Positions 1 through 64,000 of a stretch of 64,000 nt of DNA are shown one piece after another. Both the position numbers and the translations under genes were made by a program. How positions within the stretch are numbered: position 1 is the first letter of the stretch; each line of letters starts with the position of its first letter. Under the pieces are notes generated by a model. The model did no database searches. It worked only from the letters and a program-made list of their open reading frames with translations, and was not told the origin of the DNA. Location of the stretch: positions 9,963 to 73,962 of the forward strand of contig QMVG01000005.1 of the NCBI GenBank assembly GCA_003660975.1. Direction: 5' to 3'. Source of the DNA: Candidatus Micrarchaeota archaeon. GTDB taxonomy: Archaea > B1Sed10-29 > B47-G15.

Positions 1-416
1 AAGCTTTTGTTTTCTATGCTTTTCTCAAAACTGGTCCTGTTTTTTCCCATTCTGCTGATGCTCTCTTCCATATATGTCTCTGCTTTGCTCATGTTCATTG
101 AATAACCATGGGAAATAGCATCTTGGTAAACCAATATCCTATCTATTATGTAATCAGGCGGCACCTGTGATTTATATGACTCATCAACACCATTTACAAA
201 GAGCAGCATATCTACCTGCTTATTGTAATCAGAGAGGCTGAGTTTATAGCCATTTATCTCTGCAAACAATTGGACAGGACTCTCATTTTCCACAGGGTTT
301 ACTGAACAGCTGTTGCCCTCACAAGGAGAAGAGGCAGGACTCACGGACAGAGCATAGAGTAAAAAAGAAGCCCCTATTAGCATGATAGCAACTGCAATGT
401 AGCCTTCCTTTTTCAT
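1..416 (-). CDS. Secreted/membrane-anchored protein with SurA/PrsA N-terminal-like domain (3' end runs off window)
   Basis: Manual translation from ATG at 416: MKKEGYIAVAIMLIGASFLLYALS...LFAEINGYKLSLSDY...IIDRILVYQDAISHGY. Signal/TM segment plus AxxNG...LxyQxA pattern of SurA-N domains; absent from the ORF track because it is truncated. Confidence 0.5.
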   Translation of the reverse strand, partial: MKKEGYIAVAIMLIGASFLLYALSVSPASSPCEGNSCSVNPVENESPVQLFAEINGYKLSLSDYNKQVDMLLFVNGVDESYKSQVPPDYIIDRILVYQDAISHGYSMNMSKAETYMEESISRMGKNRTSFEKSIENKS

Positions 417-462
417 ACGAAAGAACTCTCAAAATTTGATGTTATTTTTCTGTTTTTGCCTT

Positions 463-1686
463 TTATAAGCTTGTTGGTATCTCGCCATATTCACTCTCTC
501 TTGGTATTATCTTTGCCATCAGCTTCCCTTCCAGGTCCTGTAAGACATTCATGAAGTTCATAAATGCGTAGTATGGCGACTCCACGTGCTCTGAGAAGTA
601 CTTGTGTATGTCACCATCAGACCACCATTTAGTGCACATATAATAGATATGGTCACTTGTCTGCAATCTTCTCCAAGCCTCTTTTAATTTGATGTCTCTT
701 GCCCTCTTCACATATGACTCCAGAGCTTTTAACTTATTGAAGGCTGTTTTCTGCATCTCATTGCCGAGCCAAGCAGATAAGTCCCTGTCCATATCAGCCC
801 ATGAGCTGTAATAAGGCACGTCTATCTCATCAACTGCCTTCATTTTTATGAGCTCATTTATGCCTACAAAATCAAGGTGCTCATAGGCAAGCACGTGTTC
901 TGGCAAGTGCCTCATGAAATCAAAAATTCCCGTTTCCTTCCACTGATGCTCTCCAAACGTCTCATAGTCCATAAAGAGGTTTATCACCTCTCCAGGACTT
1001 GCTGCCAGCCACGCAGCATACTTATCTGCTGTTAGCGGAAATTCTTCCCAATACGGTGTTGAAAACCTAAATGAAATGTCATCTGAGAGCTTGTAGTTTC
1101 TCAGGAAGAGTTTTATCTTGCTGCCTTTTGCCTGGTAGACATAGTTCGGAGAGCGCCAGCCTAGGTATGAGTGCCAGCCTTCAGCCACTATGCCTTTATA
1201 ACCCAAATCCTTTACTGTTCTTGCAATGTCATTTGAATACATAGCCTCAGTGTTTCTGAAAACCTTTGGCTTGTAATTGAAAAGCTCCTTAAAGAGCTTC
1301 CTGTGCATCTTTACCTGCTCTTTGAACTCCTCTTCGCTTATCAAATAGGCAAGGGAATGGTAATATGTCTCGTCTAAGAGGTCTACATGCCCTGTTTTTA
1401 CCAGGTCCTGGAAGCTTTGTATCAATTCTGGTTCAAATTCCTGTGCCTGTTCTATCCAGGTGCCTGTGATACTGAACGAGACCTTAAACTTCCCCTCGTA
1501 TTTCTCTATTAAGTCAAGAAGCAATCTATTGCTCGGAAAATAGCATTTTCTTGCAGCTCTCAGGAATATCTCCTTATTGAGCTTTTTGTCGAAATACTCT
1601 GTTCCATTGCCTATATCAAAGACAGAGTACTGTCTCAACCTGTGCGGCTGATGGACGTGAAAGTACATAACTACATGTGTCATCAT
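463..1686 (-). CDS. Glycoside hydrolase family 57 (alpha-amylase-like)
   Basis: HVHQP, ETYYHSL, FRNTE (nucleophile), MDYETFGEHQW and SSWAD motifs of GH57. Confidence 0.92.
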   Translation of the reverse strand: MMTHVVMYFHVHQPHRLRQYSVFDIGNGTEYFDKKLNKEIFLRAARKCYFPSNRLLLDLIEKYEGKFKVSFSITGTWIEQAQEFEPELIQSFQDLVKTGHVDLLDETYYHSLAYLISEEEFKEQVKMHRKLFKELFNYKPKVFRNTEAMYSNDIARTVKDLGYKGIVAEGWHSYLGWRSPNYVYQAKGSKIKLFLRNYKLSDDISFRFSTPYWEEFPLTADKYAAWLAASPGEVINLFMDYETFGEHQWKETGIFDFMRHLPEHVLAYEHLDFVGINELIKMKAVDEIDVPYYSSWADMDRDLSAWLGNEMQKTAFNKLKALESYVKRARDIKLKEAWRRLQTSDHIYYMCTKWWSDGDIHKYFSEHVESPYYAFMNFMNVLQDLEGKLMAKIIPRESEYGEIPTSL

Positions 1687-1688
1687 TA

Positions 1689-2819
1689 TCACCCGTAAAC
1701 TGCCATTTTATAGGCCTTTATTGTCTCTTCAGCTATTTTGTCCCATGTGAGGTGTTTTATCTCTTTTTTGCCATTCCTTGACATCTCCCTCGCCATTGGT
1801 GGGTACATGAGAAGCCCAAGTATAAGCTCAGCCATCTTATTTACATCCCAGAAATCCACCTTGAACGCACTCCTGACAACCTCTGATGCCCCTGACTCTT
1901 TGCTTATGACAACAGGGGTGCCTGCTGCCACTGCTTCAAGCACTGTTATGCCAAATGGTTCAGAGACGCTCGGAAGCACGTAAACATCACTTATCGCATA
2001 ATATTTTGGCTTTTCCTCTTCAGGCACGAAGCCAAGAAACATTACCTTGTCTGAGATGCCCAGGTCTATTGCCTGCTTTATCAACTGAGGCAGCATATCT
2101 CCTGTACCTGCTATAAGGAATTTGACATTTCTAAACCTCTCCACAACCTTCTTGGCTGCATTTAGGAAGTAATCAGGCCCTTTCTGGACGAAAAGCCTTC
2201 CGAGGTACAGGACTATCTTGCTGTTGCCTAAGCCGTGCTCTCTCCTGAATTGCTGTTCAAACCTCTCCTGGTCAACTGCGTTGTATATGACAACTATTTT
2301 GCGCGGGTCAACTCCTAATTTTTCCACTAGGTTTCTCTTCATATAATAGGAATTGGCAATTATCAGGTCAGCGTTATAATAGCCTGTTTTTTCTTTCTCC
2401 ACAATGTAGCTCCATGGGTCATGCGGTGTTCTCATGTACTCAATGGCATGCGCATGGCAGATCAGGGGCTTTCCAGTGATCTTCTTCAATCTGACCGCTG
2501 CGTCAAAGACCATCCAGTCCTGGGCATGTATCACATCAAAGCTCTCGTGCAGGCACCTTTTTACAAGCAGATTATTGTAGTCCTCTATACTGCCTTTGAA
2601 CACCATTGCTTCTTTCTCATTGTATGAACCAAATTCAAATCCAGGACCTACTTCAACAACCTTGACGAAATCAGAGCGAACCTTCTTCATCCTTTTGGGA
2701 AGTACATAGATGACATCAATACCTTTAGCACTGAGCTGTTTGGTAAGCTCGTAGCAGTAGACTCCCAAGCCTCCTGTTATATACGGTGGGAATTCCCATC
2801 CCAATATAAGAACCCTCAT
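1689..2819 (-). CDS. GT4 glycosyltransferase, probable glycogen synthase
   Basis: WEFPP..GGLG, HAQDW, GRL..QKG, SEPFGITVLEA motifs; overlaps the GH57 gene. Confidence 0.88.
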   Translation of the reverse strand: MRVLILGWEFPPYITGGLGVYCYELTKQLSAKGIDVIYVLPKRMKKVRSDFVKVVEVGPGFEFGSYNEKEAMVFKGSIEDYNNLLVKRCLHESFDVIHAQDWMVFDAAVRLKKITGKPLICHAHAIEYMRTPHDPWSYIVEKEKTGYYNADLIIANSYYMKRNLVEKLGVDPRKIVVIYNAVDQERFEQQFRREHGLGNSKIVLYLGRLFVQKGPDYFLNAAKKVVERFRNVKFLIAGTGDMLPQLIKQAIDLGISDKVMFLGFVPEEEKPKYYAISDVYVLPSVSEPFGITVLEAVAAGTPVVISKESGASEVVRSAFKVDFWDVNKMAELILGLLMYPPMAREMSRNGKKEIKHLTWDKIAEETIKAYKMAVYG

Positions 2820-2831
2820 TTCAGCTCTCTC

Positions 2832-3710
2832 TTAAAGTTTTCCTTGTAGGTATTCTGCCGCTACCCTATTAGCGTACTCTGCTGTCTCTCGGAGCTCCCA
2901 GTTGTTCACAAGGCCCTTTATGAAGGCTGCATTGAAGGCATCCCCGCTTCCAACAGGGTTCTTAACAGTTAGCTTCACAGCAGGACTCTTAAAGCTCAAT
3001 TCCCTGCTGCACACATATGCGCCCTTTGCTCCTAGGTGTACCACCACCATCTTAGTGAATTTCATCAGTTTTGAGCATGCTGATGATATGCTTCTGCCAC
3101 CCATCAGTGAGAGCAGTTCTCTCTTGTTCAGGAAGAGAACATCGGCGTAGTTAAGAGCCCGGAACAACTGCTTCCTCCGTGCATCAGACCATCCCCTGTA
3201 ATTCCACCCGATCCCAAGGGATGTCTGCCTATTATTCTGTTTTTCGAACTTAAATAATGTTGTGTTCCCACCATTGAGTAGTAACTTGTTATGCCAGTAA
3301 CCTCCTCTAAATAGATGCTTTGAGGAAAGCAGCAGGGTTTTGTCTATGTCCTTAAGAGAGAGCAGCTCATTCACGCCGTTATCTGTGATAAATGCCCTAT
3401 CTCCTTTCTTCAGCCGTATGGCCATTGTAATTGCCGTCTTGCCCCTTTTCCTCACTAGATGCCTGTCAAGGCCTAGTTTTCCAAGCTCTGTTTTAAGCCA
3501 TTTGCCTGCGAAATCTCCAGCAATTGGGGCGATTAGAGCTGTTTTAAGCCCTATTTTAGTGCCTACAACAGCAGTATTTGTTGCCTCTCCTCCAATTTGA
3601 GCCCTTATCTTTGTGCTGAGCTGGGTCTCAGGACTTGGGTAATCTCCTATGTCCTCTGTAACCAAATCCAGGTTAAGGTCTCCCACGCAAAGCAAGTCAT
3701 ATTTGTCCAC
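2832..3710 (-). CDS. PfkB/ribokinase-family carbohydrate kinase
   Basis: GG.ATN N-terminal signature; NPVGSGDAFNAAF C-terminal signature. Confidence 0.85.
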   Translation of the reverse strand: MDKYDLLCVGDLNLDLVTEDIGDYPSPETQLSTKIRAQIGGEATNTAVVGTKIGLKTALIAPIAGDFAGKWLKTELGKLGLDRHLVRKRGKTAITMAIRLKKGDRAFITDNGVNELLSLKDIDKTLLLSSKHLFRGGYWHNKLLLNGGNTTLFKFEKQNNRQTSLGIGWNYRGWSDARRKQLFRALNYADVLFLNKRELLSLMGGRSISSACSKLMKFTKMVVVHLGAKGAYVCSRELSFKSPAVKLTVKNPVGSGDAFNAAFIKGLVNNWELRETAEYANRVAAEYLQGKL

Positions 3711-3728
3711 ATTCCCACCGAGTAGTAG

Positions 3729-4388
3729 TTACAACGATTCAAACAATTCTGCCAGGTCCTTAATTAGCTGCTTTTTGTTTTTGGACTTGGCAATCCATGA
3801 AGCCACCAGGATGCCCTTAGCACCTATCTGAAATGCCATTTCCACATCTTTAAGGCTGCTTATCCCGGCTCCGCACCACAGTGGAATCCTCTTCCTCCTG
3901 CCAAGAGTTGCAGCTTCTTCCAATACAGAGACCTTTGCCCTTGATACAGAAATGCCTGTTGCTATGAGCTCTGGAGGTTCATAGACAAGCACGTTTGGTC
4001 TTAGGGCAGAGATCTGCTTCAGGTCTGCCATATTATTTGCACAGCAAACAGTCATAAGCCTATTTTTCTTGCACATAGCTATCAGCTGCTTCAAGCTAGC
4101 TTTATCAAGCCTGTGTTCAGAGTGATTTAGAAGAGTCCCTTTGCAAGAAGCTTGCTTGATGGAGTAGGGACTTACAAAGCCAGTATGTCTTCCTGGCTCA
4201 ATCGGGTCAACGTGCTGAGAAAAAACAGCTATATTGGTATTCATACTTATTAAGGAGATATCCACCATCTGAGGTGCTACTCCTATATGTCTATCAGCGT
4301 ATTTTTCAATGATTTTTGCTAATTCAAGACCTTTTTTCCCACTTAGCTCTCTGTAAGTCTTATAATTTACAATTGCTTTTAGCTGCAT
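3729..4388 (-). CDS. tpiA: Triosephosphate isomerase (archaeal type)
   Basis: NYKTY, LLNHSE, YEPPELIATG and GAGIS motifs. Confidence 0.93.
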   Translation of the reverse strand: MQLKAIVNYKTYRELSGKKGLELAKIIEKYADRHIGVAPQMVDISLISMNTNIAVFSQHVDPIEPGRHTGFVSPYSIKQASCKGTLLNHSEHRLDKASLKQLIAMCKKNRLMTVCCANNMADLKQISALRPNVLVYEPPELIATGISVSRAKVSVLEEAATLGRRKRIPLWCGAGISSLKDVEMAFQIGAKGILVASWIAKSKNKKQLIKDLAELFESL

Positions 4389-4397
4389 TCCTATCCC

Positions 4398-4490
4398 TTA
4401 AGATACTACAAGAGTATATGCTGCAGCAACCACAACTATGCCTATAATTATACCAGCCCAGAGTTTTATGTTCTTCCACATCTTCTCCAT
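4398..4490 (-). CDS. Small 30-aa single-TM peptide
   Basis: MEKMWKNIKLWAGIIIGIVVVAAAYTLVVS* preceded by GGGTGGTGGT SD-like sequence; fills the pgk-tpiA gap. Confidence 0.55.
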   Translation of the reverse strand: MEKMWKNIKLWAGIIIGIVVVAAAYTLVVS

Positions 4491-4534
4491 ACCACCACCC
4501 CATAATAGCAAGGATTATAACTTTAAAAAGTTTG

Positions 4535-5749
4535 CTATCTAGCATAAAGTATTCTGAGGCCAGGCAATTCCCTTCCAGATAAGTAGTGTACCAGTGCACC
4601 TCCACCCATACAAACGTAATTAAACTGTTTTATGTTGAATTTAAGCATTTTTAGGGCCTCTATGGTGTTTCCGCCCCCTATGAATGAATGGCCAGCAGTG
4701 TTAGCAGCTGCCTTAAGCAATTCTCTTGTTCCTACCTCAAAGCCTTTGTTTTCATATATGCCTGCTGGTCCTTTGACAACAACAGTGCCTGCATTGTTTA
4801 TCTCTTTCGCATATCTCTTGTAGGTTCTTGTGCCTATATCCATTATCATGTAATTTGTAGGAAGCTCTGTAAGGCTTATCTCCTTTCTTCTGCCTCTCAC
4901 ACTTATTGCCAGGTCTACAGGTGTTCTTATCTTGTCTCCAAATCTCCCATAGAGCTTTTCAGCCCTCTCAAGGTACTGCATCCAGCCGCCCTCTTCGTGC
5001 TTTTTAAACGTTTTCTTTCCGAGCTCATATCCTTGAGCCATCAGAAACAGCTCTCCTGGCACTCCGCAGCTGAGCACAGCATCCATCTCTCCCTTGGGCA
5101 TCATATATTCCATTAAAGCAAAAACATCATCTGGCTTTCCTCCTCCCAGCACAAAGATATTTGGAGGCACTGCGTGCTTTTTTATCTCGTCAAGATATGT
5201 AACTGCCTTTTCCATTGCCCTGCCAGCAATGCATGGAAGTATGTGATAGAAGCCCACAACAGTAGCATGGCTTCTGTGACTTACGCTGAAGGCATCAAGA
5301 ACAAAGAGGTTTCCATAATATGCCAATGTCTGAATTAATGGGCTTTTAGCGTGTTCTTCAGGACTTTTCTCAAGCATCTCATATGGGTCTTTCCTGATAT
5401 TGTCAAGCATGATGACGTCTCCCTGCCTTAACCCTTTTATCGCCTTTATGGCTTTTTCTCCCCTTATGTCTGGAACAAATACAATCTTCTTTCCAACGTA
5501 TTTAGACAGTAATCTAGCATGTTGTTTTAAGTCAATGAAGTCTTTTGCACCAGGCCTCCCCTGGTGTGATATTAAAACTATTTTGGCCTTTTTCTTGATT
5601 AGCTCCTTTATAGTTTCTGCATGGGATTCAAATCTTGGGTGCTCTCTAATTTTTCCATTAGTAGAAACAGGAACATTTACGTCTATCCTAACCAAGGTTA
5701 CCTTGCCTTTGAAATCGTAATTATCCATCGTCTGTAGCATTTTGCTCAT
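4535..5749 (-). CDS. pgk: Phosphoglycerate kinase
   Basis: VRIDVNVP, SHQGRPG, DAFSVSHRSHA, GGGNT, GGGAL motifs. Confidence 0.95.
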   Translation of the reverse strand: MSKMLQTMDNYDFKGKVTLVRIDVNVPVSTNGKIREHPRFESHAETIKELIKKKAKIVLISHQGRPGAKDFIDLKQHARLLSKYVGKKIVFVPDIRGEKAIKAIKGLRQGDVIMLDNIRKDPYEMLEKSPEEHAKSPLIQTLAYYGNLFVLDAFSVSHRSHATVVGFYHILPCIAGRAMEKAVTYLDEIKKHAVPPNIFVLGGGKPDDVFALMEYMMPKGEMDAVLSCGVPGELFLMAQGYELGKKTFKKHEEGGWMQYLERAEKLYGRFGDKIRTPVDLAISVRGRRKEISLTELPTNYMIMDIGTRTYKRYAKEINNAGTVVVKGPAGIYENKGFEVGTRELLKAAANTAGHSFIGGGNTIEALKMLKFNIKQFNYVCMGGGALVHYLSGRELPGLRILYAR

Positions 5750-5752
5750 CTC

Positions 5753-6790
5753 TTAAGGTTTGCCGAAAATACCAAGAGACTCATTCGTCATTTTTATGCT
5801 CCTCATTGGGTCTTCCTCAATACCTGTTATAGCTCTTATAGCATCTATATTTTCTGGAATAACAATTGCCTCTGAATGCACTGCATGCATCCAGTACACT
5901 GTGTCCTCTTCAACTGTTACTGATTCATCCCAAATAACTGTCTCATACATGTCATATCTTGGTCTCAGTAAGTCTCTAAAGCGCTCTATTATAAGAGCAG
6001 TGTCTGAATAGCCGTCAGAGCCTTTTAATAACAGCACTCTAGGGGTGTTTGAGAGAATCTCCTTCACTTTTTCCTTCTCAGCATCAGCCTTTAGCTCAAC
6101 TGCTACCATATGTGTATGGGCCAAAGTAGTTGGAACTTTAACTGCCATTGTTTCGACTCTCAGGTCATGGATTATCGTTTGCAAGTCTGGGCCATGGTGT
6201 GAAGGAAGAGGTAAAACAGGCACTATGGCATTTATAGGGCCTTTTCTTGCATCCCACGGGTCCACAGCTCTTCTGACCAATGAAACAATTGCTCTTCTCA
6301 CATCAAAGTTCTGTTTTATAGCTCCTATAGTCCTTGCAAGAGAAGTAGTGTTACAGCTCACCACCCTTGTGCTTTTCTTATTGAAAGATTCCAAATAGTT
6401 TACATTTGCATTAAAACTGACCTCTGCTATACTCGCCTTTGCTCCACCCTCATAAACCTGTTTTACATTGTACTTTTCGTAGAGTCCTTTGTTTTTCTCT
6501 TCAATTCCTGCAGGTGTGGCATCAACTACTACATCAATTTCCCCTGAAGCCAGCACTTCCTCCAGCGTGCCCTCAGGATTTAAACCTGCTTCTGCCAGTG
6601 TGTTCTGGGCCTCTGGCAAGCTCGCGTAAAGCTTGACTCCTTTTAATGGACCATCAAGGACAGACCTAAGCACTGCTGTTGCTGAAACATCAGATACTCC
6701 TGCTAATGTCATGTCTTTTTGAAGCCTAACTGCGTGTGCAACTCTTTTTCCTATAGCACCGACGCCGTTTACAAGGACCTTGACTGTCAT
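5753..6790 (-). CDS. gap: Type II (archaeal) glyceraldehyde-3-phosphate dehydrogenase
   Basis: NGVGAIGKRVA, VVSCNTT catalytic Cys, SHHGPD, ENIDAIRA. Confidence 0.95.
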   Translation of the reverse strand: MTVKVLVNGVGAIGKRVAHAVRLQKDMTLAGVSDVSATAVLRSVLDGPLKGVKLYASLPEAQNTLAEAGLNPEGTLEEVLASGEIDVVVDATPAGIEEKNKGLYEKYNVKQVYEGGAKASIAEVSFNANVNYLESFNKKSTRVVSCNTTSLARTIGAIKQNFDVRRAIVSLVRRAVDPWDARKGPINAIVPVLPLPSHHGPDLQTIIHDLRVETMAVKVPTTLAHTHMVAVELKADAEKEKVKEILSNTPRVLLLKGSDGYSDTALIIERFRDLLRPRYDMYETVIWDESVTVEEDTVYWMHAVHSEAIVIPENIDAIRAITGIEEDPMRSIKMTNESLGIFGKP

Positions 6791-6844
6791 ATCAAAACAG
6801 AAGGAAGAAAGGATTTTTAAACATTGCTGTCATTATTCTTTTGT

Positions 6845-7057
6845 ATGGCTAAACTGGAAAGTAATCTGCGCTATATCTTAAAAGCAGATGAGATAAAGAT
6901 ACTCCTCTTTCTCGTGCTTGGTCTCTCTTTTGTGTCTATATTTACTATGCTTTGCTATAATTGCAATCCATTTCTGTACAACTTTGTCACGCTTTTGCTT
7001 TTGATTTCAGCATATCTGCTGAGCTGTATAATTATCTTTTGGGAGAGACACAGCTAA
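6845..7057 (+). CDS. Small two-TM hypothetical membrane protein
   Basis: Hydrophobic ORF filling the gap between gap and the aldolase; CxxC between the helices. Confidence 0.5.
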   Translation: MAKLESNLRYILKADEIKILLFLVLGLSFVSIFTMLCYNCNPFLYNFVTLLLLISAYLLSCIIIFWERHS

Positions 7058-7060
7058 AGC

Positions 7061-7774
7061 TCAGCGCTTCTTTTTGACTATCCTAACAACCTTTTTTAGA
7101 AATGAAACCGCATCATCTCTTGCCCAGACATTTCTCCCAACAGCAACACCTGCGGCCCCTGATTTCATGACTTCCTCAACTGTTTGTAAGTATACATCTC
7201 TATGTTCCAATTTTCCCCCAGAAGCGAAAACTGGCTTAAAGGCAGCTTTAACCACATTAGCAAAACCGCTGTTTTTTGGGTGATATGTCTTTATAAAGTC
7301 AAAACCGATTTCACTGCCAATCCTGGCCGCATACATTACATCTCTCTCATTATACCTCGTCGGAGTTCTTGGATAAACAATTCCCAAGACAGGCAGCTTT
7401 CTTTTATGCGCTTCCTCTTTTATATAGGCTGCCAATCTCAGCATATGCTGCTCGTCATTTGAACCTGGATATACAGTGCACGCAAACACATCTGGTTTAT
7501 ATCTCATAGCATCAGCTACTGTGGTATGCATCTCCTGCATCTCCCTTTTGCTGAGAGAGCTTTTTCCGGTTAGTTTTACAATCCTTACTAACTTTCCTGT
7601 ATTTCCAACTATTTCCCAGCTGCCGCTGTTCATCATTAGAGCATCTGCTCCTCCTTTTAGAGCTATCTTTGCTATTCGCTTAGGGTCCATATCCACATCT
7701 GGATATGACTGAGGCCCATGTTCAAAACCATGGTCAAATGCAATTATTACCGCAGGTGTTTTTAGCTTTCTCAT
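7061..7774 (-). CDS. fba: Class I (DhnA/archaeal-type) fructose-bisphosphate aldolase
   Basis: AFDHGFEHGP, YPR, D.IKT Schiff-base Lys, SGG, GRNVW. Confidence 0.88.
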   Translation of the reverse strand: MRKLKTPAVIIAFDHGFEHGPQSYPDVDMDPKRIAKIALKGGADALMMNSGSWEIVGNTGKLVRIVKLTGKSSLSKREMQEMHTTVADAMRYKPDVFACTVYPGSNDEQHMLRLAAYIKEEAHKRKLPVLGIVYPRTPTRYNERDVMYAARIGSEIGFDFIKTYHPKNSGFANVVKAAFKPVFASGGKLEHRDVYLQTVEEVMKSGAAGVAVGRNVWARDDAVSFLKKVVRIVKKKR

Positions 7775-8742
7775 ATGAACCTCGCCTTGAAACGTTTTAA
7801 TTGATACAGATTTGGAATGCCTTCCTGAGCGCCTGCCTTTGTTATTACCATAGCACTTAGCTTGGCTCCCAAATCCATCGATTCCTCAATATTTTGTGAA
7901 TGCAATTCACCGTAAATAAAGCCAGCTGCGTAGGCATCTCCTGCTCCTGTGGTATCTGCAACCTTTACCCTATACGCTCTGTGCTCGTAATACTTACCGT
8001 CAACATATGCGGCACTGCCTTTTGTTCCTCTAAGTACTACAACGGTCTTAGGCCCCATCGATGCTGCTTTTTCCATGGCTTTTTTCATATTTTTTTCACC
8101 CATCAAAGCAGAAATCTCCTCTTCATTCAGTATAAGCGTATTAGAATATTTCATGAGGTTCAGCAATGTTCTAGCTTTTTCTTTTATCATTGAGATGCTT
8201 GGGGCCAATGCCAGATAATTGTTGTTTTCCCTGCATATCCTGCCTGCTTTCAAGGCAGCATTAGCAGCTGTTAAGCTTGTCATGCTTGTTATTACAACTG
8301 CCTTTGAGTGTTTAATGAATGTGTCAGGAACATCCTGCGGATTTATGTGATTTAAGGCACCCCTGTCAATTACGAGCGTCTTTTCATTTTCATAACCTAC
8401 AAGGTTTATAGAAGCAGCTGTGTTCACTCCTATTGTTCTTTTAAGATATGTGGTATCAACATTAAGTTCTTTTAAGTGATTTATTATTATGTTCCCGTAA
8501 ACATCATCACCAACACGTGATATTACATATGTGTTTTCTCCTAATTTACTCAACGCTGAGGCGATGTTGCAAGCGCTACCACCAGGGTGAATTACAATGC
8601 TCTCTGCATTGTGTTTCGTTCCCTCTTCAATAGCAATAAATGTTTTTCCCTTACTTTTTATACTTCTGAATTCTTTTGACTTCACAGTCATGTCAACAGT
8701 AGCACTCCCTAAACAGACAATTCTATCCTCATTTTCTTGCAT
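7771..8742 (-). CDS. PfkB-family carbohydrate kinase (candidate phosphofructokinase)
   Basis: GGSACNIA and DTTGAGDAYAAGF signatures; overlaps the aldolase start. Confidence 0.88.
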   Translation of the reverse strand: MQENEDRIVCLGSATVDMTVKSKEFRSIKSKGKTFIAIEEGTKHNAESIVIHPGGSACNIASALSKLGENTYVISRVGDDVYGNIIINHLKELNVDTTYLKRTIGVNTAASINLVGYENEKTLVIDRGALNHINPQDVPDTFIKHSKAVVITSMTSLTAANAALKAGRICRENNNYLALAPSISMIKEKARTLLNLMKYSNTLILNEEEISALMGEKNMKKAMEKAASMGPKTVVVLRGTKGSAAYVDGKYYEHRAYRVKVADTTGAGDAYAAGFIYGELHSQNIEESMDLGAKLSAMVITKAGAQEGIPNLYQLKRFKARFI

Positions 8743-8858
8743 GTAACCACTCTCTAGTGATTTAAAATTTATGCTCCTTATAGTGATAATGAAGCAAAAG
8801 TATTTAAGTTTATTTGTTTAAATAATATTATCTACTTGGAGAGGTCGGAAGGGGTGTT

Positions 8859-9176
8859 ATGAGAAGTAAAAAAAGCAAAACTAGGAGAACTAAGAAAAAG
8901 GTCAGCAAAAAGGTCTCAAATGACAAAGCCTTCTACTTTAACACTTGGCAGGGCTTTACAGGTATAAAAGCCAAAAGTTTGGAAGAGTTTAAAAAAGCAA
9001 TAAAAGTGGTTCCAATTGAATCACTATATTATCATCTCAGGGAGGATAAGAACGACTTTTCAGCTTGGTTGAGAGGGGTGCTCAACGAAAAAAAGATTGC
9101 AGACGAGATAGACAAAATCAAGTCGGAGATGCTTGAAGGAGAGCATCTTAGAAGAGCGATTTACTTCCATCTTTGA
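8859..9176 (+). CDS. DUF5752-family protein
   Basis: AFYF...A.SLEEF...VPIESLYYH...NDFSAWLR.VL pattern. Confidence 0.75.
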   Translation: MRSKKSKTRRTKKKVSKKVSNDKAFYFNTWQGFTGIKAKSLEEFKKAIKVVPIESLYYHLREDKNDFSAWLRGVLNEKKIADEIDKIKSEMLEGEHLRRAIYFHL

Positions 9177-9186
9177 GGTGAAATGT

Positions 9187-9480
9187 ATGATGACCAGTTA
9201 TAAGAGATTAGGAGATAATAAAGCATTTTGGTTTTGCGATCCAAATGGCATTAGAATAGGGGATGTAGCCAGAAGCTTTACAGAATTCAAGAGAAAGTTG
9301 CGAATAGTTCCTTTGTCCTCTATTGAATATCACATGTACAGAGAGGAGATCAGCGACTTTGAAAAATGGCTCAGGAAGGTTTTGAGAAGGACAAAATATG
9401 CAAACAAGATAGCCAAGATAAGAGAAAGCAGAATATATGGAGAGGACCTGAGGAAAGCATTGTTGAGGGCACTTCGTTAA
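9187..9480 (+). CDS. DUF5752-family protein (paralogue)
   Basis: AFWF...A.SF.EF...VPLSSIEYH...SDFEKWLR.VL; GAGGTG SD before ATG 9187. Confidence 0.72.
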   Translation: MMTSYKRLGDNKAFWFCDPNGIRIGDVARSFTEFKRKLRIVPLSSIEYHMYREEISDFEKWLRKVLRRTKYANKIAKIRESRIYGEDLRKALLRALR

Positions 9481-10193
9481 CTGAAATGAATTTTATTTTT
9501 CAATAACTTTTCAAAGAACTCTGGCTTTTCAAGGAATATCTGGTCCAGCTGTTTATCTGAAAGCATTTGCTTAGGTCTTATCTTGTTTATTTCAGGAAAG
9601 AAGTCATAATTTGGATTTTTAATAAATTTCTCTCCTTTGATTAAATAATAACAAAAGCCATGCCTTTTTTTAACAGTTTCATAATCGTGTTGCATTGATT
9701 CTCTGGCATTTATATCCAGGGTTAGCAAGGCTTCCTTTCCTGTATTTACAAGAATGTGGCCGTAATTTGGAGCTATAAAAACCTTGTCTCCTTTCTTTAT
9801 TTTCACAAATTTGAATATCTTCATGTTTCTGTGTTGGAGGAGAAAGGCCCCTTCGCCAGACAATACTTCATATATCTCGGGATAGCTGTCATTTGTTCCC
9901 GGGACATTTATGTGGTAATGCCCAATTGTTCTTATATACTCTTTCCCAACAAAACCAGGGCGCAGTAATGTGAGGTTTAATGTTAGGTCGTGCTTGTCAG
10001 CAATTCTTTTTGCATCGCTATTCAGTCTCTCAATTGAGCGGTACATGAGATATAAGGGCTGCCTCTCTTTTCTTAATGCTTCATCGTCCATGTAGAAACC
10101 TATTGCATCTTCAGGCATTCTGCTGCTGTAATCTAATTCAAGGGACAACTTGAGGCCTTCAATCTCAAAACTCTTGCCGAATACTTCCATCAC
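9477..10193 (-). CDS. pgi: Cupin-type glucose-6-phosphate isomerase
   Basis: LYLMYR, RTIGHYH, PEIYEVLSGEG, APNYGH cupin metal-binding motifs. Confidence 0.85.
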   Translation of the reverse strand: MMEVFGKSFEIEGLKLSLELDYSSRMPEDAIGFYMDDEALRKERQPLYLMYRSIERLNSDAKRIADKHDLTLNLTLLRPGFVGKEYIRTIGHYHINVPGTNDSYPEIYEVLSGEGAFLLQHRNMKIFKFVKIKKGDKVFIAPNYGHILVNTGKEALLTLDINARESMQHDYETVKKRHGFCYYLIKGEKFIKNPNYDFFPEINKIRPKQMLSDKQLDQIFLEKPEFFEKLLKNKIHFS

Positions 10194-10259
10194 AGCTCTT
10201 AATCAGAGGGATTATAAAAAGATTGGCATACCATTATATTAACAAAAAACAGAAAAATA

Positions 10260-10634
10260 TTGGTGATGAAGATGAAAAATCTTTTGCTGGCAGCATTAAT
10301 TATAGGCATTTTTATTGTAAATACGGGTTGCATTTCGTATTTTGAAGATGTAAAAGACTATTTCTCTCCGTACATCAAGACAGTTATGTCCAAAGAGTCT
10401 AAACCAGCAGGAGGGCCTTGTGATTATGATGGAGATTGTAATTCCTGGGAATATTGTGACTCCCATATCTGCAAGCCAAGGCCTGGCTTCTGCAACAGCA
10501 TCGATGATTGCGAGGAGTGGCAGAGATGTTCTGAAGAGCACCGTTGTGTCTTAAAGCCAAGCAGGTGCAATTCCGATTTAGATTGCCCATTGGCAAGACC
10601 GCACTGCGACGAGGAACATTACTGCAACAGGTGA
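10260..10634 (+). CDS. Cys-rich secreted (lipo)protein with three C-x2-D-x-D-C-type repeats
   Basis: Hydrophobic N-terminus ending NTGC (lipobox-like); repeats CDYDGDC, CNSIDDC, CNSDLDC. Confidence 0.7.
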   Translation: MVMKMKNLLLAALIIGIFIVNTGCISYFEDVKDYFSPYIKTVMSKESKPAGGPCDYDGDCNSWEYCDSHICKPRPGFCNSIDDCEEWQRCSEEHRCVLKPSRCNSDLDCPLARPHCDEEHYCNR

Positions 10635-10638
10635 AGCA

Positions 10639-11169
10639 ATGGCAAAGGACTACTCCTTTACTGTAAAAAAAGGGAGAAAGACTCTTCTAGTGAAGTTGCC
10701 GTCTGATGTTGATGTTAACACAAAGGAGATAATAATTAATACAGTCAAGCAGACTGTGGATAAAAAATATCAAAGAAAAGCGCTTGAGCGCATAGAGTTC
10801 CTATTGTCAGAGATAGATGTCTTGATAGAGCACTTGAAAAAGGAGGGCATTTACGATAAGCATTTGGAGTATATCATAAGGGAGATACTTGGCCAAAACA
10901 TGATGAAAGGCATAGAATTAGCAAAGAAATACGCTGGTTCTCCAGAAGACCTTCTTTCAATAATTGAAAGCGGCAACATAAATTTTGAGCCAGTTTTAGA
11001 GAACATTGGCCTTGACAAGAGAAAGGCCGCCCGTTTTATTATTCACTCAATGGAGCTTGGCAGGCTTGCTTATGAGACTGGCTTGGCTGTGAGCGCTTTT
11101 GTAAATATGGACAAATTAAAGAGATACTTGAAAAAACTAGAGAAAGAAAGCCAATTGTATTTTCTGTAG
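10639..11169 (+). CDS. Hypothetical protein
   Basis: 176-aa ORF tightly packed between neighbours; no motif recognised. Confidence 0.6.
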   Translation: MAKDYSFTVKKGRKTLLVKLPSDVDVNTKEIIINTVKQTVDKKYQRKALERIEFLLSEIDVLIEHLKKEGIYDKHLEYIIREILGQNMMKGIELAKKYAGSPEDLLSIIESGNINFEPVLENIGLDKRKAARFIIHSMELGRLAYETGLAVSAFVNMDKLKRYLKKLEKESQLYFL

Positions 11170-11981
11170 TGTGGGGATTGATATATGTGCAGATTGTCAG
11201 GATACATGCAAAAAGAGCGTTTACTCCCACTAAGATTCCTGGCGCGGATTATGTCATAAACCAATATATAGGTTGCCAACATGCATGCATGTACTGTTAT
11301 GCTAGATTTATGTGCAAGTGGTACAATTATGGGGAGTGGGGCTCTTGGATTGTTGTTAAAGAAAATCTTCCAAAGCTAGTTAAAAAAGAGAAGGTGAAAG
11401 GAGAGGTTTATATGTCAAGCGTTAGCGACCCATATCAACCTATTGAAAAGCAGTTAGAGCTTACAAGAGCTGTTTTGCAGAATATGGATAAAAACATAAA
11501 GCTTGGCATCTTAACCAAGTCCAGTATGGTATTGAGGGATATTGATGTTTTTAAGCAGTTCAAAGATATTGAGATAGGCCTGACGGTTAACAATTTTAAC
11601 AAGGATATAAAAAAAGAAATAGAGCCATTTTCATCAGATAATAAGAAGAGGTTAGAAGCTTTGAAAGTGCTTCACGAAGAGGGCATTAAAAATTACGCTT
11701 TTGTATCGCCTATAATCCCTGGCTTGACAGATGTGGAAAAATTGATTAAAGAAAGCAGGAGCTTTACAGACTTTTACTGGTTTGAATTTCTTAACTTAAG
11801 AGCGAGCGGTAAGCAATTCAAGCAGTGGTTAAAGCAAAACTGGCCAGAAAGCTATAAAAAAGTATCAGACAAAAGCAAGATTAAGGAGTATATGAATAAG
11901 GTTATAGATATAATCCGCAAGAGTAATATATCTGTTAGAGGAATTGTAACCCATTATCCAAACTTTGTGATCCTAAAATAA
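11169..11981 (+). CDS. Radical SAM protein, SplB/spore-photoproduct-lyase-like family
   Basis: INQYIGCQHACMYCYA (CxxxCxxC), SSVSDPYQP, LTKS, PIIPG. Confidence 0.85.
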   Translation: MWGLIYVQIVRIHAKRAFTPTKIPGADYVINQYIGCQHACMYCYARFMCKWYNYGEWGSWIVVKENLPKLVKKEKVKGEVYMSSVSDPYQPIEKQLELTRAVLQNMDKNIKLGILTKSSMVLRDIDVFKQFKDIEIGLTVNNFNKDIKKEIEPFSSDNKKRLEALKVLHEEGIKNYAFVSPIIPGLTDVEKLIKESRSFTDFYWFEFLNLRASGKQFKQWLKQNWPESYKKVSDKSKIKEYMNKVIDIIRKSNISVRGIVTHYPNFVILK

Positions 11982-12102
11982 AAGGCGCTGCTATGAAGGG
12001 TTTAAAGAGACTGAGGATTAAGGCCTTATACTGTTATCAGAAAATAAAATAATCTTCACGCTTCACTATAAGCTTTAAATATATTTCTAGTGTAATTCTA
12101 TC

Positions 12103-14676
12103 ATGGCAAAAATTTTACCATTTTTAAGAGATGTGTTTTTGCTAACTGTGTTTATCTCTTTACTCTTCAGCACAGCTCTGGCCCAAGGAGAGCTTTTTGG
12201 CAAGGTGCTTGATGATAACGGCAGGCCATTGGCAGCTGTTGAGATAACTGCCATGTCTGTAGGTGCTTGTAGAGGCTCCACGCGCTTTTATTACGACATT
12301 ACAGACTCAAGCGGAAACTATGACATAAAGTACATGTGCCTGTCGCATGACAATAAGATGCGCTATCTCGTAGTGCCTTACAAACAGGGATATTATTATG
12401 AGAAAGGAGCTGCGGATGTGGAGGTTTCGGAAACAGCAACAGAACTAGACATAATTATGAAAAAAGAAGCCAATTCCAGCATAGGAGGTTATGTTTACTA
12501 TTCAAACAGCAAGATTGCAAATGCAAGGGTTGTATTGAAAAACAAGGAAAAAGGAATTGACTTATTTAATGTCACAAGCCAGGAAGGGCTCTACAATATA
12601 AGCTCTTTGGAAGCAGGGAATTACGAAATACAGGCCAGTTATAATAATTTGTACTACGCCTCTTCTGTTGACCTGCCTGAAGACACAGACCTCAGGTTTG
12701 ATATAACACTAAAAGAAGCGCTGCCAGACATAGTGCTTAAGGACTTCACAATTGAGGAGGAGCTTGAGCAGGGAGAGGCCACTGAGATTTCTTATGAAAT
12801 TGCCAATGAGGGCCACGCGCGTTCGTCTTCCTTTACTGTCAAAATTTATGATGGAGACGAGTTAATTGAAGAGGAAGAGATAGGGGGCCTTGATGTCAAT
12901 GAGAAAACAAAAATTTCATTTGACTATGAATTCTATGACATTGGCAGGCACGAGATAAAGGTGGTTCTTGACGCTGACAATGATGTCGTAGAGGAGAATG
13001 AAGACAACAATGAATATGTTTTTTATGTGAATGTAAAAGAAGGACATGGAGCTTATCTAAAGCCCTACTGCGATGTAAAAACAGACAGTTACGGTTATAC
13101 TGAAATAAGGGCCAGAGCAGGATACTATGAAAACGGAGGTTTTTACTGTTATGGAAGCAATGTCACAGCAAAAATAAAAGACTTCACATATGAACTTCAC
13201 AGGCATTATAATTGTGATTACTCCAAGCTTGTCTTGCTGCCAATCGGCACTTATAAGGTAGAGTTTAATGCAGAGTTCCCGAATGGCAAGGAAGAGAAGG
13301 ATTACTGCCATATTACTGTCGGAAACCAGAGCCAGCTAGAGCTTATGATTGACAGCCCAGCCAATAACAGCGAGATAACACCTTCCTCTAAGCTTGATTT
13401 GGTAGCACATCTTTTGCTTTTAGGGAATGTTATAAGAGAAGGCAACCTTACCGTTACTTTGAAGAGGGGTAGTGTTGAGGTAGAGAAAACAGAATTGCAT
13501 CCAGACAAGCATGGTTTTTACAGGGGAAGCCTTGATATCCCAGATAAAGAAGCTTTGTATGAACTAGTCTTTGACTATGAAAAAAAGCCGTGGACGAAGG
13601 AAAGCAAGATATACCTCAATGTTTCAGCTGCTGCTAGGAACATAAGCTTAGGCAGAGCCATGAAGATAGACATCATTTCACCAAAAGCAATGACATACGA
13701 AATTGGAGAAAACATGAGCATATCTGTAAGAGTGTATGACAGCCGAGCATCCATAATAACTGATGCAAATCTCAGTGCTAGGATATTTAGAGGAAACGTG
13801 GAAATAGACAGAGTTTCAATTCCATATGTTAAATATGTATACGTGAAGCCATATAACTTTACTGGAGCAGGCAATTACAAAATAATAATTGAAGCCAAGG
13901 CAGCTTCTTTGAAGGCAAGTGCTGAGAGAAGATTTACCATCAGCAAAGCTGCATTAGAAAATATATCGCAAGAAGGGCCTTTGAGAGTTGATATTATATC
14001 ACCAAAGTCTGATGTTTATCCTGAGAACTCAAGTATTATGGTTTTGGCAAAAGTAAGCTATGAGGGAGACCCAGTGAATAACGCAAACGTGACTGCAAGC
14101 TTTGGCGGAAGGCTTATACAAATGAGGTACCATCGTTTTGGAGAATATGTTGCTGTTTTGCCACCGCGGGAGACAGGCAGGTATGAGTTATGGGTTCAGG
14201 CAGAGTATAACAATTACAGCGCGAGGGATAAGGTTGAGTTTATGTTAAGTAAAAATCTGATTAGCGTGAGGGTTAAGCATCCTGAGAACAACAGTGCACT
14301 AAACTTTACTGATGGTCAAAAGCTTTTGATAAGGGCAGATGTCTTAGACATCAGAGGAGATGTCGTCGTAAATGCTGAAGTGATTACTCATATCAGGGAG
14401 CCAACAGGAAGAGTGCATGAAATGAGGGCTTTCCAAGACCCGAACACTGGCGAATATATAACAATATTTTATCCAAACGACAATGGTGTCTATCATATCT
14501 CAATAACTGCTTCGAAACCAGGATATGTGAGCGGAGTGCAAGAAAGCTCTTTCACTATAACATTCAGAGAGAAATCATGGCTTGCTGCAATGACATGGAA
14601 AACCTTATTAACTTTGCTGTTGTTAATGGGAATAATACTAATCTTGCTTGCCATTGTTAAAGGATTGTTGTTCTAA
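12103..14676 (+). CDS. Large surface protein: signal peptide, carboxypeptidase-regulatory-like and CARDB/Ig-like domains, C-terminal TM anchor
   Basis: G.V.D..G.PL pattern; LPDIV...IANEG...D.DNDVVEENEDNN CARDB motif; repeated IISP..Y beta domains; terminal hydrophobic helix. Confidence 0.8.
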   Translation: MAKILPFLRDVFLLTVFISLLFSTALAQGELFGKVLDDNGRPLAAVEITAMSVGACRGSTRFYYDITDSSGNYDIKYMCLSHDNKMRYLVVPYKQGYYYEKGAADVEVSETATELDIIMKKEANSSIGGYVYYSNSKIANARVVLKNKEKGIDLFNVTSQEGLYNISSLEAGNYEIQASYNNLYYASSVDLPEDTDLRFDITLKEALPDIVLKDFTIEEELEQGEATEISYEIANEGHARSSSFTVKIYDGDELIEEEEIGGLDVNEKTKISFDYEFYDIGRHEIKVVLDADNDVVEENEDNNEYVFYVNVKEGHGAYLKPYCDVKTDSYGYTEIRARAGYYENGGFYCYGSNVTAKIKDFTYELHRHYNCDYSKLVLLPIGTYKVEFNAEFPNGKEEKDYCHITVGNQSQLELMIDSPANNSEITPSSKLDLVAHLLLLGNVIREGNLTVTLKRGSVEVEKTELHPDKHGFYRGSLDIPDKEALYELVFDYEKKPWTKESKIYLNVSAAARNISLGRAMKIDIISPKAMTYEIGENMSISVRVYDSRASIITDANLSARIFRGNVEIDRVSIPYVKYVYVKPYNFTGAGNYKIIIEAKAASLKASAERRFTISKAALENISQEGPLRVDIISPKSDVYPENSSIMVLAKVSYEGDPVNNANVTASFGGRLIQMRYHRFGEYVAVLPPRETGRYELWVQAEYNNYSARDKVEFMLSKNLISVRVKHPENNSALNFTDGQKLLIRADVLDIRGDVVVNAEVITHIREPTGRVHEMRAFQDPNTGEYITIFYPNDNGVYHISITASKPGYVSGVQESSFTITFREKSWLAAMTWKTLLTLLLLMGIILILLAIVKGLLF

Positions 14677-15788
14677 TTTTTAGATAATTTTTGTAAGGCT
14701 TTCAAGATTACATCATATGAAGCATTTGTTTTTATCCCATTACTATTAAAATGTGTCCTTGAAACCCTATAGCCCTCCTTTCTAAGCGCTGCCATTATGT
14801 CTGCTATTTTTGGGCAAGATACCTTATTTACTTTTGCAAGGTAGTGAAGGTTGTAATGCAAGAAAGGTAATCTGATTTCTTCTTTAAGTGTTGAAAACAA
14901 CATGCTCTTGTCTTTAATCGTATCAATGACGGTGCTGTCACCAAGTTCACCAATCCACAACGGACCTATATGAATTAAATCTGCCCCGCAGTCGCAATTT
15001 TTTGCTCTTTCTTCCCATAATCCACTTACATGTCTCCTGTCACATTTGGGACACCACGAAATAAAACCCATCTTCTTTAATCCCCTATTAACTCTTTTGT
15101 TTCCTGGCATCACTCTCAAAAACACCCTATAGTAATGTATGTTTGCGTACGACAGGATAGGTTCTATTGATAAGGAATTCTTGGCAAATTCCCTAAATAT
15201 ACTACCTATCAGGCCCCTCAACCCTATTTCGTGTTTCATGCTTGTTTTATGAGATATATATGAGTACTTTCTGAAGCAGGCCCTTGGAAAACTGCCAGAT
15301 AGCGCTCCTGGGTCTGTAGCAGTAGCGCAAATCAAACCATTTTTAGCCCTTACTGCCTTGCTGGCATTAAACACAAAATTAATAGGACTACCAAAGGGGT
15401 CTATGTCTATACAATCAAAGTTTTCTGCTCTCTTTTCTAAAAGAAAGTGGTTTGCTTCATCTATTGATGTCCTTATGCTCACAGCGTTTAATTCAGCGTT
15501 TTTTTTCACGATAGCTATGGCAGTGCTTTTGACATCATTTGCCCATACAGAAAACTGTTTCCCTTCCTTTGCATATCTAATTGCTCTTGCCCCAGTTGCG
15601 CTGAGCAAGTCCAATACCTTTGCTCCGCTGTCTAAAACTTCGTTAAGCACTTTTACTGATAGACTTCTGTCAAATGCCATCTTCGGATTGTAGAATACAG
15701 GCGCTTTGGAGGGCTCTTTATACACCTCTAAGGAAGGGACCAACAACCTGCTTTCTCCTTCTTTTATCTCTTCCAGTTGGATTTCCAT
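14673..15788 (-). CDS. trm1: tRNA (guanine-26,N2)-dimethyltransferase Trm1
   Basis: VFYNPKM..DR, LSATGARAIRY, DIDPFGSP, TATD, GPLWIG, SRTHF. Confidence 0.93.
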   Translation of the reverse strand: MEIQLEEIKEGESRLLVPSLEVYKEPSKAPVFYNPKMAFDRSLSVKVLNEVLDSGAKVLDLLSATGARAIRYAKEGKQFSVWANDVKSTAIAIVKKNAELNAVSIRTSIDEANHFLLEKRAENFDCIDIDPFGSPINFVFNASKAVRAKNGLICATATDPGALSGSFPRACFRKYSYISHKTSMKHEIGLRGLIGSIFREFAKNSLSIEPILSYANIHYYRVFLRVMPGNKRVNRGLKKMGFISWCPKCDRRHVSGLWEERAKNCDCGADLIHIGPLWIGELGDSTVIDTIKDKSMLFSTLKEEIRLPFLHYNLHYLAKVNKVSCPKIADIMAALRKEGYRVSRTHFNSNGIKTNASYDVILKALQKLSKN

Positions 15789-15798
15789 AGAAATCAAC

Positions 15799-15945
15799 TC
15801 AATCAGGGTACAATTTCCTTGCTTCTATATTCAATCTTTCCTTTAATCTTATCAGTAAATTTCTTTGTTCTGGCGTGAGCTTCTTCTCCTCTAACGAGTC
15901 GTTAATTTGTTTTATGCCCTGAGCTGTCAGATGAACTGGATTCAT
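15799..15945 (-). CDS. Small 48-aa helical hypothetical protein
   Basis: MNPVHLTAQGIKQINDSLEEKKLTPEQRNLLIRLKERLNIEARKLYPD*; fills the gap just upstream of trm1. Confidence 0.5.
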   Translation of the reverse strand: MNPVHLTAQGIKQINDSLEEKKLTPEQRNLLIRLKERLNIEARKLYPD

Positions 15946-15978
15946 AGAAATAAAAGGATTGTTAACTTTCTTTTTCAT

Positions 15979-16686
15979 CTACTCAACCTCCTTCACTGCT
16001 CTGTGGACCATAACTATTCTGGCGTTTGCTTTTCGCCATTTGGTGTTTTTGAATTCTATTTCTTCAACTTCTCTCACAGTGATTATAACCTTATCGCCAA
16101 CAGCAATGTCATTCAATGAAAGCTCAGCCTCTCGGCTGGCAGGGATCGTATAAAGTAGAGTATTAGAACTACATTTAAAATCTTCCTTAAAGCTTTTTGG
16201 CACTGAACAACTGCAGTTATTCTCTGACTGCGCCAGCAAGATTGCAGAGTTGACAAGCTCTGGAGCATCCTCAATTACACTTTTTCCACACACGAAGCCC
16301 CTAAAATCCTTTAAAGGACTATTTTCAGCATAGAGCAGGGTATAACCTCCAAGTTTTTGGCTACTTTGGTTTACTGTTAACCATGTCCAAGAAGGGCCTG
16401 GATTCTTCTGAAATGTTTCAACGAAGAAGGAAAGCATAGGTGGCCATAGGTAGAGGTAAAAAACGACTAAAAACAAAGCAGCAAACAGCAGATATAACAA
16501 GCGTTTTGCGCTCTTTTTCTTGCTTTCAGCTCTTCTTTTTTTGTTAAAGACCTGGGAGATTATAAATCTTATTTCCTCTTTATTGTAGCCTCTTTTCACA
16601 AGCTTTTTGCTTATGCCTGCCTGTCCTATGCCTTGCTTGAGCCAATATTCAGAAAGTTCTATTGCATTCTCTATGCGTTCTTCCAT
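15979..16686 (-). CDS. Hypothetical single-TM membrane protein
   Basis: Basic helical N-terminus, TM helix, Cys-containing outer domain. Confidence 0.6.
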   Translation of the reverse strand: MEERIENAIELSEYWLKQGIGQAGISKKLVKRGYNKEEIRFIISQVFNKKRRAESKKKSAKRLLYLLFAALFLVVFYLYLWPPMLSFFVETFQKNPGPSWTWLTVNQSSQKLGGYTLLYAENSPLKDFRGFVCGKSVIEDAPELVNSAILLAQSENNCSCSVPKSFKEDFKCSSNTLLYTIPASREAELSLNDIAVGDKVIITVREVEEIEFKNTKWRKANARIVMVHRAVKEVE

Positions 16687-16734
16687 AACTAATTAATATG
16701 CTTCTGAATTAATATTATTTATCTGTGATTCGCT

Positions 16735-17376
16735 ATGAAATACATTTTAGGCATTGATGAGGCTGGAAGAGGGCCGGTTGTAGGACCCATGGTAATAGCA
16801 GGAGTACTGCTTGAAAAAGCTTCTGAAAGAAAGTTAAAACGTCTTGGGGTTAGGGATTCAAAGATGCTCAGCCCTGCGAGAAGAAGAGAGCTTAGGAAAA
16901 AAATATTGGACGAAGCTGTTGAATTCCATTGCATAAGCATTAGCCCTCACAGGATTGACAGTAGGAAGGTTTCTCTTAATGAATTAGAGGCCCAGGTAAT
17001 TGCTGAACTATTGAAAAAGTTTAGGCACAGAATTGACCACATCTATATTGACTTGCCAGACCCCAGCGCAGAGTCTTTTATCAACAGAATCAAGAAATAC
17101 ATTGACGTAAAAAGTAAAATAACAGCAGAGCACAAGGCAGACCTCAAATACCCTGTTGTGGGTGCTGCTTCTATAATTGCAAAGACAGAGAGAGATAAGA
17201 GAATAAAGGAATATGAAAAAAAGTATGGGAAGATTGGAAGTGGTTATCCTTCAGACCCGCGAACAATAAAATTTTTAAAAAAGAACATAAATTTACCCAT
17301 AATAAGAAAGTCGTGGAGCACTACTCAAAGACTAAAGGAAAAAGGCAGGCAACGTAAGATAGAAGATTGGTTTTAG
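16735..17376 (+). CDS. rnhB: Ribonuclease HII
   Basis: GIDEAGRGPVVGP, DSK, KAD..YP.V.AASIIAK, GSGYPSDP. Confidence 0.96.
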   Translation: MKYILGIDEAGRGPVVGPMVIAGVLLEKASERKLKRLGVRDSKMLSPARRRELRKKILDEAVEFHCISISPHRIDSRKVSLNELEAQVIAELLKKFRHRIDHIYIDLPDPSAESFINRIKKYIDVKSKITAEHKADLKYPVVGAASIIAKTERDKRIKEYEKKYGKIGSGYPSDPRTIKFLKKNINLPIIRKSWSTTQRLKEKGRQRKIEDWF

Positions 17377-17789
17377 ACACTTGGTTCTGGCGGCTCTAAG
17401 TCTGGGAATAGCTCTTCTTCCTTTTTTTCCTCTTCTTTCAGTTTTTCTGGGTGAAAGACATAATCAATAAACATATCCGCAAAATTCTTTATACCTTCCT
17501 CTGACCATTCATCACTTTCATAGAAGTACTTGAATATATTCTTCCCAGTTTCAGCTTCTAACACTGCAAGGCCCTGGTAAAAAGCGTCTATCTTCTCTGT
17601 TTCTGACCTTTCTATTTCCGCTATCAAAATCAAGTGTTCATGTGATGAAAGTTGCTTCAAAAAAGCCAAGCAATCCAAAAGGTCAAGGGCTTTTTTCTTT
17701 ACGTATGAGACATCCGCAATCTTTTCCTCGACTCTCTTTATGAAAAAATCAGACAGGTCTGCCCCATACTCTACAATGGCTATGTCCAT
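17373..17789 (-). CDS. Hypothetical protein, possible divergent lumazine-synthase/archaeal riboflavin synthase fold
   Basis: GLAVLEAETGKNIFKYFYESDE and FHPEKL resemble the C-terminal half of archaeal RibC (from memory). Confidence 0.4.
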   Translation of the reverse strand: MDIAIVEYGADLSDFFIKRVEEKIADVSYVKKKALDLLDCLAFLKQLSSHEHLILIAEIERSETEKIDAFYQGLAVLEAETGKNIFKYFYESDEWSEEGIKNFADMFIDYVFHPEKLKEEEKKEEELFPDLEPPEPSV

Positions 17790-17830
17790 AAATAAAAATA
17801 GGGTTAGGGGGTTTTAAAGCTTATCCCTTC

Positions 17831-19480
17831 TCAGTACTCCATACCCATGCCGCCTTGCGGTCCGCCTGTTTCTGGTGCTGAGCTCTTCTTTGAAGCAGCA
17901 ATGATGTCGTCTATCTTCAGTATCATGTTCGCTGCCTCAGCTGCTGATGAAATGGCCTGACTTTTAACTTTAGCTGGCTCTATGACATCTATCTTGGACA
18001 TATCTCCTATGTCTGCTTTGTCTATGAAGACTCCTATATTTTTGTTTCCCTTTGCGTGTTCTGAACGCAGCTTTACTAGTGTGTCTATTGGGTCCATACC
18101 TGCGCTTTCAGCAAGGGTTCTTGGTATTATCTCAAGGGACTCAGCAAATGCCTCTATTGCAAGTTGTTCCCTGCCTCCTATTTTCTTTGCATAATCTCTT
18201 AATTTCACTGCAAGTGCTGTTTCAATAGCTCCTCCTCCATAGACAATCTTTCCCATTTCTATTGCAGATATGGCAGCTCCTATTGCGTCATTAACTGCTC
18301 TCTCTGCTTCATCTACAACGTGCTGGGTGCCTCCTCTTATTAATATTGTCACTGCCTTTGGGTCATTGCAGCCTTCAACAAATGTCATAGCTTCTCCTGC
18401 TATCTTCTTTTCTTCAACACTTTTCGCATAACCAAGGTCATCCTTGCTCAAATCGTTAACACTGGAGCTTATCTTTGCCCCAGTTGCCTTGGCCAACTTG
18501 TCCATATCGCTCTTCTTAACCCTACGAACAGCGAATATGCCTGCTTTTGCTAGATAGTGCTGGGCAATGTCATCTATTCCTTTCTGGCAGAAAAGCACGT
18601 TTGCTCCGCTTTCCACTATCTTGTCAACCATTTCCTTTAGCATTTTTTCTTCCTGTTCTATAAAGAGCTGTAGTTGCTCTGGAGAGGTTATGTTTATTTC
18701 AGCATCTGTTTCTGTCTTCTTAACCTCAAGTGCTGCGTCTAGCAGCGCAATCTTTGCATTTTCCACTTTCCTCGGCATGCCTGAATGGACTCTTTCCTTG
18801 TCAATTACTATGCCTTTTATGAGCTCTGAATCCTCAAGGTTGCCTCCCTGCTTCTTTTCTATTTTTATATAGTCCTGATTTATTGTTATGCTGTCTTTGC
18901 TTTCCTCAGCGACTTGCTTAACTGCATCCACTATTATCTTTGCCAATTTTTCCTTGCTTTTGCCTATTGTCCCTTTGCTCGCCATTGTTGTCATACAGAC
19001 CTTTACGAGTTTCTTTTCATCCTTTATATCTATTGGATCAGATATTTCGTTAAGCAGGTCAATTGCCTTTTCCTGGGCCATTGTGTATCCCTTGATTATT
19101 ATTGTTGGGTGAATCTCCTGGTCCAACAGGTTTTCAGCATGCTTAAGCAACTCCCCTGCTATTACCACTGCTGTTGTTGTTCCGTCTCCTGTTTCCTCAT
19201 CTTGTGTTTTTGCAACCTCTACAAGCATCTTTCCTGCTGGATGCTCTATATTCATTTCATCCAGAATGGTTGCTCCGTCATTTGTTATTGTTATGTCTCC
19301 TATCTCATCTACAAGCATTTTGTCCATGCCTTTTGGTCCCAAAGTTGACCTAACAGCATTTGCAACTGCTTTTGCAACCATTATGTTAATTCTCTGGGCA
19401 TCTCTCCCAATAACACGAGAACTGCCTTCTGGAAGAACAACTATTGGTTGTCCTGACAGCTGACCTCCTACTCCTGTCAT
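17831..19480 (-). CDS. ths: Thermosome (group II chaperonin) subunit
   Basis: [29 protein letters not shown]-type tail. Confidence 0.97.
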
Positions 19481-19521
19481 TTACATCACTCTCCTTTACA
19501 GTAAACATAAAAAATAAGGTT

Positions 19522-19956
19522 TCATTCAATATTGACCTTAAAGCCAGATGGCTTTTCTCTCGGCTCTTTCTTGTAAAGCGTTATTTGAAGGACTCCATTT
19601 TTCAGCGAAGCCTTGGTTTTCTCTGGGATCACCTCTGCTGGTAGCGTCATTGCTCTCCTAAAAGCCGAGCTGCTTCTCTCCCTATGGTAATATCCCTTCT
19701 CTGACTTTTCAAATCCCTCAGACCTCTTTGCATTTATAACAATGTAGTTTGGCTCTACCTCTATGTCTATGTCGTCCTTTTCAATGCCTGGCATGTCTGC
19801 TATTACTTTGATTGTATCTCCCTCATCTATGAGGTCCACTGCTGGTTGCTGGAAGTTCACTGACGGCAGTGGTCCTGACAGTTCTTTTTCCATCCTCTCA
19901 AAGACCTTATCCATCTCTTTTCTTATCCTCTCAAAGTCACTTAAGAAATCTATCAT
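19522..19956 (-). CDS. hsp20: Small heat shock protein Hsp20
   Basis: P.VDLID, ADMPG, ER....FRR...LP, A.LKNGVL.I; start chosen 7 nt after GGAGGT SD. Confidence 0.93.
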   Translation of the reverse strand: MIDFLSDFERIRKEMDKVFERMEKELSGPLPSVNFQQPAVDLIDEGDTIKVIADMPGIEKDDIDIEVEPNYIVINAKRSEGFEKSEKGYYHRERSSSAFRRAMTLPAEVIPEKTKASLKNGVLQITLYKKEPREKPSGFKVNIE

Positions 19957-19963
19957 AGGCATC

Positions 19964-19996
19964 ACCTCCTCCACATTTTTTCAAATGTGGGAAGGT
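19964..19996 (-). promoter_or_regulatory. SD-sequestering hairpin in the hsp20 5' UTR
   Basis: Minus strand ACCTTC-CCACATTT-GAAA-AAATGTGG-A-GGAGGT: 14-bp stem with GAAA tetraloop that pairs the SD. Confidence 0.55.
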
Positions 19997-20021
19997 TTTT
20001 CATATAAAATATACAATATAT

Positions 20022-20039
20022 TAAGTGGACATCCACTTA
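20022..20039. promoter_or_regulatory. Palindromic operator candidate adjoining the hsp20 TATA box
   Basis: TAAGTGGA-CA-TCCACTTA perfect 8-bp inverted repeat next to minus-strand CTTTATAT (~20047-20040). Confidence 0.55.
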
Positions 20040-20110
20040 TATAAAGCTTTCGATTTTGATGGGCATTCACTTAAATTGAAAGATTTTTATACTTTGCATT
20101 AGTAAGTTTA

Positions 20111-21388
20111 GTGATGATGAGAGCTATAAGCAAGAAAAGGCTCGACAGAATTGACGACCTTGTTTCTTTTTTGAACCAGCATAAAGATGGGCTTAGATAC
20201 GACCTTCTCAACAACTTTGCAAGGAGGCATGGCGTTTCATACGAAGTGGTTAAGCGAGATGCATTGTTACTTGCCTATGCCACTATACCTTCACATAGGG
20301 GATATAACCTAAAATATGTGCCAAAGGAATACAGAAAAGAGGTTAGATGGCTATGGAAGGAGATTTTTGGGATACGCGGGGGCAAAAAGAAAATGGACAG
20401 AGCAGCTGCGTGGAGAGCCTCTCATGTCTTTCTTGAGCACACTCCTTATATGGATTTAGAGAGGGTTAAAAGGGAGTTTGACTTGAAGCAGATGCTTGGT
20501 GGCGAATTTTACCAAAAAAACATAGATTGGCTGTCCGAAGAGGAAGCGCAGATCCATGAGATGCAGAGGGAGATGGCAAGAGAGTTAAAGAAAATTTCGG
20601 AAGAGAGCAAGGCCGAACTTGAAGAGCATATGGTGAGAAAGTACAGCGATGCTTGGCTAGTAATGGGGCGCAAGATTCACAAGGAACTGGCAGAGCTTAA
20701 GAAAGCAAAGGAGAGGGGTGCTTTCAGAGATGAGATAGAGTACCTACAAGCCATAAAAGACATATGGAGAGCAAACCTATATGAGGTAAAAGCAAGCAAA
20801 GATTATGAAGCATTTAGGACTAATTTGTTAAAAGCTTTGAGAAAGGAGTTCAAGATTCAGCACAAAGCTGTTGTCAAGAAAGGGGCAAATCCAAAAAAAC
20901 AGAGCACACCTCTTTCTTCCCTGTTTTTTAAAGCACTTAGAGAAACGCCTTTTCCCAAAGAAGCCAAATATGATGAAGAAGCTAGAAAAATGTGGCTTAC
21001 AAAACTGAATCAAAATTTTGAGAAACTTAAAAGGCAGTCATTAAAGGAAATTGTGCTAAAGGGAAAAAGCAAGATTGACAGCAGGGAGAGGTTATTTAAG
21101 GATATGAAGTTTATGATGAGAAGGTATAGACCAGGAAAGAAAGGGAACATACCTGTCCACATGTCAGACCAAATAAGAGTGTTGGCTGAAGCGTATGCTG
21201 AAAATCCAAAGAAATTGCTGTCTTCTCTTTCCTCTGTGCCAAAAGACAATTTCTTCAAGCTGATAGTCAAGGAAGGGATGAAAATAAGCGAAGCAGATTA
21301 TTATTATAACAGAGCGATGAGAGTCAGGAGCAGAATTCCTGTAAAGACATTGTTGCCTCGTTCAATAAGAAAAGGTAGAAGGCATTAG
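20111..21388 (+). CDS. Hypothetical basic, helical protein
   Basis: 425-aa ORF with own TATA; K/R-rich termini; no family recognised. Confidence 0.7.
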   Translation: MMMRAISKKRLDRIDDLVSFLNQHKDGLRYDLLNNFARRHGVSYEVVKRDALLLAYATIPSHRGYNLKYVPKEYRKEVRWLWKEIFGIRGGKKKMDRAAAWRASHVFLEHTPYMDLERVKREFDLKQMLGGEFYQKNIDWLSEEEAQIHEMQREMARELKKISEESKAELEEHMVRKYSDAWLVMGRKIHKELAELKKAKERGAFRDEIEYLQAIKDIWRANLYEVKASKDYEAFRTNLLKALRKEFKIQHKAVVKKGANPKKQSTPLSSLFFKALRETPFPKEAKYDEEARKMWLTKLNQNFEKLKRQSLKEIVLKGKSKIDSRERLFKDMKFMMRRYRPGKKGNIPVHMSDQIRVLAEAYAENPKKLLSSLSSVPKDNFFKLIVKEGMKISEADYYYNRAMRVRSRIPVKTLLPRSIRKGRRH

Positions 21389-22014
21389 AATTTTCTAATA
21401 TGCCTGTAAAACTCTTCAAGATTTGGGTAGTAGTAATCTGCATCATCATGATATCTGCCTATAGCAATTGCAGTGAGGCCTGAATTGTGGGCAAATTCTA
21501 TATCCACCTCAGAATCGCCAAGCATTAGAATATTTTTGTTTGGTCTTATCCCAAGGGCATTACAAACCTTTTCTGCTACAATCCTCTTTGGTTTGTGTTC
21601 ATCTTCATTGTAAAAGTCCCTTTCGTATATGTAATCAAAGTATTTCTCAATTTTGAAAAACCTCAAAACATTATGAACGCTTTCTGCGAGAGAGTTGCTT
21701 ACCAATGCCTTTGGTTTCTTAACCCTTCTCAAAAGCTTCAGGGCGCCTGGTGCCAGATATGCATATTTTGGCATTAATTCCTTCTTGGTTTTTACTATCA
21801 CCTCAAAAAGCACAGGTCGCCACACTGTTAAGTAATCTTCGGCAGTTATGGCAAGTTTCTCCAGTCTTTCTTCAACATCATGCCAGTAATTTTGATAGAA
21901 GTGCTCTGGATTTTCCACACCCATCACTTTTAAAAAACGTGTAACTATCTCTTGGTGTATTGGAATCCTCCAAAGCACCAACGTATTGTCCAAATCAAAA
22001 AATATAGCGTCCAT
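21385..22014 (-). CDS. HAD-superfamily hydrolase (phosphoglycolate-phosphatase-like)
   Basis: FFDLDNTL (motif I), VSNS, HKP, LGDSEVD; GGTGA SD before ATG 22014. Confidence 0.85.
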   Translation of the reverse strand: MDAIFFDLDNTLVLWRIPIHQEIVTRFLKVMGVENPEHFYQNYWHDVEERLEKLAITAEDYLTVWRPVLFEVIVKTKKELMPKYAYLAPGALKLLRRVKKPKALVSNSLAESVHNVLRFFKIEKYFDYIYERDFYNEDEHKPKRIVAEKVCNALGIRPNKNILMLGDSEVDIEFAHNSGLTAIAIGRYHDDADYYYPNLEEFYRHIRKF

Positions 22015-22018
22015 ATAA

Positions 22019-22402
22019 TCACCTTTTAGCCTTCTGATGCACTGTTTTGAACAAAAGCCATGCTTTTTCTCCTCCCTTGTCAAATTTCAGAAGAGTATAC
22101 CTTCCTTTCATTCGTTTTCCGTGGAGAATGAAAACAATTTTGTTGCTCTTCTTAGACTCAAGCTCATAACTTCCCTTGTCCCATATCCTAACCTCACCAG
22201 CGCCATAGTGTCCTTCCTCAATACTTCCTTCAAAGTCTGCATAGTCAAGAGAGTGGTCCTCAACCTCTATTGCCAGCCGTTTTATTCCCGGCTCAAGAGG
22301 AGGTTCTTTAGGTATTGCCCATGACTTCAAAACACCTTCCATCTCTAACCTAAAATCCCAGTGCAGATGGCTAGCATGATGTTCTTGAACCACAAATATC
22401 AT
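22019..22402 (-). CDS. Stand-alone LigD-type 3'-phosphoesterase (PE) domain protein
   Basis: FVVQEHHASHLHWDFRLE, SWAIPK, KRLAIEVEDH.LDY..FEG.I..G.YGAG.V.IWD.G. Confidence 0.92.
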   Translation of the reverse strand: MIFVVQEHHASHLHWDFRLEMEGVLKSWAIPKEPPLEPGIKRLAIEVEDHSLDYADFEGSIEEGHYGAGEVRIWDKGSYELESKKSNKIVFILHGKRMKGRYTLLKFDKGGEKAWLLFKTVHQKAKR

Positions 22403-22404
22403 AT

Positions 22405-22914
22405 TCAGGCTCCCAAAAGCTCTGCTATCTTTCTCCCGAAATCCCTGGCAGCGTCAGGACCATTTCCTGTGATTATTTTGCCATCTACCTCAACACCCTT
22501 TCCAGTGTACACAGCACCTAACTCTTCAAGCTTAGACCTAACTGAAGGCCAAGCCGTGACCTTTCTTCCAGAAAGCAGGCCAGCATTTCCCAGTATTACA
22601 GGAGCTATGCAGATAGCTGCAAGCACTTTGCCTGTTTCGTGGGCCTTTCTGGCAATCTCCAGGGCTTCTTTGTCTGTAAAGTACTGGGCAGCTCCTGGAC
22701 CTCCCACAAAAACAACTGCATCATAATCATCTACCTGCAGTTCTGAAAGTTCAAATTCCGCCTCTGCCTTTGCCCCTAATTTACCTGTTCTTATGCCTCT
22801 TTGCTTTGAGGCTATTTTGACAGAAAAGCCGGCCTTTTCCAGTTCCTCTTTTGTGTGGAAAAGCTCTTCGTCCCTAAAGTTTTCAGGAGCTATAATCATC
22901 AGCACAGTTTTCAT
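22405..22914 (-). CDS. DJ-1/PfpI family protein
   Basis: FRDEE, VGGPGA, AAICIAP (catalytic Cys), ITGNGP. Confidence 0.9.
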   Translation of the reverse strand: MKTVLMIIAPENFRDEELFHTKEELEKAGFSVKIASKQRGIRTGKLGAKAEAEFELSELQVDDYDAVVFVGGPGAAQYFTDKEALEIARKAHETGKVLAAICIAPVILGNAGLLSGRKVTAWPSVRSKLEELGAVYTGKGVEVDGKIITGNGPDAARDFGRKIAELLGA

Positions 22915-23627
22915 TTCATCACCCCTAACAGTTCAGAAAACTTTTTGGCATTGCTCGTAGCGTGTGCATAAGCATCATTATTGAAATAAACATATACATC
23001 TCCGTTGAAATATTTTATCTTCTTTGCCCAAGCTTTTAACTCCTCATCGCTGTAGTGGTAGTCATACCATCTAGTCCTGCCATGAAATCTTATATATGCA
23101 AAGCTTGCAGTTGTCCTAAAGCTCTCTGGGAGTTTAGGTGCACTCACATTGCAAAAGGCAATGTTCCTTTTAGATAAGCTTGAATATGTCTTTTCATTGA
23201 ACCAAGAGGAATGCCTGAACTCAATTACATTTTTAAATTTGTTATCCATTTGCCTTAGAATGTGCTTTAATTTTTCCTCATCAAATTTCATTGACGGAGG
23301 CAATTGGAATAAAACACAGCCAAGTTTTTCCTCTAGTTTGGATGCAAGCTGATAAAACTGGGAGATATCATCATCAGTGTTATTGAATCTCTTCCTATGC
23401 GTTATCAATCTCGGTACCTTCAAGCTTATCTTAAATCCAATGGGCGTTCTGTTATGCCAAGATGCAATCGTTTTCTCCGATGGCCAGTGGTAGAATGTTG
23501 AATTTATCTCAACAGTGTTAAAATGCTTGGCATAATATTCAAGCCACAGCTTTTTTGGAATCTCTCTCGGATAGAATAGCTCGCTCCAATGCTCATACTG
23601 CCAACCAGAACAGCCCACATAAAACAT
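22911..23627 (-). CDS. DUF72 (UPF0759) family protein
   Basis: VGCSGWQY.HW, VEINSTFY, LFQLPPS, EFRH.SW, YIRFHGR, YFNND. Confidence 0.9.
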   Translation of the reverse strand: MFYVGCSGWQYEHWSELFYPREIPKKLWLEYYAKHFNTVEINSTFYHWPSEKTIASWHNRTPIGFKISLKVPRLITHRKRFNNTDDDISQFYQLASKLEEKLGCVLFQLPPSMKFDEEKLKHILRQMDNKFKNVIEFRHSSWFNEKTYSSLSKRNIAFCNVSAPKLPESFRTTASFAYIRFHGRTRWYDYHYSDEELKAWAKKIKYFNGDVYVYFNNDAYAHATSNAKKFSELLGVMK

Positions 23628-23663
23628 GTGTAAAATTAGCACATTTTTATTTAATAACGATTT

Positions 23664-23996
23664 TTATTTATTTTTGATTCTATCTCTCTTTTCAATTTCC
23701 CTTACTAAAAGTTCTATCTCCCTCTTCCTGAGATTTATAGCAAAAGCCCTATCCATAGGATTTTTAACCTTTTTTGCTTCTTCAAGAAGTTCTTGGGCTA
23801 TTTTCAAGCGCTCTATTATTACCTCTGTTGGAACGCCTTTCCACCTCTTAGGAAACTCTTTCTCCAGGTTTTTCATTTGCTTTTCAAAAAGAGCTCTTTT
23901 TATCTCCATGGGATGATCCAATCTCTCCTCTTTTGCTTTCTCTTCCTTTCTCTTTTTTCTTTCTTCCAAAATTCTCTGTAGCGCTTTTTTTACCAT
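23664..23996 (-). CDS. Hypothetical basic coiled-coil protein
   Basis: K/R/E-rich 110-aa ORF with upstream TATA. Confidence 0.55.
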   Translation of the reverse strand: MVKKALQRILEERKKRKEEKAKEERLDHPMEIKRALFEKQMKNLEKEFPKRWKGVPTEVIIERLKIAQELLEEAKKVKNPMDRAFAINLRKREIELLVREIEKRDRIKNK

Positions 23997-24094
23997 AAGG
24001 TAAATGAAGCAGGGTTTCTTTAAAAACTTTGCCTATATCAAAAGATTTATTAAAAGGCTCGACTAAAAATATTTGGAGGTGCTGGAGATGAAAG

Positions 24095-24385
24095 GTGCTT
24101 CACTTTGCCTCAAAGATTCTAAGGTTTATTGATGACTCAGGAAGCGCTAGCACTTCAGAAATAGCTCGTTCTATAAATGCCTCTGAGCGCAGTGTTAGGT
24201 ATCACCTCAGTAAAATGAGGAAAAAAGGGCTGCTTGTTGAAGATATTAATTTAAATGACATGAGAATCAAAAGATATAAACGGTGTAATGCTCTAAAATA
24301 TCTGTTTGTCGGGTTGGCAGAGTGGTTATGCATCCGGCTGCAGACCGGAAGACGCGGGTTCGAATCCCGCGCCCGACTTAATTGA
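24095..24385 (+). CDS. Winged-HTH transcriptional regulator (3' end overlaps tRNA-Cys)
   Basis: IL......STSEIARSINASERSVRYHLSKMRKKGLL...D.R.KRY wHTH pattern. Confidence 0.65.
   Translation: MLHFASKILRFIDDSGSASTSEIARSINASERSVRYHLSKMRKKGLLVEDINLNDMRIKRYKRCNALKYLFVGLAEWLCIRLQTGRRGFESRARLN
24308..24378 (+). tRNA. tRNA-Cys (GCA)
   Basis: Acceptor GTCGGGT/GCCCGAC, anticodon arm TCCGG-CTGCAGA-CCGGA, GCGGG-TTCGAAT-CCCGC T-arm, U73 discriminator; CCA not encoded. Confidence 0.95.
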
Positions 24386-24395
24386 GGGTGAGTTA

Positions 24396-25799
24396 ATGTC
24401 AATAAAGGTTTTTAACACGCTAGGAAAAAAACTAGAGAGCTTTAAGCCTCTAAACGATAAAAAAGTTAAACTATTTGTATGTGGTCCAACAGTTTATGAC
24501 TATTCCCATATAGGCCATGCCAAAACATATATTGCATTTGATGTCATTGTAAGATATCTCAGATACAGGGGCTATGAAGTAGAGTACATCCAAAATATAA
24601 CAGACATAGATGACAAAATCATAAAAAGAGCTCAAGAAGAGGGAGAGAACTCATTAGAGCTATCTGAAAGGTTCACAAAAGAGTACTTTAAAGACATGGA
24701 AGCTATTTATGTTGACAGTGTCAGCAAGTATGTTAAGGCCACTGAAGTTATTGATGAGATAATTAAACAGGCAAAAGCACTCGTAGACAAAGGCATAGCG
24801 TATGTTTCAAATGGAAGCGTTTATTTTAGCATATCTAAGTTCCCTGATTATGGGAAATTATCAGGAAGAAAGCCAGACAAGGAAAAAGCAAAATCAAGGT
24901 TGGAGGAAGACCCAAATAAAAAAGACCCTCTTGATTTCGTGATATGGAAAGCAGCCAAGGAAGGAGAGCCCTCCTGGAAGTCACCATGGGGGGAGGGAAG
25001 ACCTGGTTGGCACATTGAAGATACTGCCATAAGCATATCAAATTTTGGGGAGCAATATGACGTTCACGGCGGCGGAGAGGATTTAATATTTCCTCATCAT
25101 GAGGCAGAGATTGCAATAGCAGAATCATACACAGGGAAAAAACCTTTTGTAAAATACTGGCTACACAGCTCCTTTTTAAGAGTTGAAGGAAGAAAGATGT
25201 CAAAATCTCTGGGAAATTTTATAACCATAAGGGACGCTGTTAAAAAGCACGGGGGCAGGGTTCTCAAATTTTATTTCGCCTCTGTTCCTTATTACAGGCC
25301 TATCGATTACTCTGACAAGCACATAGAAGCTGCAAAAAAATCTCTGGAAAAAATTGACAACCTGGTTGAAAACCTTATGTTCATTCACGAGAAAGGCAAC
25401 ATCGATAATGACAGCTTTGAGCTTGACTTAGCAGCTTACAGAGAAGCTTTTGTGAAATGCATGGACAACAATTTCAACACGGCAGAAGCAGTTGCTGTAT
25501 TATTTGACTTGGTGAGGACAGTTAACCAGGCAGTTACTGACAAAAAGCTTAGGAATAAGGAAAAGGCAAAAGCAATTCTAGATTTGTTAAAGGAATGGGA
25601 AAAGGTTTTAGGCTTTCCTATTGTGATCAAGAAAAAGGAGAAAGTGCCAGATGAAGTAATGAAGCTCATTAAGGAAAGAGAGGAAGCGAGAAGGAAAAAA
25701 GATTGGGAGAAGGCAGACAGGATAAGGGAAAAAATCAAGTCAATGGGTTGGTATGTAGAGGACACAGTAGAAGGGCCAAAACCAAGGAGGATAAAGTGA
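24396..25799 (+). CDS. cysS: Cysteinyl-tRNA synthetase
   Basis: CGPTVYD, HIGH, GRPGWHIE, DLIFPHHE, KMSKS; start ATG 24396 after GAGGGTGA. Confidence 0.96.
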   Translation: MSIKVFNTLGKKLESFKPLNDKKVKLFVCGPTVYDYSHIGHAKTYIAFDVIVRYLRYRGYEVEYIQNITDIDDKIIKRAQEEGENSLELSERFTKEYFKDMEAIYVDSVSKYVKATEVIDEIIKQAKALVDKGIAYVSNGSVYFSISKFPDYGKLSGRKPDKEKAKSRLEEDPNKKDPLDFVIWKAAKEGEPSWKSPWGEGRPGWHIEDTAISISNFGEQYDVHGGGEDLIFPHHEAEIAIAESYTGKKPFVKYWLHSSFLRVEGRKMSKSLGNFITIRDAVKKHGGRVLKFYFASVPYYRPIDYSDKHIEAAKKSLEKIDNLVENLMFIHEKGNIDNDSFELDLAAYREAFVKCMDNNFNTAEAVAVLFDLVRTVNQAVTDKKLRNKEKAKAILDLLKEWEKVLGFPIVIKKKEKVPDEVMKLIKEREEARRKKDWEKADRIREKIKSMGWYVEDTVEGPKPRRIK

Positions 25800-26395
25800 T
25801 GGATATACACTTCATTCCGGGCAATCTAAATTCCTCAAATTCAATTCTTGTTGGCAATGTCCTAATAGACCCGGGCATAGAAGAAGATAGAAGCATTGTT
25901 GAGGCATTGAAAAGGCTTGGATATGAGAAAAGAGATATTGAAAGAATAATACTCACGCATGCACATTATGACCACAGCTCAGCAGCAAGGCTCTTTGATT
26001 GTCCAACATATGCTTTTGGTGCAGACGCCACAGCTCTTAAAAAAGGAGATGATGATTATACTCTTTCCAAGTTTTTTGGAGATTCACTGCGCATTGAAAA
26101 CATAAGAACTCTTAAGGATGACCAGCTTTTTAACGGGCTGAAAATAATATCAACACCAGGCCATACAGATGGAAGTATATGCTTACACTATGAGGATTAT
26201 CTCATAAGTGGAGACACTGTCTTTGCTTACGGCATTGGCAGGTATGACCTGCCTGGTGGTTCTCTGGAGAACTTGACCCTATCTCTGAAAAAACTCAGCC
26301 AGCTAAATTTTGAGGTCCTACTTCCTGGCCATGGTCCTATTGGAAACAAAGACAGCGTAATGGATGCTTTAAGGCAGATAGATGCATTTTACTGA
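25796..26395 (+). CDS. Metallo-beta-lactamase-fold hydrolase
   Basis: THAHYDH, TPGHT.GS, SGD, PGHG. Confidence 0.88.
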   Translation: MMDIHFIPGNLNSSNSILVGNVLIDPGIEEDRSIVEALKRLGYEKRDIERIILTHAHYDHSSAARLFDCPTYAFGADATALKKGDDDYTLSKFFGDSLRIENIRTLKDDQLFNGLKIISTPGHTDGSICLHYEDYLISGDTVFAYGIGRYDLPGGSLENLTLSLKKLSQLNFEVLLPGHGPIGNKDSVMDALRQIDAFY

Positions 26396-29289
26396 TTTTG
26401 TATCTTTTCTATTTCAATGCTAATCTCTTCTCCTCCTATCTGCCATTTTTTGCCTTTATTCTTTTCAAAGCGAATTTCTTTAGAGTTGCTAACTCTTTTA
26501 ATTTGTTCAATATCTAATACCTTCTTGAAATCCTCACTACAGTCAATAAATGTTATTATCTCATCTTTTTCAATCAAACCTGCCTCCTTCCGCAGCTGCT
26601 GTATTCTTCTGAGCAGCTCCCTGTTTATGCCCATCTTCCTTAATTCCTCATCTATCTCTACATTGAGGTACAGAGAAAAATCATTGCTTTCAACCCTGAT
26701 ATAATTGTCACCAAGAGGAGGGCTATCAACAAAAGACAAGGATAAGACATTAAGCTGTTTTGCTATCAAATCAGAAAAAACACTCGGCTCTTCTTTCATT
26801 ACTACAATTGCCTCTCTGAGGGCCTGTCTTAGATTGATGCCTGCCAAATTCCTGGCACTCAAACCAGCCTCTATTATATTCAAGGCCTTTTGCATTGACT
26901 CTTCAATTTCATTGTCTATCTTCTTTTCATCAGCTATTGGCCAATTTTCTAAATGGACGCTTTTCTTAGAACCATCAACATGCAAGTATATCTCTTCACT
27001 AACAAAAGGGCATATTGGAGCCATAAGTTTTGATATTTCAGACAGCACATAAAACAAAGTGTTGAACACTGCAGTATCATTATCCTTGTTCCTTATCCTG
27101 TCCCTTATGAATTTTATATAATTTCTTGACAAGTCGTTTACTATAAAATCTCTCAACAACCTGGCTGGCTCATTTACATCTAAATTCTCGTAAGCCTGGC
27201 TAATCTTTTTCTTCATGTTTTCTAATTTAGAGATTATCCACTTATCTTCTGAATAAAGCTTTCTGGCTTTTTCTCCAGTGTACCCATTCACCAAAGAGAA
27301 TCTCATAGCATAGGAGTATGAATTCCACAAGGTGTTCAGCGCAGCCTTTGTTGTTTTTAGAGCCTCTGGGTCAAAGCGAGTGTCCTCCCATGGATTGGTA
27401 GACCAGAGCAAATACCATCTGAAGACATCGGCACCAAATTGCTTTATTACATCCATTGGATGAATTACATTCCCTTTGCTCTTGCTCATTTTTTCTCCTT
27501 TTGGGTCAAGAATCAATCCATTTACCAACACGTTCAGATAAGGCGTCCGTTCAAAAACAGTAACAGATTCCACCATTAATGTATAGAACCATCCTCTTGT
27601 CTGATCTACTGCTTCTGTAATAAAGTCAATGGGGAACCACCTTTCAAACTCTTTGTTCTCAGGGTAGCCAAATGAAGCCCAGGTGGCAGCTCCCGAGTCA
27701 AACCAAACATCCGTTACGTCTTTTACCCTGTGCATTGTTTTTCCACATTTTGGGCATTTCATCGTTATCCTGTCAATATACGGCCTGTGAAGGTCCATTC
27801 CTTCCTCATAACCATCGGCTTTTTCTTTAAGTTCTTCTATGGAACTTATAACCTCAAAGTGACCACATTCGCACTCCCATATAGGTAAAGGAATCCCCCA
27901 GTATTTTTGGTGGGATATGCACCAATCTCTTGCATTTTCCAGCCACTCTTTAAACCTCTTATGTCCAGCCCAGTCAGGCACCCACCTGACTTTTTCGTTT
28001 TCTTTTAACATTTTTTCTTTTATTGGTGCTATCCTTATGAACCACTGCGGACTTGCCCTAAATATAAGCTTGCTCTTACATCGCCAGCAGTGGGGGTACC
28101 TATGAACTACTTTTTCCGTATGGATTAAAGAGCCTTCCTTTTTTAAGTCCTCGATTATTATCTCATTAGCGTCAAAGACATAAAGACCTTTGTATTTTCC
28201 TGCTTCCTCTGTAAAAATTCCCTCTTCATCAACAGGGCAGAGAATCTCCAGACCGTACTTCAAACCTGTTTCATAGTCTTCAGGCCCATGCCCGGGAGCA
28301 GTGTGCACTAAGCCAGTGCCCTCCTCTGTAGTTATATAATCATCCAACACTATTGGATAGAGTTTTCCTTTGTGGTACGGGCATGACTTCTCCATTATAT
28401 GAATATATTTCATTCCTTCCATTTCCTTTCCAGACAGGACCTTAGTTACCAGATAATCATCAATATGGAATTTTGCCATAAGCTTGTCTACGAGAGGCTC
28501 TGCTATTATCCATGTTTCTTCTTTTCCTTGCCATTTCAGTTCAACCCATGAGTAATTGAACTTTGGATGAACAGTTATCGCCACATTCCCGGGCAAGGTC
28601 CAGGGGGTTGTGGTCCACACAAGGAAGAAAGTGTTTTCTTCATCTGCTTTTTTGAATTTCAAATAAATGCTCGTGTCTTCGACTTCTCTGTATTCTTGAC
28701 TAGCCTCATGGGCGCTTAAACTCGTCCCACACTTTGGACACCAAGGCACACTCTTTTTGCCTTTGTAAATCATATTCTTTTCCTTGGCGTGCTTAAAAAA
28801 CAGCCATGACGATGAGATATATTCATTTTTGTAGGTCAGGTATGGATTGTCAAGGCTCCACGTAGCCATGCTCCCAAAAGCTTCATAAAAGCTTTTCCAA
28901 TCTTCAAAAGATGAGAGAGCATGTTCCCTACAGGCTTTGTTGAATTTGTCTATGCCATATCTCTCGATATCTTCGTTGCTTTTCAAACCTAATTTTTGCT
29001 GTACAATGACTTCAACAGGGAGGCCATGCGTGTCAAAACCTGGCTGGGCCCAAACATCAAATCCATTCATTTGCTTATATTTAAGAAATACTTCCCTCAA
29101 TGTCCTTGTCAGAGCATGACCTATGTGGGGAGGAGCGTTGGCATAAGGCGGACCGTCAAGATAGTAGAACTTTTGCTTGCCTCTGTTTTTTTGTTTTATC
29201 CTCTCTACTAGCTTTATCCCTTTCCAATATTCATTTAGCTCTTTCTCTAATTTCTCGTGGTCAAAACTCTTTGGCATCTCGATTTGCAT
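26389..29289 (-). CDS. ileS: Isoleucyl-tRNA synthetase
   Basis: DGPPYAN..HIGH, GFDTHGLP, WTTTPWTLP, GTGLVHTAPGHG, DQTRGWFY, KMSKS. Confidence 0.95.
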   Translation of the reverse strand: MQIEMPKSFDHEKLEKELNEYWKGIKLVERIKQKNRGKQKFYYLDGPPYANAPPHIGHALTRTLREVFLKYKQMNGFDVWAQPGFDTHGLPVEVIVQQKLGLKSNEDIERYGIDKFNKACREHALSSFEDWKSFYEAFGSMATWSLDNPYLTYKNEYISSSWLFFKHAKEKNMIYKGKKSVPWCPKCGTSLSAHEASQEYREVEDTSIYLKFKKADEENTFFLVWTTTPWTLPGNVAITVHPKFNYSWVELKWQGKEETWIIAEPLVDKLMAKFHIDDYLVTKVLSGKEMEGMKYIHIMEKSCPYHKGKLYPIVLDDYITTEEGTGLVHTAPGHGPEDYETGLKYGLEILCPVDEEGIFTEEAGKYKGLYVFDANEIIIEDLKKEGSLIHTEKVVHRYPHCWRCKSKLIFRASPQWFIRIAPIKEKMLKENEKVRWVPDWAGHKRFKEWLENARDWCISHQKYWGIPLPIWECECGHFEVISSIEELKEKADGYEEGMDLHRPYIDRITMKCPKCGKTMHRVKDVTDVWFDSGAATWASFGYPENKEFERWFPIDFITEAVDQTRGWFYTLMVESVTVFERTPYLNVLVNGLILDPKGEKMSKSKGNVIHPMDVIKQFGADVFRWYLLWSTNPWEDTRFDPEALKTTKAALNTLWNSYSYAMRFSLVNGYTGEKARKLYSEDKWIISKLENMKKKISQAYENLDVNEPARLLRDFIVNDLSRNYIKFIRDRIRNKDNDTAVFNTLFYVLSEISKLMAPICPFVSEEIYLHVDGSKKSVHLENWPIADEKKIDNEIEESMQKALNIIEAGLSARNLAGINLRQALREAIVVMKEEPSVFSDLIAKQLNVLSLSFVDSPPLGDNYIRVESNDFSLYLNVEIDEELRKMGINRELLRRIQQLRKEAGLIEKDEIITFIDCSEDFKKVLDIEQIKRVSNSKEIRFEKNKGKKWQIGGEEISIEIEKIQNQ

Positions 29290-29293
29290 AGCA

Positions 29294-31588
29294 TCACTTT
29301 AAGTTATGCATGAGTATTAAATCTTCCTTAAAAGGCAATAGCTCATTTGGTATTTCAATACCTCTTATTTCGGACTTCAGAGATATGTTCATTTCCTTTT
29401 TCTTTTTCCAAACCATGGAATTAAAGTTGCAGAGTGCTTCTGTTAGCTCCGAGTACCCTTTTTCTCCAAACTTTTCAGGGAAAGCTCCCTTGTGAATGTT
29501 TCCGCCGTATATCTTTTTGTAAGCTTCATACGTAATAAAAGGTATTATGGGGGCCAAAAGCTTAAGAATCTTTTTGAAGCTTTCATGAATTGTATAAAGA
29601 GCAGAATCATCGCCTTCATATGCTCTTGACTTTACCATCTCCAGATAATGGGGAGCATATATATTCCAGATAAATGTCCTTACCTGATTAGCAGGGATGT
29701 AAAAATTGTAATCGTCATAACCCTCCATACATTTTTCAATTAAAACATCTACTTCTCCCATAATCCACCTGTCTGTGGCCTTGATCTCAGGCATTTCTTT
29801 TTTGATAGGCAATTTAGACACAAACCTAGCAACATTCCACAGCTTAGTCAGAAATTTGCCTGCTCCAGCAATTCTCTCCGCACTTATCCTAAAGTCACCA
29901 CCTATGCTGGTTTCAGATGCAGCCCAAAACCTAAAAGCATCAGCACCGTACTTTTCAATTACCGGCTTTGGCTCTATGATATTTCCCTTACTCTTTGACA
30001 TTTTCTTTCCGTGTTCATCAAGCCCCATGCCAGTTATCCAAACGTGCTTAAAAGCAGGTTTCCTGGTAAGCTGGAAATTCCTAAGCAATGTGTAATATAA
30101 CCAGGTCCTGACAATGTCTCTTCCTTGAGGTCTCATATGTGTAGGGTATGCCTTTTTGAATAGTGCATCATCCCTTAGATAACCAGAAACATAGAGGTTG
30201 CTTATACTTGAGTCCATCCATGTGTCAAAAACCTTTTTCTCCCCTGTGAAATCTTTATCATTACCACAGTGCGGGCAAGTTCCTGGGAAGTCTTCTTTCC
30301 ACGGCTGATAGTACTTTCCAGGTTCTGGCACAAGCCACGCTCCGCATTTATTGCATTTCCACAAGGGAATCTCAGTAGCAAAATACCTTGCTCGGCTTAT
30401 AGGCCAATCCATCGTTATTGAATCAATCCAATCCAACAGTATTCTCTTATGCTCCTTCGGGTGGAATTCAATGTTATCTGCTATTTTTCTTATATCGTCC
30501 AGGAAATCCAGTTGCTTTACATACCATTCTTTCATTGGAAGAAATTCTATCCTTGACCCACACCTGCTACATCGCGGCACCCTTTGCTGGACCCTCTCTT
30601 CTTTTACTTTGTAAGGCTCAAGGTCTTTCAGTATTGCTTGCCGTGCTTCCTCAACAGTCATACCTTTGTATTTTCCAACAGCTGCAGTCATCCTACCAAA
30701 TTCGTCAATGCACTGCAATGGCTCTAGCTTTAATCCCTTGAATAGTTCTATATCACCGAAGTCTCCATAGGAACATATCATGACCAGGCCAGAACCATAT
30801 TCTATTTTTGCGTATTTGTGTGGAATAATAGGAATTTTATTGTTATACAAAGGCACTATGGCTTTCTTTCCTTTAAGGTGCTTGTACCTTTCGTCTTTTG
30901 GGTTATAGATAACAGCTTTACACGCTGCTAAAAGCTCGGGTCTTGTGGTTGCAACTATCAACTCTTCTTCTGAGTCCTCTACCTTAAAGATTAAGTAATG
31001 CAGTGTTGTACTCCCTTCCACGTATTCTAGTTCAGCATCTGCCAATGTCGTTCTGCAGCCAGTGCACCAGTTTATAGGTCTTGTATCCTCATAAACCAAA
31101 CCCTTCTTCCACAATTCAATGAACGTGGCCTGTGTTATCTTTCTGTATTCAGGTGAATCAGTCATGTACGTATTCTCATAATCTGCACTCATGCCTGTCC
31201 TATAGTAAAGTTCCAATATCTCCTTGGAGTATTTATCTATTTCCTCTTTACACAGTTTTATGAACTCCTCCCTCTGGTACTCATGAAGTTTTTTGCCATA
31301 CTTTTTCTCAACAACTCTCTCAACAGGTAGGCCGTTCCTGTCCAAGCAAAATGGAAAGATTACCTCCTTACCTTTCATTCTCTCGCTTCTTGCTATAGCG
31401 TCAATCAAAGTATAATGAGCAACGGCTCCTATATGCCACGAGCCAGAAGGATAAACAGGGGGATTGTCAATTACAAAAAATTCTTTGTCTGAGTCGAAAT
31501 TAGCTTTAAAATCATTGTTCTTCAACCACTCTCTAAAGATTTCTTTCTCTTTTTTTACATCCCATCTCTTCTCTTCTATTTCAGCCAT
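29294..31588 (-). CDS. valS: Valyl-tRNA synthetase (archaeal type)
   Basis: PP.YPSG..HIG, ATTRPELL, G.VMICSYGD, DW.ISR.R, DTWMDSS, RPQG.DI.RTW, KMSKS. Confidence 0.92.
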   Translation of the reverse strand: MAEIEEKRWDVKKEKEIFREWLKNNDFKANFDSDKEFFVIDNPPVYPSGSWHIGAVAHYTLIDAIARSERMKGKEVIFPFCLDRNGLPVERVVEKKYGKKLHEYQREEFIKLCKEEIDKYSKEILELYYRTGMSADYENTYMTDSPEYRKITQATFIELWKKGLVYEDTRPINWCTGCRTTLADAELEYVEGSTTLHYLIFKVEDSEEELIVATTRPELLAACKAVIYNPKDERYKHLKGKKAIVPLYNNKIPIIPHKYAKIEYGSGLVMICSYGDFGDIELFKGLKLEPLQCIDEFGRMTAAVGKYKGMTVEEARQAILKDLEPYKVKEERVQQRVPRCSRCGSRIEFLPMKEWYVKQLDFLDDIRKIADNIEFHPKEHKRILLDWIDSITMDWPISRARYFATEIPLWKCNKCGAWLVPEPGKYYQPWKEDFPGTCPHCGNDKDFTGEKKVFDTWMDSSISNLYVSGYLRDDALFKKAYPTHMRPQGRDIVRTWLYYTLLRNFQLTRKPAFKHVWITGMGLDEHGKKMSKSKGNIIEPKPVIEKYGADAFRFWAASETSIGGDFRISAERIAGAGKFLTKLWNVARFVSKLPIKKEMPEIKATDRWIMGEVDVLIEKCMEGYDDYNFYIPANQVRTFIWNIYAPHYLEMVKSRAYEGDDSALYTIHESFKKILKLLAPIIPFITYEAYKKIYGGNIHKGAFPEKFGEKGYSELTEALCNFNSMVWKKKKEMNISLKSEIRGIEIPNELLPFKEDLILMHNLK

Positions 31589-31727
31589 TAAACAACCTCT
31601 GTTTCCTTTAGCCGCTTGACAAAGAGCCAAACGGCTAAGAAATCGTTACTATAACAGTAATTTGTTTTATAGAGATAAAGGCCATAACTCTCCCGCATTA
31701 GTAATTTCTCATAGATATTATATAAAT

Positions 31728-32675
31728 TTACTGTTCTTTTGTCTCATCATCAGGACCTATCAGTACTGTGCCTCCAATCTCTTTTCTACCTGTAAATGTT
31801 TTCTCTTCAACCTCTTCCTCTATCTCTTTTTCAGCTCTTTTTATTCTCATTATAGCAATGAAACCAAAAAATATGATAAACACCACAGTAACAGCAAAAC
31901 CTACAAGCCTTCCAGTCGCTGACATAAGAAAGTCTATGAAATCATCAAGCGGCGTTCTTTTGTTTTCTATAATAACCTGTTTTGCTGGCAGAATCGGAGC
32001 AATGCTTTGGTTTTCTTTCTTTCTTGGTTCTATCCTCTCTTCTCCAACAACTATATTTGAAATTTCCCAGTACACATCCTTTTTTGCAGGGGCCAGAAGC
32101 TTGGAATGAAAGAGAATCGTTAGATTCTTACTATCCCCACAATCAACAGTGAAACTCTTTACATAAGTTTGGTTTAAGGCAATAGGTGGGTTTTCTGATG
32201 AATAATCGCCACTAAAATGCTCACAGCTACCATTGTATTCTCCTTTTGAGCTATCGTATGAATAGCAATTCGCCTTGCCCCAAAGCTCAAAAAAACCTCT
32301 TATTTCGTTTAAGCTATTGCCATTCCTCACTGAATAAACATAGCACGCTTCGTCTGCAAAGCCGTGTTTCACAAAGTCTGGATTTGAAAGATTGACATCT
32401 CTGTCGTAGAAATACACGTCAAGCCGAGGTATAAATGAAGTTCCAACATCTATCCTAAAACTAAAGGAGAAGTCAAATCTATCTCCTCTCTTTCCCGTAT
32501 TAATTTTCAAAAACCACTCTCCAAACGTTTTTTTCGGAGCACTTACCATAAAAGAGCTTTCAGTTTCATTTAGAGTGAAACCAGAAGCATTTAGGCCCGA
32601 TGTTGTCAATTCTACATCTATTGCTATTGAAGGTATCAGAAATGCCAAAACAAAAAATATCACTTTTGCCCTCAT
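31728..32675 (-). CDS. Hypothetical secreted protein with C-terminal TM anchor
   Basis: Signal peptide MRAKVIFFVLAFLIPSIA, beta-rich body with N-glycosylation sequons, TM plus acidic tail. Confidence 0.65.
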   Translation of the reverse strand: MRAKVIFFVLAFLIPSIAIDVELTTSGLNASGFTLNETESSFMVSAPKKTFGEWFLKINTGKRGDRFDFSFSFRIDVGTSFIPRLDVYFYDRDVNLSNPDFVKHGFADEACYVYSVRNGNSLNEIRGFFELWGKANCYSYDSSKGEYNGSCEHFSGDYSSENPPIALNQTYVKSFTVDCGDSKNLTILFHSKLLAPAKKDVYWEISNIVVGEERIEPRKKENQSIAPILPAKQVIIENKRTPLDDFIDFLMSATGRLVGFAVTVVFIIFFGFIAIMRIKRAEKEIEEEVEEKTFTGRKEIGGTVLIGPDDETKEQ

Positions 32676-32698
32676 CAAAAATGAGAACACATTTGCAT

Positions 32699-34165
32699 TT
32701 AATAAGATTTTGCTAAGTAAACCATCAATTTGGCTTCTCTTCCACAGATAATACATTTACCTTTTGCTGCTTCCTCTCTACCATGTAGGACGCCTCTAAC
32801 CTCCAAGCCAGTTTCTTCTTTTATCACGTCAGCGCAAGGCTTGCCATCACTATCAATTGAGCAGAAGGGCACTTTGATAAAGCCCCCTTTATCAGCTAAC
32901 TTTTTCAATTCTTCTTTCGTTTTTGCCTCAAAGAGTCGTGAATTGAAGTCTTTATCTGCCTTTTCTTTCAGATTTTTGAGAATTTCTTTTCCTACATTCT
33001 TTAGATACTTGTCAAGCTCTTTTTCATCTATCATCTCTCTTTTTCCTGTATCCCTCCTTACGATAGTAAGTTTGGCTTCATGTAACTCTTTCTCTCCTAC
33101 CTCGATTCTGATTGGAACGCCTCTAAGCTCCCAATAATAAAATTTAGCTCCAGGTTGCTTATCACTCTCATCAAATTCAACCCTGTATTCTTTTTTTAGT
33201 TTCTCGTGTAGCATCAAGCACTTGGTGTTTATTGCATCAATATCTACTCCTGTCTTGAATATTGGCACAATAACAATCTGAATAGGAGCTATTTCAAATG
33301 GAAAGACGCAGCCTTTATTGTCACCGTGAACTGCAATCACAGCTGCCAGGATTCTACCTACAGCAGGCCCATAGCATGTCTGCCACGGGTGCCTTTCATT
33401 TCCGTCTTTATCAATAAAGCTTATGCCAAATGTCTTTGAAAAGTTCTGGCCTAAAAAGTGAGTGGAAGGCAGCTGTAAAACCCTCCCACTTGCAATCAAA
33501 GCATCAGCCCCAAAAGTATATTCAGCACCTGCAAACTTGTCCCATGAGGGTCTTCTAAAATATAAAAAAGGAATGCCCAATTTATTGTGGATTATCTCCT
33601 CTGTGATTTCCATATCTTCAATAACCTGTCTCTCAGCCTCTCTTTTGCTCTCAAAAACATCATGCGCCTCTATCCAGTAAAACTCTCTGTCCCTCAATAG
33701 AGGTCTAGTATGCTTGGTCTCATAGCGCCAAACTTGGCAGCGCTGGTAAGCTTTAAATGGAAGGTCTCTATATGAGCGAATCCATTGGGCATACATTATA
33801 TACATTGCTGTTTCGCTTGTTGGTCTCAATGCTAGCTTTTTTTCCAACTTAGTACTACCACCATGAGTTATCCAAAACACATTTGGTGAGAAGCCCTCAA
33901 CATGTTCTGCCTCTTTCTCAAAGTTCTCCTCTGGAATCACAGCTGGAAAGCGCATTGGTTTATGCCCTCTCCTTTGCAATTCCTTTTCAAACATCTCTTC
34001 AATCAGGTTTTCAGCAATTGTGGCATTCGGTCTGTGAACTAGAAAACCCTTTACATTATACCTTTGATCTATTAGCTCTGCCCTCCACAGTAGTTCATTA
34101 TACCACTCGCTGAAATGCTTTTCTTTGTCTATATTGAACTCTTTGTCAGCAACCTCTTCAGGCAT
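32699..34165 (-). CDS. proS: Prolyl-tRNA synthetase (archaeal/eukaryotic type)
   Basis: LRPTSET, RSYRDLP, WRYE...RPLLR.REF, KFAGA, HGD..G, C-terminal Y. Confidence 0.95.
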   Translation of the reverse strand: MPEEVADKEFNIDKEKHFSEWYNELLWRAELIDQRYNVKGFLVHRPNATIAENLIEEMFEKELQRRGHKPMRFPAVIPEENFEKEAEHVEGFSPNVFWITHGGSTKLEKKLALRPTSETAMYIMYAQWIRSYRDLPFKAYQRCQVWRYETKHTRPLLRDREFYWIEAHDVFESKREAERQVIEDMEITEEIIHNKLGIPFLYFRRPSWDKFAGAEYTFGADALIASGRVLQLPSTHFLGQNFSKTFGISFIDKDGNERHPWQTCYGPAVGRILAAVIAVHGDNKGCVFPFEIAPIQIVIVPIFKTGVDIDAINTKCLMLHEKLKKEYRVEFDESDKQPGAKFYYWELRGVPIRIEVGEKELHEAKLTIVRRDTGKREMIDEKELDKYLKNVGKEILKNLKEKADKDFNSRLFEAKTKEELKKLADKGGFIKVPFCSIDSDGKPCADVIKEETGLEVRGVLHGREEAAKGKCIICGREAKLMVYLAKSY

Positions 34166-34172
34166 TATACTA

Positions 34173-34562
34173 TCACCTTACCCTGCTTATTAGCCTCCTG
34201 CCAAGAATTTCCCAGACTTCTACCTCCTGCCCTGCTTCTAGTTTTCCTTTCATGTCCTCTGGGATGTCCTCTTCATAGGTCTCATAGCTTTCCATGTCCA
34301 TTAACTGCGCCCTATCGCCCATAAGGGCTATGACCTGGGCAGTTTTCCTAATTAATATAGGAACATCAACCCTCATATCACCAGGTCCCAAAATATTTTT
34401 CTTTTTTCCTGAAAATAGCGAAACAGCAGAAACCCTTGCTTTTGCTTCACCATGCTTTCCTGGTTTGCTTATACTTATGTCAACAACCCTGCACGGCTCA
34501 CCATCAATAACAACTAGTTTTCCTGGTTTTAATTCCTTAAGCTCCTTTCTCTCAACTTCCAT
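34173..34562 (-). CDS. eif5a: Translation factor aIF5A
   Basis: SKPGKHGEAK hypusination motif; QLMD.E.YET. Confidence 0.95.
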   Translation of the reverse strand: MEVERKELKELKPGKLVVIDGEPCRVVDISISKPGKHGEAKARVSAVSLFSGKKKNILGPGDMRVDVPILIRKTAQVIALMGDRAQLMDMESYETYEEDIPEDMKGKLEAGQEVEVWEILGRRLISRVR

Positions 34563-34572
34563 TCCGCACACC

Positions 34573-35595
34573 TCATTTGATATCTATGTCAAATTTTTTC
34601 TTGCGCTTCAGGCCCAAACGATAAGCGCAGAAAAGACCTGTGAAAGTGACAAGCCAGTATGATATAAACCTGTCCAATATAGTCTGCGCTCCGGCCAAAG
34701 CAGTGTTCATGCCTGATAGCACATAAATAATTATCATAGAACTCTCTATTAAAGCTAACCCTCCAGGTATTAATGGAAGAAAACCTACAAGAGCAGTTAT
34801 CACCAAGACAGTAAATATGACATAAAGAGAAACATTGGCTCCCAAAGCTCTGAAAACAAAGAACATCCTGAAAGAATCTGCGAGCCACACCATAAATGAA
34901 AGCACAAGAGCGTACAGCCATAGTCTTTTCTCCCTAAGCAGGTATCTAGCATTGTATATATAGTCTTCAACGCCTGATAATATCTGCTTCTGAACTGATT
35001 TTTTTCTAAGCCTTCTCGAAAAACGAGAAAAGAAGCTTATAAGCTTGTTCACAAGACCCATTCCTGCCTTCTTTTCTAGAGAGAGATAGAGCATCACAAA
35101 CAAAAAAAAGGCATTAAAGGCAAAAGCAATGAAAAGCAATGAAGATATCCATAACGGCAATACAACCATAGCACTGCCAAGAACCACGAGAGAAATCATT
35201 GCAAATGTTGCTGCATCAAATATCCTTTCAATTACAACAGTTGACAAGCTCTTTCCAGTTCTGCAATTTCCGTGTTTGTTTAACAGATAGGCCCTAAGTG
35301 GCTCTCCTCCTACACGAGCTGAAGGTGTTATGTTGCTTATTGAAATACCAGCAAGCATGATTTGATATATTTTAAAAAAAGAAATCTTAACACCAGCCTT
35401 GTCTGTAAATATCTTCCACCTCTCTGTTAGAAAGGCAATACCTAGAAACTGGAGCAGGACAGCCAAAGCAAGATATAGCAAATTCGCTTTATTGAGCAGG
35501 GCAATTATCTCATCCACCCCTAAGATAAAGCTTATTGTTACAGCTACAAGAACACCTGTCAGCACCAAAACAAATAAGAGCCTCTTAATTTCCAT
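34573..35595 (-). CDS. UPF0104/lysylphosphatidylglycerol-synthase TM (flippase-like) protein
   Basis: RW, NITPSARVGGEP.RAY, ERIFD, PGGL...E, R..SYW; multiple TM helices. Confidence 0.85.
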   Translation of the reverse strand: MEIKRLLFVLVLTGVLVAVTISFILGVDEIIALLNKANLLYLALAVLLQFLGIAFLTERWKIFTDKAGVKISFFKIYQIMLAGISISNITPSARVGGEPLRAYLLNKHGNCRTGKSLSTVVIERIFDAATFAMISLVVLGSAMVVLPLWISSLLFIAFAFNAFFLFVMLYLSLEKKAGMGLVNKLISFFSRFSRRLRKKSVQKQILSGVEDYIYNARYLLREKRLWLYALVLSFMVWLADSFRMFFVFRALGANVSLYVIFTVLVITALVGFLPLIPGGLALIESSMIIIYVLSGMNTALAGAQTILDRFISYWLVTFTGLFCAYRLGLKRKKKFDIDIK

Positions 35596-35633
35596 AACTA
35601 ACATTACTCTATACTTTTATAAATAATATTGCT

Positions 35634-36404
35634 GTGACTGATGCATTAGGTGGTGTTGTGATAGACAACCATGCGCACTTAGATGATAAGCGATTCAAGA
35701 AGGATATTGACGAAGTGGTCAAAAGGGCCAAAGAAAAGCTTGATGCAGTTTTTCTGCCTGCCTCAAGCTTTAGAAGCAACAGGCGAGTATTACAACTCCA
35801 CAGGGCCTATCCTGAATTCCTGTATCCCATGGCAGGGATGGACCCAATGGCCTGCCTAAAAAAGCCAGAAAAGATAGATGATGTTGAAATATGGGCAAAA
35901 GAGGAAAAAGATATAATTGCAATAGGAGAGGTTGGTTTAGAGTATTACCATGCAGCAGAGGAAAAGGAGCGTCAGAAAATAAATCTTGGGAGGTTTATAG
36001 CACTGGCAAATGAGATTCACAAGCCATTAGTAATTCATTGCAGAGAAGCGTGGTCAGATATATTCAAAGAGCTTGAAAGGGCAGAAGTTAACGTAATACT
36101 CCATGCTTTCTCAGGAGGGCTGGAAGAAATCAAGAGAGCGATTGACAGCTCTTTTTATATCTCTCTCGCTACCAATATTTGTTATCCAGAAAACATAAGG
36201 TTAATTAAACACATTCCCTTAGATATTATGTTGCTTGAGACAGATTCACCGTATTTACACCCTTACAGACAGGGAAGAAATGAACCTGCAAATGTCTGGG
36301 AAAGCGCACGAAAGATATCTGAGATAAAAGGCATAGAATTAAAGGAATTAAACAATATAATTAATAAAAACACATGGAAAGCCTTTAAGGTAAGAGGTGC
36401 TTAG
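35634..36404 (+). CDS. tatD: TatD-family nuclease
   Basis: DNHAHL, AIGEVGL, IHCREA, HAFSG, LETDSPY. Confidence 0.92.
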   Translation: MTDALGGVVIDNHAHLDDKRFKKDIDEVVKRAKEKLDAVFLPASSFRSNRRVLQLHRAYPEFLYPMAGMDPMACLKKPEKIDDVEIWAKEEKDIIAIGEVGLEYYHAAEEKERQKINLGRFIALANEIHKPLVIHCREAWSDIFKELERAEVNVILHAFSGGLEEIKRAIDSSFYISLATNICYPENIRLIKHIPLDIMLLETDSPYLHPYRQGRNEPANVWESARKISEIKGIELKELNNIINKNTWKAFKVRGA

Positions 36405-36872
36405 ATGCCGAGAATACTGGAAGAAGTTAAAACAAAATTTGGTATGGGAAAGAAAAAGAAAGCAATAGCTTTCTTTGTTGATGGTCCGAATATGCTTAGA
36501 AAAGAATTTGATTTTGACTTGAACAAAGTCAAACAGCAACTGGAGAAATTTGGAAGTATAAAGATTGGCAAGGTTTTCTTAAACCAATATGCTCCTGAAA
36601 AACTGATAGAAGCAATAGTGAATCAAGGTTTTGAAGTTGTTATAGTCACAAGCGATGATATTGATGCTCCAATGGCAGCAGAAGCCATGGAGGCAATTTT
36701 CAATGGTCACATAGATGTAATTGCTGTAATGACAAGAGATGGAGATTTCCAATCCATTTTATTGAAAGCTAAAAAATACGGAAAAGACACTATTGTTATA
36801 GGAAGCGAGCCACTTTCGGCCTCATTAAGAAACACGGCAGATTATGTTATTAAAATCAATGAGAGGCGCTGA
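36405..36872 (+). CDS. TIGR00288-family NYN-domain protein
   Basis: FVDGPNMLRKEF, NQYAP.KLIEA, TRDGDF. Confidence 0.85.
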   Translation: MPRILEEVKTKFGMGKKKKAIAFFVDGPNMLRKEFDFDLNKVKQQLEKFGSIKIGKVFLNQYAPEKLIEAIVNQGFEVVIVTSDDIDAPMAAEAMEAIFNGHIDVIAVMTRDGDFQSILLKAKKYGKDTIVIGSEPLSASLRNTADYVIKINERR

Positions 36873-36873
36873 T

Positions 36874-37404
36874 ATGAGGATAAGTGCTGGGAAGGTAATT
36901 GACAAGGGAAAAGCCACTGAAGAAATTAATGCAAAGGAATATATTCTAAACCTAATGAATGCCTCTTTCAATGGATATATAACAGTTACCGCAGAAGGCA
37001 ATTACGGTTTAGAGGAGGGAATAATTGTCTTCAGCGAAGGCAAAATTGTTGCTTCTTCATATAATTATTTCACATTCGAAAAAGAATTCAGAGCAGAGGA
37101 AGCATTAAAGAGAAGCCTCAATGCTTTTTTAAATCCAAGAGCCATCATTGACTCATATGCTCTGGAGAGCTATCAAGTACAGCTTTTTATGACTCTAAAT
37201 GATGATTACCTTTTAAAAGAGGGGGTGGGTCCAGAAAATTTAACAGTTCCCAACAGTTTCTCCCGTGATTTTGAAAATGAGGTTCTTCACAGTAGCAAAG
37301 AGGCTTCTGGTCTTTCAAGAGAGGCATTGTTAAAGAAGTATAATCTTGTAATGCTGTCAAGCCCACCATCTTTATCAAAGGGAGATAAAAATGAAAGCAG
37401 TTGA
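36874..37404 (+). CDS. DUF2226-like protein
   Basis: FNGYI......G.EEG.I.F.EG.IV, 'SRE.LLKKY' C-terminal motif; neighbour of MinD. Confidence 0.6.
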   Translation: MRISAGKVIDKGKATEEINAKEYILNLMNASFNGYITVTAEGNYGLEEGIIVFSEGKIVASSYNYFTFEKEFRAEEALKRSLNAFLNPRAIIDSYALESYQVQLFMTLNDDYLLKEGVGPENLTVPNSFSRDFENEVLHSSKEASGLSREALLKKYNLVMLSSPPSLSKGDKNESS

Positions 37405-37843
37405 GTTAATTTATAATATACTTGGGAAGAAAACTTCTAAGCAATTAGAAGAGGAAAAAATGAGAATACTCAAAGAGCTCATAACTGAGCATAAGAGGAA
37501 AGAAGCAGAGAAACTAGATGAATATGCCAAACAATTAGCGAGTGATTACGATGTTAAGCATATTGTTGTTTCAAATGTAAATGGAGAGATGGTGCTGAGC
37601 ACTGATGAAAAAGCATACTCAAATGCAATAAAAGGGTCAAGCATATTTGAATACATTCAGTCTGAGTTTCCAAAAGCTAAAATGGTAGTAGTAAAAGATG
37701 ACGAAGGATACAAAAACATCTATAAATTCAAAAATAAAATTTACAGCATAAGAGCAGATGGTGAGATGAGTTCAATTGAATTAAGAAGAATCGCTCAGAT
37801 GCTTGAAGAGGGGAGCAAAAGGTTTAAGGAGGAGGAAGAGTGA
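37391..37843 (+). CDS. Hypothetical protein, possible Roadblock/longin-like fold
   Basis: Helix-V..IVVS..NG.MV.S-helix-three strands-terminal helix pattern. Confidence 0.45.
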   Translation: MKAVELIYNILGKKTSKQLEEEKMRILKELITEHKRKEAEKLDEYAKQLASDYDVKHIVVSNVNGEMVLSTDEKAYSNAIKGSSIFEYIQSEFPKAKMVVVKDDEGYKNIYKFKNKIYSIRADGEMSSIELRRIAQMLEEGSKRFKEEEE

Positions 37844-38655
37844 CAAGAACAATAGCCATTGCCTCTGGCAAGGGAGGTGTTGGGAAAACAACCATTGCAG
37901 CTAATTTAGGTATCGCTATTGCGGCTACTGGAAAAAAGGTAATTATATTGGATGCAGACATTGATATGGCAAATCTAGAGCTGGCTTTGGGAATGGAAGG
38001 CAGACCATTAACGCTGCAGGATGTAGTTTCTGGTGAAGCCAACATTGAAGATGCATTGTACGAAACATATAATAAAGCACTATTCATGCCAGCAGGCATA
38101 AGCCCTGCACAGCAGAGAAGAATAGACCCTGAGAAGCTCCCAGAGCTTGTGGAGAAGTTGGCTGAGATGGCTGATTTTGTGATATTGGACTGTCCTGCTG
38201 GCACTGGAAAGGACACTCTTGCCTGCTTTAATGCCTGTAAAGAGACCTTACTTGTTGTGATTCCAGAAAAGATGAGTGTGGCAGACGCATATAAGACAGC
38301 ACAAGCTGCTCAAAGGATGGGCAGTTCAGTCACGGGTGTAATAATAAACATGATAACAGGAGAGAGAGGAGAGATAAAAGACAAGGAGATAGCCGCGCTT
38401 CTAAATGCCCCCATACTGGCAAGAATAAAGCTTGACCCCGCTATCAAAAAATCTGTTGCTTCAGGCAAACCAATAGTGATATCTGATCCTGAAAATGAGA
38501 ATGTTGAAGAGATACACAAATTGGTCGCTTCTCTGACAGGTGCTGCTTATATACCAGAACTTCCTAAAAAATCATGGTTGAAAAAAATCATTAGTTTTTT
38601 AAAATTTAAAAGAGGTGACACAAAACATGGCAGAGGAGATAAGCAGGCCTTTTGA
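37840..38655 (+). CDS. minD: MinD/ParA-family ATPase (archaeal MinD)
   Basis: SGKGGVGKTT, DADIDMANL, DCPAG, amphipathic WLKKIISFLKF near the C-terminus. Confidence 0.9.
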   Translation: MTRTIAIASGKGGVGKTTIAANLGIAIAATGKKVIILDADIDMANLELALGMEGRPLTLQDVVSGEANIEDALYETYNKALFMPAGISPAQQRRIDPEKLPELVEKLAEMADFVILDCPAGTGKDTLACFNACKETLLVVIPEKMSVADAYKTAQAAQRMGSSVTGVIINMITGERGEIKDKEIAALLNAPILARIKLDPAIKKSVASGKPIVISDPENENVEEIHKLVASLTGAAYIPELPKKSWLKKIISFLKFKRGDTKHGRGDKQAF

Positions 38656-38854
38656 CCTTTTGAACAGCATCGTTGGAAAAAGCGCAATGGTAAAGCTGAA
38701 GGGCAATATGCAGCTGCGCGGCATATTGAGAGCTTTTGACCAGCATATGAATCTCGTGTTAGAAGATGCTGACGAGCTGAAAGATGACCAAAAGGTGGCC
38801 AGGATAGGAACTGTAATTGTAAGGGGAGACAACATTCTATATGTGTCACCTTAG
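38627..38854 (+). CDS. Sm-like (Lsm/SmAP) protein
   Basis: RP.D.L, G.L.AFDQHMNLVL.DA.E, IVRGDNILYVSP. Confidence 0.93.
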   Translation: MAEEISRPFDLLNSIVGKSAMVKLKGNMQLRGILRAFDQHMNLVLEDADELKDDQKVARIGTVIVRGDNILYVSP

Positions 38855-38909
38855 AAAGAGTTAATAAGTTTTTATTTCAAAAATTTCTTAGTTTTACTTA
38901 TATGCAAAA

Positions 38910-38981
38910 GGGCCCGTAGATCAGTGGTAGATCGTCCGCCTTGCACGCGGAAGGTCGGGGGTTCAAATCCCTCCGGGTCCA
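38910..38981 (+). tRNA. tRNA-Ala (TGC)
   Basis: GGGCCCG/CGGGTCC acceptor with G3:U70, TCCGC-CTTGCAC-GCGGA anticodon arm, TTCAAAT loop, A73. Confidence 0.95.
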
Positions 38982-39195
38982 TTTATGGTCGAAGACCATA
39001 AGCTTGGGGCTTTATTTCGCTTAAGCCTTTAACATCGCAATAACAGAAAAGGCTTAAATCCCTCCGGGTCCATTTTTGCTTAAGCTTTTTCTGTAGGTTT
39101 AGTAGAAAAAAGCTTATTTTTGCTTTTTTGCTTAAGCTTTTTCCATAGATTTGATAGAAAAAAGCTTAAAGCCTTTAACACAGCAATAACAGAAG
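38965..39195. repeat. tRNA 3'-end duplication plus tandem palindromic repeats
   Basis: AAATCCCTCCGGGTCCATTT at 38965-38984 and 39056-39075; two TAAGCTTTTTC..GAAAAAAGCTTA hairpins; two AAGCCTTTAACA..GCAATAACAGAA copies. Confidence 0.85.
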
Positions 39196-39202
39196 AAATA
39201 AG

Positions 39203-39646
39203 TTAGTGGCTTTCTTTTGTTAGCAGGCGGTCCAGGTAATCTATTAGGATGTTAAGGGTTTTCAGCAATTTCTCCTTCTCCTTGAATTCTTTTTCCTCCT
39301 TTTCAAGTTGCCTTTTTAATATTTCCTCACTGTTATAAAATGAAGGCACCAAGCTTTCCTTTGCTCTTTCAAGTTCTGCTTCCACAGGGCTTAACTTTCC
39401 TGCTCTCCTTCTTGCTTTTTTTAATTTTTCTATATCTCCTGCCATCCTGGTCAAATCCCTTGACTCTGGGAGCAATACTCCCAAGTCTATCAGCTCCCTG
39501 ACCAATTCTTCCCTTCTTTTCAGCAATGAGTCTCTGAGCCTCTTTAAGTCTTTGAAGTGCTTTATCTCTGCTTCCCTATCTGCTTTTATTCTGATTCCTT
39601 TTTCTGTGACCTCTACCACTGCCTTCTGTTTTCCCCTCTTTTTCAT
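39203..39646 (-). CDS. Hypothetical basic coiled-coil protein
   Basis: 147-aa K/R/E-rich ORF, coupled to the upstream ORF. Confidence 0.6.
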   Translation of the reverse strand: MKKRGKQKAVVEVTEKGIRIKADREAEIKHFKDLKRLRDSLLKRREELVRELIDLGVLLPESRDLTRMAGDIEKLKKARRRAGKLSPVEAELERAKESLVPSFYNSEEILKRQLEKEEKEFKEKEKLLKTLNILIDYLDRLLTKESH

Positions 39647-40161
39647 TTAACCATTTCCTCTATTTTCTTTAATTTCTTCATTGCCTCCTGTATGCGGGCT
39701 AACTTTAGCAGTATCTCCTTCTGCTTTGAAGGGGAAGACATATACCTACTTTCCAATCTCCTACGCTCATTATCCAATTCATTCTTGAGATTTTCCAGCT
39801 CGGGCAAGGTTTTGCGCTTTATTTCTTCTAGCTCTCTGTCTAATTTACGCAGTCTTCTTTCATCAAAGTTTATCGCTTCTTTAAGCATTTCCACTTTGCT
39901 TTTCTGTTGTTCTACAATATCAGGCACCAAGCCTGAATCTCTTATCTTTGGAGGAATGGCTTCATCAACTTTGCTTTCTTTCAGCATTAAACGCAGCTTC
40001 TCTGCTTCCCATATCTCTTGAATCTCCTCGCCCTCCTCAATTATCTCTCTTTGTTTTTTCTTTAATTCTTCAACCTTTCTCGCCGCCTCTTCTATTTTGT
40101 TTATTTTGAAAAGCCATTCAGGCATAGCTTTCCTGGAGGCAGTTTTCCTTTTAACTCCCAT
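39643..40161 (-). CDS. Hypothetical basic coiled-coil protein
   Basis: K/R/E-rich ORF with heptad character and GGTGA SD. Confidence 0.6.
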   Translation of the reverse strand: MGVKRKTASRKAMPEWLFKINKIEEAARKVEELKKKQREIIEEGEEIQEIWEAEKLRLMLKESKVDEAIPPKIRDSGLVPDIVEQQKSKVEMLKEAINFDERRLRKLDRELEEIKRKTLPELENLKNELDNERRRLESRYMSSPSKQKEILLKLARIQEAMKKLKKIEEMVK

Positions 40162-40223
40162 ACAGCTCACCGCTCAGCACAACAATAAGAAGAGCGCATT
40201 TACTATATAAAAATTTGCAAAAA

Positions 40224-40793
40224 TTAGGCAGATGCCTTAGCTGCTTCCTTGCCTGCCTCTTCTTTCCTTATTGCCTCAACCTTTACTTTCGGTGTCCCAG
40301 GCATCCTGCTACCTGCTTTTCTTAATGCCTCTCTTGCTTCCTTTTCAAATTGCTTCGTGGTGTAAATGCTCATTATCTTCTGTCCTTTCTTAACAACAGC
40401 AGCTCTTCCAACAGGCTTGCCAAAAGCTTTTCTCATACCAGAAGAAAGCCTGTCAGCTCCTGCTCCTGAAAGCATTGCATGTTCTCTCAGAACCTGATGT
40501 GGGAAAACACGCACTTTGAAATAGTAATTTTCCTTTCCAACATGCTTCTCCATATGCCTATTGCATGCAATTCTTGCAGCCTCTAAGGCATTATGTCTTA
40601 TTTGGCATGAAAAGCTTGGTATTAGATACACCTCAACATCTCCCTCTTTCTGCCATTTTGGGCTTCCCATGTCAAAGCTTCTTATTCTTGAATCAGGAAC
40701 GCCTTTAACAAAAGCCTTGTTTACTTTTCTTCTAGCAGTTCTGGTCCAAGCCCTTTGAATTGCCCTGTATATTCTTGCAGGTCTAAGTCCCAT
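40224..40793 (-). CDS. rpl10e: 50S ribosomal protein uL16 (L10e)
   Basis: MGLRPARIYR, ALEAARI, PHQVLREH, GAGADRL..GMR.AFGKP. Confidence 0.95.
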   Translation of the reverse strand: MGLRPARIYRAIQRAWTRTARRKVNKAFVKGVPDSRIRSFDMGSPKWQKEGDVEVYLIPSFSCQIRHNALEAARIACNRHMEKHVGKENYYFKVRVFPHQVLREHAMLSGAGADRLSSGMRKAFGKPVGRAAVVKKGQKIMSIYTTKQFEKEAREALRKAGSRMPGTPKVKVEAIRKEEAGKEAAKASA

Positions 40794-40860
40794 AGAAACA
40801 CCTTTTCAATGCTCAGAAAACGCAGTAAGATTATAAATGCAGGGGTTTAAAAAGCTTTTG

Positions 40861-41487
40861 TCAAAACCTTATTTGCTCAGCCTTCTTAACGGCAGCCCTC
40901 ACCAGGTCATTAGCATTGTCAACGCGCGACTCTGCCTCTTTTATATCTTCCAAAGAAGCATGCGTTTCTGGGTGCTTTGCTATCATAAATGAACAGCAAT
41001 CAGTATAAGGCAATATAGATATATTATACGTCCCAATGCGCTTTGCTATGTCAATCACCTCTTGCTTGTTCATAGAGATAAGGGGGGAAACAACAGGCAG
41101 CTTGGATGCTTCATAAATGCACTTCAAGTTTGCCAACGTCTGAGAGGCGACCTGCCCCAAACTATCTCCGGTTATGACTGCGTCTGCATTCCCTATTTCA
41201 TTGCATATCCTAAACATAAAGCGCCTGTAAATAATCATCCTGAACCTTGGCTTTATACATTTGATTATTTCCTTCTGGATATCTCCAAATGGAAGCAGAT
41301 AAAGAAGAAATGGCTTCTGATATTCAGATAGCTTCTTTCCCAACACCTTTATTTTACTCAACATTTGTTTACTTTGAGAGGTTAGATTAAATGCGTGAAC
41401 GGCTCTAATCTCATGTCCTCTTCTCATCATTAAATAAGCTGCTACAGGACTGTCAATGCCTCCTGAGATAAGAGACAGCATTTTCAT
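40861..41487 (-). CDS. thiI: ThiI-like tRNA sulfurtransferase, catalytic PP-loop domain only (no THUMP)
   Basis: LISGGIDSPVA, TGDSLGQVASQTL.NL, IGTY..S..PY.DCC. Confidence 0.8.
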   Translation of the reverse strand: MKMLSLISGGIDSPVAAYLMMRRGHEIRAVHAFNLTSQSKQMLSKIKVLGKKLSEYQKPFLLYLLPFGDIQKEIIKCIKPRFRMIIYRRFMFRICNEIGNADAVITGDSLGQVASQTLANLKCIYEASKLPVVSPLISMNKQEVIDIAKRIGTYNISILPYTDCCSFMIAKHPETHASLEDIKEAESRVDNANDLVRAAVKKAEQIRF

Positions 41488-42329
41488 AAGATTCCCTCCA
41501 TTAGCTTACACATTTTACATATTTCTGTTCTGCTGGGCTCTCCACACAACCTACACCGCTTAAGTTCACCACCTGGGTCACAGTAATCTCTAAGTCGTGG
41601 GAGCAGCTCTAAGAAATGTTTAACGATTTTAACCTTTATCTCATTATCATATCTTTCTAATTCTCCCAGGTGCTTCCTCATAAGAAGTCTAGAACCAGAA
41701 ACAAGAAAAGGACATGGTTCGTAAATAATATTAAAACCAATGCCTTCAGCATATCTTTTTATCTCCTCATTACTGAGAAAGTAAAGTGGTTTTATTCTCT
41801 GCACGAAAGCTTCGTCTCTGAGCACGCCTGTCATTGGTCCTTCATTAATACCTAAGCAGGGGTTCCCGCTGAATAAATTCATTAATATGGTCTCAGCCGC
41901 ATCATCCAGATTGTGGCCTGTGGCTATCTTCCTAAATCCCAACTCTTTCGCTTTTTTGTTCATCAACCACTTTTTCACTATGCCACAAACCATACAATTG
42001 TTCAGCTTTTTATCTTTCAACTTCTTCCAAAGCTCCAGCATGGTAAAGCCTATCTCTTTTTTCAGATAGAATATATGAAGTTTAATGCCAAGGCTTTCAG
42101 CAATGTTCTTTGCATTGACCATATTTTTCTCAATGTAATCTCCTGTTTGGATGTCGATAAAGATTCCCTCTACTTTAAATCCAAATTTGTTCAAGAGATG
42201 CATAACTACTGCAGAGTCCTTTCCTCCTGAAACTGCCACCAGAACTTTTTCACCAGGAGAAAGAAGGCCATAGCTATTTATTGTCTCTCTGACCTTGCTT
42301 TCAAAACGTTTCGTAAACTGAGTGTCCAT
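41484..42329 (-). CDS. TtuA/NcsA-family tRNA 2-thiolation protein
   Basis: SGGKDS, C..CG, ATGHNLDD, RIKPL, CP, C-terminal CxxC...CxxC. Confidence 0.85.
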   Translation of the reverse strand: MDTQFTKRFESKVRETINSYGLLSPGEKVLVAVSGGKDSAVVMHLLNKFGFKVEGIFIDIQTGDYIEKNMVNAKNIAESLGIKLHIFYLKKEIGFTMLELWKKLKDKKLNNCMVCGIVKKWLMNKKAKELGFRKIATGHNLDDAAETILMNLFSGNPCLGINEGPMTGVLRDEAFVQRIKPLYFLSNEEIKRYAEGIGFNIIYEPCPFLVSGSRLLMRKHLGELERYDNEIKVKIVKHFLELLPRLRDYCDPGGELKRCRLCGEPSRTEICKMCKLMEGIL

Positions 42330-42392
42330 GTTAATATAGATTGGCCGGCAAGTTTATAAATTTAGACTATGTATCAGAGATAGGGTGCTTGA

Positions 42393-42965
42393 ATGAGAAG
42401 GGTTAAGATAAAGTCCGCCAAGGGCCTTAAAGGACCGGTATTGGAAATTGAGAAAGCTAAATACAAAGAGGTAATGCGTAGGCTTCAAGAAAAAGAGGAG
42501 AGAGAAAGCAATGCCAGACTAGTAGAGCAGATAATGGACATAGGAAAGCAGTCTTTTAAGGAACTAAAGGGATGGATGAAGGTTGAAGAAAAAAGAGCGG
42601 CAAGTGATCCAGAGATTGTAGAGAGAATGAAAAGAATTAACGAAAGCTTAAGCAAGAAAAAGCTTCCAGAATTTGCATTTGAGGTAAAGGAACTCATTGA
42701 TGTGTTAAGAAAGAAAGGGGTCGCATTACCAAGGAATGCAAAGTTCACTTTGAATATGGAGCAAGTTGTTGAAATTGCAGAGAATGAGGCTGCATTAAGG
42801 AAAGCAAAAGACGTTGTTGGACTAATGAAAAAAGCAGAGAAAAAAGGCACTGTAAAGAAAATACGTGGCTGGAGTGATTGGGAAAGGTTGATAAAAGCAT
42901 ATGGGGGAAAGCTTCCTAAAAAGCAGGAAGCAAAAAGGGCAAAAGACATGAGAGACATTGTCTGA
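42393..42965 (+). CDS. Hypothetical basic helical protein
   Basis: 190-aa ORF with own TATA; begins MRRVKIK. Confidence 0.6.
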   Translation: MRRVKIKSAKGLKGPVLEIEKAKYKEVMRRLQEKEERESNARLVEQIMDIGKQSFKELKGWMKVEEKRAASDPEIVERMKRINESLSKKKLPEFAFEVKELIDVLRKKGVALPRNAKFTLNMEQVVEIAENEAALRKAKDVVGLMKKAEKKGTVKKIRGWSDWERLIKAYGGKLPKKQEAKRAKDMRDIV

Positions 42966-43065
42966 AGGAAATATTTATAAATAAACCCGAACAAAATATT
43001 GCAGAGCTTTTTAATTATCCTCAATGTTGGCTAAAAAGCCAGAAGAGGAGCAAGGAGTGAGTTGA

Positions 43066-43557
43066 ATGGGAGCAAGTAAACTAATATCTGAAACATTTAA
43101 GAGAGAGTATTCTGGAAAGGACAAAGAACTAAAAGAACTGTACAGGCAAAAGCTGATTGAGTGGAGAAAACAACCTGCCCAGGTAAGGGTGGAAAAGCCA
43201 ACAAACCCAGTAAGAGCAAGAAGGTTAGGGTACAAAGCAAAGCAGGGGATAATAGTTGTCAGAGTTAGAGTTAAAAAAGGCTCTGGCCACATCACAAGGC
43301 CAAATGCCAAAAGAAGACCACACAGAATGGGAGTAAATAAAAGAAAGAGGGCAAAATCATTGCAGAGAATCGCAGAGGAAAGAGTTCAGAGAAAGCATAT
43401 GAATATGGAAGTAATAAACTCCTACTGGGTTGGTGAGGATGGACAGCACAAATGGTACGAAGTGATCCTCGTAGACCCAAATCACCCCCAAATAAAAAAT
43501 GATAAGGATTTGAATAAAATCGCTAACAGAAAGCATGCGGTTTTCAGGAAGCGGTAA
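43066..43557 (+). CDS. rpl15e: 50S ribosomal protein eL15
   Basis: PT...[39 protein letters not shown]. Confidence 0.95.
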
Positions 43558-43558
43558 T

Positions 43559-43981
43559 GTGAAGAACATTTCAGAGGTGGAAATGGAGCTATTCATATAC
43601 CCCACTGAAGATGAGAAGAAAGTGCTGGAATCAGTGAAGACGCTAACTGAGATAAAGCCTACAAAAGAATCCATAGAATCATACTATGGGCCAAAGATAA
43701 AGAAAATCACATACAAGATAAAGAAAAGCAGGGACATCAAGAGCTTTATAAATAAATTAAAATCCTTGCTTTCTGAAACAGATAGGAATGAAATCTTAGA
43801 ATCACTTGGGGATAGGATAGATAGCGAAGGCAAGTTATATATACGCTTTTCAAAACAGGATTTATTAAAGGGAAAATTAAAGAAACAATACAGCGGAGAT
43901 ATAATCTTGGTTAAAATACATTTGATTTCATACCAAAAAGCAGATGAACACAAAAAGATTGCAAAGGAGATATTGGCATGA
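43559..43981 (+). CDS. RNA-binding protein of the exosome superoperon (COG1325-like)
   Basis: TEDE.KV, .G..I, LYIRF.KQ motifs; conserved position after rpl15e. Confidence 0.75.
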   Translation: MKNISEVEMELFIYPTEDEKKVLESVKTLTEIKPTKESIESYYGPKIKKITYKIKKSRDIKSFINKLKSLLSETDRNEILESLGDRIDSEGKLYIRFSKQDLLKGKLKKQYSGDIILVKIHLISYQKADEHKKIAKEILA

Positions 43982-44286
43982 TTAAGATTATAAGAAGCCA
44001 TGAAATGAAGTTTAAAAAGAAGGATGGTTTAGAACTTGCAGACTTAATTCCAGAAATAGAAGAGCCAAAAATTGAGAAATTAAAGGCCATCAATTGCAAG
44101 GAGAGAAAAACAAGCGGTGAATATAATATTCTATATTATGTATTAGCAGGGGGTTTAATAGTAAAATTCGGCAAAGAGCCTATGACAGCTGGGCCTGATG
44201 ATGTCGTTTTTATAGGGCCTGGTGAGTACTATGATATCGAAGGCAGCTTTACAGCGATAAGAATAAGATGGAAGGGAAGTAAATGA
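43978..44286 (+). CDS. Cupin-fold protein
   Basis: YYVLAGG......AGPDDVVFIGPGE pattern; no His ligands. Confidence 0.6.
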   Translation: MIKIIRSHEMKFKKKDGLELADLIPEIEEPKIEKLKAINCKERKTSGEYNILYYVLAGGLIVKFGKEPMTAGPDDVVFIGPGEYYDIEGSFTAIRIRWKGSK

Positions 44287-44807
44287 AAGCCTTTATTGAT
44301 TTTGTAGCTTCAGAGGACTGTGTCTCATTTGGAAAAAAGCTTGGCTTTTCTAGACTGCTTTTTAATGAGCTCAGCCGTGATAAGATTTCAAAGACAAAGA
44401 TAAATATTATATCGCCTAAAAGCCCTGAAGAAAGCAAAAGACAGCTGAGAAATAAAATGATTGACATAATATTGGACCCATTCGACAAGAGAGGACTTTT
44501 TATTGATTCTGCCTTTCTGAACATAGCAAAGCAAAAGCAAATATCAATAGGCATCTCCTTCAGCAAATTCCTCCGGGCTGATGAGAACAGTAGAATAAGA
44601 TTATTGCACAACATGAGGCGTTTGACTGCGCTTGTTAGCAAATTAAAAGGGGATTTGGTGTTGATGAGCTTGGCTGCTGAGATTTACGAAATGCGGAGCC
44701 CTGAGCAGTTAATCCTTTTTGGTGAAATGCTTGGCCTTAGCAGAGCTCAAGCCACATGGTGCATCACAGAGTCTCCAAAAGGGATAATAAGAAGGAAAAG
44801 CTTATGA
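44283..44807 (+). CDS. rnp3: RNase P protein Rpp30
   Basis: S.A...YEMRSP..L..F...LG motif; position before Pop5. Confidence 0.75.
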   Translation: MKAFIDFVASEDCVSFGKKLGFSRLLFNELSRDKISKTKINIISPKSPEESKRQLRNKMIDIILDPFDKRGLFIDSAFLNIAKQKQISIGISFSKFLRADENSRIRLLHNMRRLTALVSKLKGDLVLMSLAAEIYEMRSPEQLILFGEMLGLSRAQATWCITESPKGIIRRKSL

Positions 44808-45145
44808 AACCCTTTCCTGCTGTGCTGAAAGAAAAAAAGAGGTATGTCATATTTGAAATAATCTCAGAAAAAAGAGTAAAGGAAGACGCTGTTAAAAAAG
44901 CCTTTTTCAGGGAAATCAAGTCATTTATAGGCATCAATGGCATGGCAGATGCAGCGCCAACGGTAGTATATTTTGATGAAAAAAGCAAAAAGGGCGTGTT
45001 AAAAGTGGACAACAGGGCCTTAAAGCAGGTAGAACAGGCATTGAGCCTAATAAGAGAAATAAGCTTTAATAAGTGCTTTGTTCATATTATAAAGACTACA
45101 GGAACTGTTAAAAAAGCTAAAGAATTGGTTAAAAGAGGTGATTAA
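44804..45145 (+). CDS. rnp2: RNase P protein Pop5
   Basis: LKEKKRYVIFEI, G..G, TGTVKKA. Confidence 0.85.
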   Translation: MKPFPAVLKEKKRYVIFEIISEKRVKEDAVKKAFFREIKSFIGINGMADAAPTVVYFDEKSKKGVLKVDNRALKQVEQALSLIREISFNKCFVHIIKTTGTVKKAKELVKRGD

Positions 45146-45889
45146 TTGCTTCCGGTTTCTTCCACACAAGCCTATGACAGGGCAATAACAGTATTCAGCC
45201 CTGATGGGAGACTATTCCAAGTAGAATATGCAAGAGAAGCTGTCAAGCGTGGTTCAACTGCACTCGGCATGATATTCAGAGATGGGGTGCTGCTTGCCAT
45301 AGACAAAAATGTGGAGTCAAGACTGCTAAAAGGTGAAAGCATAGAAAAGATATTCAAGGTTGATGAACACATTGCAGTTGCAACATCTGGCCTTGTTGCA
45401 GACGCAAGAAGGCTCATAGACCATGCAAGGGTTGTGGCTCAGCAAGAGAGGTATGTCTATGACGAGCCAATAGATGTTGAAACACTTACAAGAGACATCT
45501 GTGACCTAAAACAAACATATACGCAGTTTGGAGGAGCGAGGCCTTTTGGAGCAGCTCTTCTCATAATGGGAATTGACAAAAGTGGTAAACATTTATTTGA
45601 AACTGACCCTTCTGGAGCATTTAGAGAGCTCTACGCTTCATCTATAGGTTCTGGAAAACCACAGGTAGATGAAATTTTAGAGAAGGAATATGACGAAAAC
45701 ATATCAATGGATGATGCTGTTTCATTGGCCTTGAGAATACTGACAAAAGTAGGGGACAAAAAAATATCTGAAAATACTGTTGACATATTCTACATAATGG
45801 ACAGGGATAGAAAAGTAATAAAGATGTCCAGAGACGAAATAAAGGCAGCAATTGAGAAGGTAGTGAAGAAAAAGGGACAAAAGAAGTGA
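45146..45889 (+). CDS. psmA: Proteasome alpha subunit
   Basis: YDRAITVFSPDGRLFQVEYAREAV, SGLVADAR, RPFG, TDPSG. Confidence 0.97.
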   Translation: MLPVSSTQAYDRAITVFSPDGRLFQVEYAREAVKRGSTALGMIFRDGVLLAIDKNVESRLLKGESIEKIFKVDEHIAVATSGLVADARRLIDHARVVAQQERYVYDEPIDVETLTRDICDLKQTYTQFGGARPFGAALLIMGIDKSGKHLFETDPSGAFRELYASSIGSGKPQVDEILEKEYDENISMDDAVSLALRILTKVGDKKISENTVDIFYIMDRDRKVIKMSRDEIKAAIEKVVKKKGQKK

Positions 45890-45894
45890 GGTAA

Positions 45895-46593
45895 ATGATT
45901 AGTGTAGATAAGGCAGTTATTGCCAGATATGAGCATAAAGGCAAGAACTTTGAGGTACTTGTTGAGCCTGAAAGGGCGCAGGAAGTCAGGAAAGGGAATA
46001 AGGTCCCACTTGACGAGCTCGTGGCAGACATGGAAGTGTTTTCAGATGTCAACAAAGGAGAGAGGGCAAAGAGAGAGGACATAATAGAAGCATTCGGGAC
46101 AGACGATTTTGAAACTATCTTGTATTATATTTTGAGGCACGGAAACATTCAGATAACAACAGAGCAGAGGAGAAAAATGCAGGAAGCGAAGAGGAAGAAA
46201 ATCATAAATATGATTGCTAAGAACGCTGTTGACCCTAATACTCATATGCCACACCCAATGCAGAGAATTGAAAACGCAATGAAGGAGGCCAATATCCACA
46301 TTGACCCATTTAAGAGCCCTGAAGAGCAATTGGATGCAGTGATATCTGCTCTGAGGAGAATACTCCCACTGAAAATCGAAACAGATGTAATTGAAATAAT
46401 AATTCCAGCAACTTATGCTGCAAGGGTTTACGGAACTCTCAAAAAATACAAAATGACAAAAGAAAGATGGTTGGATGACGGTTCGCTTTATGCCCTATTT
46501 GAGCTGCCAACTGCTGTCGAATCAGAGTTCCTGGACTTTGTCAACAAGATAACTGCTGGAAATGTTGAAACAAAGATCATTGAAAGAAAATAA
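45895..46593 (+). CDS. Ribosome maturation protein SBDS
   Basis: ARY..G..FEVLV, FGT.D, QLT-like QITTEQRR, PHP..RIE.AM. Confidence 0.93.
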   Translation: MISVDKAVIARYEHKGKNFEVLVEPERAQEVRKGNKVPLDELVADMEVFSDVNKGERAKREDIIEAFGTDDFETILYYILRHGNIQITTEQRRKMQEAKRKKIINMIAKNAVDPNTHMPHPMQRIENAMKEANIHIDPFKSPEEQLDAVISALRRILPLKIETDVIEIIIPATYAARVYGTLKKYKMTKERWLDDGSLYALFELPTAVESEFLDFVNKITAGNVETKIIERK

Positions 46594-46602
46594 GGAGATT
46601 AT

Positions 46603-47199
46603 ATGAAAAGATTTGTAATACCTGGAGAAAAATTGGAAGGAAGACCAAACGCCCACTATTATAGGGAAGGAAATAACTACTACTCACAAGTGTTTGGCAT
46701 ATTGGAAAAGAAAGACAACTTCCTCAAGATAGTGCCACTTAAAGGAAAATACATGCCACACAAAGGAGATTATGTAATAGGAATCGTTATTGATGTTAAA
46801 TACGGCGGTGTTATTGTTGACATAAACAGCTCCCATTTTGCATTCCTGCCAACCAAGAACTCCCTCAACTACAAAGACATTGTATCAGCAGAAGTAATAG
46901 ACATTGATGAAGTAAGAAATGCAACACTGGGTAATGAAAGGAAACTTTTCGGTGGTGAGATAATAGAGATAAACCCTGTTAGGATACCTAGGGTAATAGG
47001 AAAGAACAACTCAATGCTCAAATTACTAAAAGATAAAACTGGCTGTTCGTTCTTCGTTGGAAGGAATGGCCGCATATGGATAAAAGGAAAGAATTCTCCG
47101 ATTTTAGCGGATGCAATCTTTAAAATAGAAAGAGAGGCCCATACATCCGGCCTTACTGAAAGAATAGAAAAGTATTTAGATGAAATGTTGAAAGGGTGA
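46603..47199 (+). CDS. rrp4: Exosome subunit Rrp4
   Basis: V.PGE, Y.P..GD.VIG, PRVIGK..SM, G.NGRIW, EAHTSGLT. Confidence 0.92.
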   Translation: MKRFVIPGEKLEGRPNAHYYREGNNYYSQVFGILEKKDNFLKIVPLKGKYMPHKGDYVIGIVIDVKYGGVIVDINSSHFAFLPTKNSLNYKDIVSAEVIDIDEVRNATLGNERKLFGGEIIEINPVRIPRVIGKNNSMLKLLKDKTGCSFFVGRNGRIWIKGKNSPILADAIFKIEREAHTSGLTERIEKYLDEMLKG

Positions 47200-47204
47200 A
47201 TTAA

Positions 47205-47939
47205 ATGGGAATGAAAAAAGAAGGTTTAAAACTGTTTGAGAATGGAAAAAGAATTGACGGAAGGGCATATGATGAACTGAGACCGATAAAGATGGAGGTA
47301 GGTGTCTTAAAAAGAGCAGATGGTTCCTGCTACCTTGAGTGGGGAGGAAACAAGGTTTTAGCAGCTGTGTACGGACCCAGAGAATGTTTGCCTAGGCACA
47401 CACAAGACCCTTTGAAAGCAAGAATAAATTACAGGTATAATATGGCTCCTTTCAGCACAGATGAGAGAGTGAGGCCAGGACCCAGTAGGCGAAGCATTGA
47501 AATATCAAAGCTCAGCAAAGAAGCCCTAGAACATGTGATTTTTACGGAATACTTTCCAAAAACCAGTATAGATATATTCGTTGAGATATTGCAAGCAGAT
47601 GCAGGAACTCGCTGTGCTGGTCTAACGGCAGCTAGCCTTGCGCTTGCTGATGCAGGCATACCTATGAAAAGCTTGATAACTGCCTGTGCTGCTGGGAAGA
47701 TAGATGGGAAAGTCGTATTGGACTTAGGAAAGCTAGAGGATAACTTTGGGGAAGCAGATTTGCCAATTGCATACATGCCAAGGACAAAGGAACTTGTCTA
47801 TCTTCAGATGGATGGTGACTTAACAAAAGATGAGTTTAAGGAAGCACTAAGATTGGCGCTGAAAGGTTGCGATGAGATATATAGAATTCAGAGAGATGCT
47901 TTGAAAAAAGCTTATGAAGGTGAAGTAAATGGTAGATGA
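47205..47939 (+). CDS. rrp41: Exosome subunit Rrp41
   Basis: RIDGR..DELRP, ADGS, YGPRE, PSRRSIEIS, ADAGTR. Confidence 0.96.
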   Translation: MGMKKEGLKLFENGKRIDGRAYDELRPIKMEVGVLKRADGSCYLEWGGNKVLAAVYGPRECLPRHTQDPLKARINYRYNMAPFSTDERVRPGPSRRSIEISKLSKEALEHVIFTEYFPKTSIDIFVEILQADAGTRCAGLTAASLALADAGIPMKSLITACAAGKIDGKVVLDLGKLEDNFGEADLPIAYMPRTKELVYLQMDGDLTKDEFKEALRLALKGCDEIYRIQRDALKKAYEGEVNGR

Positions 47940-48723
47940 AAATGAAATTGTGTGGTTAGTAAAAAAGGACGCTGTAGCAGATATGATAAAAAATGGAAAG
48001 AGAAGTGATGGAAGAAAAGCATATGAATACAGGCCTATTGAGATAATTACAGATTATGTGAAAAGAGCAGAAGGCAGTGCATATATAAAACTTGGAAACA
48101 CACAAATCTTGGTGGGCGTGAAAATGGATGTGGGCCAGCCATACTCCGATTCTCCAAATATGGGAACATTGATAACTAACGCTGAGCTTGTTCCTCTGGC
48201 TTCTCCTGTTTTTCAGCCAGGCCCTCCTAACGAAAACGCAATAGAACTGGCAAGAGTTGTTGATAGAGGCATAAGAGAGAGCAAGATGATTGACTTTGAA
48301 AAACTGTGCATCACAGAAGGCGAAGAGGTCTGGAATGTGCTAATAGACATCCACGTCCTTGATTTTGACGGAAACTTAATAGATGCAGCAACTTTGGCGG
48401 CTGTTAAAGCTTTGTGGACTGCAAAGATGCCAAGATATGAGGATGGAAAGGTGATATACGAGGACAAAAAGGATAGTCTTCCTGTCAGCAAAAAGCCAGT
48501 GGCTTGCACCTTTGCAAGATTTGGCAATGTAAGTATTTTAGACCCTTCTTTAGAAGAAGAAAAAAGCATGGACGGCAAAATAACCATTACCACAACTGAC
48601 GATGGGAAGATATGCGCTGTACAGAAAAGCGGGATAACTAAAATTAGCGTTCCTGAGCTTGAAAATTTGATAGACGTTGCCCTTGAGAAGGGAAATGAAA
48701 TTAGAAAGACTTACTTAGGGTGA
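47929..48723 (+). CDS. rrp42: Exosome subunit Rrp42
   Basis: R.DGR...YR, AEGSA, GPP.ENAIELARVVDRGIRES, DGNLIDA. Confidence 0.96.
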   Translation: MVDENEIVWLVKKDAVADMIKNGKRSDGRKAYEYRPIEIITDYVKRAEGSAYIKLGNTQILVGVKMDVGQPYSDSPNMGTLITNAELVPLASPVFQPGPPNENAIELARVVDRGIRESKMIDFEKLCITEGEEVWNVLIDIHVLDFDGNLIDAATLAAVKALWTAKMPRYEDGKVIYEDKKDSLPVSKKPVACTFARFGNVSILDPSLEEEKSMDGKITITTTDDGKICAVQKSGITKISVPELENLIDVALEKGNEIRKTYLG

Positions 48724-48727
48724 TAAG

Positions 48728-49051
48728 ATGAAAAAGAAGAAAGGAAAACTGGGAAGCGCTGCCAGATACGGAGCAAGATACAGTTCTGTCTTGAAACAAA
48801 AAGTAAACAAAATCGAGAAGATTCAAAAAAGACCTCAAATATGTCCACAGTGTGGCAGAAAGTCATTGAAAAGAGTGAGCTTTGCCATATGGGAGTGCAG
48901 CAAATGCGGTCTAATAATGGCTGGCGGGGCATACAGCCCGCGAACTAGAATAGGGCTGGCTGCTGAAAAGATAGTTAGTGGGAAGGGAAGCAAAGAAGAG
49001 GTGCTATCTCTTCTGGAAGAAGAGAATAAAGAAGAGAAGGTGGAGGCATGA
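48728..49051 (+). CDS. rpl37ae: 50S ribosomal protein eL43 (L37Ae)
   Basis: RYGARY, CPQCG, IWECSKCG, AGGAY. Confidence 0.93.
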   Translation: MKKKKGKLGSAARYGARYSSVLKQKVNKIEKIQKRPQICPQCGRKSLKRVSFAIWECSKCGLIMAGGAYSPRTRIGLAAEKIVSGKGSKEEVLSLLEEENKEEKVEA

Positions 49052-49176
49052 CTTGGAAGTGTTTTAGGTGTGGAAAGAAAATTGATGACATAAATGCAGT
49101 AAAATGCCCTTACTGTGGATATAGGATTCTCATTAAAGAAAGACCTCCCATTGCAAAGAAACTGAGAACTGACTGA
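49048..49176 (+). CDS. rpoP: RNA polymerase subunit P (Rpo12)
   Basis: Manual translation MTWKCFRCGKKIDDINAVKCPYCGYRILIKERPPIAKKLRTD*; below the ORF-track cutoff; conserved synteny. Confidence 0.92.
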   Translation: MTWKCFRCGKKIDDINAVKCPYCGYRILIKERPPIAKKLRTD

Positions 49177-49181
49177 GTTTT

Positions 49182-49649
49182 ATGTTGTTGATAAGCAGTT
49201 CCAGAAAACCTTCAAGGAAGACAAGGACTTTAGCCAGGCAGTTAGCAAAAGCAGTGCCTCACTCGCGTTATATCACAAGGGGAAAGAAAAATATTGATGC
49301 CTTATGTTCAGAAGCACGGCGCTTGGGTTATTCAAGAATTGCTATCATATATGAAAAACACGGCAATCCAAGTCAGATCCACTTTATAGAGAACCACGTA
49401 GATTCGTGGGAATGGCTTCCTGAAATAATCCAGATAGAGCACAGTAGTATCAATGAAAAAATAAAAAAGGCGTTTGAGGAAATTAAAGTACTGGGTGAAA
49501 ACAAGGATAAGATAACAAAGCTGTTTAACACAGAAACATCAGATGAAACAGAAAATGTCATAGAGGCTGAAAAAAATACCATCAAGGTTAAAAAGCATAA
49601 AAAGGAATTTGTGTTCATAAAGTATAGGATAATAAAAAAGGAGGTTTAA
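49182..49649 (+). CDS. Brix-domain ribosome biogenesis protein
   Basis: SSRKPS.KTR, RGK, E.HGNP motifs. Confidence 0.85.
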   Translation: MLLISSSRKPSRKTRTLARQLAKAVPHSRYITRGKKNIDALCSEARRLGYSRIAIIYEKHGNPSQIHFIENHVDSWEWLPEIIQIEHSSINEKIKKAFEEIKVLGENKDKITKLFNTETSDETENVIEAEKNTIKVKKHKKEFVFIKYRIIKKEV

Positions 49650-49651
49650 GG

Positions 49652-49993
49652 ATGGCAGAAGAAGATTTGCAAAAGCAGTTGGTCTTTGCAGATAGCCTGC
49701 AGAGGCAATTGCAGAACATATTAGGACAAAAACAGTTCTTGGAATTGGAAAATGTTCAGATAAACAACAGCTTGGCTGAGCTTGAGAAAGCCAAAGGCAA
49801 GGTATTTAAGGCAGTTGGAAATGTCCTTATTGAAAAAGACGTGAAAAAACTTATAGATGAGCTCAATGAAAAGAAAAAACAAAACGACGAGAAAATAGAA
49901 AAGCTTAAAAAGCAGGAAGAAATGATTAACTCAAAATTAACCGAGGTGCAGAAGGGCATTGAGGAGAAGCTGAAAAATAAGAAGAATGAATAA
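49652..49993 (+). CDS. pfdB: Prefoldin beta subunit
   Basis: Coiled coils flanking VFKAVGNVLI hairpin. Confidence 0.9.
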   Translation: MAEEDLQKQLVFADSLQRQLQNILGQKQFLELENVQINNSLAELEKAKGKVFKAVGNVLIEKDVKKLIDELNEKKKQNDEKIEKLKKQEEMINSKLTEVQKGIEEKLKNKKNE

Positions 49994-50040
49994 GCTTTAA
50001 ATATGAATACTGGTTTATAGAATAGAGAGGCTGATTTGCT

Positions 50041-50280
50041 ATGTATAAGCTAAGCGATGTTTATGGAAAGAGGATATTTGACCAGCATAGTAATTTCATA
50101 GGCACTGCGCGAGATGTGCTTATAGACCCTGCAGAGAAAAGGATAAAGTTTTTGCTCAAAGAAGACCCTATGAGCATTCTTGGAAGGGATAGAGTAGAAG
50201 CCAAGAAATTCATAAAAGAAAACTTCATTCCTTTTGAAAAAGTAATTGCCATAGGTGACATAATCATATTAAAGGAGTAA
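50041..50280 (+). CDS. PRC-barrel protein (CdpB-like)
   Basis: LSD.YGK.I......IG...DV.ID, IPF..V.AIGDII. Confidence 0.85.
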   Translation: MYKLSDVYGKRIFDQHSNFIGTARDVLIDPAEKRIKFLLKEDPMSILGRDRVEAKKFIKENFIPFEKVIAIGDIIILKE

Positions 50281-50286
50281 GGTATT

Positions 50287-50529
50287 ATGAAGCCAGTAAT
50301 AGGAAAAAAATTAAAAGGAAGGGCCGTGGTAAGCACAGCAGGTTTGAGATTGGGAGAGGTTCTGGACGTGTATTTTGAGCGCGGCGGAGAGCTTCTTAGC
50401 CTGGTGGTGAAACCAGAGAAAATAACAAAAGACATAGAAGAGTACATAAATCCAAACAATCTCATTGAGGTGCCTTTTGAAAAAGTACAGGCAATAGGCA
50501 GGTATGTTATCGTTGATTTTCCGTTCTGA
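50287..50529 (+). CDS. PRC-barrel protein (CdpB-like)
   Basis: L.GR.V....G..LG.V.D, VPF..V.AIG.YVIV. Confidence 0.85.
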   Translation: MKPVIGKKLKGRAVVSTAGLRLGEVLDVYFERGGELLSLVVKPEKITKDIEEYINPNNLIEVPFEKVQAIGRYVIVDFPF

Positions 50530-50587
50530 ACTTCTTTTTTATTAATTTTTATAATGAATGCCCTTAGCTGCTTTTCTTTTAAAAAGA

Positions 50588-50722
50588 GAAAAAGGCAAAT
50601 GTGGTTGTGGAGAGGCAGGGAAACCACACAAATGACCCCTTTGGCTGGGTGAGCCTTCTCCCATGCCTCTCCTAATTATTAACAACCGTTTCCTTCCTGC
50701 CTCTTAAGCCAACTCACCTCCA
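50588..50722 (-). ncRNA. Candidate structured small RNA
   Basis: GC-rich island downstream of minus-strand TTTTATATA (50752-50744), several long complementary segments, ends in a U-tract. Confidence 0.45.
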
Positions 50723-50965
50723 ATAGTTATAATGAACAAGTGATATATAAAACTATCGTTTATGTAAAAAATTGGCACAGAAATCCATATAAATAGTATA
50801 CAATTGTTCAATTATTTAAGTATAAGTTGGATAAATGTCTATATGTATATAAATAGGTTAAAATCAACACGAAGAATTAGGGCCATCATTGGCAGTTTCT
50901 TAAGGGCGCGCAGATATATAAAGATTTTGTCAAAGCTTAATAAAGTGCTCTTTCTTACTTTATTT

Positions 50966-51989
50966 ATGGGAGTAGATTACCGTAAGCATTTAAGAAACGT
51001 TAAGAAAACTTTGGAGATGCGAGCGCTTCTCTTTGGCGCTGACCTTACATATGTAAGCGGCTGGCCTTCTTCTTACTCAGAAAGCTATGATTGCCTGCTT
51101 ACTGGAAGGCAAAATTACCTATTTACTTGGGATTATGAAGTTTTTAAAAGGGTGAGTAAAAAGATAGCTGTAAGGCACGGAAAAAATCTAAAAACTTTTT
51201 TGGAAAGCAAACGCATAAAAGAGCTTGGAATCAGGAAGGATAAGATAAGCTATAAGCTCTACCAAAAATTAAGCAGAAAAACACGTTTGATAGATATATC
51301 AGAGGAACTGAAAAAAATAAGGAGCGTGAAGGATACTGAAGAAATAAAAGCGATAAAAAAAGCATGCAGCTATGCAGACAAAGCAATGGGAGTAGCTATG
51401 GAAGTAGTTAGAGAAGGTGTTAGTGAAAGAAAGGTTAGAAATGAGATTTTGCATGCTGTGATGGATGAATGTGAAAGCATTGCTTTTGAGCCGATAGTGG
51501 CAAGCGGAAGGAATTCATTATATATTCACATACTGCCAGAAAAAAAGAAGATAAAAAAGGCAGAAACAGTAATCGTAGACATCGGCTTTAAAGTAAACAA
51601 TTACTGCTCTGATTTAAGCAGGACTTTTATAGTAAAGCCAAGCAAAAAGCAGAAGGAATTGTATGAGAAGGTGCTTGAAGCCCAAAATGTGGCAATGGAC
51701 TTAGCTTACCCTGGCGTGAAGGCCTCTGAAATATCAAAAGCCGTTGATGATTTTTTTCAAAAGCAAAGGCCTTGATAAATATGTCAAATATGCTCTTGGT
51801 CATGGTGTGGGAATAGAGGTTCACGAAAGCCCTTTGATAAGCTCAAAAAGCAAAGACCTGCTGCATGAGAACACAGTATTCACGCTGGAACCTGGCCTGC
51901 ACATTCCAAAGCTAGGAGGCATACGCATAGAAGACACCTTTGTCATGACAAAAAAAGGCCCGAAAGCATTAACAAAGGTTGAAAAATAA
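50966..51989 (+). pseudogene. pepQ: Xaa-Pro aminopeptidase (M24), split by a +1 frameshift in a T7 run
   Basis: R.VK..EE, D.G...Y.SD..RT in ORF1; GHGVG.EVHE, EPG, GIRIED in ORF2; removing one T at 51751-51757 joins them. Confidence 0.8.
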
Positions 51990-52034
51990 GGTTAAAAGCA
52001 AAAGATTGGGCTTTTATTCCTATTGGAATAAACG

Positions 52035-52310
52035 TCAAAGCCCTATGTCTTCCTCAGCTTCCTCTACTTCTGGCATTGCCTTGCCGACTGGTATCACAAT
52101 GTTTCTGGTTTGGTTCTTGTCTACTGAATAAACTATCCTTATGTTGCCGAAGGCAGACCTTTCATTGGAAAGCCTTTCTATTCTATCTAGAATATCTTTT
52201 GCCTTGACGCTCATCGCTCCTTCAAATATAATATCCTCTACCTTAAAGCCAGCCTCTTTGAGCATTTTATAAGACTTTACAACTTCATCTTTCATTCCCA
52301 TATAAACCAC
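52035..52310 (-). CDS. Hypothetical protein
   Basis: ~90-aa ORF with acidic C-terminus; occupies the intergenic gap. Confidence 0.5.
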   Translation of the reverse strand: MVYMGMKDEVVKSYKMLKEAGFKVEDIIFEGAMSVKAKDILDRIERLSNERSAFGNIRIVYSVDKNQTRNIVIPVGKAMPEVEEAEEDIGL

Positions 52311-52398
52311 TAAAAATAGGCAGTGCAGATTTATTAAGCTTGCTCTCAGCTGTGATATTTATTAATGATTAATAGTCTAATAATTCAAACAAATTTCA

Positions 52399-52944
52399 GT
52401 GATTAAAATGAATGTAGAGATAATCCGAATTTGCAACTTTGAGCTCTTTAAGTTCATAAATGGCATGGCAGGAAAAAACACAATTTTAGATACTTTTATG
52501 ATCCTATCAGCCAAGTACATCATATATATAATACCCATACTGGTCGCTTTAATGCTTATTAAGAAAAGAGATAGGGTGAATGGCATATTGGTAGGCATAA
52601 GCACTGTACTGGCCTATGCATTAGTAGAGTTGATAAACAGCATATATTATCATGCAAGACCTTTTGCGCTTGGCGTTGGGACAAAACTAATTCCCTATCC
52701 TTTGGAAAGCTCATTTCCCAGCGGCCATACTACTTTGATGTTTACTGCAGCATTTTCCCTTCTCTTGCTGGGCAAAAAAAAGCTTGCGAAAGTCATGCTG
52801 TTTTTGGCTTCAATAGTTGCTTTTTCCAGAATTTACGTTGGAGTGCACTTTCCAATAGATATATTTGCAGGCGTTGCTTTAGCTTTTTTTGTGTCTGTCT
52901 TGGCAATTGAGAGTAAAAACAAAATTATGAGATGGTCAAAATGA
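52399..52944 (+). CDS. PAP2-family lipid (polyprenyl) pyrophosphate phosphatase
   Basis: RPF, SFPSGH, SRIYVGVHFP.D. Confidence 0.9.
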   Translation: MIKMNVEIIRICNFELFKFINGMAGKNTILDTFMILSAKYIIYIIPILVALMLIKKRDRVNGILVGISTVLAYALVELINSIYYHARPFALGVGTKLIPYPLESSFPSGHTTLMFTAAFSLLLLGKKKLAKVMLFLASIVAFSRIYVGVHFPIDIFAGVALAFFVSVLAIESKNKIMRWSK

Positions 52945-53555
52945 TAGAGATATTGGGAGAATTGGCCTCATTGATTGTGAATGCAGTTGGAGATATGGGT
53001 TATATAGGAATAGTAATTCTCATGTTTTTAGAGAGCTCCTTCTTTCCATTCCCTTCGGAGATAGTAATGATACCTGCTGGTTATCTTGCCTTCCTGGGAA
53101 AAATGGATTTACTGCTGGTTGTTTTTTTCGGTATCCTCGGCAGCGTTCTCGGAGCTGCCTTTAACTATTGGCTGGGACGGTATTTAGGAAGGCCTATGCT
53201 CATTAAATACGGAAAATATTTCTTCTTGAGCAAGGAGAGATTTGAATTTGTTGAGAGCAAATTTAATGAAAATGGGGAGATGATAACATTTATAGGCAGG
53301 TTAATTCCTGGCTTGAGGCAGTACATCTCATTTCCTCCAGGCATAACTAGAATGAACTTTGCTAAGTTCATGGCGTTTACAGCTATGGGAGCAGGTATAT
53401 GGGTAAGCATTTTAGCAATACTTGGCTTTTACCTCGGAAAAAAACAACATTTAATAAATGAATACTTAAGGCAGATAACAATAGTTATCCTTGCACTATG
53501 CATTGCTTTGATAATCATATATTTTGTGTGGAAGAAAAAACAGCGATCACATTGA
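52932..53555 (+). CDS. DedA-family membrane protein
   Basis: FLESSFFPFPSE, YWLGR, GRLIPGLR..IS.P.G. Confidence 0.92.
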   Translation: MVKMIEILGELASLIVNAVGDMGYIGIVILMFLESSFFPFPSEIVMIPAGYLAFLGKMDLLLVVFFGILGSVLGAAFNYWLGRYLGRPMLIKYGKYFFLSKERFEFVESKFNENGEMITFIGRLIPGLRQYISFPPGITRMNFAKFMAFTAMGAGIWVSILAILGFYLGKKQHLINEYLRQITIVILALCIALIIIYFVWKKKQRSH

Positions 53556-54800
53556 ACCTTGGGCAGCAATCTCCAGCAACTTGTTTATCTCTATTCGATA
53601 TTGGAAGGGCAGATGCTTCAGAACGGGTTCAACAAATCCCTTTATCAAAACTGCTCTTGCAGTTTCCTCATCTAAACCCCTGCTCATCAGGTAAAAGAGT
53701 GCCTCCTCATTTAACCTTCCTATGGACGCTTCGTGGGAAAGCTCAGCGTCTTTATGTTTAGTAAATAATGCAGGCACACTTTCTATTTCGCTCTTATCAT
53801 CAAGCAATATGCCATCACAGGAGATATGGCCTTTGCATTTGCTGAAAGCTTTTATTTCGTCCTCAATAAGGATACTGGAAGCTTCAGAAGCAATTGCCTT
53901 GCTTGGCAACACAACAGAGGACTGTTTGCCTCTCACATAAACGGTTGCTCCAAGCTTTACTTTGCTGCTTTTGGTGAAAACAATGCTCTCCACAGATACC
54001 TTTGAATTATCTCCTCTGATTTCTATCTCAGGATACTCAACTGTTGAGGCCCCGCCACCATATATAACGTTTATCAGATGTAACTTTGAATTATTTCCAA
54101 GTACAATCTTTGATATGGGTCTTGTGTGGACATGCTTTGGCCAATTTTGTAATTTTGTAAGTGTTAGCTCAGCATTGTCTTTTATATATATCTCATTTAT
54201 GCCTATGTGAACTGATTCCCTTATGAAAAGAGGAGCAGTGCAACCCTCAACCAGAAAGATTTTTGAGTGCGGCTCTGCTATTACAACAGTATGCTCCATT
54301 TGGCTGTAAAGTGGAGACAGGAGCATAAAATAAGCATGGATAGGCAAATCGTATTTGCCTTTTGCCCAAACAAAAACACCATTCTTCCAATTTGCAGCGT
54401 GATATGCAGTGAGTTTATTTTCGTCATATTTCACCAGATTAAAAAAGTACTCTTTAAGCCAGTCGTATTTTTTTAAAGCTACATCCATTGCCTCAATGAT
54501 TATCTGCTTTTTCGCTAACTCATCCCTAACCTTTTTGTATATGACATTGTCATTGGCCTGCACTGAGAGCCCAAAAAACATCTTTCTCTCCTCTTCAGAT
54601 ATGCCCATCTTCTCAAATAGGTCCAGCACCTCTTTTGGCGCGTCCTCTATTTTCTCTATCTTGGGAATTTCTTTTGGAGATTTTATGAATTTCATGATGT
54701 CTATAAACTCGCCTCTCGGCAGAGGCAAACTATTAATTGACGCTGATGCTTTTTTCCTTATCTCAGTCACCCAATCTGCTTCATATGTTCGCATATCCAA
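53547..54800 (-). CDS. sufB: Fe-S assembly scaffold SufB/SufD family
   Basis: EHT.IA, EGCTAP, CDGILL, HEASIG, YLMSRGL..A...GF. Confidence 0.9.
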   Translation of the reverse strand: MDMRTYEADWVTEIRKKASASINSLPLPRGEFIDIMKFIKSPKEIPKIEKIEDAPKEVLDLFEKMGISEEERKMFFGLSVQANDNVIYKKVRDELAKKQIIIEAMDVALKKYDWLKEYFFNLVKYDENKLTAYHAANWKNGVFVWAKGKYDLPIHAYFMLLSPLYSQMEHTVVIAEPHSKIFLVEGCTAPLFIRESVHIGINEIYIKDNAELTLTKLQNWPKHVHTRPISKIVLGNNSKLHLINVIYGGGASTVEYPEIEIRGDNSKVSVESIVFTKSSKVKLGATVYVRGKQSSVVLPSKAIASEASSILIEDEIKAFSKCKGHISCDGILLDDKSEIESVPALFTKHKDAELSHEASIGRLNEEALFYLMSRGLDEETARAVLIKGFVEPVLKHLPFQYRIEINKLLEIAAQGSM

Positions 54801-55497
54801 TTTCCTCCACCTGCTTTAGAATGTCAGTGCCTGCCTCCTTGACTATCCTCTTGTCTTTCATAATGTAAACTGAGTCAATGTCAAGATAATCAAAGAGCTT
54901 GTATTGATGGCTGATAATAAGAAAAGCAATGCCTTTTTTCTGCATTGACTTTATCCTATCTGCCATCAGCTTTATAGAGTCCATATCAAGGCCAGAGTCA
55001 GGTTCATCCAAAATTGCTAACTTGACATCCATGGCTTCAAGTAAAGAGAAATCCAACTTTTTCTTTTCTCCGCCTGAAAAACCTTTATTGAAATACCTTG
55101 ACAAAAATTGAGAATCCATATTAAAGAAGCCCATTGCTTTCTCTACTTTGCCAACCATTTTAGCAGGGTCTCTGTTCAAAGCAGATGCTATGCTGCTCAC
55201 AACATCTCTAACCCTAACCCCATCAATATGGGGCGCTGATTGGAACATTAGATAAATTCCTAGCTTAGCCCTCTCAGAGGCGGTTGTGTTGTTTATGCTT
55301 TTGCCATTGTAAAAAATATTGCCCTCAATCACTTTGTAATCCGGCCTGCCGGCTATAGCATAAGCCAGTGATGACTTTCCAGAACCATTAGGACCTATGA
55401 GAGCTTTTATTTCCCCTTTATTTATTTCCAAATTGGCCTGTTCAACTAAATCCTTCTGATTATGTCTAACAGTTAAGTTTTCTACCTTCAAAAGCAT
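54781..55497 (-). CDS. sufC: Fe-S assembly ABC ATPase SufC
   Basis: GPNGSGKS, FSGGEKK, LDEPDSGLD. Confidence 0.92.
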   Translation of the reverse strand: MLLKVENLTVRHNQKDLVEQANLEINKGEIKALIGPNGSGKSSLAYAIAGRPDYKVIEGNIFYNGKSINNTTASERAKLGIYLMFQSAPHIDGVRVRDVVSSIASALNRDPAKMVGKVEKAMGFFNMDSQFLSRYFNKGFSGGEKKKLDFSLLEAMDVKLAILDEPDSGLDMDSIKLMADRIKSMQKKGIAFLIISHQYKLFDYLDIDSVYIMKDKRIVKEAGTDILKQVEEIGYANI

Positions 55498-55502
55498 AGA
55501 AA

Positions 55503-55808
55503 TCACTTTAAGTATCCTAATTTCCTCTTGGCTTCGTCGCTCATCATATCTGGATTCCAAGGCGGGTCAAAGACCAGCTCAATATCTGGTTTCTTCCCAA
55601 ACTTCTCTTCAAGAGCCACAGTAACAGAGCCAAGAATCCACCTGCCTAGAGGGCAAGTTGGCACAGTAAATGTCATCTTCACATGTATGTTGTCATTAAC
55701 TTCTATGTCATATATCAGACCCAGATCAACAACGTTCACACCTAGTTCTGGGTCTATCACCTTTTTTAACACCTCTAAAACTTCCTCTTTTCTTATTTTC
55801 TCACTCAT
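55503..55808 (-). CDS. SufT/DUF59 (MIP18) family protein
   Basis: VIDPELG.NVVDLGLIY, T.P.CP, PPW.P..MS. Confidence 0.92.
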   Translation of the reverse strand: MSEKIRKEEVLEVLKKVIDPELGVNVVDLGLIYDIEVNDNIHVKMTFTVPTCPLGRWILGSVTVALEEKFGKKPDIELVFDPPWNPDMMSDEAKRKLGYLK

Positions 55809-55929
55809 GCTTTCATTTGGCGTAAATAAAATTATTAAATGTAATGTTAAGCTCAAAGCAGCAATGAAAAGCTCAAAAAGGGCATCAATTTATAAATATT
55901 CTGTTTTTGATATATTAGGAGGCACTTTG

Positions 55930-56874
55930 ATGATAAGAAAGAAAGCAATACTGATTATTTTTGCTATTACAACAATCTCATGGCTATTCGGATTTTTAAT
56001 AAACATCAGCGGAAAAGAGATTATCCACGGTCAAGTCCCCACAAACCCAATAGTTAGCTCTCTGGCGGTATTTACAATATCTCTTTTTCTTTTTGGATAT
56101 GGGGCTCCTTTAGTAATGTTCGTAATTGGAGTTATAAATGGCATTAGTTTTAGAGTAAACTCTCTTTTTGCCCTATTCTCAGCCTCAGCTGCATTCTTGG
56201 CTGCGTACGCAAGTATAAGACTGGGAACAGCAATGCTGTCAGACATAAAAGGAGAGGGAAATTTGAGAAACGCAGTAAAGATAAGCTTAACTGTGCTTTT
56301 CGTGTCCTTAATAATTTCTTCTGCTGTTGATGTGTCCCCAAGCCTTGGCATACCTTCAGAGAGTTTAGATATGCCAATTATGACAGAAGATATGCTCTCC
56401 ATAAGACCTGTGAGGGACTGTTATATTGATGAAAGCTCTCCAAAAAGTTCATTTGAAAACAGCGAGGTCTTAAAGATAGGCAATAAAAACGGGGAGAAAT
56501 GGATACTGCTCTCTTTTGAGATGCCTGATCTAGAAATAAGCTCAGCTACTCTCAAACTATATGAGAGGGATTTTAAAGATAATACAGCAGAGAAGGTTTT
56601 GGTATTTATTGATGAAAAAGAGATGCCTCAACAAATGACGTGGACAAAGAGATTTAGGATATCAGAGGAAGTTTCTGCATTTATCCTTGAGCCAAAGCTT
56701 GGACCTGTAAGTGTAAAGTTAAGTGGATTGGGAAGATATAGGGGAAAAAGGATAACACTTGTTTTAAAACCATCCAGCTCTCAAATTAGCTGGGAGAAAA
56801 GTATAGGAAGTCTTGAATCAATCTTGCAGGAAATGAAGCCAGAGCTTTTAATAACTTACAAAAAGCAGGCATAA
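55930..56874 (+). CDS. Multi-TM membrane protein with C-terminal DNRLRE-like beta domain
   Basis: N-terminal TM bundle; P..D.YI.E..P..F, L.F.., ISSATLKLY, TW, PEL.ITY pattern. Confidence 0.6.
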   Translation: MIRKKAILIIFAITTISWLFGFLINISGKEIIHGQVPTNPIVSSLAVFTISLFLFGYGAPLVMFVIGVINGISFRVNSLFALFSASAAFLAAYASIRLGTAMLSDIKGEGNLRNAVKISLTVLFVSLIISSAVDVSPSLGIPSESLDMPIMTEDMLSIRPVRDCYIDESSPKSSFENSEVLKIGNKNGEKWILLSFEMPDLEISSATLKLYERDFKDNTAEKVLVFIDEKEMPQQMTWTKRFRISEEVSAFILEPKLGPVSVKLSGLGRYRGKRITLVLKPSSSQISWEKSIGSLESILQEMKPELLITYKKQA

Positions 56875-56927
56875 AACAGCAGCCTGTGTCGCATTAGGAA
56901 GTTTTTTATATAAGAATGCACTTATAA

Positions 56928-57023
56928 GCGTGGAGGCCTTCGTAGACAACCAATGAAGGACCTTTTTCACTACGCACGCGTCACCGTTGCGTTGGGGATG
57001 CCCCAGGCATCCCCACTGTTTTT
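56928..57023 (+). ncRNA. Candidate structured small RNA (three hairpins)
   Basis: TTTTATATA at 56904-56912; GCGTGG/CTACGC, CCTTCGT/ATGAAGG, ACGCG/TGCGT and TGGGGATGCC/GGCATCCCCA stems, then TTTTT. Confidence 0.45.
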
Positions 57024-57060
57024 GGGAAGTTTTAATTATTGGGATTGCTATAAGTTTAGT

Positions 57061-57672
57061 ATGAAGAAGACTTTTTTTGATGACCTTGAACTTGTAGTTT
57101 TTGAGGATGTTTACGAGCCAGATGAAGATTCCTTTTTACTGGCAAGACATGTCAGGCCATTGCCTGGAAGTAAAGTGCTTGATATGGGTTGCGGCTGTGG
57201 GATAATATCTATAGTAGCAGCACTAAAAGGAGCAAAAGTGTTGTCAGTGGATATAAACAAAAGCGCTTTGAGAAATACGGAATTGAACGCCATAAAACAC
57301 AAGGTAAAAAGCAAAATAAAGGTTTTAAGCAGTGACCTCTTTGGAAACGTAAATGGAGTTTTTGACTATATCTACTTCAACCCCCCATATGTGCCCAGAG
57401 ATGAAAATGATGAGATTTTGGGGCGGAGGCATCCTGTTTTGTCAAAGTCATGGGACGGCGGAGAGAAGGGCAGGGAAGTAATAGCAAGATTTATTAAAGA
57501 AGTTGGAAAATACATGCATGAAAAAACAAGGACCCTTATGGTGGCCAGCTCCAAAAATGATTTTCAATGGCTAATAAGTTTTGCAGGGAAGCAGGGCCTT
57601 AACTGTCGCATAATAGACGAAAAACATTTGTTTTTTGAAGCATTGGGTCTTTTTGAACTTAGGAAAGCTTAA
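57061..57672 (+). CDS. HemK2/PrmC-like SAM-dependent methyltransferase
   Basis: VYEP.EDSFLL, LDMGCGCG, NPPY, WDGG..GR. Confidence 0.9.
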   Translation: MKKTFFDDLELVVFEDVYEPDEDSFLLARHVRPLPGSKVLDMGCGCGIISIVAALKGAKVLSVDINKSALRNTELNAIKHKVKSKIKVLSSDLFGNVNGVFDYIYFNPPYVPRDENDEILGRRHPVLSKSWDGGEKGREVIARFIKEVGKYMHEKTRTLMVASSKNDFQWLISFAGKQGLNCRIIDEKHLFFEALGLFELRKA

Positions 57673-57699
57673 TATTCTGTTTTTTGCAGAAATAGAGAT

Positions 57700-58530
57700 A
57701 TGCCAACTAATGTCAGTGCAGAGTATTTAGCAGCCCAGAAAAAATATGAAGAAGCAAGAACGCTAAAGGAAAAAGTAACTGCTTTGCAGGAAATGCTAAG
57801 AGAAGCACCAAAGCATAAGGGAGCTGAAAAGCTGAGGGCAGAGTTGGGAAAGAGATTGGCAAGAATGAAAGAGGAATTAAAAAAAGAAAAGCAAAGAAAG
57901 AAAGGCAGAAGGAGCTTGGCTGTAAAAAAACAGGGCTTTCAGATATGCATAATAGGAAGCCCAAATACAGGAAAGAGCACGCTTCTTAAAAAACTGACGA
58001 ATGCAAATCCAAAAATAGCAGGCTATCCCTTCACAACTACAAAACCAGAAGTAGGCATGATGGAATCTAAAGGCGCTCTGATACAGGTAGTCGAAATACC
58101 TGCCTTGGAAAGAGGAGCTGCTGACAAGCAGGCAGAGCTGCTTTCAATTGTAATGAACACAGATGGCATAATTATGATAACAAGGAATCAAGACGAGCAG
58201 GATATCTTGCAGCGTGAGTTAGATGAATTTGGGATAAAAAAGCCGACAATCTACCTAAGGTACAAGGAAGAGATAGACAAAGAGGACATAGTCAAGTTTT
58301 TCAAATTGATAAGAGTATACACAAAAGAACCAGGAGAAGATGCAGACATGGAAAGGGCTTTATTGCTAAAAGAGGGGGCCACAGTATTGGACGCTGCTAA
58401 GAAAATCCACAAGGACTTTTATAAAAACCTCAAATTCGCCAGGGTTTGGGGTTCTTCAAAATTTCCAGGCCAGCGCGTTGAAAAAGAGTATAAACTCAAA
58501 GACGGCGACATAGTTGAGTTCCATATTTGA
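57700..58530 (+). CDS. DRG/OBG-related GTPase with TGS domain (short form)
   Basis: PKHKG.E, GSPNTGKST, YPFTT, YTK.PG, ARVWG.SKFPGQ.V. Confidence 0.88.
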   Translation: MPTNVSAEYLAAQKKYEEARTLKEKVTALQEMLREAPKHKGAEKLRAELGKRLARMKEELKKEKQRKKGRRSLAVKKQGFQICIIGSPNTGKSTLLKKLTNANPKIAGYPFTTTKPEVGMMESKGALIQVVEIPALERGAADKQAELLSIVMNTDGIIMITRNQDEQDILQRELDEFGIKKPTIYLRYKEEIDKEDIVKFFKLIRVYTKEPGEDADMERALLLKEGATVLDAAKKIHKDFYKNLKFARVWGSSKFPGQRVEKEYKLKDGDIVEFHI

Positions 58531-58610
58531 ATTCCTATGAGAATTACAATTCCAGTTAGAATAAAGACAGGGGTAGTAACTTTAAATTTAAAGAAATTCT
58601 TGATTGTACT

Positions 58611-59363
58611 ATGCTAGGAAAAGACCACATGAGTTTATCCTTTTTAACAGCTTTAATGGTTTCGCTTCCTCTGTATTTGGGCCAGGTAATAGGTAGTGAT
58701 ATTCTCATATGCTTTATTTTCACTGTAATAATCGGTTCTCTATTACCTGACACTGATTGTAACGGGACTCCGTTATTGTATTGGAAATTTGGTCCGCTGT
58801 ATTATCTAATGAAAGTATTGGTATTTCCGAGCACCAAGTTTGTATTAAAATTCATTATAGAAAAAAGAGATATGTGCAACTTATATAGTGAAGAGATAAA
58901 TGATGAACATAGAGGAATTATGCACTCCCCTGCAGGTATTATAACCAGTAGCGCTTTGTTAACAATTTTTATTGCTTTATTTCTTTATGTACTTGGTTAT
59001 TTCCATATTATTTATACTTTTGTTGCTTTTCTGGGTTTCTTTGGTGGACAATTCCTCCATTTATTGCAAGATACTTGCACAAAGTCAGGTGTCAATTGGG
59101 GTTACCCTTTTACAAATAATCTTCTAAGAGGAGACATCTCAACCTTCAGAAAACAAGGGGAACAAGTTGATGGAAGACTTAAGGAGTTTCAAGCGATCTT
59201 ATTTTCAGGTATAATTTTCGTTATAGCTATTTATTCTTATAGTAATAAAAATTTTTTCATATACCTGTATCCTGTTATCATATTGATAAGTATGCTTATT
59301 TGGATTTATATCTTATGGAGAGCAAATGTTTTTAGTGAACATATAGCAGCGAAAACTTTATAA
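58611..59363 (+). CDS. Membrane-bound metal-dependent hydrolase (YdjM-like)
   Basis: G..H, GSLLPD.D, HRGIMHS, HLLQD..T..G..W.YP; low-GC gene. Confidence 0.82.
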   Translation: MLGKDHMSLSFLTALMVSLPLYLGQVIGSDILICFIFTVIIGSLLPDTDCNGTPLLYWKFGPLYYLMKVLVFPSTKFVLKFIIEKRDMCNLYSEEINDEHRGIMHSPAGIITSSALLTIFIALFLYVLGYFHIIYTFVAFLGFFGGQFLHLLQDTCTKSGVNWGYPFTNNLLRGDISTFRKQGEQVDGRLKEFQAILFSGIIFVIAIYSYSNKNFFIYLYPVIILISMLIWIYILWRANVFSEHIAAKTL

Positions 59364-59411
59364 ATCAGGTGTTTTTTTCTTTTAACCCTGTTAGCAAGAT
59401 AGGGATGCCCT

Positions 59412-59600
59412 ATGAAAGTCCTGAAAAATGGGAAAGAGTTCATAGTTAAGATTGAGGAACCCTTAGAGGAATTTATGAATAGGGGGATGACTGATAGGAT
59501 AATAGGCATTGACAGTCTTGAGGCCCGTGTGGTGGCAGGGCATATAAAAATGAGGGCAATAAAAGACAACCTGTATTCTTTCAGATGGAACAAAATATAG
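59412..59600 (+). CDS. Small hypothetical protein
   Basis: 62-aa ORF with genome-like composition. Confidence 0.45.
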   Translation: MKVLKNGKEFIVKIEEPLEEFMNRGMTDRIIGIDSLEARVVAGHIKMRAIKDNLYSFRWNKI

Positions 59601-59679
59601 CAAGGATAGAAAATAAAATTAGAAGGGTAAGCGCCAAAGGCGCCCCCTGCCTGCTCAAAAAGACAATGGTTTAAGACAC

Positions 59680-60078
59680 TTACCTGCGTCTCCTTTTAGA
59701 CCTTTTCTTCGTGCTCTTCTTCCTGGAGGATTTCTTCTTGGATTTCTTAGATTTCTTTGCTTTCTTCTTTACCTTTTTCTTCTTTGCCTTCTTCTTCACT
59801 GCTTTCTTCTTTGGCTTCTCAATCTTCTGGATTCCTATCTTCCTTACATTTGGCTTCCATACTGTGGATGACATCCACTCTGGCCTCTCAAATGGTGCAG
59901 GCACTTTCTTCCTGGAACCCTTGTAGATGTGGATCTTGTTTGTTCCTCTTTCTCTTAATCTAATGTCTGTGTATCCTCTGCTTGCTGCTTTAAGAGCTGC
60001 CTGTCTTGGCTGTCTGCCTGTAAAGACAGATACCTCTTTTCCTCCTCTTATCAGCACGAAGTATCTCTTCCCTGCCAA
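59680..60078 (-). CDS. Chromosomal protein MC1 with Lys-rich C-terminal tail
   Basis: FTGRQPRQAALKAA.RG, I.LRERGT.K.H.Y.G, P.WM...WKPNV.K; TTG start after GGAGGTG. Confidence 0.9.
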   Translation of the reverse strand: MAGKRYFVLIRGGKEVSVFTGRQPRQAALKAASRGYTDIRLRERGTNKIHIYKGSRKKVPAPFERPEWMSSTVWKPNVRKIGIQKIEKPKKKAVKKKAKKKKVKKKAKKSKKSKKKSSRKKSTKKRSKRRRR

Positions 60079-60219
60079 ATATAGCACCTCCGCTTTTGTT
60101 TTCAGCAACAGTCGTTGCCATGCGTAATAAATCATAACTAGTATTTAAACTTATCACTTGGCCAAAACGGTTTTTCACTACACCGCAAGGAAAAATTGGA
60201 AGGGGCGGATAATGCTTAG

Positions 60220-60582
60220 TATAGAAAGATTTTTAAACATCTTGATGGAGGAATTGATCTTTTATTTGATGCAGGCTTCAAGTCAGGTTATAACCTGTTA
60301 GCATATAACAAAGGAAATGAAGACCTTTCTTTTTCTATGATCTCAAAAGTATTTGGGGCGATAGGTTGGGGCGACATAATGATCAAAAAAGAGGGAGGAA
60401 CGATGGAGGCTCTAATAAATTATTTTCCATGGACGCCGTATTCAAGTAATTCTGTTATTTTTAGAGGTTTATTATCTGGAGCTATATCTTACTTGGAGGA
60501 TAGACGTGTTCTTTTGTCTCTAAAAGGTAAAAATTTAAATAAAGGATATCTGGCTATTAGACTGGAGGAGGGCAAAACTTGA
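60220..60582 (+). pseudogene. V4R-like domain fragment lacking a clear start
   Basis: Open frame after TAG 60217-60219: LFDAGFKSG...GWG...FRGLLSGAIS; first ATG only at 60337. Confidence 0.45.
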
Positions 60583-61442
60583 ACAGAAAAATATTGCTAG
60601 CGTATATTGGGACTACTAGGCCCATTCTGGTTTTAGGTAGTATCTTTTATTTAAGTCTAGGAATAATTCTCGCTGATATCAAATGCACTGATATAAATCT
60701 GTGGCTGTTGTATTTAACCTCAATTTTCATCACTGCTTCTGTGTATTCATTTAATTGGTGGACTGACTTTATAGAAGACAATCTTAATGAGACCTTACCA
60801 TACCTCACTAAGAGATATATTCAACCAAAAAAAGTTATTTTGTTATCATTATTCAGTTTGGTACTTGCTTCAATTTTTGGTTTCTATTTACGTCCTTATA
60901 TACTAGCAATAGTATGGACTATATTTTGTCTAGGAATTGTTTACTCTTATCCTATGTTTAAAAACTTACGTTTAAAAAATATTTTGGGGGCCAAAAATGT
61001 TGTAATTGCTTGTGGATGGAGTCTTGGCGCAATTATGCCCTTGATGTTAGTTGAAGCGTTTAGTAGGTACCCTATTCTTATATTATGGTTATTTGTCTTC
61101 TTGCAGGTCTTTATAGGAAGTGTAATACGAGATATAAAAGACATGAAAGGAGATATTAGAGCGAATGTGAAAACATTCCCCACAATGTGGAAAAGAAAAA
61201 AAGTATACAACTTCTTACATGCTGTAAATATTTTCTCAGTATTTTTACTGTTTTTCGCAGTATACTTTAAATTAGTTCCTTTATTTTTTATTTCTCTAAC
61301 AATCGGCAATATATGGAGGTATTTCAATATAGAATATACTTACAAAAAAAACAAGTATATTAACTTTATTTACGAAGAAATGAACATATATACTGGTCTA
61401 ATATTCGCTGTCTCTTTTTTGATGGGCAAGTATCTACTATGA
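60579..61442 (+). CDS. UbiA-family prenyltransferase
   Basis: RP, N..D..ED..N, YS.P...LK, RDIKD..GD...KT.P; multiple TM helices; low GC. Confidence 0.88.
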   Translation: MNRKILLAYIGTTRPILVLGSIFYLSLGIILADIKCTDINLWLLYLTSIFITASVYSFNWWTDFIEDNLNETLPYLTKRYIQPKKVILLSLFSLVLASIFGFYLRPYILAIVWTIFCLGIVYSYPMFKNLRLKNILGAKNVVIACGWSLGAIMPLMLVEAFSRYPILILWLFVFLQVFIGSVIRDIKDMKGDIRANVKTFPTMWKRKKVYNFLHAVNIFSVFLLFFAVYFKLVPLFFISLTIGNIWRYFNIEYTYKKNKYINFIYEEMNIYTGLIFAVSFLMGKYLL

Positions 61443-61487
61443 AAAGTCCTGAAAACATTTATATAAGCTCTCTGCTTAATTATTGCA

Positions 61488-61955
61488 ATGGCGCACAGAA
61501 GAGATCCGAAAACAGGGATGAAAAAAAGAAAGGCAAGGCCGAATAATATAAGCGCTCGGCCAGGGTCTATGAAAGCAGAGTATATGAGAAACAGGACAAG
61601 AGAACAACTTTCGCCAGAGGAAACTCAGATTATGGTCATTAATCACTTGATGAGTACTCTCTTCAGACCTCGCAGGATTCCCTTATCAGAAGTCCTGGAG
61701 AGAATAGGAAAAGCTGCGGAAAAAAGCCAGAAGAGAAGGGAAAAAGCATGGTTGATGGAAAACCTAATGCTAAACGGTGTACCAAAAAAAGTTTTAAGAA
61801 AGCATGAGGAAGACATAAAAAGGCTGCAAAACTTCTATGAATTCCTTCGTGATCCAAGAATTTCAAAAGAAAACAGAAAAGCAATATGGAGGGAAATAAA
61901 CGAAATAGTTGCATCAATAAAAAAAGATATTGGGGAGACACATGAGAAGAGGTAA
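61488..61955 (+). CDS. Hypothetical basic protein
   Basis: 155-aa ORF with own TATA; begins MAHRRDPKTGMKKRKARP. Confidence 0.6.
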   Translation: MAHRRDPKTGMKKRKARPNNISARPGSMKAEYMRNRTREQLSPEETQIMVINHLMSTLFRPRRIPLSEVLERIGKAAEKSQKRREKAWLMENLMLNGVPKKVLRKHEEDIKRLQNFYEFLRDPRISKENRKAIWREINEIVASIKKDIGETHEKR

Positions 61956-62621
61956 GAAGATAATAGAGGGCAATGAATACATGAGAACTATTAGAGAGAT
62001 GGAAGAAAAAAAGATCGCCTTTCACAAAAGCACAGCAACAAAGGCAATAAGAGATGAGGATGTGCTGTCCATCCTAAAAAGAAGAGTTATACCAGAGTTG
62101 AAAAAGAAGAACAAGGTTCTTGTATACGACATTGGTGCAGGCATTTCAGAACTTGAAGGAAAAAATCATCGCCCAACCATATGAGTTGGCCATGTTGATG
62201 AAAAGGCAAGGTCTGGAAAATTTCATAGTGAAAGTTCTTAGAAGGAAAAGTAAGGAAAAGAGAATCGTCATCAGGCAACACAATTCTAAAGATTGATATT
62301 CTTGAGGAAATAAAAAACAAAATCTCTTTTGTTCATGGTATTGATTCTGTTAGAGCATTGCCTATTAAGAGAGGAGACTTAATCGTAGCGAAAAATGTAC
62401 TACCTGAAGATGAGAGATTACAGAGAATTATGCTGGGAAATTGGATACAGTAGCTGAGAAAAGACTCCTTTTTGATTGTGAAAACACAACATATCAAGAG
62501 CTTTAAGAAACTAATAAAAGAGTTGGAAAAACATCAGAAAGAGTTTGGGATAAAAATCATAGAAAAGGAAAGAAATCACACGGTGCTCATAAAGAAAATT
62601 GAAGATGTGGAGATTATCTAA
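61942..62621 (+). pseudogene. Disrupted CheR-like SAM methyltransferase
   Basis: Pieces in three frames: VYDIGAGIS / PYELAMLM / EEIKNKISFV..GDLIVAKNVL...Q*LRKDSFLIV; in-frame TAG at 62451-62453. Confidence 0.6.
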
Positions 62622-62644
62622 GCTTCTGATTCTTTAGAACAAGC

Positions 62645-62758
62645 GAAAAAGCAGGGGCAAAAGAGCTGAGGACTTATGCGTCTCAATTAATGATGGAGGT
62701 GGTTGCCCCTGCTACGCCCTGAAGGATAAGTGAAATTCACTCACCCTACCTGCGCAGG
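62645..62758 (-). ncRNA. Candidate structured small RNA divergent from the rRNA promoter
   Basis: Minus-strand TTTTTATA at ~62784-62777; stems AGGGTGAGTGAA/TTCACTTATCCT and AGCAGGGGCAA/TTGCCCCTGCT; U-tract end. Confidence 0.45.
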
Positions 62759-62822
62759 AAAATTAAACATTCAAAATATAAAAAGTTTTCTTAACTGCCA
62801 AAGGTTAAGCTTCTCTTGCAAT

Positions 62823-62837
62823 CAAAAGCTTTATAAA
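62823..62837 (+). promoter_or_regulatory. rRNA promoter (BRE + TATA)
   Basis: CAAAAGC-TTTATAAA about 300 nt upstream of the 16S start. Confidence 0.65.
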
Positions 62838-63134
62838 GGCGTGTAAATAAAATAATAGACGAGTCCAATTAAACAATGAGGTGCTGTCCGGCACTGATTT
62901 TTGTTTAAGTTGAGAGAGCTACAATTTGTAGTTCAGATATCTTCTCCAATTATTTATAGACAACCCAGACGCAATTACCCTCTTTTGAGGCGAGCGTCTT
63001 GAACAAAAATATATTTTGAATCAGCAGTATATATTATGTTCATCAATCTACAAATCACGCTCATGAGGACCAGAGTATCTTTGGTCTGATGTAAGCCCGA
63101 TAGAGATGAGTAAATCCTGTGGGATCCTCCACCA

Positions 63135-64000
<866 letters not shown>

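Follow-up and report, generated by a model that had tools for sequence, protein, structure and literature searches.

A hairpin over the Shine-Dalgarno site of an archaeal hsp20 gene behind a thermosome-type promoter: a candidate RNA thermometer

RNA thermometers that mask the Shine-Dalgarno (SD) site of small heat-shock genes are textbook matter in bacteria, and the question raised by the locus described here is whether an archaeon may use the same device. The locus belongs to a stretch of 64,000 nt (the window) of the genome of a Candidatus Micrarchaeota archaeon (assembly GCA_003660975.1, contig QMVG01000005.1), for which an original prediction, made from the letters, had proposed an RNA-thermometer-like hairpin hiding the SD site of an hsp20 gene. 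The features involved, in window coordinates, are as follows.

17831..19480, minus strand: thermosome (group II chaperonin) gene (Pfam Cpn60_TCP1, E 1.4e-189)
19481..19521, minus strand: spacer of 41 nt that separates hsp20 from the thermosome gene; it includes a T6 run (19514-19509) and an SD that is open, GGAGAGUGAU
19522..19956, minus strand: hsp20, 144 aa (Pfam)
19961..19970, minus strand: SD of hsp20, AGGAGGUGAU, fully complementary to the 3' end of the 16S of this genome
19962..20003, minus strand: upstream ORF of 13 codons, MKNLPTFEKMWRR, from translation
19964..19996, minus strand: SD-hiding hairpin, from the letters and ViennaRNA folding
20002..20010, minus strand: TATA2, a second TATA-like element, ATTTTATAT, from the letters; without a purine-rich BRE
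20014, minus strand: start predicted from TATA1 by archaeal promoter geometry
20019..20039, minus strand: proximal box, TAAGTGGATGTCCACTTAATA, between TATA1 and the predicted start; 19.4 bits
20038..20052, minus strand: TATA1, the probable hsp20 promoter, made of a BRE, CGAAAGC (20052-20046), and a TATA element, TTTATATA (20045-20038)
20053..20073, minus strand: distal box, TAAGTGAATGCCCATCAAAAT, upstream of the BRE; 17.8 bits
20111..21388, plus strand: divergent gene for a protein of 425 aa of no known family, no Pfam family included

As to the hairpin itself, its 5' arm, read on the minus strand, consists of ACCUUC (19996-19991), which is the anti-SD, and of CCACAUUU (19990-19983), and it is followed by a GAAA loop (19982-19979) and by a 3' arm made of AAAUGUGG (19978-19971), a bulged A (19970) and GGAGGU, the SD core (19969-19964), with GAUGCCU (19963-19957) and the AUG (19956-19954) coming after the hairpin. 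The stem of 14 bp (6+8) with a GNRA loop, one bulged A and one U.G pair, as originally drawn, turns out to be exactly the minimum free energy (MFE) structure and also the centroid computed by ViennaRNA, at -19.0 kcal/mol and 37 C with an ensemble frequency of 0.55 (the hairpin alone, without its surroundings, gives -17.9 kcal/mol at 37 C), and the proposed masking of the SD is borne out as well, with GGAGGU paired to ACCUUC and a probability of SD pairing of 1.00 at 37 C. None of 200 dinucleotide shuffles is as stable (z -5.06), and the hairpin is kept in a context of 121 nt, where again 0 of 200 shuffles reach its stability (z -2.99). Simple hairpins at least as stable number 28-29 in the 0.91 Mb of core contigs (about 1.82 Mb of strand). 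The pairing runs on from an 8-bp palindrome across the SD through one bulge and one U.G pair (chance 0.0076), an extension that is fine for RNA and that breaks DNA symmetry. No variants of the hairpin are found in contigs from the four DNA runs over 19450-20250, whose pieces are short, of low depth and identical, and one such contig spans 19964-20168 with no differences. A search among RNA runs gave none that covers 17800-21400. The upstream ORF spans the entire hairpin, ends with a UGA stop within the SD and possesses no SD of its own. As a sequence-level observation, the hairpin is real.

The bacterial thermometers known to hide the SD of small heat-shock genes include the ROSE elements, which possess two to four hairpins, with U(U/C)GCU as the anti-SD of the final one and a bulged G conserved in it, and the fourU elements, in which four consecutive U residues pair with the SD. 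With both of these the hairpin in question has in common a heat-shock gene, a masked SD and an SD helix that contains a bulge or a non-canonical pair, but it belongs to neither type: its anti-SD is ACCUUC, it is single, its one bulge, A19970, lies in the strand of the SD, and only two U residues (19993, 19992) stand opposite the SD. A search with cmscan over 19000-21000 at E up to 10 recognizes no Rfam thermometer family, returning five weak unrelated matches.

The SD covered by this stem, AGGAGGUGAU, matches the genome's own 16S tail, GATCACCTCCT, perfectly over 10 nt, a rare property found in 4 of 842 SD-led ORFs, and six of its ten nucleotides are paired in the stem, the unpaired GAU being a possible toehold. 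The cost of opening it amounts to 9.9-10.3 kcal/mol at 37 C, 6.2 at 60 C and 3.2 at 80 C, placing hsp20 at rank 10 of 842 when all contigs are considered and at rank 4 of 568, the same at 37 and 60 C, for the core contigs of about 40% GC. From among the three genes ranked above it in the core contigs, only a NusA-like KH gene looks genuine, the others being a start within a GH57 gene, at positions 240-280 of the profile, and an ORF in the rRNA spacer region adjoining the 16S gene. Ribosomal protein L1, a known target of translational autoregulation in Archaea, stands at rank 12 of the SD-occlusion list, suggesting that the measure catches real control elements. The result is weaker when only the upstream part is shuffled with its composition preserved, as 5 of 100 such shuffles equal the observed opening cost. 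The thermosome leaders of the class, unlike the hsp20 leader, are open, with a median SD opening cost of 1.0 and a maximum of 5.0 kcal/mol (n=23), and 0.7 kcal/mol for the thermosome gene of this genome.

The gene downstream of the hairpin encodes a protein with a Pfam match to Hsp20/alpha-crystallin (PF00011, E 2.1e-22) and a match under the cut-off to the archaeal Hsp20 model of NCBIfam (E 1.9e-24), and its ATG at 19956 fits the N-termini of homologues with an offset of 0. A second sHsp-like gene, on contig C4, was dropped, its SD being GGTGAT and a hairpin being absent. The position of hsp20 is peculiar in that the gene is placed between a thermosome-type promoter and the thermosome gene. 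The spacer between the two genes carries no box and is too short for a promoter plus a leader, and the box is also absent from the 220 nt preceding the thermosome gene; the latter is a probable second gene of the hsp20 transcript, and the T6 run past hsp20 could end transcription.

The promoter upstream of hsp20, TATA1, has on either side a copy of a 21-nt box common at thermosome promoters of the class, the scores of the two copies comparing with a genome 99.99th percentile of 7.65 bits. These scores come from a strict-core position weight matrix (PWM) built from 14 thermosome-promoter sites of relatives, with this genome excluded; an earlier Gibbs PWM was contaminated by SD-like AAAGGAGG sites, and its genome scan was discarded in favor of the strict-core matrix. 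Of the 26 chaperonin promoter regions of the class, 12 contain the strict core, versus 0.02-0.04 expected per 200 nt, and a 16-nt pattern of the box, with up to one mismatch, has six matches in 31 genomes, all six at chaperonin loci, while a 19-nt stretch holding the BRE and TATA1 recurs in many genomes of the class with 95-100% identity. The proximal copy holds a perfect palindrome, TAAGTGGA-TG-TCCACTTA (an inverted repeat of 8+8 nt, 100% complementary), and is operator-like by position and palindrome. Both boxes are probably bound by a protein that governs transcription separately from the hairpin. Neither of the two palindromes of the locus has a copy elsewhere in the genome, and our literature search returned no thermosome-promoter palindrome reported for DPANN-like archaea. 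Other sites of 16-21 bits by the strict-core matrix do occur in this genome, isolated and not flanking a TATA element, and a GTGGATG-N-CATCCAC palindrome at window position 59864, lying within a coding ORF, was dropped as a chance occurrence.

The flanking by conserved boxes makes TATA1 a probably genuine promoter. In Archaea, transcription starts about 24-27 nt past the center of the TATA element, so that a start near 20014 is predicted, with a leader of about 58 nt containing the whole hairpin. The distance from TATA to ATG is 89 nt here, versus 47-94 nt at the box-bearing thermosome promoters of relatives (71-94 nt in 10 of these 11), suggesting that the hairpin is probably transcribed. The second TATA-like element of the original prediction is also present, at 20010-20002, its center about 50 nt before the ATG, and TATA-like motifs before SD-led genes of this genome peak at -50 to -31. 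If TATA2 were used, the start would fall near 19982-19978, in the loop, and the anti-SD arm would be lost. A PWM derived from 38 regions upstream of tRNAs scores TATA2 at 5.6 and TATA1 at 3.9; it is noisy, as many tRNAs lack their own promoter, and it was rejected as a discriminator for not separating the two.

The distribution among relatives is a different matter. Sampling covered all 18 genomes of the order and all 31 of the class, and the best hsp20 relatives found are 46-49% identical. Searches for closer homologues yielded 25 loci in public genome contigs, all at no more than 41% over the full-length match, plus one fragment of 28 residues at 54%, and 13 loci in public metagenome contigs, again all at no more than 41%. 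None of the 12 testable hsp20 leaders of other class members hides its SD in a hairpin, these leaders being no more occluded than their own shuffles, and BLAST with 19964-19996 against 30 relatives returns no match past chance-level words; the leader described here is the most occluded of 36 distinct SD-bearing leaders of homologues. Likewise, no box is found within 400 nt of hsp20 in any of the 12 class relatives examined, making this genome peculiar in having hsp20 behind a thermosome-type promoter, and such a placement in turn provides a reason for gene-specific translational control. The SD-masking hairpin is thus known from one genome, in which it may serve as a thermometer.

The predicted behavior with temperature is less favorable. 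The hairpin weakens with heat, being left with a predicted -10.8 kcal/mol at 60 C, with -7.3 at 70 C and with -5.5 at 75 C, the values above 60 C being extrapolations, and pairing of the SD in the long leader is predicted at 0.98-1.00 up to 60 C, 95% at 70 C and 84% at 80 C, with a melting midpoint of about 90 C. The host organism is probably a moderate thermophile, as judged by proxies that draw on composition only (IVYWREL, 55-57 C; tRNA GC, 63%; 16S GC, 57%), and at growth near 55-60 C the stem may simply remain closed. The open fraction of the SD nevertheless rises about 10-fold per 10 C and about 13-fold from 60 to 70 C, while the net energy of SD binding becomes less favorable on heating, going from -6.0 at 37 C to -2.5 at 80 C, because the SD:16S duplex melts as well. 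A short leader starting at 19979 would be far more open, with SD pairing of 0.71 at 37 C and 0.57 at 60 C and an MFE of -4.9 kcal/mol at 37 C. The thermometer originally proposed stands as far as its structure and its overlap with the SD are concerned, and it is weakened by the 12 class leaders, none of which hides its SD, and by a midpoint of about 90 C versus an estimated growth optimum of about 55 C.

The explanation that we favor, at a probability of roughly 0.45, is that an SD-masking zipper restrains translation of Hsp20 on a transcript shared by hsp20 and the thermosome gene, and that this zipper is loosened by heat. By this explanation, in which we infer the start site, the co-transcription, the effect on translation and the temperature range, the mRNA would originate at the box-flanked chaperonin promoter TATA1, with the hairpin inside its leader of about 58 nt, and would probably carry hsp20 and then the thermosome gene. 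Pairing of ACCUUC with GGAGGU would make the very strong SD of hsp20 costly to reach, so that little Hsp20 would be produced at growth temperature, while the promoter would be active for the thermosome, whose SD is open. On heating, the weaker lower helix (6 bp, one of them U.G, beside the bulged A) would open first, in a zipper-like manner, and as the open fraction of the SD grew, translation of Hsp20, and of Hsp20 specifically, would increase, transcription being under separate control, probably by a protein on the two boxes.

One alternative is a device with no sensor, which would hardly open at the temperatures that the organism meets. A transcribed hairpin with a fixed set-point, acting as a constitutive attenuator that lowers Hsp20 relative to the thermosome, or one that stabilizes the mRNA, is what an SD predicted to be 95-98% paired at 60-70 C would suggest, given a midpoint so far above the proxies, and an operon with an open thermosome SD is equally well explained by fixed discoordinate translation. 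On the other hand, hsp20 is the classic target gene of heat-opened SD hairpins, the open fraction still shifts by an order of magnitude between 60 and 70 C, and the U.G pair and the bulge are positioned exactly at the SD helix, as in the zippers described as validated in the source consulted (PMC4152365), and we consider a fixed attenuator unlikely, though a contender to be taken seriously. A strong hairpin overlapping the SD by accident, with no selected role, is a distinctly poorer prospect. The feature is indeed limited to a single genome, the shuffles of the upstream part sometimes equal its opening cost, GGAGG is promiscuous through G.U pairing (4.2% of random 7-mers extend the stem by at least six pairs when any G.U is allowed), and by our arithmetic about 0.5 genes with an SD inside such a strong hairpin are expected by chance genome-wide. 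However, for any given gene the expectation is about 5e-4 by our estimate (29 hairpins x 33 nt / 1.82 Mb), and the hairpin falls on the gene class that is classic for SD-hairpin control, coinciding with the strongest SD class in the genome and with an unusual promoter context.

The two other alternatives turn on the DNA. Most transcripts, or the heat-induced ones, could start from TATA2 near 19980, without the anti-SD arm, the masked form being minor or restricted to low temperature. The center of TATA2 within the -50 to -31 peak and its first place in the noisy tRNA-derived PWM speak for such a bypass or two-promoter switch, as does the precedent of Methanolobus psychrophilus, in which the choice of leader depends on temperature (65 nt and masking, versus 12 nt; PMC5378194, in the text available). 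But TATA2 has neither a purine-rich BRE nor an adjoining box, while TATA1 comes with a BRE of textbook type and with both conserved boxes, the thermosome gene would then depend on TATA2 as well, and AT-rich leaders downstream of the box are usual among relatives, leaving this possibility with rather less credit than the attenuator. Least probable of all, in our judgment, is that the 8+4+8 palindrome CCACATTT-GAAA-AAATGTGG represents a repressor operator of the Phr/HSR1 kind over the start, with the RNA hairpin as its by-product. Archaeal sHsp genes are repressed via palindromes at or near the start, according to the portions of two papers at hand (PMC9133787, PMC10746257), in another archaeon (L018) the SD of an hsp20 homologue directly adjoins a CTAAC-N5-GTTAG palindrome, both palindromes of the locus contain GTGGA/CCAC, and the palindrome in question would be centered on the start predicted from TATA2, should TATA2 be used. 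Against this, the box PWM reaches no score above -2.8 bits over 19950-20018, so that the hairpin palindrome is no copy of the conserved box, its copies with up to 3 mismatches in the genome amount to three weak matches, none at a promoter, 19950-20120 contains neither CTAAC-N5-GTTAG (up to 2 mismatches) nor TGGTAA, and an extension across the SD with a bulge and a U.G pair suits RNA rather than a symmetric DNA site.

A masking zipper at hsp20 would have close counterparts. The original prediction knew of no well-established archaeal case, and this needs qualifying, as the Hsp20 gene of Methanolobus psychrophilus R15 (Mpsy_0075, Sci Rep 2015) is a close case, though one predicted on mapped transcripts: the accessible text describes two starts mapped by dRNA-seq, 5'-RACE and primer extension, with a leader of 65 nt predicted to bury the ribosome-binding site (RBS) and a leader of 12 nt at the warmer temperature (8 versus 18 C; PMC5378194). 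As far as the same source goes, the two genes resemble each other in two tandem promoters (putative at our locus, where TATA2 is AT-rich and has no BRE), a long leader burying the RBS (65 versus about 58 nt, the latter predicted) and a downstream start inside the structure that gives a short open leader (a prediction only at our locus), but one belongs to a psychrophile with mapped starts and the other to a probable thermophile known from sequence predictions, and only the latter has a single near-perfect hairpin of 14 bp and a promoter probably shared with the thermosome (PMC5378194). Single-hairpin sHsp thermometers validated in bacteria, as given in the text available, include hsp17 of Synechocystis (PMC3074152) as well as the cyanobacterial avashort and avalong and the hspA of Thermosynechococcus (PMC4152365), and the same portion of the latter paper lists energies at working temperatures of -5.5 kcal/mol for hsp17 and -11.4 kcal/mol for avashort, along with a thermophile example whose RBS is blocked below 55 C (PMC4152365). 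The hairpin described here resembles this type in being single, in its short predicted leader and in its near-perfect pairing of the SD with a weakening irregularity (PMC4152365, as consulted), six pairs covering GGAGGU, one of them U.G, beside the bulged A. There is no sequence similarity to the hsp17 type, which is a functional class, and the stem here, at -19 kcal/mol and 37 C, is much more stable than the -5.5 to -11.4 kcal/mol given in that source, entering this range only at 60-75 C (PMC4152365).

If the thermometer were validated in this thermophilic archaeon of small genome, RNA-based heat sensing would cross domains, thermometers would prove compatible with SD-dependent initiation as it occurs in Archaea, and they could function at 60-80 C. 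Beyond the close case of M. psychrophilus Hsp20, our literature search produced no natural archaeal RNA thermometer, with nothing relevant in the available text of PMC9411577 and PMC10573289. A 2024 toolbox paper, in the part consulted, presents a designed thermometer as the first to have been employed in any archaeon (PMC11549558), and a 2022 review of archaeal sHsp regulation, in the text at hand, names only Phr and HSR1, with zero occurrences of thermometers (PMC9133787). The logic of the operon would be that of a strong promoter for an always-needed chaperonin, with a stress-only sHsp held back at translation. If the hairpin is inert, it is merely a strong hairpin in one metagenome-assembled genome.

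The conserved box offers a handle on transcriptional control of heat shock in a lineage where none is known. By analogy, the two boxes look like the functional equivalent, for this lineage, of the operators of Phr (Pyrococcus furiosus) and HSR1 (Archaeoglobus fulgidus), which, in the portions consulted, are likewise palindromes between the TATA element and the start of chaperone genes (PMC9133787, PMC10746257, PMC6316755), but the box consensus, AAAGTGGATATCCATCAATTT, agrees with neither of the patterns given there, CTAAC-N5-GTTAG and TTTA/TGGTAA/AAAA (PMC9133787), and no Phr or HSR1 orthologue was identified. A fuller proposal, which we regard as speculative and doubtful, would combine an archaeal RNA thermometer uncoupling Hsp20 from the thermosome on one transcript with an operator, the GTGGAT-ATCCAC box, present in two copies around TATA and conserved in the class, and perhaps recognized by the N-terminal, winged-helix-like part of the divergent protein of 425 aa. 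If this were true, heat shock in the lineage would be governed twice, in transcription by the box and in Hsp20 translation by the hairpin, and both the uncoupling of Hsp20 from the thermosome by a thermometer and the operator would be so far undescribed for Archaea.

Homologues of the 425-aa gene are encoded by 11 of the 31 class genomes (this genome included), the gene being divergent from the thermosome gene in two relatives (G005 and G010) and a neighbor of a chaperonin gene in three genomes. The model of its N-terminal part resembles winged-helix domains with a best Z of only 5.3 (VIA-align), while sequence searches yielded NCBIfam matches only above E 0.09 and a best E of 0.74 against PDB, the ESM Atlas no usable match, and Foldseek none against PDB at E of 0.001 or below. 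In one class relative (L015) an ArsR-type regulator adjoins hsp20, and tblastn with this regulator leads, at E 0.031 only, to a small wHTH gene at 24095-24385 of the window, which has weak matches of its own in PDB (E 0.0075).

The minus-strand leader of the hsp20 gene (19956-19522) carries a hairpin (19996-19964) over its Shine-Dalgarno (SD) site (19970-19961), with the following elements.

19996-19991 (-), anti-SD arm ACCUUC
19990-19983 (-), upper stem, 5' arm, CCACAUUU
19982-19979 (-), loop GAAA
19978-19971 (-), upper stem, 3' arm, AAAUGUGG
19970 (-), bulged A
19969-19964 (-), SD core GGAGGU
19963-19957 (-), GAUGCCU between SD core and start codon
19956-19954 (-), hsp20 start codon AUG

The 14-bp stem that had been drawn across this SD from the sequence alone is borne out by ViennaRNA, whose fold of a 56-nt piece is identical to it and is both the minimum free energy (MFE) and the centroid structure. 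At 37 C this fold has -19.0 kcal/mol (z -5.06), a stability reached by none of 200 dinucleotide shuffles, and the stem is retained when folded in a 121-nt context. The SD itself, AGGAGGUGAU, is a 10-nt perfect complement to the 3' end of the organism's own 16S rRNA, a length of match found in only 4 of the 842 SD-led ORFs of the source assembly, hsp20 included. Rfam families, thermometers among them, gave no match in 19000-21000 at E up to 10. A 13-codon upstream ORF, MKNLPTFEKMWRR (19962-20003, -), without an SD of its own, spans the hairpin, and its UGA stop lies within the hsp20 SD, 5 nt ahead of the hsp20 AUG; its translation, if it occurs, would unwind the stem.

The gene encodes a 144-aa Hsp20/alpha-crystallin protein (PF00011, E 2.1e-22). 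Next, after a spacer of 41 nt, comes the thermosome gene (Cpn60_TCP1, E 1.4e-189); the spacer contains a T6 run (19514-19509) that might end some transcripts. Upstream lies a divergent gene for a 425-aa protein (20111-21388, +), without a known family in Pfam. When the 161-nt upstream region was compared by BLAST with the 31 genomes of the class, the BRE/TATA stretch of the upstream promoter (TATA1, 20052-20038) was found at 95-100% identity in many of them, and longer matches in two (G004 and G007), both ahead of thermosome genes, extend into a palindrome, TAAGTGGA-TG-TCCACTTA, downstream of TATA1. A 16-nt pattern has six matches in the class at 0-1 mismatch, 6/6 at chaperonin loci.

Source assembly, hsp20; relatives G004, G007 and G013, thermosome
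Relatives G005 and G010, spacer between the thermosome gene and the homologue of the 425-aa gene

The box, a 21-nt element with the consensus AAAGTGGATATCCATCAATTT and the core palindrome GTGGAT|ATCCAC, is found some 10 nt ahead of the TATA box, immediately behind it, or on both sides, often in two copies.

Loci of the box observation: upstream of thermosome genes, L093, L095, L098, L100, L101 and L120-L138; upstream of hsp20, 20019-20073 (-) of the window

Of 26 chaperonin promoter regions, 12 contain the strict core of the box, AT[AG]TCCA[CT] (expected, 0.02-0.04 per 200 nt); the 26 are non-independent kin from seven families, and among them the hsp20 upstream region stands in for the thermosome of the source assembly. 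A weight matrix (PWM) built from 14 sites of relatives only scores 19.4 bits at the proximal copy (20039-20019, -) and 17.8 bits at the distal copy (20073-20053, -), the 99.99th percentile genome-wide being 7.65; the hairpin region gives no score with it. TATA1 starts 89 nt ahead of the hsp20 ATG, and the distance is 47-94 nt in box-bearing thermosome promoters (71-94 in 10 of 11). The box sites, the conserved stretch and this distance lead us, on sequence grounds, to regard TATA1 as a conserved and probably genuine chaperonin promoter, whose transcript, with an inferred start near 20014, likely includes the entire hairpin.

The box probably serves as operator for a heat-shock regulator not yet described; no account of the box was found in the main texts of the literature searched. 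The 425-aa protein is a candidate, unproven, for the regulator binding it. Homologues are present in 11 of the 31 class genomes, the source assembly counted, and their genes are divergent from the thermosome gene in G005 and G010, as here from the hsp20-thermosome pair. The N-terminus has a conserved motif, LRYD...FA...VSYETVKxD...LxYA, and a model of its first 120 aa (pLDDT 86) is most like winged-helix DNA-binding domains, at only Z 5.3. At 2.5-4 kb from hsp20 are found a 96-aa ArsR/MarR-like winged-helix gene (24095-24385, +), with no box in the 135 nt examined upstream, and a DJ-1/PfpI-family gene (22405-22914, -).

In this assembly the thermosome gene has no box, and its 41-nt spacer is also too short for a promoter; nor is there a box within 400 nt of any of the 12 hsp20 genes examined in class relatives. 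Judged from these arrangements, hsp20 has here been placed downstream of a thermosome-type promoter and ahead of the thermosome gene itself. Thermosome leaders of the class are open, with a median SD opening cost of 1.0 and a maximum of 5.0 kcal/mol (n=23; 0.7 in the source assembly), versus 9.9-10.3 kcal/mol for the hsp20 leader behind the same promoter type. Both genes would share one transcript, and a promoter supplying chaperonin constitutively would deliver Hsp20 in excess unless its translation were restrained; the hairpin is the predicted restraint. The promoter evidence, which is new, makes transcription of the hairpin likely and offers it a plausible job.

In the 81-nt leader the hairpin is predicted to stay the MFE fold at temperatures as high as 90 C, with energies far from 37 C coming from extrapolated parameters.

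Predicted folding of the 81-nt hsp20 leader (temperature; MFE, kcal/mol; P(SD paired); SD opening cost, kcal/mol; open fraction)
37 C; -21.0; 1.00; 10.3; 5.5e-8
60 C; -10.8; 0.98; 6.2; 8.4e-5
70 C; -7.3; 0.95; 4.6; 1.1e-3
75 C; -5.5; 0.91; 3.9; 3.6e-3
80 C; -3.7; 0.84; 3.2; 9.9e-3
90 C; -0.18; 0.58; 2.2; 4.6e-2

Once the weakening of the SD:16S duplex is counted in, the net energy is -6.0 at 37 C and -2.5 at 80 C. Validated thermometers operate at -5.5 (hsp17) to -11.4 (avashort) kcal/mol (excerpts of PMC4152365), a range into which the stem falls at 60-75 C. The IVYWREL fraction (0.417-0.419, or 55-57 C by the Zeldovich regression), the tRNA GC content (63-64% versus 40-43% for the genome) and that of 16S rRNA (56-57%) point to a moderate thermophile rather than a hyperthermophile, and 60-75 C would be a plausible heat-shock range if growth is near 55-60 C. 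We give a heat-responsive SD mask a probability of about 0.45. The structure over the SD stands, the RNA-thermometer reading has partial support, and all that goes beyond the sequence is prediction in a single genome.

A serious rival, itself unlikely, is a fixed attenuator, the hairpin acting as a constant brake, because the stem is predicted to be still mostly closed at 60-75 C, the SD:16S duplex loses strength in parallel with it, and the parameters are extrapolated; against this, the open fraction climbs about 10-fold per 10 C. The original prediction had cautioned that a second TATA-like element (TATA2, 20010-20002) would start transcription inside the hairpin and drop the anti-SD strand, possibly as a two-promoter switch. 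TATA2 does sit at the peak of TATA-like motifs before SD-led genes and scores above TATA1 (5.6 vs 3.9) in a noisy PWM from tRNA upstream regions, but it has neither BRE nor box, while TATA1 is conserved, and we consider its use, as a bypass of the hairpin or in a two-promoter switch, rather improbable. The control of small heat-shock proteins known from archaea acts on transcription, by way of Phr and HSR1 palindromes close to where it starts (excerpts of PMC9133787, PMC10746257, PMC6316755), a picture that the two boxes at TATA1 fit, probably as this lineage's equivalent. It could also favor the hairpin palindrome itself as a DNA operator; however, this palindrome has no Phr or HSR1 consensus, is not a copy of the box, has no second promoter copy in the genome, and reaches the SD only via a bulge and a U.G pair, suiting RNA rather than a symmetric DNA site, which makes an operator very doubtful.

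Chance overlap of hairpin and SD was gauged against SD-led ORFs, crudely called, with the cost of SD unpairing computed within -60..+21. As the bin is heterogeneous (C1-C5 and C7-C10 at about 40% GC; C6, C11, C12 and many small contigs at 48-56%), 39 core contigs (0.91 Mb) were taken as background; the heterogeneity, with duplicate tRNA sets on some contigs (C108, C109), suggests mis-binned sequence despite a low contamination estimate. The hsp20 SD ranks 10/842 overall and 4/568 in the core, at 37 and 60 C alike, behind an internal start of a GH57 gene, one beside the 16S gene, and a NusA-like KH protein, the only one of the three whose start looks genuine. Other tests are less favorable. When the upstream part is shuffled with its composition kept, 5/100 sequences attain the observed cost. 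Ranked with all simple hairpins of at least 12 pairs in core contigs, this one takes 29th place; from that count, about 0.5 SDs in the whole genome would be expected to lie in such a hairpin by chance, whereas the figure for any one gene is about 5e-4. The probability that pairing extends from the 8-bp palindrome over the SD is 0.042 with unlimited G.U pairs and 0.0076 with at most one. Coincidence seems quite improbable. The KH protein gene (C3:43540-44034, L072) has its SD occluded by a 10-bp stem, UUAUCACCC paired with GGGUGAUGAG, and the SD of ribosomal protein L1 (C4:41444-42076, L080; core rank 12), with a genuine-looking start, is strongly occluded. L1 is a known target of archaeal autoregulation.

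The closest hsp20 genes are 46-49% identical, and two public contig collections held no full-length match above 41% identity. Among homologue leaders whose SD has at least 5 nt (36 distinct ones), this one is the costliest to open, at 9.9 kcal/mol. The 12 leaders of class relatives (0.3 to 6.4 kcal/mol) show no excess occlusion, none surpassing its own shuffles, which makes the hairpin a lineage-specific feature. The second-highest leader (7.7; 4/100 shuffles), from an archaeon outside the class, has an HSR1-type palindrome, CTAAC-N5-GTTAG, abutting the SD. Masking is reversed in the hsp20 leader of a Thermococcus MAG (L031/L059), where a 7-bp hairpin, GGCACCG...UGGUGCC, exposes the SD core GGAGG in its loop.

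That archaea offer no well-established case holds insofar as no validated natural thermometer was found in the main texts searched; excerpts describe a designed thermometer as the first to be put to use in archaea (PMC11549558) and raise Sulfolobus 5' UTRs as possible temperature elements, with no motif found (PMC10653856). A predicted precedent, the closest to the hsp20 hairpin, qualifies this: in the excerpted text of PMC5378194, the Hsp20 gene of Methanolobus psychrophilus has two mapped start sites, with a 65-nt leader, predicted to bury the RBS, preferred at 8 C and a 12-nt leader at 18 C.

The assembly (1.33 Mb, 130 contigs, 89.7% complete) is the sole member of its family and genus, in an order of 18 and a class of 31 species genomes, most of 0.3-1.2 Mb. 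Metagenome DNA runs containing the stretch are labeled sediment, seawater and hydrothermal vent, and in two of them the pieces differ from it at 0-1 positions. The 16S gene is broken across contig ends (window 63138-63952, +, and C3 116603-117234, -; model positions 4-828 and 830-1467), probably an assembly break, with an intron or insertion there as the alternative.

Follow-up and report, generated by a model that had tools for sequence, protein, structure and literature searches.

A putative family of small structured RNAs with a near-invariant loop in small-genome archaea

Among the RNAs of archaea, the single-hairpin H/ACA guide sRNAs are small, are transcribed independently and consist of one long hairpin. 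The same can be said of an RNA predicted from the minus strand of a window of Candidatus Micrarchaeota DNA (the window being the whole stretch of 64,000 nucleotides analyzed here), and in this copy an ACA directly follows the stem (50606-50608). However, the window RNA has no pseudouridylation pocket and no GA-type K-turn or K-loop, and its conserved part is the apical loop rather than the guide strands. Its stem is continuous but for 1-3 nt and carries no GA motif, an ACA follows the stem in only two of 24 members as read from their tails, and no H/ACA model of Rfam rises above noise (SNORA38, 12.5 bits against a gathering score of 60 bits). An H/ACA identity, which calls for such a pocket with an ACA some 14-15 nt away from it, was therefore rejected. 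Box C/D sRNAs offer a similar size and genomic setting, and members of two families (f5 and f6) have UGAUGA-like and CUGA-like strings flanking the base of the stem. These strings are missing from most members, however, their geometry is wrong for a C/D K-turn, and no 12-nt guides accompany them. The window RNA itself has neither RUGAUGA nor CUGA, and this identity was likewise discarded.

Other described RNAs share fewer of its traits. Y RNAs and vault RNAs are likewise short, have their own promoters, occur as several paralogues (two or three per genome in the present case) and hold one conserved, putatively protein-binding element, but they are not homologous to the RNA described here. The conserved protein site of Y RNAs lies in the stem formed by the two ends. 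Aptamers of the preQ1-I type form H-type pseudoknots, and the loop of the window RNA could adopt a similar topology, with two stems of 3-4 bp and an A/U-rich third loop; against this likeness stand the lack of sequence similarity, of an Rfam match and of a downstream gene to control. Hgc RNAs are G+C-rich orphan sRNAs of A+T-rich archaea, and the window RNA is likewise an orphan G+C island, but it matches none of those families in Rfam and belongs to a different lineage. Finally, the 3′ strand of 16S helix 11 includes a 13-nt stretch nearly identical to part of the loop (GGCUCACC-A/C-AGCC). In the window RNA this stretch is an isolated strand within a loop, with unrelated flanks and no co-variation with the 16S of the same genome.

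DPANN archaea have tiny genomes and are almost all uncultivated, and to our knowledge very little has been learned about their noncoding RNAs beyond rRNA, tRNA, SRP RNA and RNase P RNA. The assembly that includes the window comprises 1.33 Mb in 130 contigs, and the genomes of relatives span 0.3-1.2 Mb.

The locus, its promoter and the search for known families

We consider it very probable that the minus-strand locus is a genuine stand-alone gene for a structured noncoding RNA of a new family, with its own promoter and a predicted transcript of about 130 nt. Its features, all on the minus strand, are listed here.

50744-50751, minus strand: TATA box TTTATATA, an archaeal-type promoter element that ends 22 nt upstream of the proposed 5′ G
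50589-50721, minus strand: proposed transcript of about 133 nt, with its 5′ end placed from the promoter and its 3′ end from the first T5 run
50721, minus strand: 5′ G of the proposed 5′ end GGAGGTGAG, 22 nt downstream of the TATA box
50673-50721, minus strand: variable 5′ domain, which starts with GGAGGUGA (50714-50721) and contains TTG-GCT-TAA (50704-50712) and the alternative strand AGAGGCAGGAAGGAAAC (50688-50704)
50657-50672, minus strand: 5′ arm of hairpin P2, GGAGAGGCATGGGAGA, read as GGAGAGGCA-U-GGGAGA; assigned by covariance-model match and by covariation over 18 sequences
50636-50656, minus strand: near-invariant loop motif AGGCUCACCCAGCCAAAGGGG (listed also as AGGCYCACCCRGCCAAWRGGG), with family consensus GGCYCACCCRGCCAAWRGGG
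50624-50635, minus strand: 3′ part of the loop, UCAUUUGUGUGG, A/U-rich and variable in length and sequence across the family
50609-50623, minus strand: 3′ arm of P2, TTTCCCTGCCTCTCC, read as UUUCCC-UGCCUCUCC; assigned by covariation and RNAalifold
50581-50608, minus strand: 3′ tail ACAACCACAUUUGCC followed by two T5 runs, likely a site of termination
50622-50628, minus strand: string TGTGGTT
50600-50606, minus strand: string AACCACA

The G+C fraction of this stretch is 0.51, compared with 0.22-0.33 in flanking windows, and the gene sits between two plus-strand genes, namely the second of a pair of PRC-barrel genes (50287-50529) and an M24 peptidase ORF (50804-51775). In 19 of the 24 family members a TATA-like octamer has its end 18-26 nt before the 5′ GGAG, as against 28 of 658 control GGAG sites from the same loci, a count in which some 5′ ends were picked by eye with the TATA box in view. 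At the other end of the gene, T5 runs end at 50589 and 50581 (the T-runs together span 50581-50593), and the transcript may reach the second of them. Runs of at least five T residues occur within 110 nt past the motif in 14 of 24 members, although two of these runs fall inside the loop. Expression, RNA ends and processing are deduced here from the promoter and the T-run, as none of the sequencing runs listed for the stretch is an RNA run.

The first-pass annotation of this DNA had proposed that the RNA ends in a U-tract and leads into no credible gene, and both points hold. The downstream minus-strand ORF of 188 aa (50061-50627) has no Pfam match and overlies the two plus-strand PRC-barrel genes, which do have Pfam matches and are conserved in seven relatives; because of this, the RNA would have no gene to lead into. 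A role as a riboswitch or other cis-regulatory leader was rejected on the same grounds of context, since in the window, as in these seven relatives of the order, the RNA and the PRC-barrel pair run towards each other, and intron-containing tRNA genes follow the RNA in families f9-f11. A gene for a conserved HTH_3 protein diverges from the RNA pair in families f2, f5 and f6. The PRC-barrel and HTH_3 neighborhood is kept within the order only and recurs in none of families f9-f11, and gene neighbors provide no RNA-binding candidate for a partner.

When the window was searched with Rfam 15 (4227 models), only the 16S and two tRNAs passed the gathering threshold. The 16S match, at 63135-64000, is the 5′ part of the gene and marks the window as archaeal. 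At the RNA locus, searched up to an E value of 10, the best matches score 10-16 bits against gathering scores of 44-100, and among 16 homologous loci no match falls at the RNA and tRNA matches lie downstream of it. A tRNA or tRNA-like identity was set aside because ARAGORN finds only tRNA-Cys and tRNA-Ala in the window, both elsewhere. Identities as SRP RNA, RNase P RNA and 5S rRNA were rejected because those genes lie elsewhere in the genome as full-length copies (SRP RNA on contig C4 with 163.2 bits; RNase P RNA and 5S rRNA on contig C3 with 162 and 75.8 bits). Local alignment of the RNA to these three yields only matches of 10-20 nt, which we take as chance. The earlier statement that the locus lacks tRNA, SRP, RNase P and C/D hallmarks thus agrees with the searches, and the Rfam comparison that had been proposed as a check on novelty points the same way.

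Several further identities were considered and dismissed. A small-protein mRNA, whether through a two-codon ORF or through a 47-aa ORF (50542-50685), is contradicted by the reading frame of the motif, which differs between the window and the relative L002; family f10 has stop codons after the motif in two frames, and L020, the paralogue from the same genome, is without a start codon. Three other ideas, namely a triplex of the tail with the purine strand, a BHB splicing motif and a stem-base K-turn, were weighed by eye and dropped, since the bases that each would need are not kept. A literature search that included the motif strings found, in the portions of publications that it reached, no report on this RNA, and the sole string match was in a human-genetics paper. 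Judged by Rfam and by printed sequences, none of which match, the RNA is uncatalogued, and it is as an RNA family that we call it new.

Hairpin P2 and the 5′ domain

The core of the RNA is predicted to be one long hairpin, P2, in which a lower stem (about 9 bp) and an upper stem (about 5 bp) are capped by a loop of about 33 nt; the arms given above are interrupted by 1-3 nt only. A single-sequence fold of the window RNA has a minimum free energy of -48.5 kcal/mol (z = -1.72) and is equaled in stability by 12 of 200 shuffled sequences, and the window sequence alone would not prove a structured RNA. The evidence comes instead from homologues. In an alignment of 18 homologous sequences, which was fitted to the model and is to that extent biased towards the structure, all 14 modeled P2 pairs have changed on both sides, and standard pairs fill 94.8% of 233 cells, compared with 54.6-66.5% after a shift of the 3′ partners by 1-3 columns. 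On any of five measures, none of 500 column shuffles matches the observed value, in a test that is inflated by the relatedness of the sequences. RNAalifold predicts the identical 14 pairs from the same alignment. The pair tables hold 14 G-U cells and 4 A-C cells, which favors the minus strand, and many positions accept many pair types (for example GC, CG, UA, AU and GU at one pair), a pattern that is hard to explain other than by conserved pairing.

Covariance models lead to the same structure. Model R1, built from three members of family f10 with a hand-drawn structure and with the window copy outside the seed, recovers all 18 type A sequences then in hand (E ≤ 1.5e-4), type A being the form present in the window. 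The window match (50597-50673, minus strand) scores 30 bits with R1 (E = 4.6e-5) and 61.1 bits with R2, a model built from the 18 type A sequences. With R2, the window RNA has the covarying lower and upper stems and carries GGCYCACCCRGCCAAWRGGG at the 5′ side of the loop. Past P2 the tail is pyrimidine-rich; on the RNAalifold alignment we counted 12 of 18 members that have CCC within 11 nt.

In contrast to P2, the 5′ domain varies in length and sequence. In relatives it usually begins with a hairpin, P1, that uses the 5′ GGAG as its 5′ strand and occurs as GGAGGU/ACCUCU, GGAGAU/AUCUCC, GGUGAU/AUCACC and GUGGA/UCCAC. A 5′ hairpin of at least 5 bp is present in 17 of 24 members; these hairpins are individually weak against shuffles (median p = 0.34), and the window copy forms a poor one. 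A P1 hairpin with covarying variants is thus plausible. The 5′ GGAGGUGA of the window RNA shows complementarity over 8 nt to GAUCACCUCCU, the 16S 3′ end of the organism. In most relatives, its counterpart is the 5′ strand of the local hairpin, and family f9 has GGAGAU in its place.

These comparisons divide what the first-pass annotation had claimed for the molecule. All of the strings that it quoted are present on the minus strand, its proposal of a promoter-bearing structured small noncoding RNA is upheld by the hairpin, the invariant loop and the promoter of the homologues, and the homologue and covariation analysis that it called for gave the pairs described above. Its reading of the 5′ end as a Shine-Dalgarno sequence, a TTG start, one codon and a stop is not supported and counts as no more than chance; the two-codon ORF is missing from relatives, including the same-genome paralogue, as read from their sequences. 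The pairing that it drew between the 5′ end and the loop (GGTGAGTT/GGCTCACC and TTGGCT/AGCCAA) stands at p = 0.30 in the window and reaches p < 0.05 in none of 24 members. The helix TGTGGTT/AACCACA is not kept in the relatives or in the paralogue of the same genome, again as read from the sequences. A competing 5′ strand, by comparison, is real in the window copy, where AGAGGCAGG-AA-GGAAAC would pair at -18.4 kcal/mol (p = 0.033) as against -25.7 kcal/mol for the native arm, but this competition is not conserved, with p < 0.05 in only 3 of 18 members, and family f10 has no room for a competitor strand because its linker after the 5′ hairpin is 3 nt. Bistability and a pseudoknot of the 5′ end with the loop, which had been offered as the nature of the RNA, are peculiar to one copy and lie at or near chance level. 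The window molecule itself may be bistable, but this is not a property of the family.

The loop motif, paralogues and distribution

The type A loop opens with (A)GGCYCACCCRGCCAAWRGGG, which is followed by 6-13 variable, A/U-rich bases. In all 18 aligned members the motif columns are invariant except at four two-fold positions (Y, R, W and R), such that 16 of 20 positions are unchanged across the phylum while the stems vary by compensatory substitutions. Motif substitutions are transitions only, namely Y, R, A to G in both L092 and L047, and C to U in L097. The 15-mer GGCTCACCCAGCCAA, which lies within 50636-50656, is common to all BLASTN homologues; with at most one mismatch it is found in 12 of 18 genomes of the order and in 20 of 31 of the class, often twice, whereas the reversed control pattern gives two matches.

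Two further elements of the loop recur. In each of the 18 aligned type A members the motif is followed by GGG, and 13 of them have UUG within the final 6 nt of the loop, compared with a shuffle mean of 3.8 (none of 2000 shuffles reaches 13). The window copy is one of the five members that have no UUG at this place. CCC:GGG and CCAA:UUGG pairs could possibly form a small H-type pseudoknot inside the loop, which covariation cannot address because its pairs are invariant.

Many genomes carry a paralogue, type B, on the same strand and 330-780 nt upstream of type A. Its closing helix covaries between lineages (GGAGAGGA/UCCUCUCC, GGAAAGGUG/CACCUUUCC, GGUGCC/GGCACC and GGGGUAA/UUACCC), and it has an inner hairpin and, at the 5′ side of its loop, the 15-nt motif, which is not followed by GGG. 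No type B gene lies upstream in the window, and the genome has instead a second type A copy on contig C1 (141796-141848; 91% identity over the core by BLASTN). Genomes often have two or three copies, and that of the window has two. Because the same motif sits in type B with different covarying helices and again in the second genomic copy, it is the loop, and not the stems, that is kept.

BLASTN searches of 41 related genomes gave, in addition, short matches of 88-93% in three other families of the order. With R2, the RNA is found in 19 of the 31 genomes of the phylum (which equals the class in the genome collection used), metagenome-assembled genomes labeled Iainarchaeum, Micrarchaeota or Nanobdellati. 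Matches by family include 5 of 5 genomes in f2, 2 of 2 in f6, 5 of 6 in f9, 3 of 4 in f10 and 0 of 6 in f4; in one f4 genome (G012), the exact motif lies behind a TATA box of its own in another scaffold. In the 12 genomes that have no model match, the RNA is either dispensable or has diverged too far; these genomes are 61-98% complete, which has to be weighed in reading the absences. None of 151 genomes drawn from a second phylum of archaea with small genomes is matched by R2. The phylum of G034, which gave no match, comprises a single genome and carries no information on range.

A scan of one genome per GTDB species for the exact 20-mer GGCYCACCCRGCCAAWRGGG returned 30 loci. Twelve are from the same archaea, in records titled Candidatus Micrarchaeota archaeon, Candidatus Iainarchaeum archaeon, Nanobdellati archaeon or archaeon. 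The other 18 comprise 17 bacterial loci and one from a Haloferacaceae metagenome-assembled genome, all in G+C-rich sequence, and about 17 are expected by chance according to our own arithmetic. A metagenome collection supplied 27 loci; the RNA is present in 12, five of which are new distinct sequences. As far as searched, the family appears confined to the small-genome archaeal phylum of the window.

The partner of the loop and candidate modes of action

We propose that the stems are mere scaffold and that the RNA would act in trans through its loop, which would serve as the docking site of a conserved partner, most likely a protein. The RNA would then be a component of an RNP or a titrator of an RNA-binding protein, and the loop may first fold into the small pseudoknot described above. 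A protein is favored because pairing would require fewer than the 16 of 20 bases that are fixed, because no 15-nt complement is encoded in the phylum, and because the same loop is presented on unrelated scaffolds. Taken as a whole, the reading of a structured noncoding RNA of a new family whose loop docks a protein comes, in our estimate from sequence comparison, somewhat short of an even chance. One observation weighs against a protein, in that transition-only changes of the motif are also what wobble pairing to a fixed RNA would predict.

Loop-presented seeds occur in both bacterial and archaeal sRNAs, and the exposed loop might accordingly pair with a conserved mRNA, rRNA precursor or tRNA through a short seed. 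Every motif substitution is a transition of a kind that G or U in a fixed target would tolerate, the motif is single-stranded in two different scaffolds, and a seed of 6-9 nt remains compatible with the data. Searches for a target gave little in return. Across the 31 genomes there are 30 sites with the wobble-tolerant complement TTGGYYGGGTGRGYY, and 29 of these are the antisense strand of the genes for this RNA (27 motif sites found earlier and two beside a type A gene that look like type B), leaving one unexplained site (in genome G007). A genome-wide duplex scan with the 21-nt loop in the genome of the window matched coding regions only, with the best sites on other contigs of 49-54% G+C and inside a membrane-protein gene. 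Duplex scans against rRNA, SRP and 5S RNAs gave energies within the genomic background, and an 8-bp match to the 5′ end of RNase P RNA falls in its P1 helix, is not kept in the other genomes compared and was rejected as a target. The absent complement is thus indirect evidence for a protein partner. Because all motif changes are transitions, we nevertheless keep a base-pairing regulator as a serious, if unlikely, alternative. In a special case of protein docking, the loop would copy the 3′ strand of 16S helix 11 and thereby titrate or recruit a small-subunit protein or assembly factor. Of its 15 positions, the 15-mer shares 14 with that strand (GGCUCACCAAGCC) in a relative (G016) and 13 with the 16S of the window itself (near 63372), and within two mismatches helix 11 is the only other near-match in a known RNA of the genome. 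However, the flanks are unlike those of helix 11, no partner strand accompanies the loop, and only 6 of the 10 genomes that have both carry the 16S base at motif position Y, which gives no support from co-variation; we regard such mimicry as improbable.

Conserved loop nucleotides within covarying helices are the usual signature of aptamers and ribozymes, and the architecture of this RNA fits that pattern. The GGG of all 18 type A members and the enriched UUG could build a compact H-type pseudoknot (CCC:GGG, CCAA:UUGG and a third loop rich in A/U) with a small-molecule ligand or a self-processing activity. Yet no same-strand ORF lies downstream in any context seen, no Rfam riboswitch or ribozyme matches, type B has no GGG, the window copy has no UUG at the expected place and the pairs themselves are invariant, and a ligand-sensing or catalytic fold therefore seems quite unlikely. 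The switch put forward in the first-pass annotation, in which an SD-like 5′ end, a two-codon ORF and competing helices engage the ribosome, can draw on the 8-nt complementarity of GGAGGUGA to the 16S 3′ end and on the alternative strand of the window copy. Against it, relatives do not keep the ORF, complementarity of the 5′ domain to the loop exceeds chance in none of the 24 members, the alternative strand is significant in the 3 of 18 noted above, and the linkers of families f9 and f10 are too short for a competitor. We judge it very improbable. A DNA-level element in the intergenic region, such as a protein-binding site or a repeat that makes no RNA, is the least credible possibility, because a hairpin is preserved by compensatory changes in which one strand shows G-U cells and only few A-C cells, the promoter keeps a fixed spacing and orientation, and tandem copies share one orientation rather than being inverted.

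Fixed loop, freely changing stems, multiple copies and own promoter persist in genomes under strong reduction, with the RNA present in most of those searched, and for this reason we argue that it has a real and probably important function. A bolder version, to which we assign only a small likelihood, is that the invariant loop, folded as a pseudoknot, would be the active center of a phylum-specific RNA-protein particle or of a trans-acting sensor. If this were true, the RNA would represent a new functional class displayed on two or three paralogous scaffolds per genome, and not another antisense regulator. The family supplies a 20-nt bait for finding the partner and a covariance model with which such genomes can be annotated. 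The RNA would bear on how these organisms cope with a reduced machinery if its partner were a factor of translation or of ribosome assembly.

Further carriers of the loop motif

The window's own genome (G000) holds a second full copy of type A, the sRNA family with the long covarying hairpin, and an intergenic element that carries most of the 15-nt conserved loop core. A second paralogue type, type B, presents the same motif on a different scaffold at other loci of the phylum.

G000 contig C1:141796-141861 (locus L020:1431-1555), plus strand: second full type A copy
G000 contig C8, ~21891, minus strand: intergenic multi-hairpin element containing GGCUCACCCAGC
L023, L024, L025, L026, L030, L092, L125 and others, e.g. 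L030:2246-2307 (minus strand in L030): type B paralogue

The C1 copy has its own TATA box, a 5′ hairpin (GUGGA/UCCAC) and a loop identical to that of the window copy. It adjoins a gene for a 340-aa tandem Lrp/AsnC regulator. In the C8 element, GGCUCACCCAGC retains 12 of the 15 motif bases and lies between two hairpins within a 10-bp closing helix; the element may be a third, diverged relative. The exact motif also occurs downstream of a TATA box, on a different scaffold, at L019 in genome G012. This genome belongs to family f4, where the covariance model built from type A sequences (R2) matches none of six genomes.

Type B is encoded on the same strand as type A, 330-780 nt upstream, and is absent from the window. 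Its closing helix covaries, and its loop carries the motif on the 5′ side, as in type A, together with an inner hairpin. The GGG after the motif is missing in type B.

Genes around the sRNA and C/D-box-like strings

Window 47929-50529, plus strand: gene run resembling the archaeal exosome neighbourhood
L023-L030 and metagenome loci, e.g. L028:1883-2587: conserved HTH_3 protein gene
Window 63135-64000: 16S gene, cut by the contig end
G000 contig C3:113324-117234, at the contig end: 16S 3′ part and 23S gene

The exosome-like run encodes an RNase PH-type subunit, L37ae, a 42-aa ORF, a 155-aa ORF, prefoldin beta and two PRC-barrel proteins. In families f2, f5 and f6, the gene for the HTH_3 protein (205-234 aa, domain N-terminal, 59-83% identity between families) and the sRNA pair are divergently oriented; the corresponding position in the window is taken by an M24 peptidase gene. 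The 16S 3′ end in G000 is GAUCACCUCCU.

Downstream of the sRNA gene in families f9 and f10 (L038, L040-L044), tRNA genes follow on the same strand. The stretches that Rfam matches in these genes are 91-162 nt in length, suggesting long introns. Between the tRNA genes of L042 there is a weak sR14-like C/D match (E 0.18). UGAUGA-like and CUGA-like strings lie on either side of the long hairpin base at L027, L030 and L120, and only in members of f5 and f6; they call C/D boxes to mind, yet their geometry in these sRNAs is wrong.

A possible target site or diverged copy

Only one site in the 31 phylum genomes, G007 contig C1:33983-33997, matches the loop motif's wobble-tolerant complement without being antisense to a known copy. 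This site would be either a target of the sRNA or another diverged copy on the opposite strand.
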